Source: a virus
Lineage: Duplodnaviria > Caudoviricetes
Reading direction: 5' to 3' (one strand)
Virus record (IMG/VR): IMGVR_UViG_3300031963_000080
Coordinates: 15,032-79,031 of that record
Length of the DNA stretch: 64,000 nt
The position numbers and the translations under genes are program-made. Shown here one piece after another: positions 1 to 64,000 of the stretch (its first letter is position 1; every line of letters starts with the position of its first letter). The notes beneath the pieces were generated by a model, which searched no databases, was not told the DNA's origin, and saw only the letters and a program-made list of their open reading frames with translations.

Positions 1-1
1 G

Positions 2-100
2 TACTACATTATCATATTTTTTGCAAAAATGGCGAACCATACCATTACAAATGATATGGTCACCAAGACCCAAGTGATGATGAATATACTTGAGCGACAT
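2..100 (-). CDS. N-terminus of a putative glycosyltransferase-like protein (truncated by window edge)
   Basis: ATG at 100 just after the upstream stop. MSLKYIHHHLGLGDHIICNG resembles the GT9-like 'GLGD' N-terminal motif. Lies in the sugar cluster. Confidence 0.5.
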   Translation of the reverse strand, partial: MSLKYIHHHLGLGDHIICNGMVRHFCKKYDNVV

Positions 101-101
101 A

Positions 102-446
102 TCACTCAACTCCCTTATATAGTTTTACAGAGTCCTCACGGAGAGTTCTTCCCGTTGCGATAGCATTATCCACAAGAAGATTAACTGCTTGCACAAGACG
201 AGGACGCTTTACTTTAAAGCAAATATCAATCTTACGCTTCAATTCGGCAATTTCCGTGTCAGTTTTTGCCTCTTGAATTGCATCTTCCAGCATCCACATA
301 CGAGTGTGAAGAATTGAAAGTTTTTCAATCACTTCTCCAAGATTGTCAGTTTCAATATATTCCACATCTGGAAGTTCTTTATGCGAAAGTACTCCATCAA
401 TAGTTTCTTTAATACATTCATCGATTAAGTCGCCCAACTTGCTCAT
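102..446 (-). CDS. hypothetical protein (DUF4254-like helical)
   Basis: 114-aa ORF coupled to the upstream gene; 'GEVIEKLSILHTRMW' segment. Confidence 0.55.
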   Translation of the reverse strand: MSKLGDLIDECIKETIDGVLSHKELPDVEYIETDNLGEVIEKLSILHTRMWMLEDAIQEAKTDTEIAELKRKIDICFKVKRPRLVQAVNLLVDNAIATGRTLREDSVKLYKGVE

Positions 447-1615
447 AATTCTCCCAAAATAATTTCCAGTAAATCCATGTCTCTATTAGAGACAAATTGA
501 TTATTTCCGATGTAGATCCCATTTTCATGGATGATATCTACATTTAAATTTTCAGTCTTTCCACTGATGGAATAATTTTTAAGATAAGGTTGTCTCAAAA
601 GATTTCCACCAACCACAGGTCTATATTCAATTTTATACTTATCCAACAATGAAATAAGTTTAGATTTAATTTCTTTTGTTCTACAAATAAAAGGAAAGCA
701 GAAACAACTGTTTCCTTCATTATACACCACTGGGTAAAAATTGTCTTTATTTTTTGGAGCAGACATAATTTCTACAAACCTAGTATATGTCTTGTCTCTA
801 TTTTCGATGAACTTATCCAATCTTTTGAGTTGAGATAATCCTAACACTGCACCAAACTCAGTGTTCCTAAAGTTATATCCATCACTTACAAATAGAAAAG
901 ATTTTTCTATTTCTAGATTTTGATTCTGATAGTACTTAAACTGGTCGGATACTCTAGCAAGTCCATGAGACCTTTTCATTTTCATCAAGTCATATAATTC
1001 CCAACTATCTGTAGAAATCATACCACCCTCTACGGTTGACATATGATGCCCAAAGTAAAAACTAAAGGTGGCACCAAGACTATTTTTACCTATCTTATTT
1101 TCACTCTTATCAAGACATCCATGAGATTCGCAAACATCATCAATAAACAAAGCATTAGGGAATATTTTACGATACTCTTCAATTTCAGCAGGAATTCCCA
1201 ATAGATGAGTCACAAATACCATTTTAATGTCTTGATGCAACTCAGAAATAATTTTTAAGTTGTCCAAATCAAAACTATAATTTTCAAGATTTACATCACA
1301 AAAAATTGGAGTAAGTCCCAATTGAATGATTGGATTAATATTTGTAACCCAAGTGCAAGATGGGACTAATACTTTATCACCTTTTTCTAATCCATACTTT
1401 TCTATGATAGAAGAAACTAACAAAAAGTTTGCCGTGCTTCCAGAAGTTACAAATAAAGAATACTTACATCCTAACCATTTTGACCACTCTTTCTCAAACC
1501 TCTCAACATTTTCTCCCTGAGTAAACTTATCGGAAGTTAAAACGAACTTAGCAAGTTGAACTCTATCCCATAAAGAGATGGAGTTTTTCATAAGAGGCCA
1601 CTTATAGTCTGACAT
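443..1615 (-). CDS. colD: DegT/DnrJ-family PLP enzyme, ColD-like GDP-4-keto-6-deoxymannose 3-dehydratase
   Basis: SGSTAN, DVCESHG and SFYFGHHMSTVEGG motifs, with His instead of the aminotransferase Lys; no E1-type Cys cluster. Confidence 0.75.
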   Translation of the reverse strand: MSDYKWPLMKNSISLWDRVQLAKFVLTSDKFTQGENVERFEKEWSKWLGCKYSLFVTSGSTANFLLVSSIIEKYGLEKGDKVLVPSCTWVTNINPIIQLGLTPIFCDVNLENYSFDLDNLKIISELHQDIKMVFVTHLLGIPAEIEEYRKIFPNALFIDDVCESHGCLDKSENKIGKNSLGATFSFYFGHHMSTVEGGMISTDSWELYDLMKMKRSHGLARVSDQFKYYQNQNLEIEKSFLFVSDGYNFRNTEFGAVLGLSQLKRLDKFIENRDKTYTRFVEIMSAPKNKDNFYPVVYNEGNSCFCFPFICRTKEIKSKLISLLDKYKIEYRPVVGGNLLRQPYLKNYSISGKTENLNVDIIHENGIYIGNNQFVSNRDMDLLEIILGEL

Positions 1616-2546
1616 AGTTACTCCTATTTTTTAGGAACCAATCAATAGTAATTTTCAGACCATCTTCAAGAGAAGTTTTTGCTTTCCATCCCAAAGAACT
1701 CATCTTTGAAGTATCAAGTGCTCTGCGTGGAGTGCCATTTGGTTTACTAGTATCCCAAATTAACTTACCATCATATCCAACAAGATTAGAAACAACCTCA
1801 GAAAGTTCTTTGATGCTTACTTCTCTTTCAGGACCAATATTAATAATTTCTGGATCTTCGTAGTTATTCATCAGAAAAACAAGGCCATCTGCAAGATCAT
1901 CAGAGAAAAGAAATTCTCTAGTTGGGCTACCATCACCAAAACAAACTACACTTTCAACTCCAGAATCTTTTGCGGAAACAAACTTATTAATAAAACTTGG
2001 GATTACATGACACTGCTCAAGGATAAAATTATCATTAATCCCATAAAGATTATTAGGCATTACTGATACAGTCGGAAATCCATACTGCTCAGTGTATTTT
2101 TTACACATCATGTATCCAGCAATTTTTGCCAGAGAATAAGAAATATTTGTTTCTTCAAGTGGTCCAGTCATCAAATACTCTTCTTTGATTGGCACTGGAG
2201 CATGTTTTGGATAGATACAAGCAGATCCTAAGAAGAGCAACTTCTTACATCCATTACGATACGCTGCATCAATTACATTTGTTTGAATCTGCAAATTTTC
2301 ACGAATAAAATCAGCGGGAATTGCTTTATTGTATCCAATGCCCCCTACTTTTGCTGCGCCAAGAAAAACATACTCAGGTCTTTCCTCAGCAAAAAATTCA
2401 TTAACATCTTTCTGAATTCTTAGATCTAATTGTGCTCTGGAGCGAGACAAAAGATTAGTATATCCATTAGATGTCAGATGTCTAGAAATTGCAGAACCAA
2501 CAAGTCCCCTATGCCCTGCAATAAAAATCTTAGATTCAAAGTTCAT
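1602..2546 (-). CDS. wcaG: GDP-L-fucose synthase / ColC-like epimerase-reductase
   Basis: [28 protein letters not shown] and PNNLYG motifs; start set at the ATG overlapping the end of gmd. Confidence 0.92.
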
Positions 2547-3537
2547 TTTTACACATGTCCTCAACTAGTTCATCAAAAGAAATTTTTGGTTCCCAACCAA
2601 GTTTTTGTTTAGCTTTTGTGGCATCACCCAAAAGAGTTTCCACTTCTGCAGGTCGAAAATATTTAGGATTGACTGCAATGACTTGGTTACCACTAATTGT
2701 ATCATATCCAACTTCTTCTAGACCTTCTCCCATCCATGCAATTTTCATCCCAAAATAAGGTGCTGATTTTTCTACAAATTCCCTAACAGAATATTGTTCG
2801 CCGGTTGCAATCACATAATCATCAGGTTCGTTTTGTTGTAACATCATCCACATTGCTCTCACAAAGTCAGCGGCATGTCCCCAATCTCGTTTTGAGTTTA
2901 AATTCCCGAGATATAGTATATCTTGTTTTCCAGTTGAAATGCGTGATAATCCGCGAGTGATTTTTCTTGTGACAAAAGTTTCTCCTCTTCTAGGGGATTC
3001 GTGATTGAAAAGAATTCCAGAACTTGCATGTAGTCCATATGATTCTCTGTAATTTTTGACGATCCAATATCCATAAAGTTTTGCTACTCCATAAGGCGAA
3101 CGAGGATAAAAAGGTGTAGTTTCTCTCTGTGGTATCTCTTGTACCAAACCATAAAGTTCGGATGTAGATGCCTGATAAATTTTAGTTTTCTTCTCCATGC
3201 CCAAAAGACGCACTGCTTCTAGAATGCGGAGTGTTCCCAAGGCATCGACTTGTCCAGTGTATTCTGGCGTCTCAAAAGAAACTTTTACATGGCTTTGAGC
3301 ACCAAGATTATAAATTTCATCTGGTTGAACTTTTTGTATAATACTAATAAGATTAGTAGAATCAGTTAAATCTCCATAATGAAGATTAATAGAATCATAG
3401 ATGTGATCGATGCGAGCAGTATTAATAAGAGATGATCGTCGAATTATACCATGTACTTCATAACCTTTTTCTAATAATAGTTCGGCAAGATATGATCCAT
3501 CTTGGCCCGACGCTCCAGAAATTAAAGCTTTTTTCAC
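2536..3537 (-). CDS. gmd: GDP-mannose 4,6-dehydratase
   Basis: [27 protein letters not shown] and [15 protein letters not shown] motifs. Confidence 0.97.
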
Positions 3538-3540
3538 AGA

Positions 3541-3882
3541 TCAAATCCTCCCATAAGAATCTTCAATTCTAACAATGTCTTCTTCAATGCATTTTTCTCC
3601 AAGTTGAACTTCTATAATTATTATACCATTATTCCCTCCAGTAATACGATGTTTGGATAAAATTGGAACAAAAATATAATCTCCAACTTTTACATTTGTA
3701 GTTTCTTCATTTAATTCCAATTTGCCACTACCGCATACCACAACCCAATGTTCATCTCTTTGTTTATGATATTGTAAGGATATTTTTTGAGTCGGCTGAA
3801 TATATAGCCTCTTAACTTTATATCCATCGTCATCTTTTAGATTTTCATGCCAACCCCAAGGTTTATGTATTCTTTCTATCAT
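3541..3882 (-). CDS. cupin, mannose-6-phosphate isomerase type II C-terminal-like
   Basis: KPWG, SLQYH..RDEHW, EVQLG..EEDIVRIED motifs; ATGA overlap with the upstream stop. Confidence 0.88.
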   Translation of the reverse strand: MIERIHKPWGWHENLKDDDGYKVKRLYIQPTQKISLQYHKQRDEHWVVVCGSGKLELNEETTNVKVGDYIFVPILSKHRITGGNNGIIIIEVQLGEKCIEEDIVRIEDSYGRI

Positions 3883-4703
3883 ACTGCACAATTTGTAAAA
3901 TCGACTTGTCCATTTCGAGTTGCCCAGATTGGATACTCTTTTCCATAATTATTCCAAATCCTAGCTTGTTCTGGTCCAACTGGAACTCCACTCATCCCAG
4001 CAGCATTCCAAATAGTTTCATAAGTATCATCCTCATGGAAAGTAAAATCATGTTCTTCAGACTTAATTTTCAATAAAAGGGAGAGGATCGATTGATCGTG
4101 TCTATGTTCTCTGAAAATCTCATTATTTGTCAATTTCGATGGACTATCATCTAGATATCTCCCATCATCTTTGACACAAATCGACATCCATTTTTCAACT
4201 AAATCTCGAACCATTTGAGTATTTTTCAAAAAGAAAATCCCAGAAATTATTTGTTTTGTCATAAAATGTCCATCGTCATCTCCCATAATATGACAATAAG
4301 TATCCATTTTTGTCCATTGAATTTCGGGTAAATCCAAAGTAAAAAACACTCCTTCAGTATCAATGCATTCATCATAATACTGATTCAATTTCACCAATCC
4401 ATTTTTATTCAATTCACAACCAGAATCAACATACAATAGAATATCATTTTCTGGGATACTTTTTAGAGCCTCCAAAACAAAATAGGGTTTACATGCATAA
4501 TAGCCATAGTATCTCTGGTTCAATCCAGAACGAAGAGACATCATTGGTTTTATATGGTTGTCCCAAAAAGAGTTGTTCTCTAAGTCATCCTCCCCATATT
4601 CAAGTATTGACTTAAATATTCCAAAATTTTTTGCTTGGTTTTCAATTCTCTTCTTTCCTATAGAAAAATTATTATCCCCAAAATAAGTTAAGTGCAAATT
4701 CAT
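3879..4703 (-). CDS. putative nucleotide-sugar/glycosyltransferase-like protein
   Basis: KPYFV, LLYVDSG and EHRHDQSILSLL motifs; sugar-cluster context. Confidence 0.6.
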   Translation of the reverse strand: MNLHLTYFGDNNFSIGKKRIENQAKNFGIFKSILEYGEDDLENNSFWDNHIKPMMSLRSGLNQRYYGYYACKPYFVLEALKSIPENDILLYVDSGCELNKNGLVKLNQYYDECIDTEGVFFTLDLPEIQWTKMDTYCHIMGDDDGHFMTKQIISGIFFLKNTQMVRDLVEKWMSICVKDDGRYLDDSPSKLTNNEIFREHRHDQSILSLLLKIKSEEHDFTFHEDDTYETIWNAAGMSGVPVGPEQARIWNNYGKEYPIWATRNGQVDFTNCAV

Positions 4704-4729
4704 ATGGCAGTAATCACCGATTCATACGC

Positions 4730-4759
4730 ATTATACCAAAAAAGAGGAGTTGTTGTCAA
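4730..4759 (-). promoter_or_regulatory. sigma70-type promoter for the sugar cluster
   Basis: TTGACA-N18-TATAAT with an extended -10 (TGG TATAAT); overlaps the terminator hairpin. Confidence 0.7.
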
Positions 4760-4765
4760 CTCCTC
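4738..4765 (-). terminator. intrinsic terminator closing the structured RNA
   Basis: GAGGAGTTG-ACAA-CAACTCCTC followed by TTTTTT. Confidence 0.8.
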
Positions 4766-5185
4766 CATCAGGTCTGCCATGCACGCCACCAATTCTTTAA
4801 CTGGAAATTGGAAACCAGGCGGGAGTAACCTCCACATCCGCACCAGTCGTCATATTTAATGTCCATACGACGAGGACAATTTTGGGTCACAATTGGCTCC
4901 ACCACTTAGTTTTGAGAAACTAAGAAAAGTTGTGCTAATTTACTCAATTCGATCATACTAAAGAAAACGCATAATAACAACATATCCCATAATCTAAATT
5001 TAATCACAAAAGGAACAATAAGTAGTCCCCCAATAAACTTCAATAATAGACCACTTTTGAAATCCCCCCATAACATAATTTGATAACCAATAATGAGAAA
5101 AAGATTTCCAAGGTACCTAAGAACACTAGTTTTAGACATAAGGGAAGCACTCCGACCAGGGCAAGTTTTAAGTCATTCCGAGACT
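4766..5185 (-). ncRNA. modular structured RNA, probably manA-motif-like, containing a small ORF
   Basis: Four hairpin or pseudoknot units, each followed by UGG(U/C)... It lies upstream of sugar-metabolism genes and near tRNAs, as described for the manA motif. Family call is from memory. Confidence 0.7.
4906..5139 (-). CDS. small membrane protein embedded in the structured RNA
   Basis: 77 aa with about 3 hydrophobic segments. Confidence 0.7.
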   Translation of the reverse strand: MSKTSVLRYLGNLFLIIGYQIMLWGDFKSGLLLKFIGGLLIVPFVIKFRLWDMLLLCVFFSMIELSKLAQLFLVSQN

Positions 5186-5190
5186 ATTTA

Positions 5191-5415
5191 CTATGCAGGA
5201 ACATCGACTTGAAGATCTTCACAAAGAAGGCTCAAAATTAACTCATAATCAGCTTCCGATTCCTGATAAAACTGAATTCCTTGCTCTTCATAAAATTTTT
5301 TAACCTTTTTGAAGAGTTTTGGTTGATCATATTCTAGATCAATTTCTCGGTTTGCGGCACGAGTAAGAGTATAAATTGATTTGCGAAACTTTGAATTGAA
5401 AGGATGATTAGACAT
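5191..5415 (-). CDS. hypothetical protein
   Basis: Start moved to ATG 5415 because a consensus promoter occupies 5438-5466. Confidence 0.75.
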   Translation of the reverse strand: MSNHPFNSKFRKSIYTLTRAANREIDLEYDQPKLFKKVKKFYEEQGIQFYQESEADYELILSLLCEDLQVDVPA

Positions 5416-5437
5416 TGGTTGAATTTGATTCGTTCCT

Positions 5438-5466
5438 ATTATAAGAGAGAATTGGTGAGATGTCAA
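5438..5466 (-). promoter_or_regulatory. sigma70-type early promoter
   Basis: TTGACA-N17-TATAAT, perfect consensus. Confidence 0.85.
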
Positions 5467-5489
5467 GGGGCACCAAGAATAAAATTTTC

Positions 5490-6068
5490 TTATCTAAGTT
5501 TTGGGCCACGCATCCAAGTAACTAACGATAATCTAGTCCCACTTAATACCTTTGAAACTCTATGTGGAAGCCTAGAATCGAAAATCGTTATAGATCCTTT
5601 AGTTCTAGAAATTGAAGTAATGTTTGCATGATAATCAATTAATTGCAATTCTCCGCCATCATATTCGGATTCATCTGAAATGAGTAGAGAAGCAGACAAT
5701 TTTCTAGTATATGCTGAGTCATCTAGACCATAATCACAATGCCAATTATAGTGCCCATTTTGATCATATTTACTAACTTGTATTGACTCTATTCCCGCCA
5801 AATCATATTCCCAACATTCTCTATTAGCTTTTTCGAAATAATGACGGAACATGGAGCATATCCAATGATCGTCCTGTAGCCAGTATATAGTGGAATCTCT
5901 GATATTTTTCAAATTGGGGGAATCTTCTTCTTCGTTTGCTGTGGTGCCAACCAAAAAAGAATCTGGGTCAATGATTTTTATTTCTTTTATCATCATGTCA
6001 ATCAATTCCGATGGTATTACCTCCGAATAATAAACATAAGATGATGCTTCTTTGTCGTAATATGTCAT
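5490..6068 (-). CDS. 2OG-Fe(II) oxygenase (PKHD-type hydroxylase-like)
   Basis: WHCD, RKLSAS, YDGGEL, HRV and R-x-S motifs. Confidence 0.9.
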   Translation of the reverse strand: MTYYDKEASSYVYYSEVIPSELIDMMIKEIKIIDPDSFLVGTTANEEEDSPNLKNIRDSTIYWLQDDHWICSMFRHYFEKANRECWEYDLAGIESIQVSKYDQNGHYNWHCDYGLDDSAYTRKLSASLLISDESEYDGGELQLIDYHANITSISRTKGSITIFDSRLPHRVSKVLSGTRLSLVTWMRGPKLR

Positions 6069-6084
6069 AAAAATATATTAAATA

Positions 6085-6297
6085 TCAGCTTCCTTCTTCA
6101 TGATCGGTATGAATTCTGATAAGATCGTCATCAGAACAAGTTCCACCAAATACTTCTACCATTTCATTATATGGAACCATAATTGCATTTCCATGCTCAC
6201 TTGTTATAATTAATGATTCACCATTTTCTACTCTTTCCATCAAATAGTCAAAATCAGATTGAAATTCTTCTACTGTAAATGATTGAAGTTCTGCCAT
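6085..6297 (-). CDS. Phd/YefM-like small protein
   Basis: TVEEFQSDFDYLMERVENGESLIIT..G.AIMVPY matches the Phd/YefM N-terminal pattern. Confidence 0.6.
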   Translation of the reverse strand: MAELQSFTVEEFQSDFDYLMERVENGESLIITSEHGNAIMVPYNEMVEVFGGTCSDDDLIRIHTDHEEGS

Positions 6298-6341
6298 TTT
6301 TATGAAATTAAATTTACACAGATTAGGTAACAAATTCCTAA

Positions 6342-6417
6342 TCCGGATACTCAGATTTGAACTGAGATTATTCCTGCTCCCAAAGCAGGTGCCATGACCA
6401 AGTTAGGCGATATCCGG
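6342..6417 (-). tRNA. tRNA-Pro(TGG)
   Basis: Cloverleaf: acceptor CCGGATA/TATCCGG, anticodon arm CCTGC-TTTGGGA-GCAGG, T arm CTCAG-TTCAAAT-CTGAG. Confidence 0.93.
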
Positions 6418-6426
6418 GAATTTAAG

Positions 6427-6543
6427 CTATTTATTATTTGAGTGTATGACCATAATACCAAAGATAGGAACCATTGTCAAGAGAAAACAGAGAGTCCCTA
6501 AAAATAGACTATTGTTTAATAGTGTTCCAATCAGATGTCCCAT
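6427..6543 (-). CDS. small hydrophobic protein (38 aa)
   Basis: MGHLIGTLLNNSLFLGTLCFLLTMVPIFGIMVIHSNNK; tiles with neighbouring ORFs. Confidence 0.55.
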   Translation of the reverse strand: MGHLIGTLLNNSLFLGTLCFLLTMVPIFGIMVIHSNNK

Positions 6544-6653
6544 TCTTCTTTTTCGTCTTCATAAGTACATGGTTCTTCAAAGAGTTCAATCATTTTTTGC
6601 TGTAGAACTCTCTGTTGCAATTTTTCTATATCTTCTTCTGTTAATTCAATCAC
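6531..6653 (-). CDS. small acidic protein (40 aa)
   Basis: GTG start overlapping the upstream stop; VIELTEEDIEKLQQRVLQQKMIELFEEP... Confidence 0.55.
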   Translation of the reverse strand: MIELTEEDIEKLQQRVLQQKMIELFEEPCTYEDEKEEWDI

Positions 6654-6808
6654 TTATATTTGCCTTCTCCTCCAAGAAATTTTTCTAGTGGATCTTTTCT
6701 TGTTTTTGATATTTCCACGGCTCTTTTATAAAACATATTATCCGTATTACCAGAAGCTTCGAATGTGGCTTTTATTTTTAACCAATTTTCGTATGTCCGT
6801 TGGTCCAT
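6650..6808 (-). CDS. small hypothetical protein (52 aa)
   Basis: MDQRTYENWLKIKATFEASGNTDNMFYKRAVEI...; co-oriented and tiles with neighbours. Confidence 0.65.
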   Translation of the reverse strand: MDQRTYENWLKIKATFEASGNTDNMFYKRAVEISKTRKDPLEKFLGGEGKYK

Positions 6809-6876
6809 TAGAATATATCATATTATCACTAATTATAATTGGTAAATTCTCAGTGTCAATCATATGTCACGAAATC

Positions 6877-7248
6877 TTAATAACCGTGATTGATAATAGT
6901 TTTCGTGTACTTCCTTAAAATCTCTCCGGCTCTAGAATTTGCTTCATTTTCGCATTCACTTCCAGTTTCTCCGCTCATTTCTTTTCCACTTTGTTTTTGA
7001 TGATAATGTACAAGTTCATGCGCAAGAGTTCTATAAACATCTAATGGATGTCTTTGTGCAGTCTGAATTTTAATCTCGTCCGTGCCAAGATTAAAACAAC
7101 CAAAAGTTTTATTGTCAATTGAGAACTTGGGATCATCTATTACAATAACTTTTGGTAAAGTAGATAACCCAAGTTCATCCTTGACAAAATTCATAAAATC
7201 TTTAACTTGAACCTTTTTTGATTCAGTAAGAAACTCTTTGAATCTCAT
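6877..7248 (-). CDS. small zinc metallopeptidase-like protein
   Basis: TLAHELVHYHQ (HExxH) and ENEAN; N-terminus MRFKEFLTE. Confidence 0.8.
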   Translation of the reverse strand: MRFKEFLTESKKVQVKDFMNFVKDELGLSTLPKVIVIDDPKFSIDNKTFGCFNLGTDEIKIQTAQRHPLDVYRTLAHELVHYHQKQSGKEMSGETGSECENEANSRAGEILRKYTKTIINHGY

Positions 7249-7263
7249 GAGTTTTTTATGTAT

Positions 7264-7515
7264 TTATCTGACTTCAAAATCTAATCTACGAACCTTTCTT
7301 TGTCTTCTGGCCTCCTGCCACATAATGTCTTCATTTGTTAATACTTTTGTTGATTCTTTTTGTGCGGGAGAATTCAACATGACAATTTTCGATAAATCTA
7401 CTGCAGATATTTTATCTTCTTTTATTGTTGCCATATTGGGACAACCACAAGACTTCGACTGGCCAGGTCTTGCCGTCACTTCAGTATTGCACTGTTTGCA
7501 TCTTATCTTTAACAT
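7264..7515 (-). CDS. zinc-ribbon hypothetical protein
   Basis: CKQC...CGC. Confidence 0.75.
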   Translation of the reverse strand: MLKIRCKQCNTEVTARPGQSKSCGCPNMATIKEDKISAVDLSKIVMLNSPAQKESTKVLTNEDIMWQEARRQRKVRRLDFEVR

Positions 7516-7614
7516 TTCTATTCATTATGAATATTTGCGTTTGATTATTTATAATAAAAAAGCCCACGCAATGTGAGCTTTTAAAGAATAGATATAAGAT
7601 TTAACATATTTTAA

Positions 7615-7687
7615 CTCCCCCAGTCCGACTCGAACGAACAACCCCAGAGTTAACAGCTCCGTGCTCTGCCAATTGAGCTATAGGGGA
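7615..7687 (-). tRNA. tRNA-Asn(GTT)
   Basis: Acceptor TCCCCTA/TGGGGGA, anticodon arm CGGAG-CTGTTAA-CTCTG, T loop TTCGAGT. Confidence 0.95.
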
Positions 7688-7691
7688 ATGT

Positions 7692-7762
7692 AGGAAGTTA
7701 CTGGACTTACACCAGTTCGAAGGGCATTGTCTGCTTGTCTCGATTCTTTGACTTAACTTCCT
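7692..7762 (-). ncRNA. tRNA-like element with non-canonical anticodon arm
   Basis: GGAAGTT/AACTTCC stem stacked on an ACTGG-TGTAAGT-CCAGT arm; lies between two tRNAs. Confidence 0.5.
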
Positions 7763-7801
7763 TTGGTCTTCAGTTAGGATACATACCTAACAAACACCAA
7801 A

Positions 7802-7872
7802 AGCGAAATACGGGATTCGAACCCGTGACACCAACTTGGAAGGATGGGATGTTACCACTACACCAATTTCGC
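7802..7872 (-). tRNA. tRNA-Gly(TCC)
   Basis: Acceptor GCGAAAT/ATTTCGC, loop CTTCCAA, T arm ACGGG-TTCGAAT-CCCGT. Confidence 0.94.
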
Positions 7873-7915
7873 AATAAAACAATCATACCATATTTATGAA
7901 TGACTGCCAAACTTA

Positions 7916-8104
7916 TCAAGAGTTTTTTTGTATTACTTCAAGATCAGTTCCAATAGCACGAAGCCATGTATTTAAATTCTCCATAACAAATTCATCATCT
8001 GGATTTTCAAAATTGATACGAATATCACGGATTGTATCGTGGTTTTCATTCCTGGCGGAATAACCAAGATCATAGTTTGTGTTCACAACTTGTTTTTTGG
8101 GCAT
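7916..8104 (-). CDS. hypothetical protein
   Basis: 62-aa ORF between tRNAs. Confidence 0.6.
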   Translation of the reverse strand: MPKKQVVNTNYDLGYSARNENHDTIRDIRINFENPDDEFVMENLNTWLRAIGTDLEVIQKNS

Positions 8105-8145
8105 AATCAATTAAGAATGTAATACGGAGATATTTCAGTATCTCA

Positions 8146-8225
8146 TGCTCGAAACAGGAGTCGAACCTGCAAGCCGAAGCGGTTGATTTTGAGTCAACTG
8201 TGTATACCAATTCCACCATTCGAGC
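8146..8225 (-). tRNA. tRNA-Leu(CAA)
   Basis: Acceptor GCTCGAA/TTCGAGC, anticodon arm GTTGA-CTCAAAA-TCAAC, variable arm, T loop TTCGACT. Confidence 0.93.
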
Positions 8226-8265
8226 TGGCGTCTCAGGTTGGATTCGAACCAACGACCAACTGCTT
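8226..8265 (-). pseudogene. 3' half of an interrupted tRNA-Arg(TCT)
   Basis: AA-GCAGT-TGGTC-GTTGG-TTCGAAT-CCAAC-CTGAGAC-G-CCA; CTGAGAC pairs with GTCTCAG at 8864-8870. Confidence 0.88.
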
Positions 8266-8679
8266 ATCAGGAATACTAAGATAATCTTCAGCCAAGTTTA
8301 TACCAATTTTTTGATTATTCTTGGGAGGAACTAATCTTAGGACAAATGTGTTACTACAATCATTTGGATTTATGTAGTAACACATATCTGTGTCTGGACA
8401 GTAGACGCACATTACATCAATTTCATTTTTATCATAATTTTGAGTATGTGTTCCATTTTTATCTGTCCAGCAAGTCCTGAATGGAACTTCTATTTTACCA
8501 TCTTTTGATGCTCTATACTTGACTTGAACTCTTAAAAAGTTTCCATCTTTGTAGGCAACAAGATCAAAGGCAGAATGTTCTGTATGAGGAGTAAGAATTA
8601 AGTATCCTTTCTCATATAGATCAAGTTGTGCTTTTAGGACTCCAAGATCTCCTTTGTTTTTAGTATGATGTTCCCTCAT
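8233..8679 (-). CDS. PD-(D/E)XK homing endonuclease (I-Ssp6803I-like family)
   Basis: HTKNKGDLG, FDLV..RVQVK and EIDVMCVYCP motifs; C-terminus is read through the tRNA 3' half. Confidence 0.85.
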   Translation of the reverse strand: MREHHTKNKGDLGVLKAQLDLYEKGYLILTPHTEHSAFDLVAYKDGNFLRVQVKYRASKDGKIEVPFRTCWTDKNGTHTQNYDKNEIDVMCVYCPDTDMCYYINPNDCSNTFVLRLVPPKNNQKIGINLAEDYLSIPDKQLVVGSNPT

Positions 8680-8700
8680 ACAAGTAACGATATCTCTTAT

Positions 8701-8708
8701 TATTTATA
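8701..8708 (-). promoter_or_regulatory. T4-type late promoter for the endonuclease
   Basis: TATAAATA, within the CTCTTAT/ATAAGAG inverted repeat. Confidence 0.75.
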
Positions 8709-8747
8709 AGAGTAGCAACTTACCAGTATGTTACTCAGAACAACCAA

Positions 8748-8819
8748 CAGGCTCACCTGGAATCGAACCAGGGACATTCGCTTAGAAGGCGAAGGTTATA
8801 TCCGCTTAACTATGAGCCC
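8748..8819 (-). tRNA. tRNA-Arg(TCT), intact, inside the cassette
   Basis: Acceptor GGGCTCA/TGAGCCT, anticodon arm TTCGC-CTTCTAA-GCGAA, T arm CCTGG-TTCGATT-CCAGG. Confidence 0.94.
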
Positions 8820-8833
8820 AAGCGGTTGTTCTA

Positions 8834-8870
8834 AGAAATCAGATACTCTATCCAAGTGAGCTACTGAGAC
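8834..8870 (-). pseudogene. 5' half of an interrupted tRNA-Arg(TCT)
   Basis: GTCTCAG-TA-GCTC-ACTTGGATA-GAGT-A-TCTGA-TT-TCT, followed by unrelated sequence. Confidence 0.88.
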
Positions 8871-8908
8871 ATAAGACAATCATAAGACATTTATCTTAGA
8901 TTGTCAAG

Positions 8909-8982
8909 TGGAAACACTGGGGATTGAACCCAGAACCTCACGCTTATAAGGCGTGTGCTCTAACCAGTTGAGCTATGTTTCC
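8909..8982 (-). tRNA. tRNA-Ile(TAT)
   Basis: Acceptor GGAAACA/TGTTTCC, anticodon arm CACGC-CTTATAA-GCGTG, T arm CTGGG-TTCAATC-CCCAG. Confidence 0.93.
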
Positions 8983-9021
8983 GATAAGACAATTATAAGG
9001 CAGAACCTTGGAATTGTCAAG

Positions 9022-9105
9022 TGCGAGTAGGGAGACTCGAACTCCCACGGGATTAACTCCCAACGGATTTTAAGTCCGGTGCGGCTACCATTACGCCATA
9101 CTCGC
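9022..9105 (-). tRNA. tRNA-Leu(TAA)
   Basis: Acceptor GCGAGTA/TACTCGC, loop CTTAAAA, long variable arm, T arm GGGAG-TTCGAGT-CTCCC. Confidence 0.93.
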
Positions 9106-9186
9106 GGATAAGACAATTATAGATCATAAGATCGAAATTGTCAAGTGTTAGAATCGGATCTCTCTCGAACCAACACATACATCATA

Positions 9187-9588
9187 TCACTCTTTGGGGC
9201 AGCTGTCAACCCATGGGGCACACAACCTGATTTCTCCTCCAAGTGACCGACACTCATCAGTATAGCACACAGAGGTGTCTACTGGTTTCTCTGAGAGTCG
9301 TGGTGGTGGAATTTTAACATGCCCACCATCTCCTGTCAAGCGTTCATAATCACTGATTGCTTTATCCACGGTTCGCTCGACATCTCTTTCCAATATACCA
9401 GGATCTTTTTGAAGTTCTGGAATTAATGGAGAATCTGGTTGATATGTTTGGAGATATTCATAAACAATATCCCAAATATGTTTTTGTTCTATCTTTAAGC
9501 AAGAGGAGAGTGATGCTATTATTAAAGATAGGACTACAATAGTTTTAATATGTGCTTTCTTTTTTCCTACCTGAAAATTAAATTTCAT
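9187..9588 (-). CDS. hypothetical membrane-anchored or lipoprotein-like protein
   Basis: Basic then hydrophobic N-terminus ending LSSC; C-terminal Cys cluster. Confidence 0.65.
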   Translation of the reverse strand: MKFNFQVGKKKAHIKTIVVLSLIIASLSSCLKIEQKHIWDIVYEYLQTYQPDSPLIPELQKDPGILERDVERTVDKAISDYERLTGDGGHVKIPPPRLSEKPVDTSVCYTDECRSLGGEIRLCAPWVDSCPKE

Positions 9589-10345
9589 TTAAAAAAATTT
9601 TATTGTATACTTCACTATATGCATAATTATTACTAAATTTTCTAATCGGCATATTTAAATAATCGAATTTTTTATTGGTGATTTCTTCTGCAGCGATCAA
9701 AAATAAAGAAAAATAGTGCCAATGACAGGGAGGAATATACTGAGGAGATAAACACACAAAAATATAATCAAAATTATAATTATCGAAAATATATTGATCT
9801 CTAGTAAAATATTGAAATTTTGGTATGTGAGATTTTATAAAAGATTTTTTTGAATGAGAAAAATCAATACTTTTTTCATTCCCAATAAAACTATAAGAAT
9901 TAAGTTTATTCTGAATGTTCAATAATGATATCCAGTTACCTTCATGTACTATACTATTATATTTTATTTCATCGTAGCTACAAAACAAAGAATTCATCTC
10001 CGACTCATCTAAATCTTGGCTGTTTTCTGGTAAATCGGAAGGATATATTACATCATCATGATGATCTATATTAATCAATTCGATATCATCGTAGCGAATT
10101 AAATCATCTAGTATAGAATCATGATTATATGAAAACGAAATATTATGGCAAGTGCGAATTGCTCTTAAAAAAATGGAAAAGCAGTATTGTAAATTTTTTT
10201 CGTTAATTGGAAAATCATTTATATTTTTATTTTCGTGAAAATAATTTTTCCATCTTTTTGATGGATTATCGTCATACCCAATTTCATGGTATGTCTCAAT
10301 AGATGGTTCCATAATATAATCTAGATCTATACTAAGAGCTCTCAT
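9578..10345 (-). CDS. UPF0489/arginase-fold-like metalloprotein
   Basis: SIDLDY, NHD, INIDHHDD, EGNW and CLSPQY motifs. Confidence 0.6.
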   Translation of the reverse strand: MRALSIDLDYIMEPSIETYHEIGYDDNPSKRWKNYFHENKNINDFPINEKNLQYCFSIFLRAIRTCHNISFSYNHDSILDDLIRYDDIELINIDHHDDVIYPSDLPENSQDLDESEMNSLFCSYDEIKYNSIVHEGNWISLLNIQNKLNSYSFIGNEKSIDFSHSKKSFIKSHIPKFQYFTRDQYIFDNYNFDYIFVCLSPQYIPPCHWHYFSLFLIAAEEITNKKFDYLNMPIRKFSNNYAYSEVYNKIFLNEI

Positions 10346-10396
10346 AATACAAAAAAATAGAGGAAAGAGTTTTGCTTCCCTCTATTTATTGTCGAA

Positions 10397-11065
10397 TTAA
10401 ACTTCTACCATGATTAGTCGGTTAGCATACTCATGTGCATAAGATGTGCGAGCACCATGATGCCCCCAACCAATCCAACTATACGCATAGTCCATGTAAC
10501 GATTGATAGACTTACCAGGAGTTTTCATCCTGTCCTCAATTCGTTGCCATTGAACTTCAGTCGTTAGATAACGAAGTTGCGTGTGAAGTGATGATGGAGA
10601 ACCACCATGCCTCTTGGCAAAATCGCCCAATCCATAATAACGATCAGCAGATGTCCATTGAATCAATCCGTAACCACGACCGCAGTTACCCCAACTAGTT
10701 CTGCTACCACCTTCACAGATATTAGGCACGAAAGTGGATTCTTGTCTAATATTACCCATGATGGTAGCGAGGGCGTTTCTGTCTTTAACACCACGATCCT
10801 GGAAAAATGCCAGGGTAGCATTCTCATGTTCATTACACCCTTTACAAATTAGCCTTGTCTGTTTTGGCTTTGGTGATGCAACCTCTCGGATTGCTGTCTT
10901 CCTTTCATCTACAAGATCAAACTCTTTGATAATAACAAATGGTTTGGTTGTTGGGTCAACTGGGGGAGGAGGTCCCTGCATCTTGTAGTTGACGAATGGC
11001 AGTGATGCCGTACTGGTTGTAACCGCTGCCAAGATAGGCATGGCTACTGTAAAGAAATTTTGCAT
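10397..11065 (-). CDS. phage tail lysozyme-like cell-wall hydrolase
   Basis: IMGNIRQES and GYGLIQWT..R motifs; N-terminal signal-like segment; start set at ATG 11065. Confidence 0.82.
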   Translation of the reverse strand: MQNFFTVAMPILAAVTTSTASLPFVNYKMQGPPPPVDPTTKPFVIIKEFDLVDERKTAIREVASPKPKQTRLICKGCNEHENATLAFFQDRGVKDRNALATIMGNIRQESTFVPNICEGGSRTSWGNCGRGYGLIQWTSADRYYGLGDFAKRHGGSPSSLHTQLRYLTTEVQWQRIEDRMKTPGKSINRYMDYAYSWIGWGHHGARTSYAHEYANRLIMVEV

Positions 11066-11220
11066 TAAAATTAATAGAACTCTACATCCGTATAGAAAGG
11101 GGGTACACCCTTTTCTCAAAGGGCACTTTCCACGGCTCTAATTGTCACGATCAAAATCTCATAATAAAAAACCCTGCTCATAACAGGGATTTTACATTAT
11201 AAGTGAATATTTATGATTTG

Positions 11221-11403
11221 TCAATCAAGAGTCATGATTTCGATATCATCATCTAAATCAGAAGTAAGCCACTCAGAAAATTCTTCTTCTAGTGCAATGG
11301 CATTTTCAATTTGGTTTTTCTTCGTCAATTTAGAAAACCTATTAATACTCCAATCACGAATGTCTAGAATTAGATTTTCCATTGAGGTTTGGTCGTCAGT
11401 CAT
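11221..11403 (-). CDS. hypothetical protein
   Basis: ATG 11403 lies downstream of a TTGACA-N17-TACTAT promoter (11426-11454). Confidence 0.65.
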   Translation of the reverse strand: MTDDQTSMENLILDIRDWSINRFSKLTKKNQIENAIALEEEFSEWLTSDLDDDIEIMTLD

Positions 11404-11454
11404 AAATACTTGTTGATTCCAAATCATAGTAAACCATAGTGGTAGGTCTGTCAA

Positions 11455-11871
11455 GTGTGGAACATAAAAGGAAAAGTTATTGATGAGGTGCCAGATGGCA
11501 TGGAAGGATTTGTATATCTTATAACAAATCTGGAAAACGGGAAAAAATATATCGGAAAAAAGACTTTTTGGGAAAGAAGAAAGGACAGAAAAACCGGAAG
11601 AAGAAAAAAGAAAGAAGGCAATTGGAAAAATTACTTTGGATCTTGTGATGAATTGATTGCTGATGTGAAATTATTGGGGGAAGACAAATTTCTCCGCGAG
11701 ATATTATATCTCTGTCCACATAAAAAATCCATGAGTTTCTATGAAACCATGGAGCAATTTAAAAGAGATGTAATTTTAAGAGAAGATTATTACAATACGA
11801 ATGTAGAAGGTAAATTCTTTAGTTCAGAAAAAGACAAAATCTATGACATTGTAATTAAATCCGAAGACTAA
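11455..11871 (+). CDS. GIY-YIG endonuclease
   Basis: GFVYLITN..KKYIGKK, WKNYFGS and YYN motifs; late-type CATAAATA at 11401-11408 on +. Confidence 0.85.
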   Translation: MWNIKGKVIDEVPDGMEGFVYLITNLENGKKYIGKKTFWERRKDRKTGRRKKKEGNWKNYFGSCDELIADVKLLGEDKFLREILYLCPHKKSMSFYETMEQFKRDVILREDYYNTNVEGKFFSSEKDKIYDIVIKSED

Positions 11872-11896
11872 AAAAGGGAGCTTTTGGCTCCCTTTT
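11870..11896. terminator. bidirectional terminator between convergent genes
   Basis: AAAAAGGGAGC-TTTTG-GCTCCCTTTT. Confidence 0.85.
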
Positions 11897-11905
11897 AGTT
11901 TATGA

Positions 11906-13249
11906 TCAGCCTTCTAGATACATTTCAGTGAGTTCTAGAATTGACTCTTCTGAGAGATTTTCTAGAATTTCAAATGCATCCTCATAATTATCAGCATAAC
12001 CTTCATTGATGAAATCTTCCATGATATATTGTGCTAGGAGTTCGAATTCTTCTCTTTGTGTGCGTGCTAAACGAATTTGTTTTCCTCTCTCGGCTTTAAC
12101 TGTAGTAGGAGCAGTGGATGCTTTTCCACTCTTGTCTGGTCCCTTATTCCAAGGAGTCAAAGGAGTCGAAGGAGGAAGATTTCCACCTGTTCTTCTTCTT
12201 TCGCTACGATTTGCTGCAGCTGGATTGTAAACTGGTTTTTTGCCAGAAGCTTCTAGTGTTCTTAAACCTAGTCCCGCTGGCTTTGGTTTTGGAGTGGAAC
12301 CACCGGAAGTAGCTCTACGAGGTCCCTGTGCTGCTGGAGCCTTAGGACCTTGTGGCCTAGTTGTACTTTGTTGGTGTGGTCCATGTGGACGACCAGAAGA
12401 TGTAGCACTAAATGGTTCACCTACTGCGGATCTTGCAGCTGCTGATCTACCAGCTTTTCTTTCTTCATAATCGGATCTACTCATGCCTGTAGATTTGGAC
12501 TGTAGTCCTCTAGCTAATTTTTTGCCCGCTCTCGCCAATAAACTACCAATTGCTCTACGCTTGGCACCACCAGATTTCTCAACTGTAGTTTGAGTTGATG
12601 GTGCAGCATCACGACCACCACCAGAAGTAGTTGTAGTAGTTACTCTAGTTCTTTCTGCTTCTCTGCCGGCTCTTTCTGTGCTTCTACCTGCTTTATATGC
12701 AGATGCGACACCTTTACGAACTCCTTTACGAACAACCCCTCTAAGGGCAGCCATGGCCTCTCCTGCTTTGCCCTTAGCACGATCATAAGCACCAGCAGCA
12801 GCTTGTTTGCCAGCTCTCATGGCACCCATAGCAGCAGATCCAACACCAGTTGCCGCACCCTGCACTGCCTTACCTGCCGATCTGAGAGCACCAGTTACAG
12901 CAGCTTTTCTTGCTTCTTTTCTTGCTTGTGCCTTTTCTCCAGAAACTTGCTGTAGAGTTGCTTGTCTTTCTGCTTGTCTTTGTGCCATCCTTTGAGGAGA
13001 CATTCTAACGGCTTCAAATAGAGCCTCTTCTAGAATCACATCATCAGAAAATACACTCTCAATTAAATTATAAGACTCATCAAGAGTATTACCATAATCC
13101 ATAAACTCCCAAAGAAGAGATTCCATGACCTCTTCAATTTCCTCTTGCATGAGATAGTCTACGAATCTAAGATTCTCATAGAATGTCTCATCCGCTTTTC
13201 TTGGGTTGTATAGGTTACCGTAGGCTTCGGTTAAATAGTATTTCGACAT
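11906..13249 (-). CDS. putative internal virion protein (acidic ends, basic A/R/K/G-rich core)
   Basis: Sequence composition; late promoter TATAAATA at 13282-13289. Confidence 0.7.
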   Translation of the reverse strand: MSKYYLTEAYGNLYNPRKADETFYENLRFVDYLMQEEIEEVMESLLWEFMDYGNTLDESYNLIESVFSDDVILEEALFEAVRMSPQRMAQRQAERQATLQQVSGEKAQARKEARKAAVTGALRSAGKAVQGAATGVGSAAMGAMRAGKQAAAGAYDRAKGKAGEAMAALRGVVRKGVRKGVASAYKAGRSTERAGREAERTRVTTTTTSGGGRDAAPSTQTTVEKSGGAKRRAIGSLLARAGKKLARGLQSKSTGMSRSDYEERKAGRSAAARSAVGEPFSATSSGRPHGPHQQSTTRPQGPKAPAAQGPRRATSGGSTPKPKPAGLGLRTLEASGKKPVYNPAAANRSERRRTGGNLPPSTPLTPWNKGPDKSGKASTAPTTVKAERGKQIRLARTQREEFELLAQYIMEDFINEGYADNYEDAFEILENLSEESILELTEMYLEG

Positions 13250-13288
13250 TTGTATAAAAAAAATTCTTATTTGTCTTTATGTATTTAT

Positions 13289-13313
13289 AAAAAAAGGGAG
13301 CTTATGCTCCCTT
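13289..13313 (-). terminator. terminator after nrdB
   Basis: AAGGGAGC-ATAA-GCTCCCTT followed by a T run. Confidence 0.8.
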
Positions 13314-13317
13314 AAAA

Positions 13318-14511
13318 TTAAAGTTTAAATCCGCTAAAAGTATCAGTTTTCATATCTTGTTTGATGCCACCAATTAAGTATTGCTCTGCTTCCACTTCTT
13401 GTGGGGCCACTTGAAGACCTTTAGACTCAATCCAATGGGAAGTCCAAGGAAGTGGATTATTATTTGCAGCAATATTGTATTGTGGTTTTAATCCTATTGA
13501 TTTCAATCTACGATTCGCAATCCATTCAACATATTGCTGAAGAAGTTTATCATTAAGTCCGATCATGCTACCATCTTTGAACAGATAATCTGCCCATTTC
13601 TTTTCTTCATTTACAGCACGATCAAACATTTTATAGACCCATGCCTCTTCTTCTTTAGCAATTTGCTTCATTTCCGGATCATCGCCATCACGCCATTTGT
13701 TCAATATATTTTGAGTAATAACTAGATGTTGATTTTCGTCTCTGGCAATTAAAGAGATGATCTTTGCTGATCCTTCCATGAGCTTAAGTTCGCCGAATGC
13801 GAAACTACAAGCAAAACTAACGTAGAACCTAATACCTTCAAGAATGTTAACATTTGCGATTGCTCTATAGAGTTTTCTCTTAACATCGTTGAGTGTTTCC
13901 TTTGCGTATGTGACTCCCTCAAGATTATGCATCCAAGTATCAGATACACCATATTGTTGTGCGGATTGAATAAAGTCATCATAAGATTCTGTAACGCTCT
14001 TAGCACGCTCTAGAATGCGATCATCAGTAATAATAGTATCAAACACCTCAGATGGATCCGAATAAACATTTTTGATGATGTAAGTATATGAGCGACTATG
14101 AATCATTTCCATGAACCCCCACACTTCCATACATGCTTCCAGTTCAGGAAGTGAGCAATATGGAATAAATGCCATACCAGGGCCTCGACCTTGGATGGAA
14201 TCAAGCATAATTTGATATTTCAAATTAGAAGTAAAAATATGCTTTTGTTCTGGTCTTAGAGTTTGATAATCCCCACGATCTTTTTGTAGTGAAACTTCTT
14301 CTGGTCTCCAGAAATAACTCAACTGCTGTTGAGTCAGTTTATCGAAAATTGGATACTTATATGAATCATACCTTTGAACCCCCAGCGGCTTACCAAAAAA
14401 CATAGGTTGTTTCTTGGTATTAACTTGTTCGGTGTTAAAGACTGTCATTCCTTTAATTTTCGTTTGAGTATCTTCAGTAGAAGAAATTTTAAATTGCATG
14501 TTAGTCCCCAT
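13318..14511 (-). CDS. nrdB: ribonucleotide reductase class Ia beta subunit
   Basis: FWRPEE, EMIHSRSY, EGIRFYVSF and RDENQH motifs. Confidence 0.97.
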   Translation of the reverse strand: MGTNMQFKISSTEDTQTKIKGMTVFNTEQVNTKKQPMFFGKPLGVQRYDSYKYPIFDKLTQQQLSYFWRPEEVSLQKDRGDYQTLRPEQKHIFTSNLKYQIMLDSIQGRGPGMAFIPYCSLPELEACMEVWGFMEMIHSRSYTYIIKNVYSDPSEVFDTIITDDRILERAKSVTESYDDFIQSAQQYGVSDTWMHNLEGVTYAKETLNDVKRKLYRAIANVNILEGIRFYVSFACSFAFGELKLMEGSAKIISLIARDENQHLVITQNILNKWRDGDDPEMKQIAKEEEAWVYKMFDRAVNEEKKWADYLFKDGSMIGLNDKLLQQYVEWIANRRLKSIGLKPQYNIAANNNPLPWTSHWIESKGLQVAPQEVEAEQYLIGGIKQDMKTDTFSGFKL

Positions 14512-14533
14512 TCACATTGAATATTTAAGCAAA

Positions 14534-16837
14534 TCAAATAGTACAACTTTCACAATCACTTTCTTGCGATTCCAAGATGTCATCCAATAATGATTGTAAT
14601 TCTTGTTTTGGTTCTTCTGCTACCTCATCAGTTTTAATGTCATAAGTGTTTTGGTAGTATGCCGTCTTATGTCCGTACTTATATGTGGTAAGAAAATCAT
14701 TTGCCATCACTGAAACTGGCACCTCATTATCTGGATAGTTTTCTGGATTATAAGACCAATTCCCAGAGATTGCCTGATCGAAGAACTTTTGCATCACAGC
14801 AACAATATTAATATAACCACGATTGGACCCCATATCCCAAAGAAGCGTATAATTGTTCTTAAGAGTGTGATATTGAGGAACAATCTGTTTGAGTGGGCCT
14901 TTCTTGGATTTTTTAATGGACAAGTACCCTCTAGGAGGTTCAATTCCGTTGGTTGCATTTGACACAACGGAACTGCTCTCCGATGGCATTTGTGCGGACA
15001 ATGTTGAGTGCCGAAGTCCATACTCCAAGATAGATGCTCTAAGAGTTTCCCAATCATGTTCCAAACCAATAGAAGAAATTTCGTCTACATCTTTTTTGTA
15101 AGTATCAACTGGAAGAATTCCATCAGCATACTTGGTACGACCAAAGTATTCACAATATCCTTTTTCTTTGGCAAGTTGATTTGATGCCTTTAGAAGGTAA
15201 TATTGGAATGACTCAGAAAGACCATGGACCGCATCCCATGCTTCCTGAGAATCATAATTGAATCCAAGTTTTGCCAAATAATGAGCGAGACCAATATACC
15301 CAATTCCCAATGATCTACGACGCTTTGTGAAGTTTTCTGCCGCTTTTACTGGATATTCCTGATAATCTATCAATTCATCCAAAGAACGAACGGTAAGATC
15401 ACAGAGTTCTTCTAGTTCTTCATCAGATTTCACTTTACCAACATTGATAGCAGATAGAATGCAGGTAGCAATTTCAGCATAATTATCATCGTCGATGTGC
15501 TGAATAGGTGTTGTCGGCTCAGTGATTTCTTGGCACAAATTACTCATGGTAATTTGATCTTTATAAGAACTATGAGAATTACAATGATCTATATTCATTA
15601 TGTAAATTCGACCAGTTTCTGCTCGTTCTTTTAAGACATTCAATATTAATTCTTGTGCCTTAACTTTTTTCTTTGGGATCGAAGGATTGTTTTCATAAGA
15701 TACATAGAGATCATCGAATGTGGGTAGTCCAAAGTTATCATAAAGTCCAGGCACATCGTTTGGAGAGAAGAGCGTGATTTCTTCATTTTTGATGAACCTT
15801 TCATAAAATATCTTACTAAATTGAATGGAATAATCTAGTTTACGAACACGATTATCTTCTGTTCCTTTATTGTTTTTAAGAACAATAATATCTTCTATTT
15901 CTTGGTGCCAGATTGGGAAGTGGACTGTCGCGGATCCACCTCGTATGCCATTTTGCGTGCAACATCTGACAGTTGCTTCAAACTTCTTGAGAAATGGTAC
16001 AACACCAGTATGTTGAACTTCTCCCCCTCTGATTTTGCCGTTGATGCCACGGATCCGACCAGCGTTGATGCCGATTCCCGCCCTCTGTGCAACATATCTA
16101 CCAATAGCCATATCACTGCTAAAGATAGAATCGAGGGTGTCATCAACATCAACAAGAACACAACTAGCAAATTGTCTAAGTGGCGTTCTAACTCCTGCCA
16201 TGATGGGAGTTGGGATGTTGATTTTGTGCTTTGAGATTGCGTCATAATACCTCTTTATATAAGAAAGACGAGTTTCTTTTGGGTACCTAGAAAACATCGT
16301 AAGAGCAATCATAATGTACATAAATTGTGGGGTTTCGTACAATTTGCCAGTACTACGATCTTGTACCAAATACTTATCTACGACTTGCCGTAATCCAGCA
16401 TATGTAAACAAAAAGTCTCTGTCATGATCAATGTAAGAATTTACTTTATCAATATCTTCTTTTGAGTAATAGTCATAAATCTGATGATCATATATCTTCA
16501 AAGAAACGCAATTATTAATATGATCTTCCAAATGAGGAATATCTATTGTCCCACCAAAGATTTTTTTACGAATAGAAAATAAAAGAAGTCGTGCCGCAAC
16601 ATACTGATAATTGGGAGCTTCTAGAGAAATCAAATCGGAAGCAGATCTGATGAGTATTTCTTGGATTTCATCCGTGGTAATTCCATCATAAAATTGAATA
16701 CCAGATGTCATTTCTACTTGAGATGCAGAAACGCCGGAGAGCCCCCTACAAGCCTCACCAACCATCAGGTGCATCTTATCCAGAGCCAAACCCTCGATCC
16801 TTCCATTTCTTTTTTGGACTTTAATTCCGTTGGTCAT
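14534..16837 (-). CDS. nrdA: ribonucleotide reductase class Ia alpha subunit
   Basis: ATP cone, PTPIMAG, ASCVL, SNLCQE and C-terminal CESC; ATGA overlap with the primase stop. Confidence 0.97.
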   Translation of the reverse strand: MTNGIKVQKRNGRIEGLALDKMHLMVGEACRGLSGVSASQVEMTSGIQFYDGITTDEIQEILIRSASDLISLEAPNYQYVAARLLLFSIRKKIFGGTIDIPHLEDHINNCVSLKIYDHQIYDYYSKEDIDKVNSYIDHDRDFLFTYAGLRQVVDKYLVQDRSTGKLYETPQFMYIMIALTMFSRYPKETRLSYIKRYYDAISKHKINIPTPIMAGVRTPLRQFASCVLVDVDDTLDSIFSSDMAIGRYVAQRAGIGINAGRIRGINGKIRGGEVQHTGVVPFLKKFEATVRCCTQNGIRGGSATVHFPIWHQEIEDIIVLKNNKGTEDNRVRKLDYSIQFSKIFYERFIKNEEITLFSPNDVPGLYDNFGLPTFDDLYVSYENNPSIPKKKVKAQELILNVLKERAETGRIYIMNIDHCNSHSSYKDQITMSNLCQEITEPTTPIQHIDDDNYAEIATCILSAINVGKVKSDEELEELCDLTVRSLDELIDYQEYPVKAAENFTKRRRSLGIGYIGLAHYLAKLGFNYDSQEAWDAVHGLSESFQYYLLKASNQLAKEKGYCEYFGRTKYADGILPVDTYKKDVDEISSIGLEHDWETLRASILEYGLRHSTLSAQMPSESSSVVSNATNGIEPPRGYLSIKKSKKGPLKQIVPQYHTLKNNYTLLWDMGSNRGYINIVAVMQKFFDQAISGNWSYNPENYPDNEVPVSVMANDFLTTYKYGHKTAYYQNTYDIKTDEVAEEPKQELQSLLDDILESQESDCESCTI

Positions 16838-17808
16838 ACTTTTTTCCATTCGTTAAACTTAAGTTTTGCTTCTAAGCCAGAGTAAGTATTTAATTCTATC
16901 ATGGATTGGACATTATGTCCAGACAGAAACATTTCATTTACATCTTTTTCTTTAATCGTAATTGGCCATATTACAATTGAATCGCCAGACTGAATTTTAG
17001 AATCCATTCTTTTATGAATTTCTATATTCCTCGGCTCATTATCATAAACATAAACTGGACGAGAAATATTTAGATCTACTAAGTTCAAATCGGATCCACA
17101 CATTGCAATTGAATTTTTAATAAATGTAGAATCGAATGGACCTTCTAGTACATAAACGAATTGGTCCAAATCCACATCATCATAACCATAAAGTTTTGGA
17201 GAGTCTTTATCTAACATTATGGTAATATATTTTATTGGACTTGGGTCCAACGATCTTCCCTGGAATCCAACTAATTCTTTTTTATAATACAATGGAATTA
17301 TTATTCTAGGTTCTTCATATTTTAAACTTTTTTCATCAAATGTATGGATTAAAGAATTAGTCCATTCTTTAAATTTTTCTGCGTAATAAAATTTAGATGC
17401 GTCCAATTTTCTATATTCTAGATACCTCTTTGACCTTTCGTTTTCTGAAGCTTTAGGTAAATTTAATCTAGTTTTAAATTTAGGTTTTTGAAACTTAAAT
17501 TTTGGAGCCTCTGCTGTGAAGTTCTTTCCAGTAAATCCGGAGGAATATTTTTCCAAACAATATTCTTGATGCAGAACTGGATCAAATGTTTTTAAGAAAT
17601 TATTGAGTGACACATTAATTCCACAATTATGGCACTTATAATTTGTATTATTTTTCACAGAGTAAAAATATCCCCTTGCTCTGGATTTGTTCTTCCTAGA
17701 ATCTCCACAAATTGGACACCTGCAGTTGTATAGATTCTGGTTCTTTTTCGCAAATTTATCTACTCTTGAAGATATAAGATTGATGTACTTATCATCAATT
17801 AGATCCAT
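16834..17808 (-). CDS. gp61: DNA primase
   Basis: CPICGDS..CHNC zinc finger; EGPFDS and YDNEPRN motifs. Confidence 0.95.
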   Translation of the reverse strand: MDLIDDKYINLISSRVDKFAKKNQNLYNCRCPICGDSRKNKSRARGYFYSVKNNTNYKCHNCGINVSLNNFLKTFDPVLHQEYCLEKYSSGFTGKNFTAEAPKFKFQKPKFKTRLNLPKASENERSKRYLEYRKLDASKFYYAEKFKEWTNSLIHTFDEKSLKYEEPRIIIPLYYKKELVGFQGRSLDPSPIKYITIMLDKDSPKLYGYDDVDLDQFVYVLEGPFDSTFIKNSIAMCGSDLNLVDLNISRPVYVYDNEPRNIEIHKRMDSKIQSGDSIVIWPITIKEKDVNEMFLSGHNVQSMIELNTYSGLEAKLKFNEWKKV

Positions 17809-17834
17809 AATCTAAAATTAACCTTTGGTTCTTT

Positions 17835-17863
17835 AGTATACCACCAATAGCCCAGAGCGTCAA
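17835..17863 (-). promoter_or_regulatory. sigma70-type promoter for primase-nrdAB
   Basis: TTGACG-N17-TATACT. Confidence 0.75.
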
Positions 17864-17867
17864 GCCC

Positions 17868-18281
17868 TCACTTGAATGGTCTGTTTAATTGGTGGTGCTG
17901 TTGCATCTCTGATGGAGTCCACCAACCGGATGCCAAAGAAGACAATGCTCCAGTCAGTACTACAAGAAGAACACCACAACCAACAGTCATCCATTTAATT
18001 TTATTAATTTCTTGTACTTTTTCTTCTATTGATTCTATTCTTCTTATGACTTGGGTATGATCTTTGTGGTTATCTGATTTAACATCATCTATCATCTTCA
18101 CAATGATATTATCAGATTTATTACATTGTTCTATTCTTTCATCGTGCACAGCTAACATTTTCATTATATTAGAATTGACTTCACTTAATTTTTCAATGGC
18201 GTCATCTAACTTATGTACTATATTAGAAAAGTCTAATAACTTTTGCTCTAGAACTGCTAACTTTACTGCTTCTTCTGACAT
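17868..18281 (-). CDS. coiled-coil protein with C-terminal TM helix
   Basis: Heptad repeats plus a hydrophobic segment; late promoter TATAAATA at 18339-18346. Confidence 0.75.
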   Translation of the reverse strand: MSEEAVKLAVLEQKLLDFSNIVHKLDDAIEKLSEVNSNIMKMLAVHDERIEQCNKSDNIIVKMIDDVKSDNHKDHTQVIRRIESIEEKVQEINKIKWMTVGCGVLLVVLTGALSSLASGWWTPSEMQQHHQLNRPFK

Positions 18282-18348
18282 GTTAGTGAATTTTAATTTT
18301 TCTCTGTCTTTAATCCACCAACAAATGAATTATACTAATATTTATATT

Positions 18349-18582
18349 TTACAAGAGTCCCATTGACTTTAACCACTTTTCGTATTTCTGGTGATATTGT
18401 TTTGTTCTCTTATCAACTAAACCACCTATAGTTCTGCGAAACATTCCCAATTCTGCTTTTGGGTCGAACCCGGCTGTTGGTCCTTCATTTGGTGAACTTC
18501 CGCTAAATGCTCCTCCCTGTCCTGGAGCATTTGCTACCATGTTTTCTCTTACAATTTGGATTACTCTGTCTAACTTACTCAT
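18349..18582 (-). CDS. hypothetical protein
   Basis: 77-aa ORF overlapping the upstream stop. Confidence 0.7.
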   Translation of the reverse strand: MSKLDRVIQIVRENMVANAPGQGGAFSGSSPNEGPTAGFDPKAELGMFRRTIGGLVDKRTKQYHQKYEKWLKSMGLL

Positions 18583-18955
18583 TTGTAATTTTTTCCAATT
18601 CTTGTGCGCAAAAAATATCTATTGGAATGTCATGTATATACCCTCTTGGATACTCAGGCAATTTATTCAAAAAGACCACAAAAGTTTTCATGTAAGGCCA
18701 TAAATCATTATCAATTTTAAAAAACAACATTGGAGTAGTTGCTTCCCCAAATATATTATAAAGAATCACAAAATGGTTAATTAACAGGTGCGTTTTTAAC
18801 ACACCTGTATTTTTATACCTTCTGAATAATCTTTTTATATATTTAAAATGATTTAAATCTCTATCAAAATCTTCTTTGGTCACTGCCTGAGGATTTTCAT
18901 AATTTTTAATCGCAAATAAGAGAAAATTTTCCTCATTCAGTTCAGTAAACAGCAT
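18575..18955 (-). CDS. conserved T4-like hypothetical protein
   Basis: FAIKNY.NP..F..DL..FKYIKRL..HLLINH pattern. Confidence 0.8.
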   Translation of the reverse strand: MLFTELNEENFLLFAIKNYENPQAVTKEDFDRDLNHFKYIKRLFRRYKNTGVLKTHLLINHFVILYNIFGEATTPMLFFKIDNDLWPYMKTFVVFLNKLPEYPRGYIHDIPIDIFCAQELEKITNE

Positions 18956-18961
18956 GTAATA

Positions 18962-19723
18962 TCAAGCTAATGGATTTGAATCGTATAATGGGGTATTTCC
19001 AGTTTGAATTCCAGACATTGCCACTAGGGTCTCAGTTTTAACTCTAAGACTACCAGATGCGTCAATATATGTAGTCATCCCAACCCAACCAGCATGTGTT
19101 AGTGCATATGAAGTTGTTTGCGCAGAATCTAGTCCTGCACCAGCAACACCATAGACTGAAGAATTCTGCTCTCCTGTCAATCTTGTAACAGTCACTTGAG
19201 CGCCAGATGCAATTGCAACATTAATTGTAGATGCAAGAGAAACAATAGAGCCAGTAACTGAAGCTACTGATCTTGATACGGTACCACTAGCTAATGTATC
19301 TCCAGTCTGTATACCAGAAACTGAAACTAGAGTTACTTTATCTGAGCCAATACCAGAAGTAGCTGCAGCTGATGTTCTAACAACTAGTGTCGTTTCTGCT
19401 GCTGATTGTGTTTTTTGAGTATATACACTGTCCCAAGTAGTATATTTTGGCAATTCACTTATATCAAATTGAACTCCAGAAATACTTGCACCACTAAGAG
19501 CAGAAGTAGAAGCAATGGAAAGTTGAGTAGTACTAGCAATCCCAACAATAATCGCATCACCAAAATAACTGTTAGGTCTTGTACCAAAACGAATTATATC
19601 TCCAATTGCAGCAGCACCAACTTGACCAAAAGTAGTTCCGCTACCGGTTACAACAAGAGTAGCGTAATCTAAAGATACTGTACCACCAGATCCTTTAGCA
19701 TCATTATTTCCCCAGAGTGCCAT
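18962..19723 (-). CDS. virion structural protein
   Basis: MALWG..HAGWV..RVKTETLVAM; S/T/G-rich; late promoter at 19756-19763. Confidence 0.75.
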   Translation of the reverse strand: MALWGNNDAKGSGGTVSLDYATLVVTGSGTTFGQVGAAAIGDIIRFGTRPNSYFGDAIIVGIASTTQLSIASTSALSGASISGVQFDISELPKYTTWDSVYTQKTQSAAETTLVVRTSAAATSGIGSDKVTLVSVSGIQTGDTLASGTVSRSVASVTGSIVSLASTINVAIASGAQVTVTRLTGEQNSSVYGVAGAGLDSAQTTSYALTHAGWVGMTTYIDASGSLRVKTETLVAMSGIQTGNTPLYDSNPLA

Positions 19724-19762
19724 GTCTTTTTTCCGTAAAGATTATTTTATATGAATATTTAT

Positions 19763-19795
19763 AAAAAAAGAGACCTACTAACAAGGTCTCTTTTT
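19763..19795. terminator. intrinsic terminator
   Basis: AAAAAGAGACCT-N-AGGTCTCTTTTT. Confidence 0.75.
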
Positions 19796-19814
19796 AATTT
19801 ATGTTAGCAAAAAA

Positions 19815-19985
19815 TCAGCAATTTTTTAGGAGTGCAGTTCTTACTGTTCCGGCAATTACATCATCAATATCGTTATCTGTAGTCTTAACATAACGATCAA
19901 GTAACTCAACTACAAGACGCTTTGTGTGACAAGAATTTAATGCAGCAAAAATGAGTGGCTTTACAACTTCTACTAGTACTCCCAT
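19815..19985 (-). CDS. small hypothetical protein (56 aa)
   Basis: AAGGAGG RBS; MGVLVEVVKPLIF..TTDNDIDD. Confidence 0.75.
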   Translation of the reverse strand: MGVLVEVVKPLIFAALNSCHTKRLVVELLDRYVKTTDNDIDDVIAGTVRTALLKNC

Positions 19986-20031
19986 AATGTCCTCCTTTTT
20001 AATTTTTTTGGATAATATCCGGAACTATTTA

Positions 20032-20487
20032 TCAATCGATGATGCTTTGTCGGTAAAGATTTATAAACTCTTTTAGTTTTAGTGTAAGTTGTCTAGTTCT
20101 TGGCTTTGGTGTTTTTGGTCTTTTTTCTGGTTTTTTCAACTTTGGCTTCTTATATGGTTTTACCTTTAGATCTTTATGTGCCGGAATGCCAGGAATCCAT
20201 GGTTCGAGGACACGCTGTGGTTTTGGAGTTTCTTTTTTTTGTGGAGGTTCTGGTTTTTCTATTTCTGGAGCAACCGTCATATAAGAAACTCCACCACCAG
20301 GTTTTTGTGGCTTTGGTTCTTTTTTGGTTGGTTCTGATGCTCTCCAATCTAAAGTTGGACCAGTTCTCCCTCTGGTTCTGCTTCTTGGTGAAAGTTGTCC
20401 AGTTGGTTTATCTCTTCTTGGAGAAGACCCCCAAGTAGGAAATGCCTCATCAATCCTAGAAAGAAATTGATTGAATGTAATGGACAT
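20032..20487 (-). CDS. K/P-rich putative internal virion protein
   Basis: Basic low-complexity sequence; N-terminus MSITFNQFLSRIDE. Confidence 0.65.
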   Translation of the reverse strand: MSITFNQFLSRIDEAFPTWGSSPRRDKPTGQLSPRSRTRGRTGPTLDWRASEPTKKEPKPQKPGGGVSYMTVAPEIEKPEPPQKKETPKPQRVLEPWIPGIPAHKDLKVKPYKKPKLKKPEKRPKTPKPRTRQLTLKLKEFINLYRQSIID

Positions 20488-20489
20488 AA

Positions 20490-21827
20490 TCAGCCCTCTT
20501 TCTTTCTGGGAAGTCCTTCGTGCTTAGTTTTTGCAAACTTACGAATTTTGGCTTCGGACATACCATCGACAATTTCTAGAACTTGCTTACTTACTTCAGA
20601 CCTTGGAGTTTCGCCTCTTTTAACTGAAAGTGCTAAACCAAAAATCTTCTGCTGTTGCTCACTTTCTGCTTTTTCTAAAAGAAATGATTCAATTTCCTCT
20701 CTGACTCCAACTCTTCTTTTTGCGGTTTCTTTTGCAGCCGCAGTTACAGCAGCTTTAGTAACTCGTTTTGCACCTTTAATTAAAGCAGCCTGGACATTCC
20801 TACCCGCTTTAGTTTCCATTGGTGCTCTCATACCAGATCCAATTTCAGATGCTGCTTTTGTTGCAGTTGAAGCCGCTTTTCTGACAGTTTGTGCTGTTTG
20901 ACGAGCACCAGAAACGGCTTGACGGTGCCTTTGCATTCCTTGCTGATATTGAGTGGAAACAGTTTTTGCTGCTCCCATTATTCCCCTAGCAAGTGCATCT
21001 AAGGCTGGTCTAGCTTTTGGTTGAGTTGCTACTGCTTTTTTTACTAACTCATTACCTCTAGAGACTGTAACTTTTCGTGCTACAGTTCGCATCTTTTTGG
21101 CTGCTTCTCTATCATCAATTCCTGCTTTTATTTTTGCTATTTTTCGAGCTTTCTCTTCTGGAGTTGTTGGTACTCGTTTTGCTTTCCTTGCTTCAGTTAA
21201 TATAAGATCTTCAGAAATACAGAAGACATACTCAAGGAACTTATCGACTCCAAGGTCTTCAATAACCATTTCGAGTCCTTCTTCATTCAAACCCTGCTCA
21301 TAAAAATACTCGGCAGCAATGTCGATAATTTGATCAATATATTCTTCAGTCAACTCTACACTTTCGCCTATATTAACATTAGGGTTAATATCTACTTTAT
21401 TGACAATACCAGAACGCTCTTTGATTTGTCTCTGTTTTGCATCTTCGATATCTGCTTCGACATCTCCTACTTTTTCATATAAATCATACCTCCAATCAGA
21501 ATAAGATTCATCCATTTTTTTCTTTTTTCTTTTTGGTGGATCTCCGTCTGGGGTACGTCCCATAGCTCTTTGTATTGCATTATGCCTTGATCCAAGAAAT
21601 TCGTCTTCTCCACTTTCTACTTTGCCATCTTCATCATAATCAGCGTCTGCTTCATCGCCATCGTCATCATCATTATCTTTCTCATCTTCATCGTCATTCT
21701 TCATCTTCTTATTCTTTTCTTCAATATACTGAAGATATTCATCTCTTTCTGAGATTACCATACCAGAAACAGATTCCAAATAAATCTGTTTCATTTCATT
21801 TAGACTTTCTACGATACGATCAGACAT
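20490..21827 (-). CDS. putative internal virion protein with C-terminal DUF3008-like domain
   Basis: Acidic N-half, A/K/R-rich core, and SEQQQKIFGLAL..KRG..MSE..FAKTKH.GLP. Confidence 0.7.
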   Translation of the reverse strand: MSDRIVESLNEMKQIYLESVSGMVISERDEYLQYIEEKNKKMKNDDEDEKDNDDDDGDEADADYDEDGKVESGEDEFLGSRHNAIQRAMGRTPDGDPPKRKKKKMDESYSDWRYDLYEKVGDVEADIEDAKQRQIKERSGIVNKVDINPNVNIGESVELTEEYIDQIIDIAAEYFYEQGLNEEGLEMVIEDLGVDKFLEYVFCISEDLILTEARKAKRVPTTPEEKARKIAKIKAGIDDREAAKKMRTVARKVTVSRGNELVKKAVATQPKARPALDALARGIMGAAKTVSTQYQQGMQRHRQAVSGARQTAQTVRKAASTATKAASEIGSGMRAPMETKAGRNVQAALIKGAKRVTKAAVTAAAKETAKRRVGVREEIESFLLEKAESEQQQKIFGLALSVKRGETPRSEVSKQVLEIVDGMSEAKIRKFAKTKHEGLPRKKEG

Positions 21828-21854
21828 CTGTATAAATTCTTAAAACCTATACAT

Positions 21855-23078
21855 TTATTTATTGTTTAAACTCTTTCTATATTTCTTAATAAAATTTTTA
21901 ATTTTTTTAGTATCACTCATACGCATTGCATATTCTCTATATGGATCGGTTCCTACTAGTCTTTGATCTGCAGGAACTCCGGAGATATTAGTCCATTCTG
22001 CCAAATCTTTTATCCAAGACTTAAACATAATCCCATCTTCAGTCACACAAATCAAATAGTTAGGACCACGACGAGTGACTTTACCAACTAAACCGGTGTT
22101 TAGATTTTCTACTACATCATCAACTTTAAATATCTTTTCTTGGTAATATTGTTCTCTCAGTCCCAATAAATCTAATTTTGGCGCATATTCCCAGACTTCT
22201 TGTACTTCTTTTGGTGCTTTCTTTCCAAGCATAGTTCGCTGGACCGCAAAGAACATTGCCTGAGAATCTTTATCTTTCATTCTTTTTGGCACTCCAGTTC
22301 TAAATAGCTGGAAATTGTCATCAACTGCAGCTTTTCTAAGTTTAGATGCCGACATACCAGAAACTCCATCGGCATCTGGATCTCTCGGACCAGCAGGAAC
22401 TACATTAATCTCATCAAAAGAATATATCTGCCCATTATATTGGCCTGCCAATCTTTCAAATTCTGGTAATCTTTCTGATCCAACAACAATATTGACTTTT
22501 TTATATCCATCTTCATTTGCGGCAACTAAGACATCAAATATTGTTTTCATTTTGTCATCGTTAACGATGTTTTCCTTGAAGTCCGGAAACATCTTTTTCA
22601 TATATTTTACTTTGGATGCCGGATCCAATGGATTCTTTTTTGTGTCTTGTGTTCTTGAAGGATAGATCTTAAAATCGCCGCCGGTAGCAATTTCTTTTGC
22701 TTTTTTGATAAGCTTTTCGTGACCAATTGTTGGTGGATTGAATCTACCAAAAACTACAGTTAAAGGAACTTCTTTATCTATTTCAGGTGGTGCTGGTTCT
22801 TGTTTTGGTGGTTTTATTCCTAGTCTTTCTTTTGGTGAAGGGGGTGGTTCTATGGCTCTTTCTGCAGTTCTTGGGCCTTTTGGTTCTGGCTCTGGTTTTT
22901 CTGGAGATGGACTCTTTTTACGAAGCATCTCCAAATCGCCACCAACTGTTTGTGCTATTACCTTTCCACTTCTGTCCACCCAGTTCCCATGTCCATCAGA
23001 AGTCAAGCCAAGGCGATATGCCTTTTCTGATGCTCTGGATCCTCGAAATTCTAATATAAATTGCGAAAACTTTTTCAT
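21855..23078 (-). CDS. cytidylyltransferase-like nucleotidyltransferase
   Basis: FGRFNPPTIGH (HIGH-like), KNPL, VVGSER and GMSASKLR motifs. Confidence 0.88.
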   Translation of the reverse strand: MKKFSQFILEFRGSRASEKAYRLGLTSDGHGNWVDRSGKVIAQTVGGDLEMLRKKSPSPEKPEPEPKGPRTAERAIEPPPSPKERLGIKPPKQEPAPPEIDKEVPLTVVFGRFNPPTIGHEKLIKKAKEIATGGDFKIYPSRTQDTKKNPLDPASKVKYMKKMFPDFKENIVNDDKMKTIFDVLVAANEDGYKKVNIVVGSERLPEFERLAGQYNGQIYSFDEINVVPAGPRDPDADGVSGMSASKLRKAAVDDNFQLFRTGVPKRMKDKDSQAMFFAVQRTMLGKKAPKEVQEVWEYAPKLDLLGLREQYYQEKIFKVDDVVENLNTGLVGKVTRRGPNYLICVTEDGIMFKSWIKDLAEWTNISGVPADQRLVGTDPYREYAMRMSDTKKIKNFIKKYRKSLNNK

Positions 23079-23117
23079 TCTTGTGTGGAATTCCTTATTT
23101 ATTTATTTTGTTTACAA

Positions 23118-23747
23118 TCAACCTCTTGGTGGATTACTATCATCACTATATCTTGTAGATCTTCTTCTTGTGGATCTAGTTCCGGGAGCAACTGCCCTAT
23201 TTCGGTCATCTGTAGTTTGAATTACAGATTTTCCTGGTTTTATTTGATCACCTTTTCTAAGAATATCATAAGTTAATGGTTTTCCTTGTGAAGCTAATGG
23301 CTGTCTTCCACCTGGACCAACAAATGTTGGAGAGGCAGTTGGTCTTTTTGCTTCTGATTCTCTACCTGCTCCCGTTGATCTATTCCTTCTCAAAATAGCA
23401 TCTGCTTGTTGTCCAGTTCTTTGTTGTGCTGTAGTTTCCCTTCCTTGTCCTGGAGTAGATAAATTCATAGTTCTAGATTGTACTCTACCCCCAGAAGACG
23501 ATGCTCCTCTACTTCTTATTCCAGCTCTGATTTCAGCAGATGTATCTACATTATTTTGTGGTATTCCCAACATTCTTCTTCTTTCTTGTGATGCTGCTCT
23601 TTTTGCGGCTTTCTCTTCTGGAGTTAATACTTCGTTTATAAGTTCATTATACCAATCATCACTAACTACCTTTAATATTTTTAATGCCGATACTATATCA
23701 TCAGCAAATCTATTTTCTACTAGGTATTCAGCGATGTATAATTCCAT
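23118..23747 (-). CDS. putative internal virion protein (acidic N-domain, R-rich tail)
   Basis: Sequence composition; late promoter at 23773-23780. Confidence 0.68.
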   Translation of the reverse strand: MELYIAEYLVENRFADDIVSALKILKVVSDDWYNELINEVLTPEEKAAKRAASQERRRMLGIPQNNVDTSAEIRAGIRSRGASSSGGRVQSRTMNLSTPGQGRETTAQQRTGQQADAILRRNRSTGAGRESEAKRPTASPTFVGPGGRQPLASQGKPLTYDILRKGDQIKPGKSVIQTTDDRNRAVAPGTRSTRRRSTRYSDDSNPPRG

Positions 23748-23779
23748 TATTTTAATATTAGAACTTTTTTACTATTTAT

Positions 23780-23803
23780 AAAAAAAACCTCCCGAAGGAG
23801 GTT
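23780..23803 (-). terminator. terminator of the replication operon
   Basis: AACCTCC-TTCG-GGAGGTT followed by a T run. Confidence 0.85.
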
Positions 23804-23807
23804 CAAA

Positions 23808-23984
23808 TCAAACAATAATTTTTTCCAATTCTTGATCTAATTGTACTAAGAGAGATCGAAGTCTTTCAATTCGTTCTGGAACGAATTCTTTACTATATCC
23901 CGCAGTTGATGCATCTAGGACTTGTAGGAGTTCTAGTCCGGTTTTTGCGTCAATTTTTAATGTTAGTTGTTTTTGTTTTGCCAT
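23808..23984 (-). CDS. small hypothetical protein (58 aa)
   Basis: ATG abutting the mazG stop with an AAGGAG RBS; MAKQKQLTLKID..GYSKEFVPERI. Confidence 0.7.
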   Translation of the reverse strand: MAKQKQLTLKIDAKTGLELLQVLDASTAGYSKEFVPERIERLRSLLVQLDQELEKIIV

Positions 23985-24401
23985 TCAAACATCTCCTTCT
24001 TTGCGATTTTCAGAACGATATACATCAAATGTTCCTTCCGGATAACGAGCACTCAACTTTTCGTAATTCATTTGAAGAATCTCATCAAATGTAGTATCAA
24101 GTGCCATACATGCTTGAGCAAGATACCAACAAAGGTCTCCTAATTCTCGTTTCATATGAAAAACATTTTCTTCGTTATATGGTTTTCCTTGTAGAAAAAT
24201 TTTCTTTACCACTTCAGTAAATTCACCTGCTTCGGCACTCAGTCCATAAGCAGCGGTCATAAGACGAGGGATATCGGCATCTTGTGCTTCCAACTCTGAT
24301 AACCTAGAAAGAAGAGCAGAAAAGTCAGAACTAGCAGAACTTGTAGTTTGGCGAACAAAATCAATGTACTTGTCATTATCAATTTTTTGATCATTTTTCA
24401 T
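23985..24401 (-). CDS. mazG: MazG nucleoside triphosphate pyrophosphohydrolase
   Basis: GLSAEAGEF.EVVKK, RELGDLCWY and KL.ARYP motifs. Confidence 0.93.
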   Translation of the reverse strand: MKNDQKIDNDKYIDFVRQTTSSASSDFSALLSRLSELEAQDADIPRLMTAAYGLSAEAGEFTEVVKKIFLQGKPYNEENVFHMKRELGDLCWYLAQACMALDTTFDEILQMNYEKLSARYPEGTFDVYRSENRKEGDV

Positions 24402-25783
24402 CAGAAAGTAAAGCTCCTAAATTTTTGTTTGAAATCAGATTGGTGTTCCTCGTCATTATACTCTTCTTCCTGTCCGGAGTCAAGTATGTCCTTTTGTGCT
24501 GATTGATCAACATCATAAAGACGCATCTTTGACCTATCGATACCAATGACAAATTTTTTATAGGTTGATTTGTCACTATATCTATTTTTTAGTTGCTTGA
24601 CCAAAATTTGATTTAATTGCTCTAATTCATCAGTTGATATCAAAGCAAAAAGAAAATCGGCAGTCGCTGGGAGACCAAAAGACTCAGAGGTATCGGTCAA
24701 TTCTGGATCAGAGGAAGCAAATCCAGATCTAGTAGTTTGTGTGGCACTCATAATTGGAACATTAAATTCTACCGCAAGACCCCTAAGTTCTTCTGCAATA
24801 GATTTTACATATGAGTATGAGTTCACAGAAATATTCCCTTTGTACCTACTAGATGAGCATATGTTCAAATAATCAATAAAAATCACATCAGGTTTAAATG
24901 ATTTTTTAAGTGCTAGCTCATTTAATAGTGCTTTAAAGTGCCCAGCATGGGCAGATGCAGTCGGATATTCTTTAATAATCAAAGATCCCTGAGTCTTCTT
25001 TGAAATGTTATTAATTTTACTTTCAAATGTAGATTTAGTTAGATCTTTAATATCTTTAATGTTTACATTCATTTGATTTGCATCAATTCGCTCAGCAATT
25101 TTTTCCTCTGCCATTTCAAGCGTAATGTATAGTACATTCCGTCCTTGGAGCAAGTAGGAGCCAGCCACATGGCACATGAATAAAGATTTGCCGACATTTG
25201 TACCAGCAAGTGCGATGTTAAGAGTTTTAGGAGAGAGCCCACCATTCGTAATTTTGTTAAAGTAATCCAGATCAAATTCAAGTTTATTCTCCTTTCTATT
25301 ATAATACTCATAGCGTTGATCATAATCTTGAAGGTAATCATGACCAACATGATTATCAAAACTTACCGATAATGCATCTGATAAAATTGATGGTATGGAA
25401 TCTCTGTTTTTATCTTCATTTTTACCGTCAGCAATTTGAATAGACTCCATAAGTGCAAGATAAATTGCCCTATCTCTACACCATTTTTCAGTAGTGTCAA
25501 TCAACCACTGAAGTTCTGCTGGAGAATTGTCAAAAGAATCTATAATTGATACTATCTCTTTATAAAAAGTTTCATTTAGATCTGTTCTTTTGTCTACCTC
25601 AATTAATAATGCTTCCTTAGTGGCTGGTTTATTATATTCATTAATGAAAGAGTATATCTCATCAAAAATAATTTTTAGGTTATAATCTTGAAAATAATCC
25701 TTCCGTAAAAAAGGAAGTACTTTCCTAATGTAGTCTTCATTGTAAATTAGATTCCTTAAAATTAAAAGCTCAATTTTTTCCAT
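24401..25783 (-). CDS. gp41: replicative helicase
   Basis: AGTNVGKS, IIKEYPT, IDYLNI and SESFGLPATAD motifs. Confidence 0.96.
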   Translation of the reverse strand: MEKIELLILRNLIYNEDYIRKVLPFLRKDYFQDYNLKIIFDEIYSFINEYNKPATKEALLIEVDKRTDLNETFYKEIVSIIDSFDNSPAELQWLIDTTEKWCRDRAIYLALMESIQIADGKNEDKNRDSIPSILSDALSVSFDNHVGHDYLQDYDQRYEYYNRKENKLEFDLDYFNKITNGGLSPKTLNIALAGTNVGKSLFMCHVAGSYLLQGRNVLYITLEMAEEKIAERIDANQMNVNIKDIKDLTKSTFESKINNISKKTQGSLIIKEYPTASAHAGHFKALLNELALKKSFKPDVIFIDYLNICSSSRYKGNISVNSYSYVKSIAEELRGLAVEFNVPIMSATQTTRSGFASSDPELTDTSESFGLPATADFLFALISTDELEQLNQILVKQLKNRYSDKSTYKKFVIGIDRSKMRLYDVDQSAQKDILDSGQEEEYNDEEHQSDFKQKFRSFTF

Positions 25784-26787
25784 TAATTACCATAACTAAA
25801 TTGTGACTTTGCAATTTCATCAAGCTTTTGCATTATTTCATCAGTGAAATATTCTTCTGGATTTGCTAATATTTGCTTACCATATATCTTCTTTCCATTG
25901 ATTTCATAACGACCTGCTTTGTTTTCCCAAAGTCCACCAAGTTCTCCAAGTTCGAGAAGCCCATAATATCTGTCCAAACCACGCTCATCATAAAACAAAC
26001 GAACCTCCACATCTTTGTTTTCTTTACTCAAACGAGACTTGGCAGTTTTTGCTTTAATAATGTTTCCGACAATTTCTGTCCCATCTTTTTCTTTTTTCTT
26101 GCTGAGATATACGATAGTGGAAGCGGCATACTTAAGACCACTACCACCACCCATCTCTTTAGTAGGAACATAAGCACCAATGACATCATAAGTATGATTA
26201 GTAACAATCATTGGAATTTTTGCTTGTCCAAGTTTCAATGTAAGCATACGAAATGCTCCTTTAATCAATTGAGATTTGGTCATGTCCCGAACTTCCTTAT
26301 CATTCAGTGCATCATTAATCTCCTTACTTGTGGAAAGCATTCCCAAAGAGTCTAACACAAACATACAAGGATTGCGTTCCCCTTCAGGTTTTTTCATATA
26401 CATATCTACTGCCTTGAGTGCCGTTCCACGAAACTCTTCAACAGTAACAACATTGACAACCACAAGACGAGAAGTATCAATTCCACGAGATTCTAGGAGA
26501 GATTTGGTAATAGCAGCTTCAGTATCAAAGTAGAGGCAATAACCATTGGGATTATTATCGAGGAAATTCTTAACAACGGCGAGACTGAAGAAAGTTTTTC
26601 CAGTACTAGACTCTCCAGCAATAGCAGTAATCTTATTCCCAGATACGCCGCCAAATATACTACCTGAAACCAGTGCATTAAAAATATATGAACCCGTGTC
26701 AACATAAGTCTCAGTCTCATCAATTTCGGAAGCAAGTTGCGTATACTCGCCACCGATTTCTTTTACAATGTCCTTTAAAAAATCCAT
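25783..26787 (-). CDS. uvsX: RecA-like recombinase
   Basis: AGESSTGKT, YFDTE, LDSLG and MGGGSG motifs. Confidence 0.96.
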   Translation of the reverse strand: MDFLKDIVKEIGGEYTQLASEIDETETYVDTGSYIFNALVSGSIFGGVSGNKITAIAGESSTGKTFFSLAVVKNFLDNNPNGYCLYFDTEAAITKSLLESRGIDTSRLVVVNVVTVEEFRGTALKAVDMYMKKPEGERNPCMFVLDSLGMLSTSKEINDALNDKEVRDMTKSQLIKGAFRMLTLKLGQAKIPMIVTNHTYDVIGAYVPTKEMGGGSGLKYAASTIVYLSKKKEKDGTEIVGNIIKAKTAKSRLSKENKDVEVRLFYDERGLDRYYGLLELGELGGLWENKAGRYEINGKKIYGKQILANPEEYFTDEIMQKLDEIAKSQFSYGN

Positions 26788-26817
26788 AAGTTTCTCCTTA
26801 GTAATTCCAATATACCA

Positions 26818-29322
26818 CTAAACAAAAAAAGAATCAAGTGTTGTTTTTTTCTCAATATTCCAACCAATAATATCTAGAATCGCTCTCAATGGTTTGAGGA
26901 AGGTCTTTTCAAACTGCATTTCATAATCTACATATTTTTTTAGTTCAAACTCTGGAGGCAAAGTTTGAATAAAAGCAATTACATTTTCGTGAATTGGATT
27001 TGGTAATTTGAGATAACAAAACTTAATTTTTTCTCCATTTTTAATCATTGAATATTTTTTCTGTAGCTTATATTCTTTGATGTAATGATTATAGAGAATT
27101 GATCCTCTAACATGAATTGGCGTAGACTTGACATACATAGTCAAATTAGATTTAAATTTTGTCAATTCATTTACTGACTTGGGAAAAGAAACTTCTTCCG
27201 GAGTCAATTCGAAAAAATCTCTTCTTGCAGTCGAAATGAAATCAATCAATTCATCTTCAGTCGATGTCATAATAAGCTTAATTGCTTTTTTAATCCTATC
27301 TCGACAGAAAGCAGGAGTAGAAGATCTAATAGCTTCGATTCCAGTCATAGCCAGCTCTGGCTCTGAATATCTTACTCCCTCATTGTCCCAAACATTAGCA
27401 ATGTATCTTTTTTTAGAAATAAAAACTGCTCGATCAGTTATCTTTTCTCGTTTCATATGCAATTTGTGTGCATATGCATTCAGATATTCTGCTAGTTCTT
27501 TATAAGAACAATCAACATATTCTTGAATTTTTGTAGAGAAAATTTGATCCAGAAAATCAATAATTTCCAATTTGGATGGATTTTTGTTTTTATAAATCAT
27601 GTCCACTAATGGCTTCATGTTCAAAAATGCAGAATCAGTGTCACAATACACAACATAATCAGTATCTTCAGTTTTCAAAATTTTATTGAGATACTGATTG
27701 AATTTCATTTCAATCCAACGAATTGCTAGCTGTCCAGTGTAAGTTACTGCCTCTGCGTTTCTCAGATCATAAAACCTAAAATATGGATTCCCAGTTGCAC
27801 CATAGCAAGAATTCAAACAAACTTTAATTGATTGCTCCTTAACACTATACATCGAAATTTGCTTCTTGAGTTTAACTTCATGAGTTTTTTCATACTCCTT
27901 TTTCAACTCTTTCATCTTATCTTTGTATAGTTTCCTTTTCTGGAACATCTTATCAAGAAGTTCAGGAAGAAATCCCATTTTATCTTTTTTATACATTGAT
28001 CCATTTGGACAAACAGAATATTGACAATCTGTTGGTATCCGTGTGGTTTTATCCAAGATAGAATCAATTGATATATTAGAAAATCGTTTCTCAACTAATG
28101 TGTCTGGACTTATATTCAATCCCATCATAATATGAGGATAAAGAGAAGTTAAGTCCATGCTTACAACATAATCATAAGAACCAGGAATCGGCTCTTTTAC
28201 AAATGCACCCACAAATTTGTCTGACTTCTCTTTCCCCTCGCCTTTCAATGGGATCACAATATTTTTACGACGAAGGTAGTTGTAAATGATAGTATCCCAC
28301 ATTCTAACCTGATAGAAAACATCTTCAAAATTAGTTTTAGAATCATATGCGAGCATGATTGCCAATTCAACCATGTGAAGCTTATCTTCTAGTTTGTTGA
28401 CGAGTTCAGTGTCAATGACATTATATTCTACGAATGTGTCCCAATCACTATCATAAAAATCCTTAAAAGTTTCATATTGACTATGATCCAATTTATTTTG
28501 ACCTAGCTCATTAAATGCAATCGTATCTAGTCTAAAGTTTTCAGGTTTTTTGAATGAATATTTTTTATATAGATCGAAATAATCTATAATAGATACTCCA
28601 AAAATATCATAGATTGTTTGTTTTTCGCCTATTCTAACTTCAACTTGCTTATCGGAAATCCAGTTATAAGGAGACAACTTTCTCGTTTCTTTTTCTCCTA
28701 TTAATCTGTACATCCTACCAATGATGTAAGCAAAGTCATAGTATAGACAATTCCAACCAGTAACGATCTCTGGTGTATTGTTTTGCCAAAAATCAAGAAA
28801 AGAATAAATTAGAGCAGTTTCATCTACACAATAAAAATACTTATGATTTTCTAGTTTTTTTCCGAATTTCCTGGTTCCCCAAGTATAGATTTTTTTCGAT
28901 ACATAATCTTGGATTGTAATCAGTAAAATTTCTTCATCACAAGTTTTTGGGTCAGGGAATCCATTTTCAGAAGAAACCTCAATATCTATTGCCCAAATAG
29001 AAATTCTAGAAATGTCATAATCAATTTGTTCTTCCGAATAATTGTCTGAAATATACTGATAGATTGGAGTTTCATTTCCATAAATTTTAAATCCCTCTAC
29101 ATCTTTATACTTATCAACATATTCTCTAGATTCTTTGATCGTTCCTGGTTGAATTGGTTTTACACATTTTCCATCTAATGTCTTATATTCTGTTTTTACA
29201 TTAGATGAAACATAAAAGGTAGGATGATAATCTACCGTTTGAGTGAATTTTTCTCCATTTTCATACCCTCGAACATAGATCTTATTCCCGAGTTGTTTGA
29301 CATTTGTGTACCAACGCATCAC
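26818..29322 (-). CDS. gp43: family B DNA polymerase
   Basis: DIE exonuclease motif, DLTSLYP, K..LNSCYG and YCDTDS. Confidence 0.97.
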   Translation of the reverse strand: MMRWYTNVKQLGNKIYVRGYENGEKFTQTVDYHPTFYVSSNVKTEYKTLDGKCVKPIQPGTIKESREYVDKYKDVEGFKIYGNETPIYQYISDNYSEEQIDYDISRISIWAIDIEVSSENGFPDPKTCDEEILLITIQDYVSKKIYTWGTRKFGKKLENHKYFYCVDETALIYSFLDFWQNNTPEIVTGWNCLYYDFAYIIGRMYRLIGEKETRKLSPYNWISDKQVEVRIGEKQTIYDIFGVSIIDYFDLYKKYSFKKPENFRLDTIAFNELGQNKLDHSQYETFKDFYDSDWDTFVEYNVIDTELVNKLEDKLHMVELAIMLAYDSKTNFEDVFYQVRMWDTIIYNYLRRKNIVIPLKGEGKEKSDKFVGAFVKEPIPGSYDYVVSMDLTSLYPHIMMGLNISPDTLVEKRFSNISIDSILDKTTRIPTDCQYSVCPNGSMYKKDKMGFLPELLDKMFQKRKLYKDKMKELKKEYEKTHEVKLKKQISMYSVKEQSIKVCLNSCYGATGNPYFRFYDLRNAEAVTYTGQLAIRWIEMKFNQYLNKILKTEDTDYVVYCDTDSAFLNMKPLVDMIYKNKNPSKLEIIDFLDQIFSTKIQEYVDCSYKELAEYLNAYAHKLHMKREKITDRAVFISKKRYIANVWDNEGVRYSEPELAMTGIEAIRSSTPAFCRDRIKKAIKLIMTSTEDELIDFISTARRDFFELTPEEVSFPKSVNELTKFKSNLTMYVKSTPIHVRGSILYNHYIKEYKLQKKYSMIKNGEKIKFCYLKLPNPIHENVIAFIQTLPPEFELKKYVDYEMQFEKTFLKPLRAILDIIGWNIEKKTTLDSFFV

Positions 29323-29615
29323 TTTCTAATTAGAATTTTGTATTTATCGAGAATTGAAGTTTTTGGGTCAATGATTGTAAGTATTTTATCTGAGCTCATT
29401 AAAAATACTTTTTGTTCTGTTACTTCCATTAGCCATGGTCTTAGCGTAATTGTTTCCAAAAGTTTATCAGTAACAATTAGATATGGGTCAGAAAGTTTAC
29501 AATTTGGTTCTCCTATATCTGCTACCACTTCTTCAATTTTAGCTATTAGTCTTTGCCCATTTTCTAAGACTAACAATTTTACAAATTCATTAGACTCAAT
29601 GGCTGCCTCTTCCAT
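29319..29615 (-). CDS. hypothetical protein (Sm-like fold candidate)
   Basis: 98-aa ORF coupled to gp43. Confidence 0.7.
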   Translation of the reverse strand: MEEAAIESNEFVKLLVLENGQRLIAKIEEVVADIGEPNCKLSDPYLIVTDKLLETITLRPWLMEVTEQKVFLMSSDKILTIIDPKTSILDKYKILIRK

Positions 29616-29636
29616 GGTAATGCCTCAACAGCCCCC

Positions 29637-29665
29637 ATTATAGCACAAAAAAATGGGGGAGTCAA
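29637..29665 (-). promoter_or_regulatory. sigma70-type promoter for the gp43 operon
   Basis: TTGACT-N17-TATAAT with extended -10. Confidence 0.8.
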
Positions 29666-29714
29666 CTGGATTTTGCCAGTTCTCCCCTTTGCGCCGACGA
29701 TATTCAATTACTAT

Positions 29715-30146
29715 TTAGAACCAAATTTTTTTCTTTTGGTGCTCTGGTACTATCTTTACTAATTTAACAGAAAGAAGTCCATCATCAAATGTCACTTCTT
29801 TAACTTCAACATCATCAGATATAGTCCAAGATCTGGTGAATGCTCTTTGTGCCAAGCCATGATGGACATATTCTTTTCCGGAATCTAATTCCTTTTCACC
29901 TTCAATGAATAATTTATTGTTCTCTGTGTATACCGTAATTTGATTTTTCTTGAATCCGGCAAGAGCAAGTTCTAACCTAAATTCTGTGTTGCTTTCTTTA
30001 ATGACATTGTATGGAGGGTAGTTTGATTCTGTCTGATGTAATGCACCAAACCTGTGGAACCATTCGTCCATTCCAATAGAATATTTTTCAACATCATTTA
30101 AAAATTTTTCAATATTTCCAGTATTATATTGAACTAATGCGTTCAT
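29715..30146 (-). CDS. hsp20: small heat shock protein
   Basis: YPPYN, LALAGF, HGLAQRAF and DGLL motifs. Confidence 0.95.
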   Translation of the reverse strand: MNALVQYNTGNIEKFLNDVEKYSIGMDEWFHRFGALHQTESNYPPYNVIKESNTEFRLELALAGFKKNQITVYTENNKLFIEGEKELDSGKEYVHHGLAQRAFTRSWTISDDVEVKEVTFDDGLLSVKLVKIVPEHQKKKIWF

Positions 30147-30252
30147 TTGTTGTCTCCTTTAAAAGCGAGTGTAGATGTCAAACCCGAAGCATTTGACATT
30201 ACTATTTTATAAGAGGACATAAAAAAAGGGAAGTTCGGAACTCCCCACAATT

Positions 30253-30690
30253 TTATTCGGTTTCCATTACTTTTTTCTTAGATCCTATCGAGTATTTCGC
30301 CTCAAGAATCCAATCGTCCTTTTCTTTATATGGAAGAACTTTAATTTGATTTAATGGTGCAATATCAGAAACTTTATCTGGGTTTACTACCGTGACTAAT
30401 CCCCAGTCAGATAGAAGTTTAATGATGCGATTGCGACGCTGAACATCATTAACTGTCAGATTAGCGTGTTTGCCGTCAAGGGCAAAAAGCTCTTTAAAAC
30501 TCACCAAATAATATTTCCCTTGTTTATGTAAAATATGCACAGATTGGTATAGCTTTTTTTCTTTTCTGGAAGCAACACCAATTCTAGTTAGAGTTTCTCT
30601 TACTTTGAGAAAGTCATCAGGTTCAGATAAAATTATCTCAACCATCATGTCAGGTGTCCATTTTACCTGAGGTTCATTAATACTAGTCAT
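30253..30690 (-). CDS. regA: translational repressor RegA
   Basis: DDFLKVRETLTRIG and LYQSVHILHKQG motifs. Confidence 0.96.
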   Translation of the reverse strand: MTSINEPQVKWTPDMMVEIILSEPDDFLKVRETLTRIGVASRKEKKLYQSVHILHKQGKYYLVSFKELFALDGKHANLTVNDVQRRNRIIKLLSDWGLVTVVNPDKVSDIAPLNQIKVLPYKEKDDWILEAKYSIGSKKKVMETE

Positions 30691-31079
30691 CTCGTTCCAC
30701 CAATATCAAGTTTAGATTTAATAAAGTTAATTTGATCTTCAGACAGAATTTTCAAAATTTGAGAGGCTTTCTCGTCATTATATCCATAATATTGTTTTAT
30801 GTATTCTAAATTCTGTATTTTATCTTTTGTGATCCAAGAAGAAAATCTCTTCTTTTTTCTTATACTATTTAGATAAAACAAATATTGCATATCTTTATTA
30901 AGACTGCAATTAATATTCATTTCATTTGCAAACAAGATAGTATCAATGTGTGCAGAAAGACATCTATTGATAATATATGGTGGATACGATTTGATGTTAT
31001 CCGAATCACTAAGTATTAGATTTTCTTTTGTCGAATTTATAGAATTCAACCAATCTTTTAATTCATATTTTATTTCCAT
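30687..31079 (-). CDS. gp62: clamp loader small subunit
   Basis: Y.PYIINRCLS, RKKKRFS and YYGYN..KA motifs; synteny. Confidence 0.9.
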   Translation of the reverse strand: MEIKYELKDWLNSINSTKENLILSDSDNIKSYPPYIINRCLSAHIDTILFANEMNINCSLNKDMQYLFYLNSIRKKKRFSSWITKDKIQNLEYIKQYYGYNDEKASQILKILSEDQINFIKSKLDIGGTR

Positions 31080-32008
31080 TCTACTTCACACATAATTTCA
31101 GTAAGACACGCAAGAAGATTTATTTCGTTATCTGCAACAAAAGCACTCCTATACTGATACTTAGAAATGACCAGAATTGCTGCTGGTATAGTTGATTCTA
31201 CAGCAGAATCATATAAACAATCATATACTTTTCTAAGAACAATATTTGGATCATTATCCATATTTTGGATGACCCATTTGCGGACTTCTGTAAAATTCCT
31301 ATCTTTTAAGAATTTTACCAATCCCGAAATCTTTACCTCATATACATTTGCTAGTATGCCAGAATCGACTTTTCCTCCAGAAGAATATCTCTGTATCTCG
31401 TTAAGAGTTCGCCTAAAATCGGGAAAATATTTATTAATCAACCCAACAATAGCTGCAGTCTCGTATTCAATTTTTTCTTTGCTGAGAATATCAACAATCC
31501 TCTTCATAAAATCTGCTGCTAGTTTTGGCTTTTCTTTTGGTGGAATGGAAAAGTCAATAACTGCAGCACGAGAATGTAGTGGTGGAATTAATTTATTTTT
31601 ATAATTACATGTGAAAATAAAAGTACAATTTGTCTGTAGTTCTTCTATCGAAGCCCTCAATGCAAGCTGTGCATCATTTGTTAAATTATCTGCCTCATCA
31701 ATTAGTAGTATCTTTTTTCCAGTATTAGAAAGAGATAAAGTAGAAGCATAATTTTTAACTTTATTTCGAATGACATCAATGGATCTCTCATCAGAGCCAT
31801 TGATAACCATAAAATCCCTATCTAATTCATTGGCCAAAGCTTTAATAGTAGAAGTTTTCCCAATCCCAGGCGGACCAGAAAGAATCATGTTTGGAACTTT
31901 ACCAGAATCTCTAGTCTCAGTAAAAAATTTTTTTATTGATTCTGGTAAAATGCACTGCTCCACTGCTTGTGGGGCATATTTTTCTACAAAAATAAAATCA
32001 CGGTTCAT
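31070..32008 (-). CDS. gp44: clamp loader AAA+ subunit
   Basis: GPPGIGKT, IDEAD, PLHSR and FPDFRR motifs. Confidence 0.95.
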   Translation of the reverse strand: MNRDFIFVEKYAPQAVEQCILPESIKKFFTETRDSGKVPNMILSGPPGIGKTSTIKALANELDRDFMVINGSDERSIDVIRNKVKNYASTLSLSNTGKKILLIDEADNLTNDAQLALRASIEELQTNCTFIFTCNYKNKLIPPLHSRAAVIDFSIPPKEKPKLAADFMKRIVDILSKEKIEYETAAIVGLINKYFPDFRRTLNEIQRYSSGGKVDSGILANVYEVKISGLVKFLKDRNFTEVRKWVIQNMDNDPNIVLRKVYDCLYDSAVESTIPAAILVISKYQYRSAFVADNEINLLACLTEIMCEVEWK

Positions 32009-32030
32009 AATTAATCAATTCAAATTTTAT

Positions 32031-32543
32031 TTAAATCCAATCGGGTTTTCGCTCTGGCATACGAAGATAATTGTCCTTCGCCCAAGGTTTAGATGCAATG
32101 TACATCTTGTAAGCAGTAAAAGTGTCAATGCTTGTGTCGAGTTTATACTCATCTGGCATCGCTCTAGTAAATGATTTTACTTCAGTGATCTTTCCTTTAG
32201 GAAAAAGGTAATAAGCATCAACCAATGTCTTATAACAAGAGTGAATTTTATTATACCTCAAAGTATATTCATCACATAAGTTAAGTCCATGCTTAATCAA
32301 CCAATAAGCATTATTGGCGTTTTCCATTGCCCACTTGGTGCAGGGATGGTTGCGGAAAGCTCCTTTGTCTGTTTTGTAAGGAGTCTCATCCGCTTTAAAA
32401 AGATGACCATATCCATGTCCCCATTTGTCAGAAGCAACAATAGAGAGCATTTGGCAGCACTCCAAAGGCATCTTGACAATGTGTTTATCTGGGAGGCAAA
32501 TAGCACTCTCAGCTGGCCATGGAGATGTCACAAAGATGTTCAT
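32031..32543 (-). CDS. pyrimidine-dimer DNA glycosylase-like protein
   Basis: MNIF, DKHIVKMPLE..QMLS, NHPCTKW and AMPDEY motifs. Confidence 0.78.
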   Translation of the reverse strand: MNIFVTSPWPAESAICLPDKHIVKMPLECCQMLSIVASDKWGHGYGHLFKADETPYKTDKGAFRNHPCTKWAMENANNAYWLIKHGLNLCDEYTLRYNKIHSCYKTLVDAYYLFPKGKITEVKSFTRAMPDEYKLDTSIDTFTAYKMYIASKPWAKDNYLRMPERKPDWI

Positions 32544-32563
32544 AATAAAAAAAAAGAAATCAA

Positions 32564-33232
32564 TTAATCATTAAAAACAGAATCAGGCTCAAGTGCAATA
32601 TGATACTTAAGTTTCCTTGATTTACTATCAAACCTAGCTAGAAGTCGCTTAGAAATTGTAACATCATAAGATCCTGGAACAATTTTAATGTTTTCTACTT
32701 TGAAATTCATAGTGAACTCATTTTCAGTTTCACCAACAATAATAGAAAATTCATTTGATGTGTCATTCTTTTTATCCCTGACCACCATACTAATAACACC
32801 GTTTTCGCCAACAGCTGCCAAATCCGGAAGCTGATAGATATTTGATGCTTTAAGTAGTTTTTCTAGCTGAGAGTGATCCAATTGAAACTGGATATCATCA
32901 CTTGGAACTACAATTTCCTTTTCTGGTGGAGAAACAATCACAGAAGGATCAGCAAAAAAGTATTTTACTTTACGCTTACCTTCACGGATCGTAAGATATG
33001 AATCATTAGAAAAATCTAATTCTGGATTGTCATGTAATCCAATACCATTCAGAAATTGATTCAGATCGTAAATAGCGAAGTTTTTTGGGAATTCTTCTTG
33101 TACTGTTGCCTCGGCAAGAACATTCTTCATCACCGACATTGTTTTCAGTACATTTCCTTCTTTAACAAAAATAGATTGATTAATAGAAGCGAAATTTTTA
33201 AGAATAATCAGGGTATCACTGGAAAGATTCAT
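32564..33232 (-). CDS. gp45: sliding clamp
   Basis: LKNFASINQS and IYDLNQFL motifs. Confidence 0.95.
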   Translation of the reverse strand: MNLSSDTLIILKNFASINQSIFVKEGNVLKTMSVMKNVLAEATVQEEFPKNFAIYDLNQFLNGIGLHDNPELDFSNDSYLTIREGKRKVKYFFADPSVIVSPPEKEIVVPSDDIQFQLDHSQLEKLLKASNIYQLPDLAAVGENGVISMVVRDKKNDTSNEFSIIVGETENEFTMNFKVENIKIVPGSYDVTISKRLLARFDSKSRKLKYHIALEPDSVFND

Positions 33233-33624
33233 TTGTTTTCAATAAGATTCAGGTGGTTAATTAGGAGAATAGTATAGTGCAAGACTTTAAACAGATCTGC
33301 GCGAGGGGTTCCCTTTGTGTCGTACCGATCAATATATTTTGTTACATTACCTGCACAAAATCCTTCACGACGATTGTGCTTGATTTTGTCTAGAGTTTGT
33401 TCCGTCCCACCACCAGTTCGGTCAACATAATGTTGACTATATGTGCTAGAAATATATTGCTCTAATTGCTTTAGGATCTTGTCTTCATTGTATTTCCAAA
33501 ATCCATTGGAATTAGTTTGATCATTCATGAGTAAAATGGTCTTTTCAAGGTTAATTGTGTCATCAGCATTTACCGAAAATTTATACTGATGTTGTAAATT
33601 TCTTTCGTCTTCCGGCCCAAACAT
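33229..33624 (-). CDS. DUF3310-like protein
   Basis: TYSQHY, GFCAGNVTKY..RY..KG and DL.K..HY motifs; promoter TTGACA-N17-TATTAT at 33644-33672. Confidence 0.75.
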   Translation of the reverse strand: MFGPEDERNLQHQYKFSVNADDTINLEKTILLMNDQTNSNGFWKYNEDKILKQLEQYISSTYSQHYVDRTGGGTEQTLDKIKHNRREGFCAGNVTKYIDRYDTKGTPRADLFKVLHYTILLINHLNLIENK

Positions 33625-33649
33625 AATAATATATCAAATTACAATAATA

Positions 33650-34762
33650 TCATGCTTCTTCTGATTTGTCAATCTGCTGATCTTCATCTTTATTAAATTC
33701 TTCATCAATTTTATCATATAGTTCAATGAAAGAAGACTTTGTGTCATCATCAAATCGTGCAATTGATAGTTTAATAGCTTTTGCTTTGTTTTTGAAAATT
33801 GCATATGCCTTTAGTAGATGAATCAAACGACGAGTAGAAATCAATTCATCAATGCCGCCATCATAAAATGTCTTGCGAATTGTATCACTCCAATTTACCA
33901 GTTTTTTAATAAACTCGTCTTCTCCCTCAAGTCCGATAGATTTTGCTAGTTTAGTCAGAATTTTAATTTCAATGGAATTTGCAGGATAATTTTGCTCAAA
34001 TGTGACACTGAACCTTTCTAAGAATGCTTCATTAAGTACATTAGTGCCAATAAATCGTCCATCATCAGATCCTTTTCCTTTTGTATTGGCAGTTGCAATG
34101 ATATTAAATCCTGGTTTCGGGTAGATGACTTTACCAATTTTTTTAAGAAATAGTGGTTTCCCTTCTAGAACAGATTGTAAGACCATGATCTTATTCGATG
34201 CCAAATCGCATTCATCAAGAAGAAGAATGGCACCTCGCTCCATCGCCTCTACTACTGGGCCATTATGCCAAACTGTGTCACCATTCTGTAGTCGAAACCC
34301 ACCAATAAGATCATCGGAGTCAGTTTCGACAGTAACATTAAAACGAATCAACTCACGCTTCAATTGTGCACAAGCTTGCTCCACACACATTGTTTTTCCA
34401 TTACCAGAAAGACCAGTAATAAAAACTGGATAAAAAATTCCAGAAGAGATAATTTTTTTAACATCAGAAAAACAACCAAAAGAAACAAATCCAGAATCTT
34501 TTTCTGGAACTAGATCTTTTTCCGTGTCTGGAATCACAGAAGGAGCATTATATGAATTTTCAATTGCAGCGACTGCTTCTGTTGTCACTTCAAGATTCCA
34601 CTTACCATGGCCAGTTTTATATCCATCTAAACGACGAGTTACAGTCGGATAAGAAACATTTTTCATAGCACAATAAGCACGAACATCAGCAGAAGTGATA
34701 TTGGCACCAAACATGTCCATTAGATCGGAGATGATGTTTTGTTCTGTCATTTTTTTGTACAT
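33650..34762 (-). CDS. cobS: CobS/MoxR-like AAA+ ATPase
   Basis: GLSGNGKT, DDLIGG, LLLDE, ATANTKG and AFLERF motifs. Confidence 0.92.
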   Translation of the reverse strand: MYKKMTEQNIISDLMDMFGANITSADVRAYCAMKNVSYPTVTRRLDGYKTGHGKWNLEVTTEAVAAIENSYNAPSVIPDTEKDLVPEKDSGFVSFGCFSDVKKIISSGIFYPVFITGLSGNGKTMCVEQACAQLKRELIRFNVTVETDSDDLIGGFRLQNGDTVWHNGPVVEAMERGAILLLDECDLASNKIMVLQSVLEGKPLFLKKIGKVIYPKPGFNIIATANTKGKGSDDGRFIGTNVLNEAFLERFSVTFEQNYPANSIEIKILTKLAKSIGLEGEDEFIKKLVNWSDTIRKTFYDGGIDELISTRRLIHLLKAYAIFKNKAKAIKLSIARFDDDTKSSFIELYDKIDEEFNKDEDQQIDKSEEA

Positions 34763-34840
34763 GGTCTGAGGGATGAACAGATATATTATACCAGGCCCAA
34801 AGACACTATGTGCTCATGATGGGCCAGTTTAAAAATTGGT

Positions 34841-36952
34841 CTACGCAATAAGATCTATAAATTGCGATAGAATCTTCTTATTCATTTTTTTAGACTGTAA
34901 TGATTTTTTAAATGCATTTCTAATATCAGTAACAGATGATGATTCCTCAACATTAAAATCGCTAGAACTATTCAGGGCACCAGAATATATCCCAAAATAC
35001 GAATCATATCCAGTACATTTAAGCATACATGATTTGTTCTTTTTCCATTCCTCCATAATTTTATTATAAGAATCAGAATAATTATTATTCTCTAAATGAC
35101 CACGAACAAAGCCTGTTATTTCTCCACCACTAAGAAGTCGAATTCCAATAAAATTGACATGAGGATATACATCTTTAAGATGTCGTAAAAGCACATCACT
35201 GAATCTATGCGTTGCATAATAAGAATATTTTGGAAACCTATATGTTGTTTTTAGTTTATCGTCCTTCAAGAAACAATTGTCTCCGATTGGCAACACACCA
35301 GAACTAGTACATCTAGGCAATGCACTTGCTTCGCCATCTGTTAAGATGACACATTGAATTTTTTGTACTTTAGTTTTCTTTTGAAATTCTGGGATGATGT
35401 GATGTAAAGTTACTAATGATTCATTCAATGGGGTACCAGAAAGATTCAATTGATTTGGACAAGAGTAAGAACAAATTCTACTTTTGTTATAGTATGCTAA
35501 ACGATACAAGTTTTTCATGTGAATGTCCAAGGTAGAAGAATTTACCTTACTCGAAATCACATTGAGCAAATTGAAACCACCATCAATAGAAATCGAATTA
35601 TTGTCTGATTGACTATTTTTCCCATAAGAATATGACCAATTATTAGTAAATGCATAGACTTCAAATGGAATAGAAACTTTTTTACAGAACCAAACCAGAT
35701 TGAATAGTTGGCGACATGTATCTAGAATTACTGTATCCATTGAGCCGGACCAATCTAAAATAAAAATCAGCCCATGATTTTTTCCATCAGCAACTGTAAT
35801 AATTTTTTTAAAAATATCATCGTTAAATTTATAAGAGGGTAGAGAACTACAATCTAAAATACCAGTTTTAGACTCTGAAGAACGAGCATATGACTCTGCT
35901 GCTTTTTTGCATTCAAATTCTTTGACCAAATAATTTACTTCTTTTTTAGCGGACGATTTAAATGACGAATAATCAGAATCAACTAAAAAGAAATCTTCTT
36001 GGCTATTATGCGTATTCCAATAGCGTTTACATAGAGAATGTATAGATTTAGTATCAACAATAATTTTGTCCAAATCTAATTTTGGAATACGGACATAATT
36101 AATTTGTTCCGTTTTTGACGCTGACAATTTGTTAATTGCCTTTTCAAATGAGGAAAATGTTTTTACATAATCTGAATTAGATGCCGGATCGTAGTCATCT
36201 GCATTTTTCTTTTGTTCATCTAATTTTTGTCCATTATCAGTAGAATTTTGTGAATTATTGCCTTCTACATTTTGTTCTTTATCTGATTGTCCATTATTGT
36301 TTTTATTGTAATTTTCTTCTGGTTGCTGATTGGTGGCAATTTGTTGTTCAGAACTAATTCCAGAACCAGATTCAAATGAAATAGAATCAATAGTCTTCTG
36401 CTGTTCTACATCTTTACAATATTCATATAATTTTTCTGCGCAGCGAACTGCATCTATAAATGTTTCTGCTGCTCCAATCTCATCGAGAATAACTTTTTCC
36501 TCATCATCAAAATCAATACCAATGAAGTTACCGATTTTAAAATAGAGATTAATCCTATCCGCTAAATTATACTTGCTAATATCTTCCCCACTAATGGCAA
36601 AAAAATCTTCTTCATGCAATTCTTTATATCCACCAAAAAATGTCTTTTTAAGTCCAGGGTAACGACGCTTCATCAATTTCTCGATTCTAACATCTTCTGT
36701 CACATTTAGAAACTGCATAGGAACACTAGTGAGTTCCGTCCAATCTTGATTTGGAGTGTAAATTGCATGTGCTGATTCGTGACTCAAAAGTAACTGATAT
36801 ACGATATCAGATGCCTTCTCCCAAATAGGAAGAGTAAGAGTCCTAGTTTCTACATTAAAGCAGGCAGTATCAACATTTGAATGTTCAATATTAAGATTTT
36901 CAGTTGAAAGAAGGCGAGCCAGATTTCCGTGAATTTCGTGGTTGTGCCGCAT
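34841..36952 (-). CDS. CobT-like metallopeptidase/VWA protein, partner of CobS
   Basis: HESAH, NVTEDVRIE, MIDAS DWSGS, GTPL and LTDG motifs. Confidence 0.85.
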   Translation of the reverse strand: MRHNHEIHGNLARLLSTENLNIEHSNVDTACFNVETRTLTLPIWEKASDIVYQLLLSHESAHAIYTPNQDWTELTSVPMQFLNVTEDVRIEKLMKRRYPGLKKTFFGGYKELHEEDFFAISGEDISKYNLADRINLYFKIGNFIGIDFDDEEKVILDEIGAAETFIDAVRCAEKLYEYCKDVEQQKTIDSISFESGSGISSEQQIATNQQPEENYNKNNNGQSDKEQNVEGNNSQNSTDNGQKLDEQKKNADDYDPASNSDYVKTFSSFEKAINKLSASKTEQINYVRIPKLDLDKIIVDTKSIHSLCKRYWNTHNSQEDFFLVDSDYSSFKSSAKKEVNYLVKEFECKKAAESYARSSESKTGILDCSSLPSYKFNDDIFKKIITVADGKNHGLIFILDWSGSMDTVILDTCRQLFNLVWFCKKVSIPFEVYAFTNNWSYSYGKNSQSDNNSISIDGGFNLLNVISSKVNSSTLDIHMKNLYRLAYYNKSRICSYSCPNQLNLSGTPLNESLVTLHHIIPEFQKKTKVQKIQCVILTDGEASALPRCTSSGVLPIGDNCFLKDDKLKTTYRFPKYSYYATHRFSDVLLRHLKDVYPHVNFIGIRLLSGGEITGFVRGHLENNNYSDSYNKIMEEWKKNKSCMLKCTGYDSYFGIYSGALNSSSDFNVEESSSVTDIRNAFKKSLQSKKMNKKILSQFIDLIA

Positions 36953-37028
36953 GAGGAGAAATTTGAACTTCTATAATTATACACAAAAAAACCACCTAAT
37001 GGTGGCCAAGTAGACAGTATTCTATCTG

Positions 37029-38744
37029 TCACACTGTTTGCAGAATAGAAAAATTTCCTCTCTTTTCAAATTCTATAATACTGTCAAATTTATCTTGGAC
37101 CCCATCTTTATGAGAGATCACAAATATATTAAAATCCTTCACTACATATCTAATAATTTTTAGAAAGTCATCAATACCAGAAGAATCCAAAGAAGAGTCG
37201 AATATCTCATCTAAAATTAATAAATTAACATTTGTCGAATTCTTTATTTTGGCTAATTCTCTCCAAGAAAAAAGAAGAGCTAAATTGATTCTTTGTTTTT
37301 GTCCCTCCGAGAAACTACCATAACTAAAATCTTCGTATATTGGTGTTTTTATGTGTTCATTAAATTCTTCATCCAAATTGAAGTTGATATAAAAATCCAT
37401 CATTTGAAGATACTTATTCACATTTTGATTAATTAATGGAAGATATTTTTTAATTATTTTTGACTTAACTCCATTATCTTTTAGTAAAGAGTGGATACAT
37501 TCATAGTATTGAATTTTTTCTTTTTTATCTACAAATTGATTTTTTATATCCAGAAGGCTTACTTCGAGAATTTTTAGTTTATCGTGTTCTATATTTTTAT
37601 TTTTTATCTTTTCTTGAATTTTTTGTATCTCCAATTCAAGTTCTTTGATTTGATTTTTGGATTGCTGAACTTTAAGATTATTATTCGATATTTTATGGTT
37701 AGTATCTAGTAATTCCTTTGATATACTTGCGAATTGAGTTTCTCGCTCCTCCTCTTCCCTGATCGTATCTTTCAATTTTTCATACGCATCTTCCAATTCT
37801 TTTATAGAGGACTCATACTCAGAACATTTTTTAAGTTTCAACTCGGAATCTATGTGTTGTGTGCATGTAGGACAGATTGAATTATCAAGAAAGAAATCAC
37901 GATCATCAACAACTGTGGATAACTTTTGAGATAACTTCCCCTTCAAAGTTCCCAACTTTTTCAGCTTATTTGGACTTTCATTAAGAGAAGTCAAACTAGA
38001 ATTCAATTCTTCCGTCTTCTTCAATAAAATTCTATTCTCTTCATCCGTATCTCTAAAAAATACATTTAATTTTTGTATTTTTTGTCTTCTCTGTTCAATT
38101 TGGAAATTACTTTCTTTTTCTATTTCTTCTATGAAGTTAGATTGCATCTTCACTTTGTCAGACAAAGAGTCCTTCTTTATCTCCAATAATTTAACTTCGT
38201 CTTTTATAGTTTTTATTTTATCCTTTACGACAATATTCATTGAAGAAAATATTTTAATGTCCAATAAGTCTTCAATGACCTCTCGTCTACTCGCTGCAGT
38301 AAGTTGCATAAACGGAACAAAGTTACTATTTCCCAATATAACAATTTGAGTAAAAGACTTATAATTCATCTTTAAGACTGTCTGCTCAAACCATTTTTGC
38401 TGATCAATAGCAGAAGAACTCTGGTCTAATAAACTGTCATTTTTATAGATTTCAAATATAGTAGGTTTTTGTCCCCTTCTTACTTTCCAATCAATATTAC
38501 CAATTGAGAATTCTATTTCTACCAAGCAATCTTTTTCATTTACTGAATTAATTAATTGCGGCTTATTAATAGGACGATATGACTTATTAAACAAAGCATA
38601 TGTAATTGCGTCCATGAAGGAACTTTTTCCACTTCCATTTTTTCCAATAATACAAGTATTGTGATGTGTATCTAAACTTATTTCAGTGAATTTATTTCCA
38701 AAAGAAAGAAAGTTCTTAAATCTTACTTTTTTAAAAGTTATCAT
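37029..38744 (-). CDS. gp46: recombination endonuclease ATPase subunit
   Basis: GKNGSGKS, CPTC hook, FSEGQ and LILDE motifs. Confidence 0.96.
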   Translation of the reverse strand: MITFKKVRFKNFLSFGNKFTEISLDTHHNTCIIGKNGSGKSSFMDAITYALFNKSYRPINKPQLINSVNEKDCLVEIEFSIGNIDWKVRRGQKPTIFEIYKNDSLLDQSSSAIDQQKWFEQTVLKMNYKSFTQIVILGNSNFVPFMQLTAASRREVIEDLLDIKIFSSMNIVVKDKIKTIKDEVKLLEIKKDSLSDKVKMQSNFIEEIEKESNFQIEQRRQKIQKLNVFFRDTDEENRILLKKTEELNSSLTSLNESPNKLKKLGTLKGKLSQKLSTVVDDRDFFLDNSICPTCTQHIDSELKLKKCSEYESSIKELEDAYEKLKDTIREEEERETQFASISKELLDTNHKISNNNLKVQQSKNQIKELELEIQKIQEKIKNKNIEHDKLKILEVSLLDIKNQFVDKKEKIQYYECIHSLLKDNGVKSKIIKKYLPLINQNVNKYLQMMDFYINFNLDEEFNEHIKTPIYEDFSYGSFSEGQKQRINLALLFSWRELAKIKNSTNVNLLILDEIFDSSLDSSGIDDFLKIIRYVVKDFNIFVISHKDGVQDKFDSIIEFEKRGNFSILQTV

Positions 38745-39003
38745 AATGTATTTTTGGTGGAACTACGATATCATTAGGGGTTATAACAGCATATAAATTA
38801 CCAGTAACTTCACATGTTTTTATGAGTATATCATCATCATATTCAATTACATGAGTTTCTGGCATACCCTGCTCTTCTAGCATTATTGCATATCTGACGG
38901 CATCATCTTCCTCCTGAAAAAAGAAAATTACTTTTTTTCCATCTTGATTTAGTACTGAATATGCACCTTCATCTTCTTTTCCATCAAGAGTTATCAAAAA
39001 CAT
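38731..39003 (-). CDS. conserved cyanophage hypothetical protein (DUF3110-like)
   Basis: EGAYSV..F.EEDDA.RYA.ML pattern. Confidence 0.75.
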   Translation of the reverse strand: MFLITLDGKEDEGAYSVLNQDGKKVIFFFQEEDDAVRYAIMLEEQGMPETHVIEYDDDILIKTCEVTGNLYAVITPNDIVVPPKIHYDNF

Positions 39004-40040
39004 TATACTAACTCACATGCCTCCGAATATGTCTCTTTTAAAATATTTTTTAACATATTTTTATTCAATGTGGAATCACTTTCTTCTACAAATTTTTGAA
39101 GTAGAGAAAAAGTATCTTCATTCTCTAACGAAATGTCCAAATCTTGATCATCAAAAAACGAATAATTTTCTATAATTTTTAATTCTGCAATATTAGCGTT
39201 ATATAACTTATCAACGAAATCTTCAAATAATTTAACTTTGGTTTTTTTTCTAACTACAAGTTTTACTATTTTATTTTCTAATTCGGTCACATTTAATAAT
39301 TGATTTGGTGTATCATCGTAATAAAGATTGTAGTGCATTTTATATGGATTATCGACATAAAAATGCTCTAAACTTTCAGTGTCAAATATTACAAATCCTC
39401 TAGTTTCATCTATATCATTAAAGTATATTTCATATGGATTTCCCATATAGAATATCGTTCCATTGTCAGATCTATTATGGAAATGGCCAGAAAATACTTT
39501 TTTAAAATTATTGAATATTTTAGGATCTCTACCATCCTCCATAGTATGTCCTTTATGTGCTTCAAATCCGTTTAATTCTAAATGTCCCATTACAACATTA
39601 GAACTTGTTCTTTTCAATAATTTGTAAGTATCATGTTCATTTTCTTGATTAATCCAAGGAACAAAAACCAAATCAAGACCACCAATATTTACTTCCGTTG
39701 GTTCTGAATATACTTGTATATTTGGATATTCTTGGAGCAACAGATCTGGTGAATTTATTCTATTAGTGGATTTAAAATATACATCGTGATTTCCACTTAT
39801 CAAATGTACTTTATATTTTGAGAGTGGATCTAATACTACTCGTTTTGTCCATTCTAAACCAAAAAAATCTATAGACTTTCTATTGTCAAATGCATCTCCC
39901 AAATGAATGACAGTATCAATTTTTAGTTCTTCTAATTTAGGAAAGAAAATATTTTTATAAAAAAGTTCAAAATAATCTTGAAAGAGTTTTGATGACTTTC
40001 TTGCGGACCAATGGGTGTCTGTAAGCAATGCAACGAGCAT
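39003..40040 (-). CDS. gp47: recombination endonuclease nuclease subunit
   Basis: DTH, LGD, GNHD, GHLE and SGHFH motifs. Confidence 0.96.
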   Translation of the reverse strand: MLVALLTDTHWSARKSSKLFQDYFELFYKNIFFPKLEELKIDTVIHLGDAFDNRKSIDFFGLEWTKRVVLDPLSKYKVHLISGNHDVYFKSTNRINSPDLLLQEYPNIQVYSEPTEVNIGGLDLVFVPWINQENEHDTYKLLKRTSSNVVMGHLELNGFEAHKGHTMEDGRDPKIFNNFKKVFSGHFHNRSDNGTIFYMGNPYEIYFNDIDETRGFVIFDTESLEHFYVDNPYKMHYNLYYDDTPNQLLNVTELENKIVKLVVRKKTKVKLFEDFVDKLYNANIAELKIIENYSFFDDQDLDISLENEDTFSLLQKFVEESDSTLNKNMLKNILKETYSEACELV

Positions 40041-40044
40041 TATG

Positions 40045-40542
40045 TCAATTCCTTAATTTACTGTGAACTGCATCTTTAATACTATTATAGTCGGAATAGT
40101 TTCCTCCGTCAAGTGTGTTGTCATCAACAAACACTTCATCAAACCCAGATCTTTCCAGTATTTTTCCCTTAATTTCTAATTGCCTTTTTTCTTTGGTTAT
40201 TCTTCGTATAAAAGCATAGTGAATTACCTGAGTAAAATAAGCAAAAGGATTTGTTGATTTTTGGGGATCAAAATTTAAAATATATTGAACGCAATTTTCA
40301 ATTCCGTCAGAAATCATATCTTCTTTGAACATATAATTGACAAAATTTGGTTTAAATGACAAATGCGTCGCTATCTTTAAAAAACATTCTCCTATGTAAT
40401 TTGGAATTACTGGCTGCGGTAAATCTTTATCTTTTGCAATTTTAACCAAATGCCGATAATCGATCAGGGCAGCCAAGAACTCTTTATTATTAACATAGTG
40501 AACACTACGCTTTCTTTTAGTCATGACGGCTGTTGTAATCAT
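40045..40542 (-). CDS. gp55: late sigma factor
   Basis: HYVNNKEF, MISDGIENC and NPFAYFTQ motifs. Confidence 0.96.
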   Translation of the reverse strand: MITTAVMTKRKRSVHYVNNKEFLAALIDYRHLVKIAKDKDLPQPVIPNYIGECFLKIATHLSFKPNFVNYMFKEDMISDGIENCVQYILNFDPQKSTNPFAYFTQVIHYAFIRRITKEKRQLEIKGKILERSGFDEVFVDDNTLDGGNYSDYNSIKDAVHSKLRN

Positions 40543-40569
40543 AATACCTTACAAATAATATATATTGAT

Positions 40570-40598
40570 ATTATAACACAAAGAAATTGATTTGACAA
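40570..40598 (-). promoter_or_regulatory. sigma70-type promoter for gp55
   Basis: TTGTCA-N17-TATAAT with extended -10. Confidence 0.75.
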
Positions 40599-40602
40599 GG
40601 GG

Positions 40603-40631
40603 TTGACACGCCCATCAAAAGTGAGTATAAT
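40603..40631 (+). promoter_or_regulatory. divergent sigma70-type promoter with no downstream ORF
   Basis: TTGACA-N17-TATAAT, perfect consensus. Confidence 0.75.
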
Positions 40632-40754
40632 CAGCTTTGTCAGCGATGAAACTCATTTTATTACTTAATAATACTAGATACATTAATAAACAATAAAGAT
40701 AAACATATAGGTAATTTCCGAAGGAAATGTTCCCGAAGGGAACTAATAAAGTAC

Positions 40755-41156
40755 TTAATAATCCTTAAATAACTTTTCTAATGATTTTTTTGCTTCTTCT
40801 ATATTTGAAATATATCCCATTTCTTTAGTAAGTTCAAAATGGTTCATTCCAAAATTTGAATTGTTCTTTTCTTTTTGTTTGACAAATTTATCATATACTG
40901 ATATGATTTCTAAATCACTTGTTTCCGTCATCGTCATGATATTTTTCATATCAATAATAAAAATATCATCTTTTGTTGTTTTCATCCATGGCTCTACTTT
41001 ATAAGCAAATCCATATCTAGTTTTTACTTCAGTGATAATTATTGGATCGCAAACCAATAATACCAAATTTCCATGTTCCTCAGAAGAAATAACCTTTGCA
41101 AATATCTCTTCTCCACTTATCAATTTTAAACTTGCATAAAAATCTTCTTCCATCAT
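40755..41156 (-). CDS. conserved hypothetical protein downstream of uvsW
   Basis: LKLISGEEIFA..PW pattern; synteny. Confidence 0.8.
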   Translation of the reverse strand: MMEEDFYASLKLISGEEIFAKVISSEEHGNLVLLVCDPIIITEVKTRYGFAYKVEPWMKTTKDDIFIIDMKNIMTMTETSDLEIISVYDKFVKQKEKNNSNFGMNHFELTKEMGYISNIEEAKKSLEKLFKDY

Positions 41157-42628
41157 TTGTTTAAATTTACTGGTATAATTTCGTAATTGAATTCCTCTTC
41201 ATTATATAATTTTATTCTTTCTATAAAGTGATTTAAGGTGTAATTTTTTTTATTTTTATAAGTACAGTCATCAGAAATATCGTACAATATTGCTTTATCT
41301 TTGTTTTTTCCCTTTCTCAGTACTCTTCCTATGCTCTGTAAATTTCTGATTTTCGATTTACTTGGAGAAGCAAATATAACATTATGTAAATTTCTGATAG
41401 ATATTCCAGTACTAAAAACTCCATAACTTGCAACTATAATTGCATTTGACTCTCTTTCAGTTATTTCTCGTACTTCTTCCCTTTGGTTAACATCTACTCC
41501 TCCATGAACAAAAAATATTTTTCTGTTCTTTTCGCTGTTACTATTTATTAATTCGTATAATGGCTTACCATGTGTATCTACTCTAGAAAATAACACTAAG
41601 GTATTTCCTTTTAAATCTAGAGCAAGGTTTTTTATGAAGTTGTTTCTTTTTTCGTTTGATATTAAAAATTGAATTTCATCTTCGTATTTATCGAATTGTT
41701 GTGATGTATGTTTCAATATCAAACAATGAATATCTAATTGGGATGCTCTTCCCTTTTCAATCATTTCTTTTGTGTTGATTGTTTTGTATGTTGGACCAAA
41801 AAGCCCTGATATTACCCATTCGTGTGTCTGTGAGTCTTTTCCTCCATTTGAAAGAGTACCAGTAAAACCAAATCTATACTTTGCATGATGGCATTTTTTC
41901 ATAATATCAATTAAAGATTTTGATTTTGCTTGATGGCTTTCGTCAACTATCACGCAATCAAATTCTTCAAAAAACGATTTCTCCATTTTAAAAATAGATT
42001 GCCAAGTCGAAAGAGTGACTGGAAGATCTGTATTTTTTTCTCTTCCTGAATATATCATGTGGCAATTATTCTCTGGACTCCACCCATACTCAGAAAAATC
42101 TTTATGCATTTGATGAATCAAAGAAGTAGTAGGAAAAATAATCAGGGTTTTCAGACCCTTATTTGTGTAATATCTTGCTAGTGCATAAATGATTAAAGAT
42201 TTTCCAGAAGCAGTTGGAGAAATGATAGTTTTCCTATTGTATCTAAGGCACTCATAAACTGCATTTATTTGATAGTCGTATGGCTCATATGAACATATTG
42301 CATTCATATAGCCTTTTACCCCATCCAGTGAAATCTCTTCGTTTATCTCAAAAGGAAGTCCATAATATTTGTTTTCTTTAAATTCGTATGTATAATTATG
42401 TGACTTTATTTTTGCTATTACTTTATCTAGAAGTCCAGCATATATTTCTCCAGTAGAAACCGACAATAGATGAATCGTTCCATCCCACCCAGTTTTTCTA
42501 AACTGAGGCATAAATTTTGCGCTATCTACTTCAAATGTAAAATGTGGTTGAAGTTCATATAAAATATGGGGTTCGCATTGTAATTTAATAAAAACTTCAT
42601 TTTTCTTTATAATTGTTATGTCAGCCAT
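41153..42628 (-). CDS. uvsW: SF2 helicase UvsW
   Basis: PTASGKS, DESH, TGT and QSIGRVLR motifs. Confidence 0.96.
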   Translation of the reverse strand: MADITIIKKNEVFIKLQCEPHILYELQPHFTFEVDSAKFMPQFRKTGWDGTIHLLSVSTGEIYAGLLDKVIAKIKSHNYTYEFKENKYYGLPFEINEEISLDGVKGYMNAICSYEPYDYQINAVYECLRYNRKTIISPTASGKSLIIYALARYYTNKGLKTLIIFPTTSLIHQMHKDFSEYGWSPENNCHMIYSGREKNTDLPVTLSTWQSIFKMEKSFFEEFDCVIVDESHQAKSKSLIDIMKKCHHAKYRFGFTGTLSNGGKDSQTHEWVISGLFGPTYKTINTKEMIEKGRASQLDIHCLILKHTSQQFDKYEDEIQFLISNEKRNNFIKNLALDLKGNTLVLFSRVDTHGKPLYELINSNSEKNRKIFFVHGGVDVNQREEVREITERESNAIIVASYGVFSTGISIRNLHNVIFASPSKSKIRNLQSIGRVLRKGKNKDKAILYDISDDCTYKNKKNYTLNHFIERIKLYNEEEFNYEIIPVNLNK

Positions 42629-43049
42629 ATCCAGAAATATATTTTTGGTACTCGATACTATTTTTTACTTGATAAGTTCTACTATGTATCATTTTGAGGA
42701 TATCGCTCAAATAATTTAACATAGCATCGTAATATTCAATTTTTAATGATGCATTTGATATGTCTTCATCTGCATTCATGCAATTCTGTAAGTGCTCTTT
42801 ATCTCTTATTTTTTTCTGATATATTTCTTTGTATTCCTCTGGATCTGCTTTTCCAGTATAATATTCGTATTTTTTGAGTCTTATTTTGTTCTTATCTTCT
42901 AATGCTTTTTTCTTTAATAATAAAATATTATTAAATATCTCATAATATTTTGAGTGTAATTGAGGTATCTTTAGAGATTCTAGATGTAAATTATCTGGAT
43001 CTATGAAAGAATCTTCTTTCCACATTGATTGTATTTCATTGATATTCAT
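42621..43049 (-). CDS. uvsY: recombination mediator UvsY
   Basis: ESLKIPQLHSKY and YYTGKA motifs; synteny. Confidence 0.92.
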   Translation of the reverse strand: MNINEIQSMWKEDSFIDPDNLHLESLKIPQLHSKYYEIFNNILLLKKKALEDKNKIRLKKYEYYTGKADPEEYKEIYQKKIRDKEHLQNCMNADEDISNASLKIEYYDAMLNYLSDILKMIHSRTYQVKNSIEYQKYISGYG

Positions 43050-43608
43050 ATAGTAAATTTCCCTTATTGTCAGTTATTTCATAGTAAGTATATTTAAACT
43101 TTACTTCGGCAGTAAAGTATTCGGCATCATTATCAGTAGCATCAAATAATAGTGTAGTTAAATCATATGGAAACAAATCGTAAAACTTTACTTGAAAATT
43201 TGGTCTTTGACTACTGGTTAAAACTTGTAGAGTCCCATCTGAATATAAATTTAATGTGGAGTTTATTTTTGTATCTATTTTTTGATTTTGTCTCTGTAAT
43301 GTGTATATTTGGTCCAATGATTCTGGATAGCCAAGACCTCTGATCCAATTTTGAATTTCCATGTAATTTTCTAATCCTTCATCTACTAAAAAGCGTAGAT
43401 TAAAATCTTCAAATTTTATCTTATCTCCTGGTTGAGCAATATCTTTTAGATATGTAGGTTGATTTGCTATTCCCAAACTCAAAGAAGGTATATTAGCAGT
43501 ATTCGAAAAAAATGCTACTTTTGGCGATCTCGTGATAGTGAATCTAAATTGTGTTGGAGATAGAAAATTTCTATTCTGTATTTGATTACTAAATGCGTTT
43601 CCAGCCAT
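43036..43608 (-). CDS. gp3: tail completion / tube terminator protein
   Basis: NFLSP..F, PGDK and FLVDE..NY..I.NW motifs; follows gp23; late promoter at 43618-43625. Confidence 0.85.
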   Translation of the reverse strand: MAGNAFSNQIQNRNFLSPTQFRFTITRSPKVAFFSNTANIPSLSLGIANQPTYLKDIAQPGDKIKFEDFNLRFLVDEGLENYMEIQNWIRGLGYPESLDQIYTLQRQNQKIDTKINSTLNLYSDGTLQVLTSSQRPNFQVKFYDLFPYDLTTLLFDATDNDAEYFTAEVKFKYTYYEITDNKGNLLYEYQ

Positions 43609-43634
43609 TTTTTCTACTATTTATACTTGGTAAT

Positions 43635-43660
43635 AAAAAAGGGACCCGAAGGTCCCTTTT
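43635..43660 (-). terminator. terminator after the major capsid gene
   Basis: AAAGGGACC-TTCG-GGTCCCTTT followed by a T run. Confidence 0.9.
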
Positions 43661-43679
43661 GGAATTTATACAAGAAGAA

Positions 43680-45113
43680 TCACATTAGGTTCTTAACTTG
43701 TACTCTACGATAGTAGCGGTTTGAATTGATTTGTAGACGACCCAAACCTTGTGCAGTTGCATCACCTTCAGCAAATGGATTCGCTACCATTCCGTAGCGA
43801 GTCTTGAATCCAATTTTTGGCTGGAAGGTGTTCTCGCCAACGGCACGAACCATCTGGAGAGGAACATAAGGGCAGTAGAATAGACCAGCATCATAAGGGG
43901 AAGTACCCTTATAGCCGACAACATAATACTGACCACCATCAGCGCCAGGATTGGTACCACCAGAATAAGGATCGATATAAACACGATACTTACCCATTAG
44001 AACACCAGCAAAAGTATTACCAGTGTCATCTACATTTAGGTTAGCATTTAGTGCAGGGGTGTAGTCGAGTACGCCTGCCATGGTTAGAGCAGAAGCAACA
44101 TCAGAGGAGCACATGATCACATTACCCTTTCCTCTACGAGTTCTGATTGCAATTGCGTTTGCATCACGCTCGATTTGGAAAAGTAGACCCTTGAACTTCT
44201 CAACAGACCAACGACCATTGGAGTCGATATCTAGGTCAAATACACCTGCGGTAGCAACATTAGTTGCAGCGCCTTGCTCAGCTACCTTGTAGATAGTTCT
44301 GATTACTTCGCGGTTGATTTCAGCAAGAATCTCGGTGGAGAGAATATTTGCGAGTTCTGCTTCTGCGTTTAGACCATGGATAGCCTTTAGATCTTGTGCA
44401 AGCTCTAAGCTATACTCGGCCTTTAGTGCTCTAGACTTTGCTTCAACTAGGATTTTCTCGATAGAGAAAGCCATTTCGTTGAACTGGCCACCATTAGAAG
44501 CGCCGAGAGCCTCAGCATCACCAGTCTTCATTGCCTGGCCAACATTATAGCCAAGTGAAGATGCGGTACCAACTGGGTTTAGAATTCCAGGATTGCTTCC
44601 AGTTTGGGTTCCACCTGTAGTACCTAGACCAGCAATAGCATCAGTTGCATTGGTTGCACTGTTGTTTGCATTGGTACCAGAGAATGCAGTATTTACTTCA
44701 TTATAGAAGGCTTCGGTTCCGCTCTGGTCGTTGTAGCGTGAACGCATTGCGAAAATGAGTCCAGTAGGACCAGTCATTGGTTGTACGCCAGCTAGGTCAT
44801 ATGCGACCAAGTTAGGCATGGAACGACGAATTAGGCTGATTAGTACAGGGTCAAAACCAGCTACAGGACCACCAGCAGCGGCACCACTACCTACACTGCT
44901 ATATGCACCATAACCACCAGGAGCATTACCTGAGTTGGTTGGTGATTCCATTAATACACCATTAGAGAATGCTTGTTCTTCTCTTAGGAATTTTTCTTGG
45001 TTTTCGAGCAAGACAGCGGTTACTGCTTTACGATGAGAATCTCTGATTGGATCAAGACCATCATAGTTGAGAAGCGGTGCCCACTTTTCTTGCAGATGCT
45101 CGGATTGGAACAT
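43680..45113 (-). CDS. gp23: major capsid protein
   Basis: GVQPMTGPTGLIFAMR, ELAQDLKAIHG and FQPKIGFKTRYG motifs. Confidence 0.98.
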   Translation of the reverse strand: MFQSEHLQEKWAPLLNYDGLDPIRDSHRKAVTAVLLENQEKFLREEQAFSNGVLMESPTNSGNAPGGYGAYSSVGSGAAAGGPVAGFDPVLISLIRRSMPNLVAYDLAGVQPMTGPTGLIFAMRSRYNDQSGTEAFYNEVNTAFSGTNANNSATNATDAIAGLGTTGGTQTGSNPGILNPVGTASSLGYNVGQAMKTGDAEALGASNGGQFNEMAFSIEKILVEAKSRALKAEYSLELAQDLKAIHGLNAEAELANILSTEILAEINREVIRTIYKVAEQGAATNVATAGVFDLDIDSNGRWSVEKFKGLLFQIERDANAIAIRTRRGKGNVIMCSSDVASALTMAGVLDYTPALNANLNVDDTGNTFAGVLMGKYRVYIDPYSGGTNPGADGGQYYVVGYKGTSPYDAGLFYCPYVPLQMVRAVGENTFQPKIGFKTRYGMVANPFAEGDATAQGLGRLQINSNRYYRRVQVKNLM

Positions 45114-45166
45114 TTGCTTTTACCTCTTAAAAAATGTGTTTGTTTTTGTTTGATTTAATGTTAAAA

Positions 45167-46339
45167 TCAGTTGTTAGCCAACATAGAAAGGGCTTTCATA
45201 TATGTATTCATCGATGGGGAATAATCCTCAACAGATGAAATTACACCTTCTGAAAGGGTTTCAGGTTGAGCAGTTGGAGATGTAGTTCTGGATGGAAAAT
45301 ATGATTCCTTCAAGGTCTCCAATTTTTCACGATATTCTTCTTCACTTTCAAACTCAACACTTTCGGCAAGTGAAGCGAGCTTTTCTTTCTGAGTGATGGC
45401 TAGACCATCAGATACTACATCAAAAATTCTATCAGCAACCGACTCTGAGAGTCTTCTGTTGAGTTGAATGTTTCTCTCAATTTGCTCGTTGAGTTTTGTC
45501 TCCATTTCATCAAGTTTTTCTACCATATTCTCAAGTACATCATATTTTTCTTCAGGGAGTTGTACATAATGATCTTCAAAAAGATTCTTGAGATTGCTCA
45601 AGAATGATTCACTTAGTTGCTCTTTAATTCCATATTCAATAGCAAGATTGTTTTCTTGCATCCACTCATCAGCAACATATTCTAGATAAGAATCTACGCG
45701 CTCTTGTAGTTCTTCTTTCATAGAACCTACTTCTTCGTATAATCTTTCTTCATATGCTTGCTGATATTGCTCGTCAAGCACTTCACGAATTTCATTTACT
45801 TTACTGCGAAGAGCAGCTTCAAAAATTACTTTAGCTTTATCTTTGAACTCTTCAGAAAGATCTTCTCCTTCGACGAGAGCTTGTACATCTTCTTCGATGT
45901 CAAACTCTTCTTCTAATTCTTCATCTTCTTCATCTTCTTCATCTTCGTCATCATCTTCGTCGTCACTATAATCTTCTAGATCTTCGTCGTCTTCTTGCTC
46001 TTCACTGAGTTCATCTTCATCAATTTCTTCTTCTTCCTCGGCCTCTTCTTTTACTGCCATTGTCTGCATGGCTTCTGCAGCTTTTGCTTTAGAGTTTACT
46101 ACATCATTTACACTCTTAAGTGTTGCAGCAGGATCTTTTATTTTTGCTGATTCGTCGTCAGACTTGTAATTTTCTGGAGTTGGACCACCAAGATCTTCCC
46201 AACCAGTGGCACTCTGGCCATCAGGAATACCAGTTGTTAGATGTGGCATTGGCTCTGCTGGTTTTGCGGTTGCATTTACAGCAGATTTGGATTGCTTTGT
46301 GCCTACTTCCATTTCTTGTAAGTTTTTTCCACGAGACAT
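45167..46339 (-). CDS. gp22: prohead core scaffold protein
   Basis: LSEEFK.KA..IFEAA and YLEYVADEW motifs; late promoter at 46378-46385. Confidence 0.93.
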   Translation of the reverse strand: MSRGKNLQEMEVGTKQSKSAVNATAKPAEPMPHLTTGIPDGQSATGWEDLGGPTPENYKSDDESAKIKDPAATLKSVNDVVNSKAKAAEAMQTMAVKEEAEEEEEIDEDELSEEQEDDEDLEDYSDDEDDDEDEEDEEDEELEEEFDIEEDVQALVEGEDLSEEFKDKAKVIFEAALRSKVNEIREVLDEQYQQAYEERLYEEVGSMKEELQERVDSYLEYVADEWMQENNLAIEYGIKEQLSESFLSNLKNLFEDHYVQLPEEKYDVLENMVEKLDEMETKLNEQIERNIQLNRRLSESVADRIFDVVSDGLAITQKEKLASLAESVEFESEEEYREKLETLKESYFPSRTTSPTAQPETLSEGVISSVEDYSPSMNTYMKALSMLANN

Positions 46340-46395
46340 TTGAACTCTCCGATTTAGCTATGTATTAAATCTATATTTATTTATAATTTATGAAA

Positions 46396-47040
46396 TTACA
46401 AAGAATTTAAAAATTCATTGAATAATTCAATTTTCCTTTCTTCTAGTTGTTTTGTGTCAACTAGATGATTTATTTTTTTCTTAGCATTTTCTAGTAACCA
46501 AGAATTTCTTGATACATCATATATCCACTCAACTCCTTCCATGATCCCATTTACAAATGCATCAGGAGCGGAAGGATCTGCAACTATGTCAGCAGCAGTA
46601 GCCAACATAAAATCATTAGAGACATAACGAACACCATTTCTTTCTACTAGTGAACCAATTCCACGAGAAGAAACTCCCAGTTTCACTCCTTCCGAAATCA
46701 AAGAAGAAGCTATTTTACCCATTGGAGTATCTAGAATTTTTGCTTTACCGACAAAGTTATTTCCATCTTCTCTCAAAGATGTGATCATATGAGAAACTCT
46801 ATCTAGATTTACTGTTGGCCCATCTGGGTGGCCCAACTCACCTAAAGCTCTTCCTTTTGAAATATAATTATCAGTATATCTAGTTACTTCTCTGGCAAGA
46901 GTTTCCATCGGATAACATCTACCATTACGATTTTTTATATCAGCCTGAAGGAAAATTCCCTCTATATAAAGAGATTTTTTTCCGTTTTTTTCTTCGGTGA
47001 TGAATTTTACCTTAGAAATTTCTTCTGTGATTAGTTTCAT
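46396..47040 (-). CDS. gp21: prohead protease
   Basis: NRNGR.YP, GELGHP, GVSSRG and DPSAPDA motifs. Confidence 0.97.
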   Translation of the reverse strand: MKLITEEISKVKFITEEKNGKKSLYIEGIFLQADIKNRNGRCYPMETLAREVTRYTDNYISKGRALGELGHPDGPTVNLDRVSHMITSLREDGNNFVGKAKILDTPMGKIASSLISEGVKLGVSSRGIGSLVERNGVRYVSNDFMLATAADIVADPSAPDAFVNGIMEGVEWIYDVSRNSWLLENAKKKINHLVDTKQLEERKIELFNEFLNSL

Positions 47041-47044
47041 TTTA

Positions 47045-47311
47045 CTAGTTGGTAAATCCTACTTTTGTCGCTTTAATTGCTGAAGAGGTCCAAATTACAT
47101 CTGTTGGAAGTTTTTCTAAAAATTCAACTGAATTTCCCGGCATTGAGAAATAATTAGTTGTTGCTGCTCCAACAATAGTCGAAACACCAACTGTAACTAT
47201 TCCAGAAGTTATATTATGGAGACGAACACAAGTTGCATTCGAAATGCTAGATGCTGCTCCAGCAGCTGTTGCTGTGGAAATTTCAGTTTCAACTATTTTG
47301 GTTCTTTGCAT
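47045..47311 (-). CDS. hypothetical protein
   Basis: 88-aa ORF upstream of gp21. Confidence 0.75.
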   Translation of the reverse strand: MQRTKIVETEISTATAAGAASSISNATCVRLHNITSGIVTVGVSTIVGAATTNYFSMPGNSVEFLEKLPTDVIWTSSAIKATKVGFTN

Positions 47312-47355
47312 TTTTTATAATAAAGATCTTATTAGTTATTTATTATTTAATAAAA

Positions 47356-48630
47356 TTACCTCTGTTCCAACCAGTTTAAAACTGCAAGTGCTGCCTTGTT
47401 AGCATTGGGTGAAGCACATACAAGAGTATAAATGTCACTAATTGTTCCAATACCACTTCTACCAATTTGTAGTTGTGCTTTATCATCAATAATTACTGAT
47501 TGTCCTCCACCACCAACAACAAATCCACTCAAAAGAACCTTACCACCAGTAAAAGAAGTTGCAGTGGTATCATATTGAGTAATTGCATCTGAGTTTGCAT
47601 GGTTAGTAAATACTGCACCAGTTAAGGTTGGGTTCTCAATCAACCTCCAAAAAATGTTAGTGTTATCATTCGTGGATACTTGAAGTGATCTTGGAATAAC
47701 CACTCCAGATAATGAATTTGATTTGAGACGAAGACTTAGAATTGGATAATAAGTATTTGCAGATGCCATCGTGGTTCCAGTGATAGCATTACCTTGACTG
47801 ACGAGAGTTCCAAGTTTCTCTGGTTCACCTTCTTGAATAAGAGAATTCGAACCCTGATACATGTAATGAGTTCCTGCAACACCCGTTACATTTTCTATCT
47901 CAAGTCTAATTGGTAAGAATGGAGTAGAACACCAAACATATGGATTAGTATTTGAGTTATCAAAAGTGTGACTATGAATTGTTTCATTCTTCATCAACCA
48001 ATTGAACTGGACGATACCTGCACCATACCATTCATAATTGATAGAAATCATTTGTTGTTTGGTTGCATCTGCAGTTACTCCAGTCCAACCATTCCCATCA
48101 AACTTCTCACCATTCCAATTTTCTCTGGTTACTCTAGTTTCTGTAACAATTCCTGATGTGCTACTACGGATTACATACGAATAAACACCACCATTATCTT
48201 CAAAATAAGCACCATTATTATCATCAAACAATCCAAATCTTCTGCGAATACCTACCTGCGGTATATCAAGACGAATTGCAAATGCAAGAGTTGCACCCCT
48301 ACCAGGGATGTATCTCATTACCGCTCTAGTTTGACGAGTGACTTTACTTCCCGCAGTAGAACCAACTTGCATCACAACATTACTGGATGATGCATTAAAT
48401 GTTGCAGTTCCAACTCCAACTACTCTTTCGTCCCATACATCAGTTTCCTTTCCATACTGGAAAGTATTAAAGAAAACTGTTTGGTAAGGAGAAACCTTAA
48501 ATCTGTTGTTGTTAGTGAATTGAGGTCTCCAGTCCGTCTGGTTTCCCCAATGATCTGCAATATTATAAACCTCAAAGAGACTTCTCTCTTGATTGAGATA
48601 ATCTTGTCTATTTTTATTCCACTGAGCCAT
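47356..48630 (-). CDS. putative virion structural protein (beta-rich)
   Basis: 424 aa; RQT..MRYIPG and YEWYGAG segments; located in the head cluster. Confidence 0.7.
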   Translation of the reverse strand: MAQWNKNRQDYLNQERSLFEVYNIADHWGNQTDWRPQFTNNNRFKVSPYQTVFFNTFQYGKETDVWDERVVGVGTATFNASSSNVVMQVGSTAGSKVTRQTRAVMRYIPGRGATLAFAIRLDIPQVGIRRRFGLFDDNNGAYFEDNGGVYSYVIRSSTSGIVTETRVTRENWNGEKFDGNGWTGVTADATKQQMISINYEWYGAGIVQFNWLMKNETIHSHTFDNSNTNPYVWCSTPFLPIRLEIENVTGVAGTHYMYQGSNSLIQEGEPEKLGTLVSQGNAITGTTMASANTYYPILSLRLKSNSLSGVVIPRSLQVSTNDNTNIFWRLIENPTLTGAVFTNHANSDAITQYDTTATSFTGGKVLLSGFVVGGGGQSVIIDDKAQLQIGRSGIGTISDIYTLVCASPNANKAALAVLNWLEQR

Positions 48631-48633
48631 AAA

Positions 48634-48954
48634 TTAATCAATCCACTCTAACTTTGATGGGTGATATCTTTGTATATTTTTAATATTAAAATTATTTTCC
48701 TGTGCTGGATATATGTTATGGACTATTGCTCCAGGATATTTGTCCTGGAGTTGTTCGCCAAGATCTTGCCTAGATGGGACTCCAGTTTTGGTTACCAATT
48801 CCAACCTATAAATATTACCTTGCCACATTACATCAGCAACATAACTTTCACCAACCTGTTGTTGTGATTCTGGTTGAGAATTTATATAAAGATTTCCAGT
48901 AAAATCACCAGCAATATTAACTGATTCAGATATAAATTGCCTGAATGATTTCAT
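48634..48954 (-). CDS. hypothetical protein with capsid-targeting-like N-terminus
   Basis: Start reassigned to the ATG giving MKSFRQFISE. Confidence 0.7.
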   Translation of the reverse strand: MKSFRQFISESVNIAGDFTGNLYINSQPESQQQVGESYVADVMWQGNIYRLELVTKTGVPSRQDLGEQLQDKYPGAIVHNIYPAQENNFNIKNIQRYHPSKLEWID

Positions 48955-48958
48955 TTGT

Positions 48959-49111
48959 TCATTCCTCTTCGCTACCAAATAATGAAGCAGCAACTGCGGG
49001 TCTAAATTCGTTTATTTTATCTGATGATTTTTGATAAAGAACATCTTTGATTTTATCGCTGATCTGAGAAGGAGATTCGTCCGAAGCGATCATATCCATT
49101 AAGTCTTCCAT
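48959..49111 (-). CDS. small acidic protein after portal (prohead core-like, 50 aa)
   Basis: MEDLMDMIASDESPSQISDKIKDVLY..RPAVAASLF; occupies the position of T4 gp67/68. Confidence 0.65.
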   Translation of the reverse strand: MEDLMDMIASDESPSQISDKIKDVLYQKSSDKINEFRPAVAASLFGSEEE

Positions 49112-49144
49112 AAAATTAAAATTGTGTATTTGTATTATTTAGAT

Positions 49145-50836
49145 TTATATTTCTCCACCTTTAGGTAGTTTTGGTGGTTCTACTATTTTTTCATTTGCTT
49201 GTGGTTCTATGGGAATTTTTCCCATTTCTCCTTGTATATTATTACCAATTTCTAATGGCATTCCAGTATTTGGGTCTATTGGAATACTGGGATCTGGTAT
49301 TATTCCTTCTTCTATTTCTTTTTTGATTAATTCATCTTGCTCTACTATTTCTTGGTCGGTTTGTCTCAATATATTTCTTCTTACATAGTCCTGAGAGTAA
49401 TATTTTCCAATATATGGTTCGGCCATAGAAAGCATATTTAGCCTATCAGTCATAAGTTCGGAATTTTTTAATTCTGCAAAATGATTATCATAAAGAAAAT
49501 CATATTGTATGTGCTCATTCATTTGATTCCAATCTTCTGGAGTAATGATATTTTTTAATATCAATTGAGTTTTGAGCATATCACTAAACATATTAGAAAA
49601 TCTTTTTCTAAGTCTTCCCACAAATTTGCTGAATTTCAATTCATCACGAAGAATCTCAGAAGATCTACCTAGATTGAACCCACCTTCTCCATCAATTCTA
49701 GAAGATGGTACATTTAAAGATTTGTATAATTTGCTCTGGAAGTAATTGATATCAGTTATTTCTCCTAGATTTTGTCCACCAGGTAAAGTATCAATTTCTG
49801 TTCCTCTACCGCCTTCACGGCGAGGGAGCCAAAAATCTTCTAACATGCTCATAAATTTTTTGTCGTCACGAATTTCTCCAGTGGATGCATCATAAACTAA
49901 TTTGTTACGATATCGCATCATGACATCACGAAGATATTGTTCTGCCTTTACTTTTGGTAAGTTGCCAACATCAATGTAAAAAATTCTACGCTCTGGAGCA
50001 CGAGACAAACGATAAATCACCAAAGAATCTTCAATCATTCTTAGTTGATTGAGAGCTTTGATTGCTTTATTTAAATAAGATAATGTAGTTCCTTTATTTC
50101 TATCTACCAATCCAGAAGTACAATAAGTAATTGCGTCTTTTGCTATTTTAACTCCCCTGTCTGGAGATGCAGTCCCCATGTTTGCAACACCGCCACCAAC
50201 GGGATAAGAACTTTTTGGATCATATATGAAATATTCTTCAATTTCTGGGAATTTGAAATTCATTGGATTTTGATCACCAACCAATGGATTAGTCATTCTT
50301 GGTGAATTTTCTTCCTTTTTATTTTTTTTCTCTTGTCTCACATAACGCATTTTCATGGAATCGATATATCTCAATTCTTGAATTCCATCATGTGGCCTTT
50401 TTAGATCTATTACTTTATGATAATATAATCTTCCATCAATGTACCAGTTTCTGTATATTTCGTGAGCTTTTTTGTCAAAATCCAATAGTTCTAGTATGTA
50501 CTTAAACTCTTCTCTTATTTTCTGCTTTAGTCCATCACTTGCATTTAAGTTTGATAATTCAATTTGGATAGGAGAGTCATTAGTATCCGATACTATTGCC
50601 TCATTTACTATATCTTCAATAGCACTATCAACTTCTGGGTGAAGTGCCATTTCTCTATATCTTTTGATTAAATCAAATTCGGTTCTATATACTCCTTCAA
50701 TATCTACATAAGATCCAAAAAAACCGCTGGTCAAATAGTGATCAACCCCATCCTCGTCATTGCGAGGAATGGGGGACAATGCAGATGGGGATATTTTTTC
50801 AGAGTCTTCAATCGAAAAACCAAACAATCTAGCCAT
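49145..50836 (-). CDS. gp20: portal protein
   Basis: RAPERRIFYIDVGN and EDFWLPRREG motifs. Confidence 0.98.
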   Translation of the reverse strand: MARLFGFSIEDSEKISPSALSPIPRNDEDGVDHYLTSGFFGSYVDIEGVYRTEFDLIKRYREMALHPEVDSAIEDIVNEAIVSDTNDSPIQIELSNLNASDGLKQKIREEFKYILELLDFDKKAHEIYRNWYIDGRLYYHKVIDLKRPHDGIQELRYIDSMKMRYVRQEKKNKKEENSPRMTNPLVGDQNPMNFKFPEIEEYFIYDPKSSYPVGGGVANMGTASPDRGVKIAKDAITYCTSGLVDRNKGTTLSYLNKAIKALNQLRMIEDSLVIYRLSRAPERRIFYIDVGNLPKVKAEQYLRDVMMRYRNKLVYDASTGEIRDDKKFMSMLEDFWLPRREGGRGTEIDTLPGGQNLGEITDINYFQSKLYKSLNVPSSRIDGEGGFNLGRSSEILRDELKFSKFVGRLRKRFSNMFSDMLKTQLILKNIITPEDWNQMNEHIQYDFLYDNHFAELKNSELMTDRLNMLSMAEPYIGKYYSQDYVRRNILRQTDQEIVEQDELIKKEIEEGIIPDPSIPIDPNTGMPLEIGNNIQGEMGKIPIEPQANEKIVEPPKLPKGGEI

Positions 50837-50866
50837 AATTTATTTTCGTATATTATCTTATATTTA

Positions 50867-51505
50867 TTACTTGATAATATTGGTAGATCCAGCCTGATCT
50901 GCTGTTGTTTCTCCAGCAGTCCAGTAAAGAATTTGGAATTCTACGGTATAAGTTTCAATATCATCTGCGGTATCATATGAAAGATCGATCTGACTCACAT
51001 TAGTTGGGAAAATCTGATAAAATTTATATGTTCTGAGTGGTGTTAATGGCCCACCATTTGCATCACTGAAGTTAGATGTAGATTCCTTAGAAGAACCTCT
51101 TCCAAGTTGGTAGACATATGCATCGACCATATATGAATTTGGGTCTGTAGCACCAGTTGCATTTTCCAACTTATTAATGTGATTCATCCACTTCTCAAAT
51201 GCAGTTCTTAGTCTGAAGTTTTCATCATTTATGATAGTAACAGTCCATGGATCAAAGGTTCTATCACCAGCTACTTTTAATGTACGGCCTCTGAATGGAA
51301 CATCAATTGGATTTACATTAGAAGCAGGTAGTGCAGCTGTCTTACACAAAAAACTGAATAATTCAGATTCTTGTCCAGCTCCAGTTCCCCAATTAGAAGA
51401 AATTGCTGAAGGAAATGCAGGAATACTAACTTCGAATAGATTAGGACGAGCACCACCACCAACTAATTTGGATTTAAATTGAGAGATTGTTCTTAATTGT
51501 GACAT
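50867..51505 (-). CDS. gp19: tail tube protein
   Basis: GARPNLF and PFRGR..AGDRTF..WTVT motifs. Confidence 0.96.
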   Translation of the reverse strand: MSQLRTISQFKSKLVGGGARPNLFEVSIPAFPSAISSNWGTGAGQESELFSFLCKTAALPASNVNPIDVPFRGRTLKVAGDRTFDPWTVTIINDENFRLRTAFEKWMNHINKLENATGATDPNSYMVDAYVYQLGRGSSKESTSNFSDANGGPLTPLRTYKFYQIFPTNVSQIDLSYDTADDIETYTVEFQILYWTAGETTADQAGSTNIIK

Positions 51506-51538
51506 TGTTAAATTCTCCTTTTGTAGTCGATTTTAAAT

Positions 51539-53719
51539 TTAAACTCTTCCTGTCACTTCTTCGAAGCTAACTCCAGTTCGAGTAGCAACGAAAGTTAGAG
51601 TTACATAATTAATTGATTTAGTTGGCTTCAAGAATATGTCAGCCCTAAATTCATTGTTATCAATGACATCGGGTGTATTATTTGTTTCGTCGCAAATGAC
51701 TCTAAAATCATACACACCTCGCTTGGCCTGAATATCACGGAGATATGGCTCAACAATGTTTACAAAGTTTGCGCGAGTTAGTGGATCATTTAATTCAAAT
51801 AATTGAGCCTGTGCTGTTCTTTCCAACGCTTGTTCTACAGTCAAGAATAATCTACGAACATTAATTCTATCAAATGCGGAAGCATATCCAAGAGCTGTTT
51901 TATCCCCAAAAAGAATTATACCAACACCAGGTTGATTTACTATTGAGTTTATTCTTATTGGATACAAGCGATCTCTTTGTGCTTTTGTTGGATTGTATGC
52001 AAGTTTAATCGCATTATTTAAAACTCCTCTCTGTTGGCCAGCAGGGGAATACCAAGGATATGAGTTTATACTAGTCCTGACCATTAAACCAGCAATGTCT
52101 GGATTGCATGGAATGTAGCGGAATCTATTGTTAAAACGATCATAAGTGTACTTATATCCACTGTCAAATACAGCATATGAAGAAGAAGACAAAGGACTGA
52201 AAAATTGTACAATTTGATTGGTTTGATCTTCTGTATTTGTTCTATTTACTACATCCGTTCTATGGGTAGAGATTACTGCCATGCAATCTTTTCTAGAATT
52301 AGCAATAGAAATCAATTCTTGCGCTTTTGCCTGTGATTGCGTTTTTTCTGTTAGTCCAGGACCCATAATGAGATAATCTACTGAAACCTCATCTTTATTC
52401 GAAAACAGTCTATATGATGTGACCAAATCACCTAATTGCGCTTCCATTCCATTATTATTGCCATAATCTTTTCCTCCGGAAAGGGCATATGTCACATTTC
52501 CAATCGCACTAAACACTTTATTTTGTGCATCGGTATTCCACAATCCAGCAGCAGTAGTCAATCCAACATAACCGGAAGAGAACCCAGTTTGGTATATAGA
52601 TTCGTTATTTTGTCCGTCTGATGGATTGTCTCCAGCATAAACATAATTTGATAATTGTGCTAGATAATCTTTCCACCAAATTTTTTGTGGAGAATTTACT
52701 GCAGAAATAGAATCAGTTGCTTTTGATAAGAATAAATGCTTCTCTATGAGATTGCCTTGAATTCCAGTTACATTGCCAGTGTCATCAATAATTGCAATGT
52801 GCAATGCATCATTTTTTCCGTTTCTTTCCGCTACATATTGATTTGTAGTTGGCTTTGGTGCCAGGGACTTCCAATATACTGTGCTGTTAACGAGCCCAAG
52901 AGTTTGTTGGTCATACCAATCTAAAACTGAATTTGTCCCAGAAAGAGTAGTTGACCCAATTCCACTTTGAGATTGGCTACTAATTGTTACGGAATTGCCA
53001 ACAAAAAACGATTTTAGTTGATTTCTTTCTGCATAAGAGATGCTCTCCTCTACTCCATCAGTTGTTACCGTGGAAATAATTTTTACATCTATAGTTTGAC
53101 TAGTTGTATTGATGCCAGTAATTATTGATTTTAAGTGGCCATTAAATAATTGGGTTTCCCCATTTGCAATTATTGTTTGGTCCACCAAATTGGTTGTTAC
53201 CGCATATCCAACTTGAGCAAATGTGATTGCGGAACCTACTGTAAGAGTTTGATCCGCTTTATCGTCAATGACGCAAACCTTCAAATCATTGGACCATGAC
53301 CCTGGAGTTTTTGCGGCAAATACATAATTTGCAGTATCTTCGGAATAAGTTGATTCATATTGATCAAAATTTTTAATCAATAGGGTAGTATTCCCAACAG
53401 TAGAAACACCAGATACATTTCTGGCAGCATTTGCATTCACTAAATTTGGTCCAGAAGTTCTTACTACTTTAAGAACTCCACCATAAGTTAAAAATGAAGA
53501 CGCGCTCATCCAATACTCATATTGAGCATCGTTTGACATTGGTTTCCCAAAAACATTTACTAGTTGCTGTTCTGTGACAATATCTACTGGTTCATCTACA
53601 GGTCCGATTGCAAATGGTCCTGCAATTGCCCCAATATTATCCAGTACATTGTCAGCTCTTCCTACAGTTAAATCAACCTCTCTGACAAGTACGCCTGGAG
53701 ATAATTGAGGAGTAGCCAT
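51539..53719 (-). CDS. gp18: tail sheath protein
   Basis: SPGV..RE.D, PWYSPAG and FDRINVRRLF motifs. Confidence 0.97.
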   Translation of the reverse strand: MATPQLSPGVLVREVDLTVGRADNVLDNIGAIAGPFAIGPVDEPVDIVTEQQLVNVFGKPMSNDAQYEYWMSASSFLTYGGVLKVVRTSGPNLVNANAARNVSGVSTVGNTTLLIKNFDQYESTYSEDTANYVFAAKTPGSWSNDLKVCVIDDKADQTLTVGSAITFAQVGYAVTTNLVDQTIIANGETQLFNGHLKSIITGINTTSQTIDVKIISTVTTDGVEESISYAERNQLKSFFVGNSVTISSQSQSGIGSTTLSGTNSVLDWYDQQTLGLVNSTVYWKSLAPKPTTNQYVAERNGKNDALHIAIIDDTGNVTGIQGNLIEKHLFLSKATDSISAVNSPQKIWWKDYLAQLSNYVYAGDNPSDGQNNESIYQTGFSSGYVGLTTAAGLWNTDAQNKVFSAIGNVTYALSGGKDYGNNNGMEAQLGDLVTSYRLFSNKDEVSVDYLIMGPGLTEKTQSQAKAQELISIANSRKDCMAVISTHRTDVVNRTNTEDQTNQIVQFFSPLSSSSYAVFDSGYKYTYDRFNNRFRYIPCNPDIAGLMVRTSINSYPWYSPAGQQRGVLNNAIKLAYNPTKAQRDRLYPIRINSIVNQPGVGIILFGDKTALGYASAFDRINVRRLFLTVEQALERTAQAQLFELNDPLTRANFVNIVEPYLRDIQAKRGVYDFRVICDETNNTPDVIDNNEFRADIFLKPTKSINYVTLTFVATRTGVSFEEVTGRV

Positions 53720-53786
53720 GTTTTTCTCCCTAAAATACTCAGTTTCTCTAAAAAATATTTATGTAAAACTTTATTTTCAGAGTAAT

Positions 53787-55436
53787 TTAAAAATTATATT
53801 GCCAAAGAGATGCCATGTCGCCATACTCGTCCACATACCACCTGTCACCTTCCGCATCAACAAAATTGTCAGATTCTCTTCCATCAACTATAAAGCCAAA
53901 TGGTGCCATATCTTGTTCTAATTGATTCTGTTGTTCTTCGTATAATCTTTTTCTGACATCATTATCAGTCATTTCTTTGAAGTAATCTTGAACAATCAGC
54001 CAAGCAAATATTACTAAGCACATTGTCAAGTCATCGTTACATCCTTCTTCTGCTTCGAACGAATTGTATTTCTGAACAAATGTAGTTAATTCTGATATAA
54101 GATCATAATCTCTAAACACCAATTTTTCTTCTTCAATGATGGCCTTTAAATTTATACATCCTACTTTCTTTACATTTTTGGACATCTTTACTCCCATTTG
54201 GGTCTTCTTTCCAGAAAATCCTTGTCCAACTATCTGGCCAGCCCTCCCTCGCATTGAGCACATCAATACATTAGGATACTCTAAATCATAGTGTAATGCT
54301 GCAGCAACTTGATCTCCAACATCATTTACTTCGCACAATAAATATGCATCATTATATGCTTTTCCTGCATCTTTTATGATGTATGGGAACATCATTGGCT
54401 TTATTTCGTTATTCCTATACTTTGCAACTACTCTATATGGAAATGTCGTAATATCAAATATCACAAAAGCAGAATAGTCTATTTCTACTCCTCTTGCCAC
54501 ATCAATTGTAATTACATATTGGTGGTCTTCTTCTGGCTCTTCGTATACATCAAGTCCAGCACTAGATTTAATTGGTCTATCTTGTGTTAATGTAGCCAAT
54601 TTTGCGCCAGAAATTAAAGTATCTACCGATCCTAAGAATTCACATTCGAATTCTTGTCTCCATTGAGACTCACTTGTATTGGCAATTGTGGTCTTTTTGA
54701 ACTCTTCGTCTCTACCTGGAACATCAGTCCAAAAGACCTCAATAGGAACATATTCATTTTTACTTTTTTTCGCATCATCCCATAACTTGTAGAAATGATT
54801 TAAGCCTTTAGGAGTAGATACAACAATAACTTTTGATGACTTACCAGAAGTAATTGTAGGGTATACGGAACTAAAAAATGAATCTGCAACTTGATTTGGA
54901 ACGAATGCAAATTCGTCCAAAAAGATGATGTTGTAGGTACTACCACGAACAGAAGACGCTGAAGTAGACGCAGCAAAAATCTTAGATCCATTTTCCAATT
55001 CTAAAGATCCCTTGTTCCATGAGCAAATGCCTTGCTGTAACCATTTTGGTAAGTTCTCATATCCTGTTTGTAAACGACCAAGAAGATCTCTTGCTGTTTG
55101 TGCTTTGTTAGCTAGAATAGCAATATTTACATTATCATTAAAAATTGCATAATGTAAAAGATATGATACTACAGTGGTACTCTTTCCGCTTTGTCTAGGA
55201 AGCTTACAAATATTAAATCTATTCTCATGAAAAGACTGTAACATCTTTTCTTGAAATGGATACATCTCAAATGGTTGTAAACCATGATCCAAAGTCACGA
55301 TTTGTATATAATTGTTTGCAAAATATACTGGATCATTGGCACATTTTGCAAACTCTATGATTTGTTCTTGTGTAAATTCAATTTGGGTATTCGCTTTCTT
55401 TAAGAGAGGATTACCAAGATAATGTTCTTCAGCCAT
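53787..55436 (-). CDS. gp17: terminase large subunit
   Basis: RQSGKST, FLDEFAF, STPKG and DVARG motifs. Confidence 0.97.
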   Translation of the reverse strand: MAEEHYLGNPLLKKANTQIEFTQEQIIEFAKCANDPVYFANNYIQIVTLDHGLQPFEMYPFQEKMLQSFHENRFNICKLPRQSGKSTTVVSYLLHYAIFNDNVNIAILANKAQTARDLLGRLQTGYENLPKWLQQGICSWNKGSLELENGSKIFAASTSASSVRGSTYNIIFLDEFAFVPNQVADSFFSSVYPTITSGKSSKVIVVSTPKGLNHFYKLWDDAKKSKNEYVPIEVFWTDVPGRDEEFKKTTIANTSESQWRQEFECEFLGSVDTLISGAKLATLTQDRPIKSSAGLDVYEEPEEDHQYVITIDVARGVEIDYSAFVIFDITTFPYRVVAKYRNNEIKPMMFPYIIKDAGKAYNDAYLLCEVNDVGDQVAAALHYDLEYPNVLMCSMRGRAGQIVGQGFSGKKTQMGVKMSKNVKKVGCINLKAIIEEEKLVFRDYDLISELTTFVQKYNSFEAEEGCNDDLTMCLVIFAWLIVQDYFKEMTDNDVRKRLYEEQQNQLEQDMAPFGFIVDGRESDNFVDAEGDRWYVDEYGDMASLWQYNF

Positions 55437-55453
55437 AAAAAATTAATACAAAT

Positions 55454-57064
55454 TTACCATTTAACTTTGTTGGCCCAGAAGGCAGCACTCATTTTTCCTT
55501 TTTTAATATTTTTTTTGTGTCTTTTTTTGAATCTGTTTCTGCGATCTGCATATTCTTCTGATTCTCCTTCTTTTTTGGGGGAACCCTTCACTCCAAGTTG
55601 ACCAAAACGAATAAGCTTTTCTTTTCCACCTTCACATGCTTTTACTACATGTGATTTGCCAGTTTCGCCTGAACCATGAGGCTCAGACTTTGGCTTATTG
55701 CAAGGCATTTCAGACTTTTTTGCCTCTGATATTTCAACCTCTTCTCCGATATTGCCATTGTTCAAGAGATAATTTTTTGATTTTGGTAATTGTACAATTG
55801 GCAAACCAGGCTGTGCATTACTAACACCATATGTAATTACTTTAGATTCTGGATAAATTTTATTTACTGCATCAGTAACTTCTCTTCTGTTTGGTAACTT
55901 TACTTGTGGGAAAAATAACTGAGTTCCATAGTACTTTCCACGCCACATGACAGTTACTGCCATGATATGACCATTTTGTGCTGGTAAAGTGGCTTCTGTT
56001 ACTGTTTCTGGATCTGCTCCTTGTTTAGATAAAGTTCCGATTGTTCTTGCGTATTCTTGTTCAGCTTTGGCCTTTTTTAATTTTGCCGCAACTAATTTTT
56101 GTTGTAGCCCAGACTGTTCCTCTACAGGTTCACAAGAACCTTTTTCATATTTTTTTGTTCCTTTTTTTCTTTTAAATCCACCCCAACATGGACTATTCTT
56201 TCTTCCTTCTTTTATTAGGGGATCTGCCACAATCAGATCGACAAATTCATATGATGCATTACCAAACATATCTCTGACAATTTTACTTTCATTTTGAGCC
56301 TCTACTTTTTTCAATTTTGAATAATAATCTGGGACTTCATCTAAATGTTGTAAGGCAGTAATTCTTGCCGCAGTTGGATCGGAAGTATGTTCTTTTTCTA
56401 CTTTAAGTCCCATCTTGAGTTGTTTTTTAATCGACTCAAGTGAGACTTTATGCTTTTTTGCTATTTCTTCCGGTGATTTGTAGGACTGTACTGGACCTTT
56501 TGGGTCTTTTTCTTCGTGCATAGACGAACAATCTTTATATCCGTGCTCAGGACACTTTTTTCCTTTTTTTGTTTTATTGCATCCACATCCCATTTCCGAA
56601 AGAATTTGATCTACTAAAGATTTTTCTTCTTTTTGTGTTGGTCTTTTGTATGGAGGCAAATGCTCATATTTTTTGGGAAGTGCCGCTCCGGTCCCTCCCA
56701 ATTTTTGTGCAATATTCCTCGCTGCTTGTTGTTCGCCTTCTGGTGTTTCTCCCGTTAATTTCTTTGAAACTAAATTTCCTCTTCTTATTCTTGTATCTGT
56801 TGCGACATCAAAACTAATATCTTTATTTTCATCTAACTCTTGATCTCCCTGAAGATATTCAGTAGCAGAATCGATGTAATCAGCAGCTCTTGTAATTTTT
56901 GATTGTACCCATGCAGGAAGTTGAGTATCACTACTTTTAATTACTTTCCTTAGATTCTTTATTGCTCTTTCGATGGAATCCAATTCAAGTCTTGCCATGT
57001 AGCCTTCGTCATCTTTCTTTTTTCCACTGGCAATTTCCTTGTGGTCTTCTTGAATTTTTTTCAT
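55454..57064 (-). CDS. multi-module hypothetical virion protein
   Basis: String of short modules: LPAWVQSKI; EKEH..ALQHL.E.PDYY; PCW.G; RFG..F..RH..FWA. Confidence 0.7.
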   Translation of the reverse strand: MKKIQEDHKEIASGKKKDDEGYMARLELDSIERAIKNLRKVIKSSDTQLPAWVQSKITRAADYIDSATEYLQGDQELDENKDISFDVATDTRIRRGNLVSKKLTGETPEGEQQAARNIAQKLGGTGAALPKKYEHLPPYKRPTQKEEKSLVDQILSEMGCGCNKTKKGKKCPEHGYKDCSSMHEEKDPKGPVQSYKSPEEIAKKHKVSLESIKKQLKMGLKVEKEHTSDPTAARITALQHLDEVPDYYSKLKKVEAQNESKIVRDMFGNASYEFVDLIVADPLIKEGRKNSPCWGGFKRKKGTKKYEKGSCEPVEEQSGLQQKLVAAKLKKAKAEQEYARTIGTLSKQGADPETVTEATLPAQNGHIMAVTVMWRGKYYGTQLFFPQVKLPNRREVTDAVNKIYPESKVITYGVSNAQPGLPIVQLPKSKNYLLNNGNIGEEVEISEAKKSEMPCNKPKSEPHGSGETGKSHVVKACEGGKEKLIRFGQLGVKGSPKKEGESEEYADRRNRFKKRHKKNIKKGKMSAAFWANKVKW

Positions 57065-57093
57065 TTTTACGGTACAATAAAACCTACTTATTT

Positions 57094-57546
57094 TTATTTA
57101 TCTTCAGTGATATCTTTTAATTGATTTTTTAACATTTTTGATAGTTCTGCTGTGGATCCAACAAATAAAGCATTTGTTACATTTGTTGGTCCTTTTTGTA
57201 CTTTTACATCTTCCAAATCTTTTATTTTCTTTTGTAAATCTATCAACTTATCCGTAGCATCAGAAACATTTTTTATTAGTTGCCCAACTACTTCATATGC
57301 TCTAGGAGTGTCAGTTTCTTGAGCTAACTCAAGAACATTGTTTATTGCTTCTTGGCCCTTTTCTATGATAGAATATAAATTTCCACGAGTGTATTCGTAG
57401 TCTTTTTTAATGTCATCAATTACAGATCTTTTTTCTTTCTGTATTACTTCTGTAGTGGTCTCTTCCACTTCTGGATGGATAACTTGTTCCGAATCATCAA
57501 TATTAAATGTCTCATTTAACTTTTTGTATTTTTTAGTCATTTTCAT
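57094..57546 (-). CDS. gp16: terminase small subunit
   Basis: DYEYTR.NL, PRAYEV and NALFVGST.EL motifs. Confidence 0.93.
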   Translation of the reverse strand: MKMTKKYKKLNETFNIDDSEQVIHPEVEETTTEVIQKEKRSVIDDIKKDYEYTRGNLYSIIEKGQEAINNVLELAQETDTPRAYEVVGQLIKNVSDATDKLIDLQKKIKDLEDVKVQKGPTNVTNALFVGSTAELSKMLKNQLKDITEDK

Positions 57547-57558
57547 GGTTTCCTTCCA

Positions 57559-58563
57559 TTAATCTAGTGAGCCAGAAAACCCAAAATCGTCCCCAGGCTC
57601 TATTAATAAATCGTCAGATAGAGTAATTAATTTGACCTCAGATCCAGAAACATGATCTAATATTACTGTAGAATCCTGACCTCTTCTAACAGATAAAATA
57701 TTACCGGAAATTGACTCAACATATAATTCTTCTTTGTTGATATCAAGATATGATCCAACAGTAATTCCAACTGAACTCACGACCTCAATAATATTATCTG
57801 TTTTTTCTGCATCTTTTGATAGTGTTGTGGTTACAGTTCCAGTATAATTTTGTATTGCACGAGGTTCTACACTGTATGTAACTTCTCTTCTTGCTGACCC
57901 TGACGCATCACCAGAAACAAGACCAATAGAAACTTTTTTGATGATTTCGGAAGAAACGGAATCGGAAGATACTGGACCAAACAGATATGTCTTTGCAGTA
58001 AATTTTAAGGTATAAATTAATGCTCTTCTTTCTGTATAATCACCTTCATAATTATCTGTCATTGATATATTATCAAGTACTATGGGTATATCTCTTTTTT
58101 CTCCTATTTCCTTTACTAAATCAACTGTCAAATTGTAATTTGGTTGGAAATATGGTAATATTTGCTCAACTATCTGAAGCATATCATCGTTAAGTTTTGT
58201 CATTATACTCAATTCAAAATTTAAATTATAAGGAACAGGTAGGTATGCCTTTCTTATTTGATTATTATTTACATCTTTAGTCAAAAATGTTTGAGTAGTT
58301 GTCAGTTTTCTAGTAGTGTCATATGACATTCCTATCACTTCAAACGACATTCTAGGCAAATTTACCTGAACTGGTTTATTGAGATTTGGAATTTGTTCCA
58401 ATCTAGCAAGAAACTTCTGAGTTGGCCCATAAGCCAATGGAACTCTAACGGAAGAAACAACATTCCCAGAGTCATCTTTGTGCTTAATAGTTATTCCATT
58501 AAACAGTGTTCCAAATGCAACTACTGTCTTTCTTGTTATTTCGTGATAAAAATATTCAAACAT
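57559..58563 (-). CDS. gp15: tail sheath stabilizer / terminator
   Basis: YFYH..FGTLFN, VPLAYGP, LPRMSFE and EQILPYFQP motifs. Confidence 0.95.
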   Translation of the reverse strand: MFEYFYHEITRKTVVAFGTLFNGITIKHKDDSGNVVSSVRVPLAYGPTQKFLARLEQIPNLNKPVQVNLPRMSFEVIGMSYDTTRKLTTTQTFLTKDVNNNQIRKAYLPVPYNLNFELSIMTKLNDDMLQIVEQILPYFQPNYNLTVDLVKEIGEKRDIPIVLDNISMTDNYEGDYTERRALIYTLKFTAKTYLFGPVSSDSVSSEIIKKVSIGLVSGDASGSARREVTYSVEPRAIQNYTGTVTTTLSKDAEKTDNIIEVVSSVGITVGSYLDINKEELYVESISGNILSVRRGQDSTVILDHVSGSEVKLITLSDDLLIEPGDDFGFSGSLD

Positions 58564-58606
58564 GTTAGGAAATCCTTATAATGTTATTTAACCATTTACA
58601 TATTTA

Positions 58607-59980
58607 TCAAGGAGTTCCAAATGGATTTTTTTCACTAAAGTCAACTATTACATTTGCTTCTTCTTGTATTTCTTTATTTTGAGCGAACGGATCGATTAGA
58701 TTATCGGCTGTAACAATTTTTATTTCATAAGTTGCACTAGATGCTGATCCTACTAATGTTTCTCCTGGGATAAAATCACCTGTTATATTAGACAATTCTA
58801 ATTTGTTTGTTGTAGAATTCCAAGCTTTAACTCTTGCAGTGTAACCAGATTGGGAGCCGATGACAGTCTCATTATATCTATATGTACCATATCCAACTAC
58901 ATAAGGACTTTGTATTTGGATAATTGGATTTTCCGTATATCCAATTCCAGTAGTTATAATTCCAATTCTTGTAACAACTCCATTTTCTATTATTGCTCTC
59001 GCTTGTGCAGATATTGAAGAAATTCCAATAAATTGTACTGTTGGCTCAATTGTGTATCCGGATCCACCATTTGTTACTGAAATGTTACCCACTATCCCAT
59101 CTCCAATGGAAGCCACTGCCGTTGCTCCCTTTCCCCCACCACCATAAAAAGCAATAGTTGGGGGGGAAGTGTACCCATAACCAGCATTTGTAATTTCTAC
59201 TCCCTGAACTCTAAACAAACTAGAATCAGGTTCGCACAAATCAACTATTCCTCCAATCATTGTTGCTATTCCAGTTGCTGTCTGCCCAGAAATTGGAATT
59301 CCAAACTTTACTTGTGGTGCAGACTTATATCCTTCTCCTCTATTTGTAATTTTTACGAATGTCACGCCACCATTTACTATAGTGGCAGTTGCTGTCGCGG
59401 ACACTCCAGCACCAATCATATCAAAAGTCTGGATATAGCCTTGCTTCTCTACATTATCATCTATGAATTCTATTCCAGTATCAACTAGTTCGTCTTGGTA
59501 TCTGAATAGTTCGCATCTCAATGTATAAACATAAGTTTGTTGAAGTTGATAAAATGGTACTTCATGCTCAACAAATTTAATTTCAAATAACCTATCACCC
59601 AAAGGAAAATATATCAAATCTCCTTCTTTTGGTCTTGTCGCTAATTCGACATTAGATTGATTTTTTATTAGTGGTGAAATATAATTTTCAAATCTTTCTT
59701 TTGAGATAATAAGATTCAAATCAGTGTAAGGTTGAACTCCAAATTTTGTAAGTAAAGTTCCAGCACCTTCATATCCATCGTATGTATCAACATACGCCTC
59801 AATGGGATATGCATTATCGAATTCAGATTCTATTACCTCTTTTATAATTGTTTTTTTGGTTAGATACTTTCTGGGAATGTAATATACATCTATTCCATAT
59901 ATTTTTAATTGTTCATTTATGAGATCTTGAATTAGACCTTGTTCGGTTTTTGATCCTTGAAGAAAAAATGGATTTAACAT
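58607..59980 (-). CDS. gp14: neck protein with inserted G.GY beta-repeats
   Basis: RPKEGDLIYFP, FEIKFVEHE and DFSEKNPFG motifs. Confidence 0.93.
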   Translation of the reverse strand: MLNPFFLQGSKTEQGLIQDLINEQLKIYGIDVYYIPRKYLTKKTIIKEVIESEFDNAYPIEAYVDTYDGYEGAGTLLTKFGVQPYTDLNLIISKERFENYISPLIKNQSNVELATRPKEGDLIYFPLGDRLFEIKFVEHEVPFYQLQQTYVYTLRCELFRYQDELVDTGIEFIDDNVEKQGYIQTFDMIGAGVSATATATIVNGGVTFVKITNRGEGYKSAPQVKFGIPISGQTATGIATMIGGIVDLCEPDSSLFRVQGVEITNAGYGYTSPPTIAFYGGGGKGATAVASIGDGIVGNISVTNGGSGYTIEPTVQFIGISSISAQARAIIENGVVTRIGIITTGIGYTENPIIQIQSPYVVGYGTYRYNETVIGSQSGYTARVKAWNSTTNKLELSNITGDFIPGETLVGSASSATYEIKIVTADNLIDPFAQNKEIQEEANVIVDFSEKNPFGTP

Positions 59981-59983
59981 ATA

Positions 59984-60799
59984 TTATCCAATGAGATCTA
60001 GTGGAGGAAGCTCATAAGTACTAGACATTCTTTCCATAATAATATCTAATTCTCTTTGGGCATCATCATATATTGGTCTACCATCTAATTCAATTCCTCC
60101 AGGAAGTTTTACTCCTCTAAATTTAATTAAATTTTGTCCCCATTGTCTTTTTATGAGTGCAGTCAAGTATTGCTTTAAAAATGAATCATTCCAAACTTTT
60201 GTTGATTCGGCTGGGTTTAGTGCCCTATAACAATCAATTATAAGAGTTTGTCCTACAGTCACACTAGACCAATCTATATCCAAATACAATCTATCTTCTC
60301 TTTTATTGAATCTGACCTGTTTCTGTGTTGTTAGCAACCAATTAAGGTCTTCCAAGTAAGTTTTCACCATTGAATAAGACAATAATTCAGTCGATCCCCA
60401 ATAATAAACATCATTCAAGAACAATTGATATTTAATACTGAACATTCCACTGGAAATACTATTTGAACCCTCAAATTGAAATATCTTGTTTATTCCAATT
60501 ACATATGAAGGTATTTGCAAATAATTTGCTGTCTCTTTATATTCATAAGTTTTATTTCCAGCAACTGTGGTTATCCCTACTCCTTCTTTTCCTCTTGCTC
60601 TGTCTAAATCTTGTTGTGTGATTTCATATCTTAGTAGAGTTGGAGATACTCCATCAAAATGTCTTTCTTGAAAAAATTGTATTGCATCATCCACCAAATC
60701 TTCTATTTGTTCTTGTGCAACATTAATTTCTAAAACTGGAGCACCCAATTTTCTTAAGCAATAATCAATTAGTTCTTGTCTTGTGGAAGGTTGTGCCAT
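59984..60799 (-). CDS. gp13: neck protein
   Basis: CLRKLGAPVLEINV and KRQWGQNL.KF..LPGG motifs. Confidence 0.96.
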   Translation of the reverse strand: MAQPSTRQELIDYCLRKLGAPVLEINVAQEQIEDLVDDAIQFFQERHFDGVSPTLLRYEITQQDLDRARGKEGVGITTVAGNKTYEYKETANYLQIPSYVIGINKIFQFEGSNSISSGMFSIKYQLFLNDVYYWGSTELLSYSMVKTYLEDLNWLLTTQKQVRFNKREDRLYLDIDWSSVTVGQTLIIDCYRALNPAESTKVWNDSFLKQYLTALIKRQWGQNLIKFRGVKLPGGIELDGRPIYDDAQRELDIIMERMSSTYELPPLDLIG

Positions 60800-60800
60800 G

Positions 60801-60965
60801 TTACAATTTAGATACTACTTCTTGTTGCTTTAAGTATAACTTAATATAAGACTTTGCAAAATTTTTAACAATTTCTATATCATCTATACTATCTATATCT
60901 CTAGATAATTTTTCGTATTCAAACATTTTATTAAAATCTTCTAGAATTATTTTATCTGGATTCAT
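60801..60965 (-). CDS. small helical protein, possibly NblA-like (54 aa)
   Basis: MNPDKIILEDFNKMFEYEKLSRDIDSIDDIEIVKNFAKSYIKLYLKQQEVVSKL; fills the gap before gp13. Confidence 0.6.
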   Translation of the reverse strand: MNPDKIILEDFNKMFEYEKLSRDIDSIDDIEIVKNFAKSYIKLYLKQQEVVSKL

Positions 60966-61176
60966 TTTTTATTTCTAGTAGTAATGTTTTTATTAAATTC
61001 AAATCATCTTTCATTGTTGAAATTTCACACTCAATTTGCCTCATCTTAAAATTTTCTTTTTCTTTGGTATCAGTTGCTTTTATGTGGTTTTCATACTCAA
61101 TTGAATTTATGTTCAATATTGCATTTGTGTTTTTATCTCTAACTAAGTTTGGGTTTCCTTTTACTTTATAATACAT
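60952..61176 (-). CDS. conserved hypothetical protein
   Basis: KV.G..LVRD..T.AILN plus a coiled coil. Confidence 0.75.
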   Translation of the reverse strand: MYYKVKGNPNLVRDKNTNAILNINSIEYENHIKATDTKEKENFKMRQIECEISTMKDDLNLIKTLLLEIKNESR

Positions 61177-61177
61177 A

Positions 61178-63643
61178 TTAGACTACTGAAATTACACGAA
61201 GATCTTTAATTCTTGGTGGATATGTCTGATTTACTGATGTTCCTATGATTTTTATGCTAAATGATTTGAATGGCCCTATAGATTCTGCTGTGAACTCATA
61301 ATCGACAAATGGAGTATTAGTAGAACCGTCTGATATTAATACATCAGTTTTAATTAATTTCGTATCTGGGGAGCCATCATTATTTGATGGATCGATAGTA
61401 ATGCCATTATTCAGATTCAAATATCCAGGAAATGGGAAGTAATTGAGTTTTAAATTATTATCATTTGATACTGAATATAACAATTTAATATCATTGTATA
61501 TATTTACATAGGCAGATAAAATTACCTTTAGACTTTGTGCTGGATTTTCTAGATATATTGGTTTTGTTGCATATACAAATGAAGATGGATCCCCCTCCAG
61601 AGTAGATACCCTATCATCAGTTGAATAATTTTCTATTTTTTTATCAACTCTATTTGAAGTGAGAACTATAGATGTTCTATCGAGAGCAGAAATCACTGGA
61701 GACAATTTTTCATCAATAGATCCCAGAATCATATTCAAATTAAAAGACTTATTTCCAGGCAAAAATGATAATTTTTGACTTTCGTTCAAAGTGGAGCATA
61801 TAACTCTCTGTGAACTCAAATAATTTGTTGCATTTAAATTTATTGACTCAAATCCCTGATCAACAAATGGAGTTTCTATTCCATCCACACTTTTTCCACT
61901 TACTGTTCTTATTGCGGAAGAAATTTCTGTTCTCGGTGGAGAAAAAGTTTGTATATTTGGAATTATTATACCATATTGTATATTTTTTGTTGCTGTTACT
62001 CTCATTCCACCAGAAGATTTTGTTTCTTTTATATAAAGTGGACTAACTACGGTCCTATCTTTTCCATTTGATGGCCCAACTGAAAGCTTTATATTATAGT
62101 AATCCAATCCTATTGGGTCAGATGTCGTTACATCAGATAAATTGTGCGTAGTATTGATTCTTCTTAAGGAAATTCCATTCGATTCATATTTGTATATAGA
62201 AATTCCCAACTCATAAGTTCCTCTTTTTGTTGAATCGACTCCTCTTGTAATTCCTTTCAAGGTATTTCCAGAAACTTCATTATAAGATAAAATTTCACTT
62301 CCAATTAGAATATAACCAAGATTGTTTGAATTTACTGATAGTCCCTCAAATGAAGAAAAATTGGAAGAGTTTTCTACTACAATGTCATTAGTTGAAGATT
62401 CCGTATAAGAATTTAATAATAGAGTTGTTGGAGACAAATCGGAAATTACATTTGAAATTTTTACCACATCACTACTAGAATGCATACCATGATTATAATG
62501 GTTTACTTTTATGTGTTTGCCATCATGTATTTCTATTGGAGCAGATGATAGCAATATGTTTGATCCATTCCCATTTAAATCCGTTGTGATCCCCAAATTA
62601 TTAGTATATCGTATTGTTTTTCCAATACCAGTTTCAAAATTTCCCTGTACTTGGTCTAATATTAATTCATTGTATGCTGAAATATTAGCAACAGACAGCT
62701 TCATATTTCTTCCTAATTTATTAGTTCCTGGTGCATTTATAGTGAGTAAATCGCCTATTTTATATCCAACTCCACCAGAAGAAATAGTTGCACCAGAAGA
62801 AACTACAACTCCATTAGCTATAGTTAAATTTGCAGTTGCATTTTGTCCAGTCCCAGTCAAACTTATCAATGGGACACTAGAATAGTATCCATTTTCATAT
62901 GCCTCTCCATCATCAATTATTGTCAAACCACCGAAAGCTGATCCACCATACCCCACAAAATTTCCAGTTGCGTTAGTGATCGATTGTATTACAGTGTTCC
63001 CAAAAGATAAATTTGGGTCCGATACAGTCTTTGATAGCCCAACTCTGATTTTTTTCGCATTAAATTCTAATGGGTTTTTTAATAGTTTTGATATATTTTC
63101 TTGTTGGTCCAAATCAGAATTATAAAAATTTACAACTCCCCCATCAACAATGTTAAAACTTGCTCTGCGCAGGGTATATTTCAGATCATCATATTGGTTT
63201 GCTGTCCATGTTGATCCACTTTGCGATAAAAAGAGAGAGCCAGAATCCGGCTGTTTATTGACAAAAATTTGCCTAGAATTTATGGCATTATAACTTGCTG
63301 CATCCAATTCTCCCAATCTGGAAATCCAAACTTTATAATCCGAAGAATTCGAAATTACTACCAATGAATGAAATGTTTCTCCAGATAAGTATACTGGAGA
63401 AGGAAATGTAAAAGTAGTTGGCACAGAAGAATTCGAGGAAATATTGACTTCATTTGAATATAATGTTACTTCACTTTCAGGATATACAATAGTATCCGGC
63501 GTTCCCAGCTTCATTGGCCTCAGTTGTACCGTTACTGGTTGTGATGGATCTTTAGAATAAAAATACAAATCAACAGAAGTTACAAATATTCCCGTTTCGG
63601 GAGCAACATAGAATGATTGAGCTAACGGACTTCTAATTTCCAT
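61178..63643 (-). CDS. large virion structural (baseplate/tail-associated, DUF4815-like) protein
   Basis: PLAQSF..GIFVTSVDLYF, GSLFLSQ..TW..DLK and PRIKDLRVI motifs. Confidence 0.75.
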   Translation of the reverse strand: MEIRSPLAQSFYVAPETGIFVTSVDLYFYSKDPSQPVTVQLRPMKLGTPDTIVYPESEVTLYSNEVNISSNSSVPTTFTFPSPVYLSGETFHSLVVISNSSDYKVWISRLGELDAASYNAINSRQIFVNKQPDSGSLFLSQSGSTWTANQYDDLKYTLRRASFNIVDGGVVNFYNSDLDQQENISKLLKNPLEFNAKKIRVGLSKTVSDPNLSFGNTVIQSITNATGNFVGYGGSAFGGLTIIDDGEAYENGYYSSVPLISLTGTGQNATANLTIANGVVVSSGATISSGGVGYKIGDLLTINAPGTNKLGRNMKLSVANISAYNELILDQVQGNFETGIGKTIRYTNNLGITTDLNGNGSNILLSSAPIEIHDGKHIKVNHYNHGMHSSSDVVKISNVISDLSPTTLLLNSYTESSTNDIVVENSSNFSSFEGLSVNSNNLGYILIGSEILSYNEVSGNTLKGITRGVDSTKRGTYELGISIYKYESNGISLRRINTTHNLSDVTTSDPIGLDYYNIKLSVGPSNGKDRTVVSPLYIKETKSSGGMRVTATKNIQYGIIIPNIQTFSPPRTEISSAIRTVSGKSVDGIETPFVDQGFESINLNATNYLSSQRVICSTLNESQKLSFLPGNKSFNLNMILGSIDEKLSPVISALDRTSIVLTSNRVDKKIENYSTDDRVSTLEGDPSSFVYATKPIYLENPAQSLKVILSAYVNIYNDIKLLYSVSNDNNLKLNYFPFPGYLNLNNGITIDPSNNDGSPDTKLIKTDVLISDGSTNTPFVDYEFTAESIGPFKSFSIKIIGTSVNQTYPPRIKDLRVISVV

Positions 63644-63675
63644 TTATATTACCTTTTTTGTATTTATTCTTATGA

Positions 63676-63999
63676 TCATCTTCTTCTGTTACTATTATCA
63701 GATCTAGAGGAAGAAGGTGGAGGATTTTGTCTTGGTGGATCTTGTCTTGGTGGATTTTGTCTTGGGGGATCTTGCCTTGGAGGATTTTGTCTTGGTGGAT
63801 CTTGCCTTGGTGGATCTCGTCTTGGTGGATTTTGTCTTGGGGGATCTTGCCTTGGAGAATTTTGTCTTGGTGAATCTTGCCTTGGAGAATTTTGTCTTGG
63901 TGAATCTTGCCTTGGAGAATTTTGTCTTGGTGGATCTTGTCTTGGTGCAGATCCCGGTCCTTTCACTACATTTGCTCCAGCTTGCTGTAGAGCTTTTAC
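63676..63999 (-). CDS. C-terminus of a gene starting outside the window, ending in pentapeptide repeats
   Basis: Frame is open to the window edge (VKALQQAGANVVKGPGSA-PRQDP...). Confidence 0.75.
   Translation of the reverse strand, partial: VKALQQAGANVVKGPGSAPRQDPPRQNSPRQDSPRQNSPRQDSPRQNSPRQDPPRQNPPRRDPPRQDPPRQNPPRQDPPRQNPPRQDPPRQNPPPSSSRSDNSNRRR
63721..63945 (-). repeat. 15 x 15-bp coding tandem repeat, PR(Q/R)(D/N)(P/S)
   Basis: Units such as CCAAGACAAGATCCA and CCAAGACAAAATTCT. Confidence 0.95.
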
Positions 64000-64000
64000 T

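What the first reader, a model, noticed from the sequence alone, without database searches (positions are those of the whole stretch)
4766..5185. Modular RNA with four helix-adjacent sites complementary to tRNA 3' ends: candidate tRNA-capturing RNA
Seen (minus strand): four structured modules, each followed directly by an 11-nt segment. (1) Hairpin AGUC/GACU and a linker, then UGGUCGGAGUG (5148-5158). (2) Hairpin CUUAGUUU/AAACUAAG, then UGGUGGAGCCA (4894-4904). (3) Pseudoknot GUCC/GGAC whose loop UCGUCGUAU pairs with AUAUGACGA, then UGGUGCGGAUG (4835-4845). (4) Pseudoknot CUGG/CCAG whose loop CCAAUU pairs with AAUUGG, then UGGCGUGCAUG (4778-4788). The reverse complements read as acceptor strand + discriminator + CCA: CACUCCG-A-CCA, UGGCUCC-A-CCA, CAUCCGC-A-CCA and CAUGCAC-G-CCA. 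Known: G72/A73 is the bacterial tRNA-Pro signature, U70 with A73 is the tRNA-Ala signature, and CAUCCGCA fits GCGGAUG-type tRNA-Leu. The G73 site is Arg-like but least certain. T-box antiterminators and retroelement primer-binding sites also bind tRNA through UGG-initiated pairing. None of the phage tRNAs in this window (Pro UAUCCGGA; Leu UUCGAGCA and UACUCGCA; Arg UGAGCCUG) matches these sites. Inference: the RNA binds host tRNAs of GC-rich codon families as a sponge, a protector or an uncharged-tRNA sensor, while the AT-rich phage supplies its own Pro, Leu and Arg tRNAs. It resembles the functionally unexplained manA RNA motif, and I know of no description of this complementarity.
Basis: partly seen in the sequence, partly recalled or inferred. 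Interest (0 to 1): 0.92.

Follow-up and report, generated by a model that had tools for sequence, protein, structure and literature searches.

The report
Phage RNA array matching tRNA ends
This is the known but unexplained cyanophage "wcaG" RNA, here part of a four-unit chain in which each folded unit is followed by a short tail that is complementary to the 3' end of a particular host tRNA, which gives this orphan RNA a concrete partner to test.

Summary
Modules 3 and 4 together are the Rfam wcaG RNA (RF01761, 68.4 bits against a cut-off of 42), not manA. Modules 1 and 2 are further units that the Rfam model does not cover.

I compared the tails with all 44 tRNAs of a stand-in host Synechococcus genome.
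- Module 3 is the exact complement of tRNA-Leu(CAG/GAG)+CCA.
- Module 2 is the exact complement of tRNA-Ala(GGC).
- Module 1 pairs with tRNA-Pro(GGG) through one G.U.
- Module 4 is one mismatch from tRNA-Arg(CCG).

Of 2092 other TGG+8-mers in the window, 3 match this well. Where the tRNA stem holds a G.U pair, the tail follows the complement of the 3' strand and not the 5' strand. These tRNA ends are conserved across picocyanobacteria. The phage's own tRNAs do not match.

Pairing with host tRNA 3' ends is therefore the best reading. Whether the RNA acts as a sponge, a sensor or a guide is untested. Three points count against it. The Arg-like tail is never a perfect match. The 3' halves of the tails lie in linker hairpins. 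There is no binding data.

My literature searches found no published description. This scan reached the same reading earlier on other phage genomes.

The parts
4775..4879 (-). Rfam wcaG RNA (RF01761), which equals units 3 and 4 plus the linker hairpin P2
   Evidence: cmscan gave 68.4 bits (gathering score 42), E 1.3e-10, model positions 1-98 (repeated)
5171..5185 (-). Unit 1 hairpin AGUC-UCGGAAU-GACU ('type II' scaffold), followed by the linker UAAAACUUGCCC (5170-5159)
   Evidence: Sequence. The same scaffold precedes UGG tails in L009, L012, L013, L020, L023, L028, L093, in S-RIM8 directly after a phage tRNA-Leu gene, and in S-SRM01
5148..5158 (-). Tail 1, UGGUCGGAGUG: pairs with host tRNA-Pro(GGG) 3' end CGCUCCG-A-CCA (11 pairs, one G.U). 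It contains the GGAG Shine-Dalgarno of the next gene
   Evidence: The predicted duplex is -19.5 kcal/mol against -11.0 for the tRNA's own acceptor stem
4906..5139 (-). 77-codon hydrophobic-protein gene lying between units 1 and 2. Its stop codon sits in the 3' arm of the unit 2 hairpin
   Evidence: ORF list; phrog_2318, E 3.8e-19. The same gene in the same place is seen in S-SRM01 and in L003, L004, L011, L014, L025, L031, L036
4905..4924 (-). Unit 2 hairpin CUUAGUUU-CUCA-AAACUAAG
   Evidence: Sequence. Homologous hairpins with other stem sequences (CUUGG/CCAAG, CCUAG/CUAGG) occur before UGGUGGAGUCA in relatives
4894..4904 (-). Tail 2, UGGUGGAGCCA: exact complement of host tRNA-Ala(GGC) 3' end UGGCUCC-A-CCA
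   Evidence: This tRNA end was found in 49 of 61 Cyanobiaceae genomes by my count of the listed rows
4846..4877 (-). Unit 3 H-type pseudoknot (GUCC/GGAC crossing UCGUCGUAU/AUAUGACGA)
   Evidence: Sequence. Relatives carry GCCC/GGGC in the same place. The commoner form of this unit covaries strongly
4835..4845 (-). Tail 3, UGGUGCGGAUG: exact complement of host tRNA-Leu(CAG) and tRNA-Leu(GAG) 3' end CAUCCGC-A-CCA
   Evidence: This tRNA end was found in 96 of 101 Cyanobiaceae genomes and in 5 of 5 distant cyanobacteria. The tail is identical in 89 of 101 family regions
4818..4834 (-). Linker hairpin P2 (core GGAG 4833-4830 / CUCC 4825-4822) and the CGCC that follows
   Evidence: Rfam alignment. 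In the family the inner P2 pairs vary while the outer pairs never vary
4789..4818 (-). Unit 4 H-type pseudoknot (CUGG/CCAG crossing CCAAUU/AAUUGG, with an A-rich third loop)
   Evidence: Sequence. Four of six stem pairs have changes on both sides. The pseudoknot letters themselves were fixed by my search pattern, so they show no variation
4778..4788 (-). Tail 4, UGGCGUGCAUG: 10 of 11 positions complementary to host tRNA-Arg(CCG) 3' end CAUGCUC-G-CCA (U opposite U71)
   Evidence: This tRNA end is CAUGCUC-G in 101 of 111 Cyanobiaceae genomes; no genome gave a perfect partner
4737..4766 (-). Intrinsic terminator (10-bp stem, then a U run) directly after the array
   Evidence: Of 101 family members, 79 have a T6+ run within 110 nt downstream
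4730..4759 (-). Sigma-70-type promoter (TTGACA-18-TATAAT, 12 of 12) nested in the terminator, serving the downstream sugar-gene cluster
   Evidence: In 68 of 101 family members the T run is followed by TAnAAT. The downstream genes are a possible glycosyltransferase, a mannose-6-P-isomerase-like cupin, GDP-mannose dehydratase, an epimerase and a DegT aminotransferase

Best explanation
The element is a wcaG-family RNA built as a chain of four independent units on the minus strand. Each unit is a rigid scaffold, either an H-type pseudoknot or a hairpin. It is followed at once by UGGN, which is complementary to the single-stranded NCCA end of a mature tRNA. Up to 7 further letters are complementary to the 3' strand of the acceptor stem of one host tRNA species. 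In this window the four are Pro(GGG), Ala(GGC), Leu(CAG/GAG) and, imperfectly, Arg(CCG). I propose that the RNA pairs with the 3' ends of these host tRNAs. UGGN would serve as a toehold stacked on the scaffold helix, and pairing would then spread into the acceptor stem and displace the tRNA's own 5' strand. A tRNA held this way cannot be charged or delivered to the ribosome. The targeted isoacceptors read G/C-rich codons that the host uses heavily and the AT-rich phage hardly uses. The phage's own Pro, Leu and Arg tRNAs do not match the tails. So the most likely effect is to hold back host-type tRNAs and tilt translation toward phage messages. What is shown: family membership, the fold, the complementarity and its statistical excess, conservation of the tRNA ends, and escape of the phage tRNAs. 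What is inferred: physical binding, invasion of the stem, preference for uncharged tRNA, and the effect on translation.
For: Identity: wcaG at 68.4 bits. Fold: 98.4% of cells paired against 31-56% when slid, and 12 pairs changed on both sides. Match to host tRNAs: two tails score 8/8 Watson-Crick beyond UGG, one makes 8 pairs with one G.U, and one scores 7/8. Background: of 2092 other TGG+8-mers in the window, 1 is perfect and 2 are near-perfect, all in coding sequence. Composition-matched permutations reach the level of (8 pairs, 7 or more Watson-Crick) in 1.3%, 0.24% and 1.3% of cases for the first three tails. They reach 7/8 or better in 2.3% of cases for tail 4. In the family, 174 of 876 sense-strand TGG+8-mers reach that level, and 0 of 329 antisense ones reach even (7 pairs, 6 Watson-Crick). 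Direction of pairing: where the host tRNA has a G.U pair in the stem, the tail carries the complement of the 3' strand and not a copy of the 5' strand. Examples are GGAGCCA against the tRNA's 5' GGGGCCA, and CGGAG.. against CGGGG... The fourth letter follows the discriminator: U for the A73 tRNAs (Leu, Ala, Pro) and C for the G73 Arg. A family variant, UGGUCGGGAUG, is the exact complement of host tRNA-Pro(CGG). One relative that encodes its own tmRNA has a tail that exactly complements the host tmRNA end. The tRNA ends are conserved: Leu 96/101, Ala 49/61, Pro 34 or more and 31 or more of 49, Arg 101/111 genomes. Phage tRNAs in the window make at most 7 pairs with 6 or fewer Watson-Crick. Energies: the duplexes are -19 to -21 kcal/mol against -10.5 to -11 for the acceptor stems. 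Cofolding gain is -15.1 (Leu) and -18.4 (Ala), against -3.5 to -6.6 for five non-target tRNAs. Codons: CUG 5% in phage and 50% in host, CCG 5/30, CGG 1/25, GCC 9/51. Setting: 84 of 101 arrays have a same-strand tRNA gene within 3 kb, and some abut tRNA genes. wcaG was not found in 150 Cyanobiaceae genomes. The array is present in contigs from RNA libraries of four studies.
Against: No binding or expression experiment exists. Tail 4 belongs to the most conserved tail class of the family, yet it is never a perfect match. Both of its common forms are one mismatch from the invariant host tRNA-Arg(CCG) end, and no tRNA with a perfect end was found in 111-151 genomes. Letters 7-11 of tail 3, and all acceptor-matching letters of the Ala-type tail, lie in linker hairpins. 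RNAalifold offers a helix GGUGCGG/CCGCCU that would cover two G of the UGG of tail 3. All these columns are invariant, so covariation cannot decide. Some family variants keep only 7-9 complementary letters. Opening a tRNA acceptor stem has a kinetic cost, and cellular tRNAs are mostly charged, bound by EF-Tu and modified. The energy model ignores all of this. The host genome is a stand-in (a Synechococcus MAG). The phage's best RNA-library holders are labelled freshwater, and its real host is unknown. Several targeted tRNAs also read U-ending codons that the phage uses (CUU 23%, CCU 28%, GCU 32%), which sits badly with plain inactivation. tRNAs are abundant, so a sponge would have to be abundant too.
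Confidence: 0.55

Rival explanations
1. tRNA-sensing cis-regulator. The same pairing occurs, but its purpose is to report the level of uncharged host tRNAs to the RNA's own genes. tRNA-Pro bound at tail 1 would cover the GGAG ribosome-binding site of the 77-codon gene. Binding at the last units would alter read-through of the terminator into the sugar genes. This is T-box-like logic without a specifier.
For: UGGN pairing with NCCA is how T-box RNAs read tRNA charging (established knowledge). Tail 1 contains the Shine-Dalgarno 10 nt before the ATG. Some family members run straight into a start codon with no terminator (L012, L033, L116, L120). Weinberg et al. rated wcaG a probable cis-regulator.
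Against: No T-box match in the region up to E=5. No anticodon-reading element was seen. The spacer between the last tail and the terminator varies freely in length and sequence, and I saw no conserved antiterminator pairing. In 68 of 101 members a promoter-like TAnAAT follows the terminator, so the downstream genes need no read-through. Arrays that sit between tRNA genes have no gene to regulate.
Confidence: 0.2
2. Substrate or guide for an RNA-processing enzyme. The array-tRNA hybrid resembles a pre-tRNA whose 5' strand is supplied by the array. RNase P or another tRNA-processing nuclease would then cut the array or the tRNA. Alternatively, the units bind a tRNA-handling protein and not tRNA itself.
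For: The arrays sit inside phage tRNA clusters and abut tRNA genes. A hybrid helix with the tRNA body attached has the geometry that RNase P recognises (external-guide-sequence principle, recalled knowledge). T-even phages cut a host leucine tRNA early in infection (recalled, not checked here).
Against: Pairing of UGGN with NCCA would hide the CCA that bacterial RNase P uses (recalled knowledge). The linker hairpins do not copy acceptor stems, so they are poor protein decoys. No candidate nuclease was identified.
Confidence: 0.12
3. Small-molecule riboswitch, as first proposed for wcaG. The invariant UGG tails would form ligand pockets or tertiary contacts, and the likeness to tRNA ends would be coincidence.
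For: The RNA has a highly conserved unpaired core beside covarying helices, and it lies near sugar-nucleotide genes.
Against: Coincidence is hard to sustain. Three of four tails match at a level reached by 3 of 2092 background words. The tails differ between units while the scaffolds are interchangeable, which is unlike repeated aptamers for one ligand. The number and order of units vary from 2 to 4 or more. A terminator and then a promoter separate the RNA from the sugar genes.
Confidence: 0.08
4. DNA-level feature. The plus strand carries short copies of tRNA 3' ends as relics of integration or recombination sites.
For: Many phages integrate at tRNA 3' ends and carry a copy of that end (established knowledge).
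Against: Each match is only 11 letters. The match includes CCA, but the ARAGORN sequences of the matching G005 Pro, Ala, Leu and Arg genes end at the discriminator, and the letters after them were not read. Four different ends stand in a row, each tied to an RNA fold that covaries on the minus strand. Departures from perfect match are often G.U-compatible only on the minus-strand RNA. No integrase was looked for, and these are T4-like lytic phages.
Confidence: 0.02

Closest known systems
wcaG RNA motif (Rfam RF01761; Weinberg et al. 2010, PMC2864571; I read the passages found by a term search, not the additional files)
   Same: Units 3 and 4 with the linker hairpin match the model end to end. 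The setting is the same: a T4-like cyanophage, upstream of sugar and exopolysaccharide genes. The function is unknown.
   Different: Here the motif is only the last half of a four-unit chain, with a gene between units 1 and 2. Both hairpins are pseudoknots. A terminator and a promoter stand between the RNA and the sugar genes. The unpaired consensus stretches are complementary to host tRNA 3' ends, which the passages I read do not mention.
T-box riboswitch
   Same: A UGGN element pairs with the NCCA end of a tRNA, and N follows the discriminator base. The element lies next to a helix that can stack on the short duplex.
   Different: There is no Stem I or specifier to read the anticodon and no conserved antiterminator. 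There is no Rfam T-box match. Complementarity runs up to 7 letters into the acceptor stem. Several tRNA species are addressed in series. The RNA is encoded by a phage.
Primer-binding sites of retroviruses and LTR retrotransposons
   Same: An RNA stretch beginning UGG is complementary to the 3'-terminal letters of a specific cellular tRNA, so the acceptor stem must open.
   Different: The stretch is 11 letters, not about 18. There are four sites for four tRNAs. No reverse transcriptase was found in the 79-kb record. The phage is a lytic DNA phage.
manA RNA motif (RF01745)
   Same: It is an orphan cyanophage and marine RNA described together with wcaG.
   Different: It has no match in the window at the gathering score, nor in the region up to E=5.
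Sponge RNAs with repeated binding sites (for example CsrB/RsmZ for CsrA; recalled)
   Same: A chain of similar structured units each displays a short conserved single-stranded motif.
   Different: The proposed ligand is tRNA and not a protein. Each unit has its own specificity tail.

Membership tests
wcaG RNA (RF01761) | Covariance-model score at or above the gathering score | tested here: met
   68.4 bits against 42, full length 1-98, window 4775-4879 minus strand
wcaG RNA (RF01761) | Three hairpins supported by covariation | tested here: met
   In 67 relatives, helix 1 has 5/5 pairs and helix 3 has 4/6 pairs with changes on both sides. P2 has one such pair and 4 invariant pairs
wcaG RNA (RF01761) | Conserved unpaired stretches UGGUGCGGAUG and GUGGCG | tested here: met
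   Both are present in the window. They occur in 89 of 101 and 88 of 101 family regions
wcaG RNA (RF01761) | Lies in the 5' UTR of the gene it regulates (cis-regulatory) | tested here: inconclusive
   Sugar genes follow, but a terminator and a 12/12 promoter lie between them and the RNA. The same layout is seen in 68-79 of 101 relatives
manA RNA (RF01745) | Covariance-model match | tested here: not met
   No match at the gathering score in the window, nor up to E=5 in 4650-5300
T-box riboswitch | UGGN complementary to tRNA NCCA, with N matching the discriminator | tested here: met
   UGGU goes with the A73 tRNAs (Leu, Ala, Pro) and UGGC with the G73 Arg
T-box riboswitch | Stem I with a specifier codon and a T-box/antiterminator fold (Rfam RF00230) | tested here: not met
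   No T-box match up to E=5, and no conserved antiterminator was seen in the family
Retroelement primer-binding site | Complementarity to a tRNA 3' end starting at CCA | tested here: met
   11 letters for Leu and Ala, and 11 with one G.U for Pro
Retroelement primer-binding site | Reverse transcriptase in the same element | tested here: not met
   No RVT_1 match in the 79-kb record, which is estimated 41% complete
tRNA-binding RNA in general (proposed) | Physical binding of tRNA | not testable with these tools
   Only nearest-neighbour energies are available

The most novel reading that the evidence does not exclude
Cyanomyophages make a programmable anti-tRNA RNA. It is a chain of interchangeable scaffolds, each carrying a tail that captures the 3' end of one host tRNA species (Leu-CUN, Ala-GCC, Pro-CCS, Arg-CGG, and in some phages tmRNA). 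The tail invades the acceptor stem from the CCA toehold. This selectively withdraws the tRNAs that host messages need, while the phage translates with its own, non-matching tRNAs. It would be a host shut-off mechanism based on codon usage, carried out by RNA alone.
Probability: 0.35. Interest if true: 0.95.

Novelty: new variant of a known kind. Interest (0 to 1): 0.85.

Why it matters
wcaG has been an orphan riboswitch candidate since 2010. Systematic complementarity to the 3' ends of specific host tRNAs replaces the question of which unknown ligand it binds with named partners that can be tested in a week of gel shifts. If binding is real, this would be the first RNA outside T-box leaders and retroelement primer sites that reads tRNA 3' ends, and the first that addresses several tRNA species in series. 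It would also link two long-standing puzzles of phage biology: why AT-rich phages of GC-rich hosts carry their own tRNAs, and how they bias translation toward their own messages. Isolates with the same architecture exist (S-SRM01), so experiments are possible.

Tried and rejected
manA identity was rejected: there is no match. Near-identical phage records: megablast of 3800-6300 found none. The distant search found only short conserved pieces in 51 Synechococcus phage records.

A perfect partner for the commonest last tail (CAGGCUC-G): the loose pattern hit 28 places in 25 of 151 genomes, against 9 hits for the reversed control. The four loci I checked with ARAGORN held no tRNA, and I judged the rest by eye to lack a T arm; several are repeats of the same conserved coding stretch. 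The stricter pattern gave only CAUGCUC-G (101 genomes) or CAUGCCC-G (3 genomes).

tmRNA as the partner of the window's Ala tail: the host tmRNA end CAGCUCC-A gives only 9 contiguous pairs, and tRNA-Ala(GGC) fits better. Linker hairpins as acceptor-stem mimics: their 3' strands do not copy tRNA 3' strands. Integration-site relic: rejected, as set out under the rival explanations. Extension of pairing beyond 11 letters: seen only for the family's commonest Leu tail against tRNA-Leu(CAG), worked out by hand; it is not general.

Transcript ends: RNA-library contigs stop near 4779-4782 (X2, X5, X7) and near 5169-5186 (X1, X2, X5). These are contigs, no DNA run was laid beside them, and depth figures are per contig. 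I therefore draw no conclusion on RNA ends, abundance or uncovered parts.

For the covariation count I used 67 of the 101 distinct family sequences, namely those whose Leu unit has the common GUUU-stem form. The other 34, with other unit types or cut ends, were left out. The five pattern hits without a complementary stem (L007, L016, L087, L088, L117) were dropped as chance. Ten of 396 phage tRNAs could not be parsed for their ends. Complex prediction, the structure tools and the big protein searches were not used, because the question concerns RNA. The additional files of Weinberg et al. (alignments, gene lists) and the supplement of the S-CREM1 paper could not be seen; they may hold remarks on pseudoknots or context that I could not check.
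Full report
WHAT IS THERE. An Rfam scan of the whole window gives one non-tRNA match: wcaG RNA (RF01761) at 4775-4879, minus strand, 68.4 bits against a gathering score of 42, full length. The two tails UGGUGCGGAUG and UGGCGnGC are upper-case unpaired stretches of its consensus. manA does not match, at the gathering score or up to E=5, and neither does the T-box family. wcaG was described in 2010 as a riboswitch candidate of marine metagenomes and T4-like cyanophages, typically near exopolysaccharide or high-light genes. Its function is unknown (passages read). Later phage papers only list it (passages, listing).

SURROUNDINGS.
- A 77-codon hydrophobic-protein gene (4906-5139, phrog_2318, E 3.8e-19) lies between units 1 and 2. 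Its ribosome-binding GGAG is inside tail 1, and its stop codon is in the unit 2 hairpin.
- Upstream lie a phrog_552 gene and a perfect promoter at 5466-5438.
- Directly after tail 4 comes an intrinsic terminator (4766-4743 plus a U run). Nested in it is a 12/12 promoter (4759-4730).
- Then follow a possible glycosyltransferase, a mannose-6-P-isomerase-like cupin, GDP-mannose 4,6-dehydratase, an epimerase and a DegT aminotransferase.
- Seven phage tRNA genes lie 1.5-4.3 kb upstream on the same strand.
- The window is part of a 79-kb IMG/VR virus record with one wcaG copy.
- Only short conserved pieces match isolate phages, all of Synechococcus.
- S-SRM01, a freshwater isolate, has the same order: unit 1, the small gene, units 2-4, terminator, promoter, glycosyltransferase.

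THE FAMILY IS MODULAR. Of 122 matches (including the window's own), 117 have the complementary stem and 5 are chance. There are 101 distinct sequences. All 101 have TGG directly after the hairpin: TGGCG in 88 and TGGTG in 13.

Reading the flanks shows chains of 2 to 4 or more units. Two kinds of scaffold occur. One is an H-type pseudoknot (GUUU-stem-loop-stem). The other is a hairpin of the GUCUCGGnAnGAC type with an A-rich linker. The two kinds are combined freely with different tails. The Rfam model covers only the last two units.

On an alignment of 67 of the 101 sequences (those with the common Leu-unit form), 98.4% of cells pair, against 31-56% with slid partners. Twelve of 24 pairs change on both sides. 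The pseudoknot of the Leu unit covaries (GC 35 / AU 22 at one pair; AU 32 / GC 16 / GU 19 at another).

Seventy-nine of 101 members have a T6+ run within 110 nt downstream, and 68 have TAnAAT after it. Eighty-four have a same-strand tRNA gene within 3 kb. In some, the array starts one to three letters after a tRNA gene or ends at a tRNA-Gly gene. wcaG was not found in 150 sampled Cyanobiaceae genomes, while the same search finds it in the phage record.

THE TEST AGAINST HOST tRNAs. I reached host-type genomes through a phage psbA protein. I took one Synechococcus genome (G005, 2.1 Mb), located its 44 tRNAs, fetched them and derived the acceptor 3' strand plus discriminator for each. This gave 36 distinct ends.
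- Tail 3 is the exact complement of CAUCCGC-A-CCA, shared by tRNA-Leu(CAG) and tRNA-Leu(GAG).
- Tail 2 is the exact complement of UGGCUCC-A-CCA of tRNA-Ala(GGC).
- Tail 1 pairs with CGCUCCG-A-CCA of tRNA-Pro(GGG) over all 11 letters with one G.U.
- Tail 4 matches CAUGCUC-G-CCA of tRNA-Arg(CCG) at 10 of 11 letters.

Controls:
- Of 2092 TGG+8-mers elsewhere in the window (both strands), 1 is perfect and 2 are near-perfect, all inside coding sequence.
- Composition-matched permutations reach the level of (8 pairs, 7 or more Watson-Crick) in 1.3%, 0.24% and 1.3% of cases for the first three tails. They reach 7/8 or better in 2.3% of cases for tail 4. With the first two letters held fixed, the four observed match levels are reached in 1.1-6.7% of permutations.
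- Reversed or reverse-complemented tRNA ends give at most 7 pairs.
- In the family, 174 of 876 sense-strand TGG+8-mers reach this level, and no antisense word (0 of 329) reaches even (7 pairs, 6 Watson-Crick). These counts are not independent events.

Three further observations point to selection for pairing with the tRNA 3' strand.
- Where the tRNA stem has a G.U pair, the tail carries the Watson-Crick complement of the 3' strand and not a copy of the 5' strand (Ala G3.U70; Pro G4.U69; Arg G2.U71).
- The fourth letter of each tail follows the discriminator base.
- Several family variants differ from the perfect complement only by G.U-compatible changes (UGGUGGAGUCA, UGGUGCGGGUG).

Another family tail, UGGUCGGGAUG, is the exact complement of host tRNA-Pro(CGG).

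The tRNA ends are conserved in picocyanobacteria. Leu was found in 96 of 101 genomes and in 5 of 5 distant cyanobacteria. Ala was found in 49 of 61 by my count of rows. The two Pro ends were found in at least 34 and at least 31 of 49. Arg(CCG) was found in 101 of 111.

The window's own tRNAs do not match. Among 134 distinct ends of 396 phage tRNAs, only Pro tails find partners. One relative that encodes a tmRNA has a tail exactly complementary to the host tmRNA end. This is a single case.

WHAT SPEAKS AGAINST.
- Tail 4's class is never perfect. Its two common forms each miss the invariant tRNA-Arg(CCG) end at a different position, and no tRNA with a perfect end turned up.
- The 3' parts of the tails lie in linker hairpins.
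- RNAalifold prefers a helix GGUGCGG/CCGCCU that would also cover two G of tail 3's UGG. Every column involved is invariant, so this can be neither supported nor dismissed.
- Some variants keep only 7-9 complementary letters.
- Nearest-neighbour energies favour the hybrids. The duplexes are -19 to -21 kcal/mol against about -11 for the acceptor stems, and the cofolding gain is -15 to -18 for targets against -3.5 to -6.6 for five non-targets. These figures ignore tRNA tertiary structure, modification, charging and EF-Tu.
- The host is a stand-in. The best RNA-library holders of this phage are labelled freshwater.

HOW IT MOST LIKELY WORKS. I commit to pairing with host tRNA 3' ends. UGGN, held next to the scaffold helix, catches NCCA. 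Pairing then spreads into the acceptor stem. The phage (34.5% G+C) rarely uses the codons read by the targeted tRNAs (CUG 5%, CCG 5%, CGG 1%, GCC 9%), whereas the stand-in host (61.5% G+C) uses them heavily (50, 30, 25 and 51%). The phage brings its own tRNAs for UUA, UUG, CCA and AGA. Withholding host-type tRNAs to favour phage translation is therefore the leading reading.

It is weakened by the fact that some targets also read U-ending codons that the phage uses. A T-box-like sensing role is the main rival: tail 1 overlaps a ribosome-binding site, and a few relatives lead straight into a gene. The promoter after the terminator and the arrays that sit between tRNA genes argue for a free-standing RNA. 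Contigs from RNA libraries of four studies cover the array (X2 4780-5186, X5 4782-5169, X7 4779-5022, X1 4763-4932 and 4903-5178). That shows presence in RNA libraries and nothing more.

NOVELTY. The RNA family is known. The chain architecture, the pseudoknots and above all the tRNA complementarity are not in the papers I could search. The searches were made, and five papers mention the wcaG RNA or motif. Supplements were closed. This scan noted the same reading earlier on other phage genomes. I re-derived it here independently and added the background statistics, the G.U argument, the conservation counts and the codon comparison.

VERDICT. Interest is high.

Noticed in passing
window 4906-5139 (-): A conserved 77-codon hydrophobic-protein gene (phrog_2318, function unknown) sits between array units 1 and 2. 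Relatives without it have the units side by side, so the gene looks like an insertion into the chain, or the units are independent.
   Followed up: partly
window 4730-4766 (-): A terminator hairpin carries a perfect -35 box in its loop region, and a -10 box follows its U run. The same terminator-promoter cassette recurs after most wcaG arrays (68 of 101).
   Followed up: partly
L093 6828-7157 and L023 4513-4827: ARAGORN calls permuted tmRNA genes in two related phage contigs, close to tRNA genes and wcaG-type units.
   Followed up: partly
L245 846-1052 (S-SRM01 record MW015081.1, protein QPX48260.1): An annotated 'hypothetical protein' lies over the wcaG RNA and terminator of this isolate. It is probably a mis-called gene.
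   Followed up: no
G006, G008, G023, G026, G039, G043 and others: Many picocyanobacterial genomes hold 3-5 copies of a tRNA gene 3' part ending CGCCCCG-A (tRNA-Pro(UGG)-type), often clustered within tens of kb. These may be traces of island integration at that tRNA.
   Followed up: no
L244 701-823 (S-RIM8 A.HR1): A unit of the unit-1 type with tail UGGUCGGGAUA starts three letters after a phage tRNA-Leu gene and ends just before the start of the next gene.
   Followed up: partly
window 5191-5466 (-): The 91-codon ORF matches phrog_552 only from residue 24. Its true start is probably a later ATG, downstream of the perfect promoter at 5466-5438 that the long ORF overlaps.
   Followed up: no
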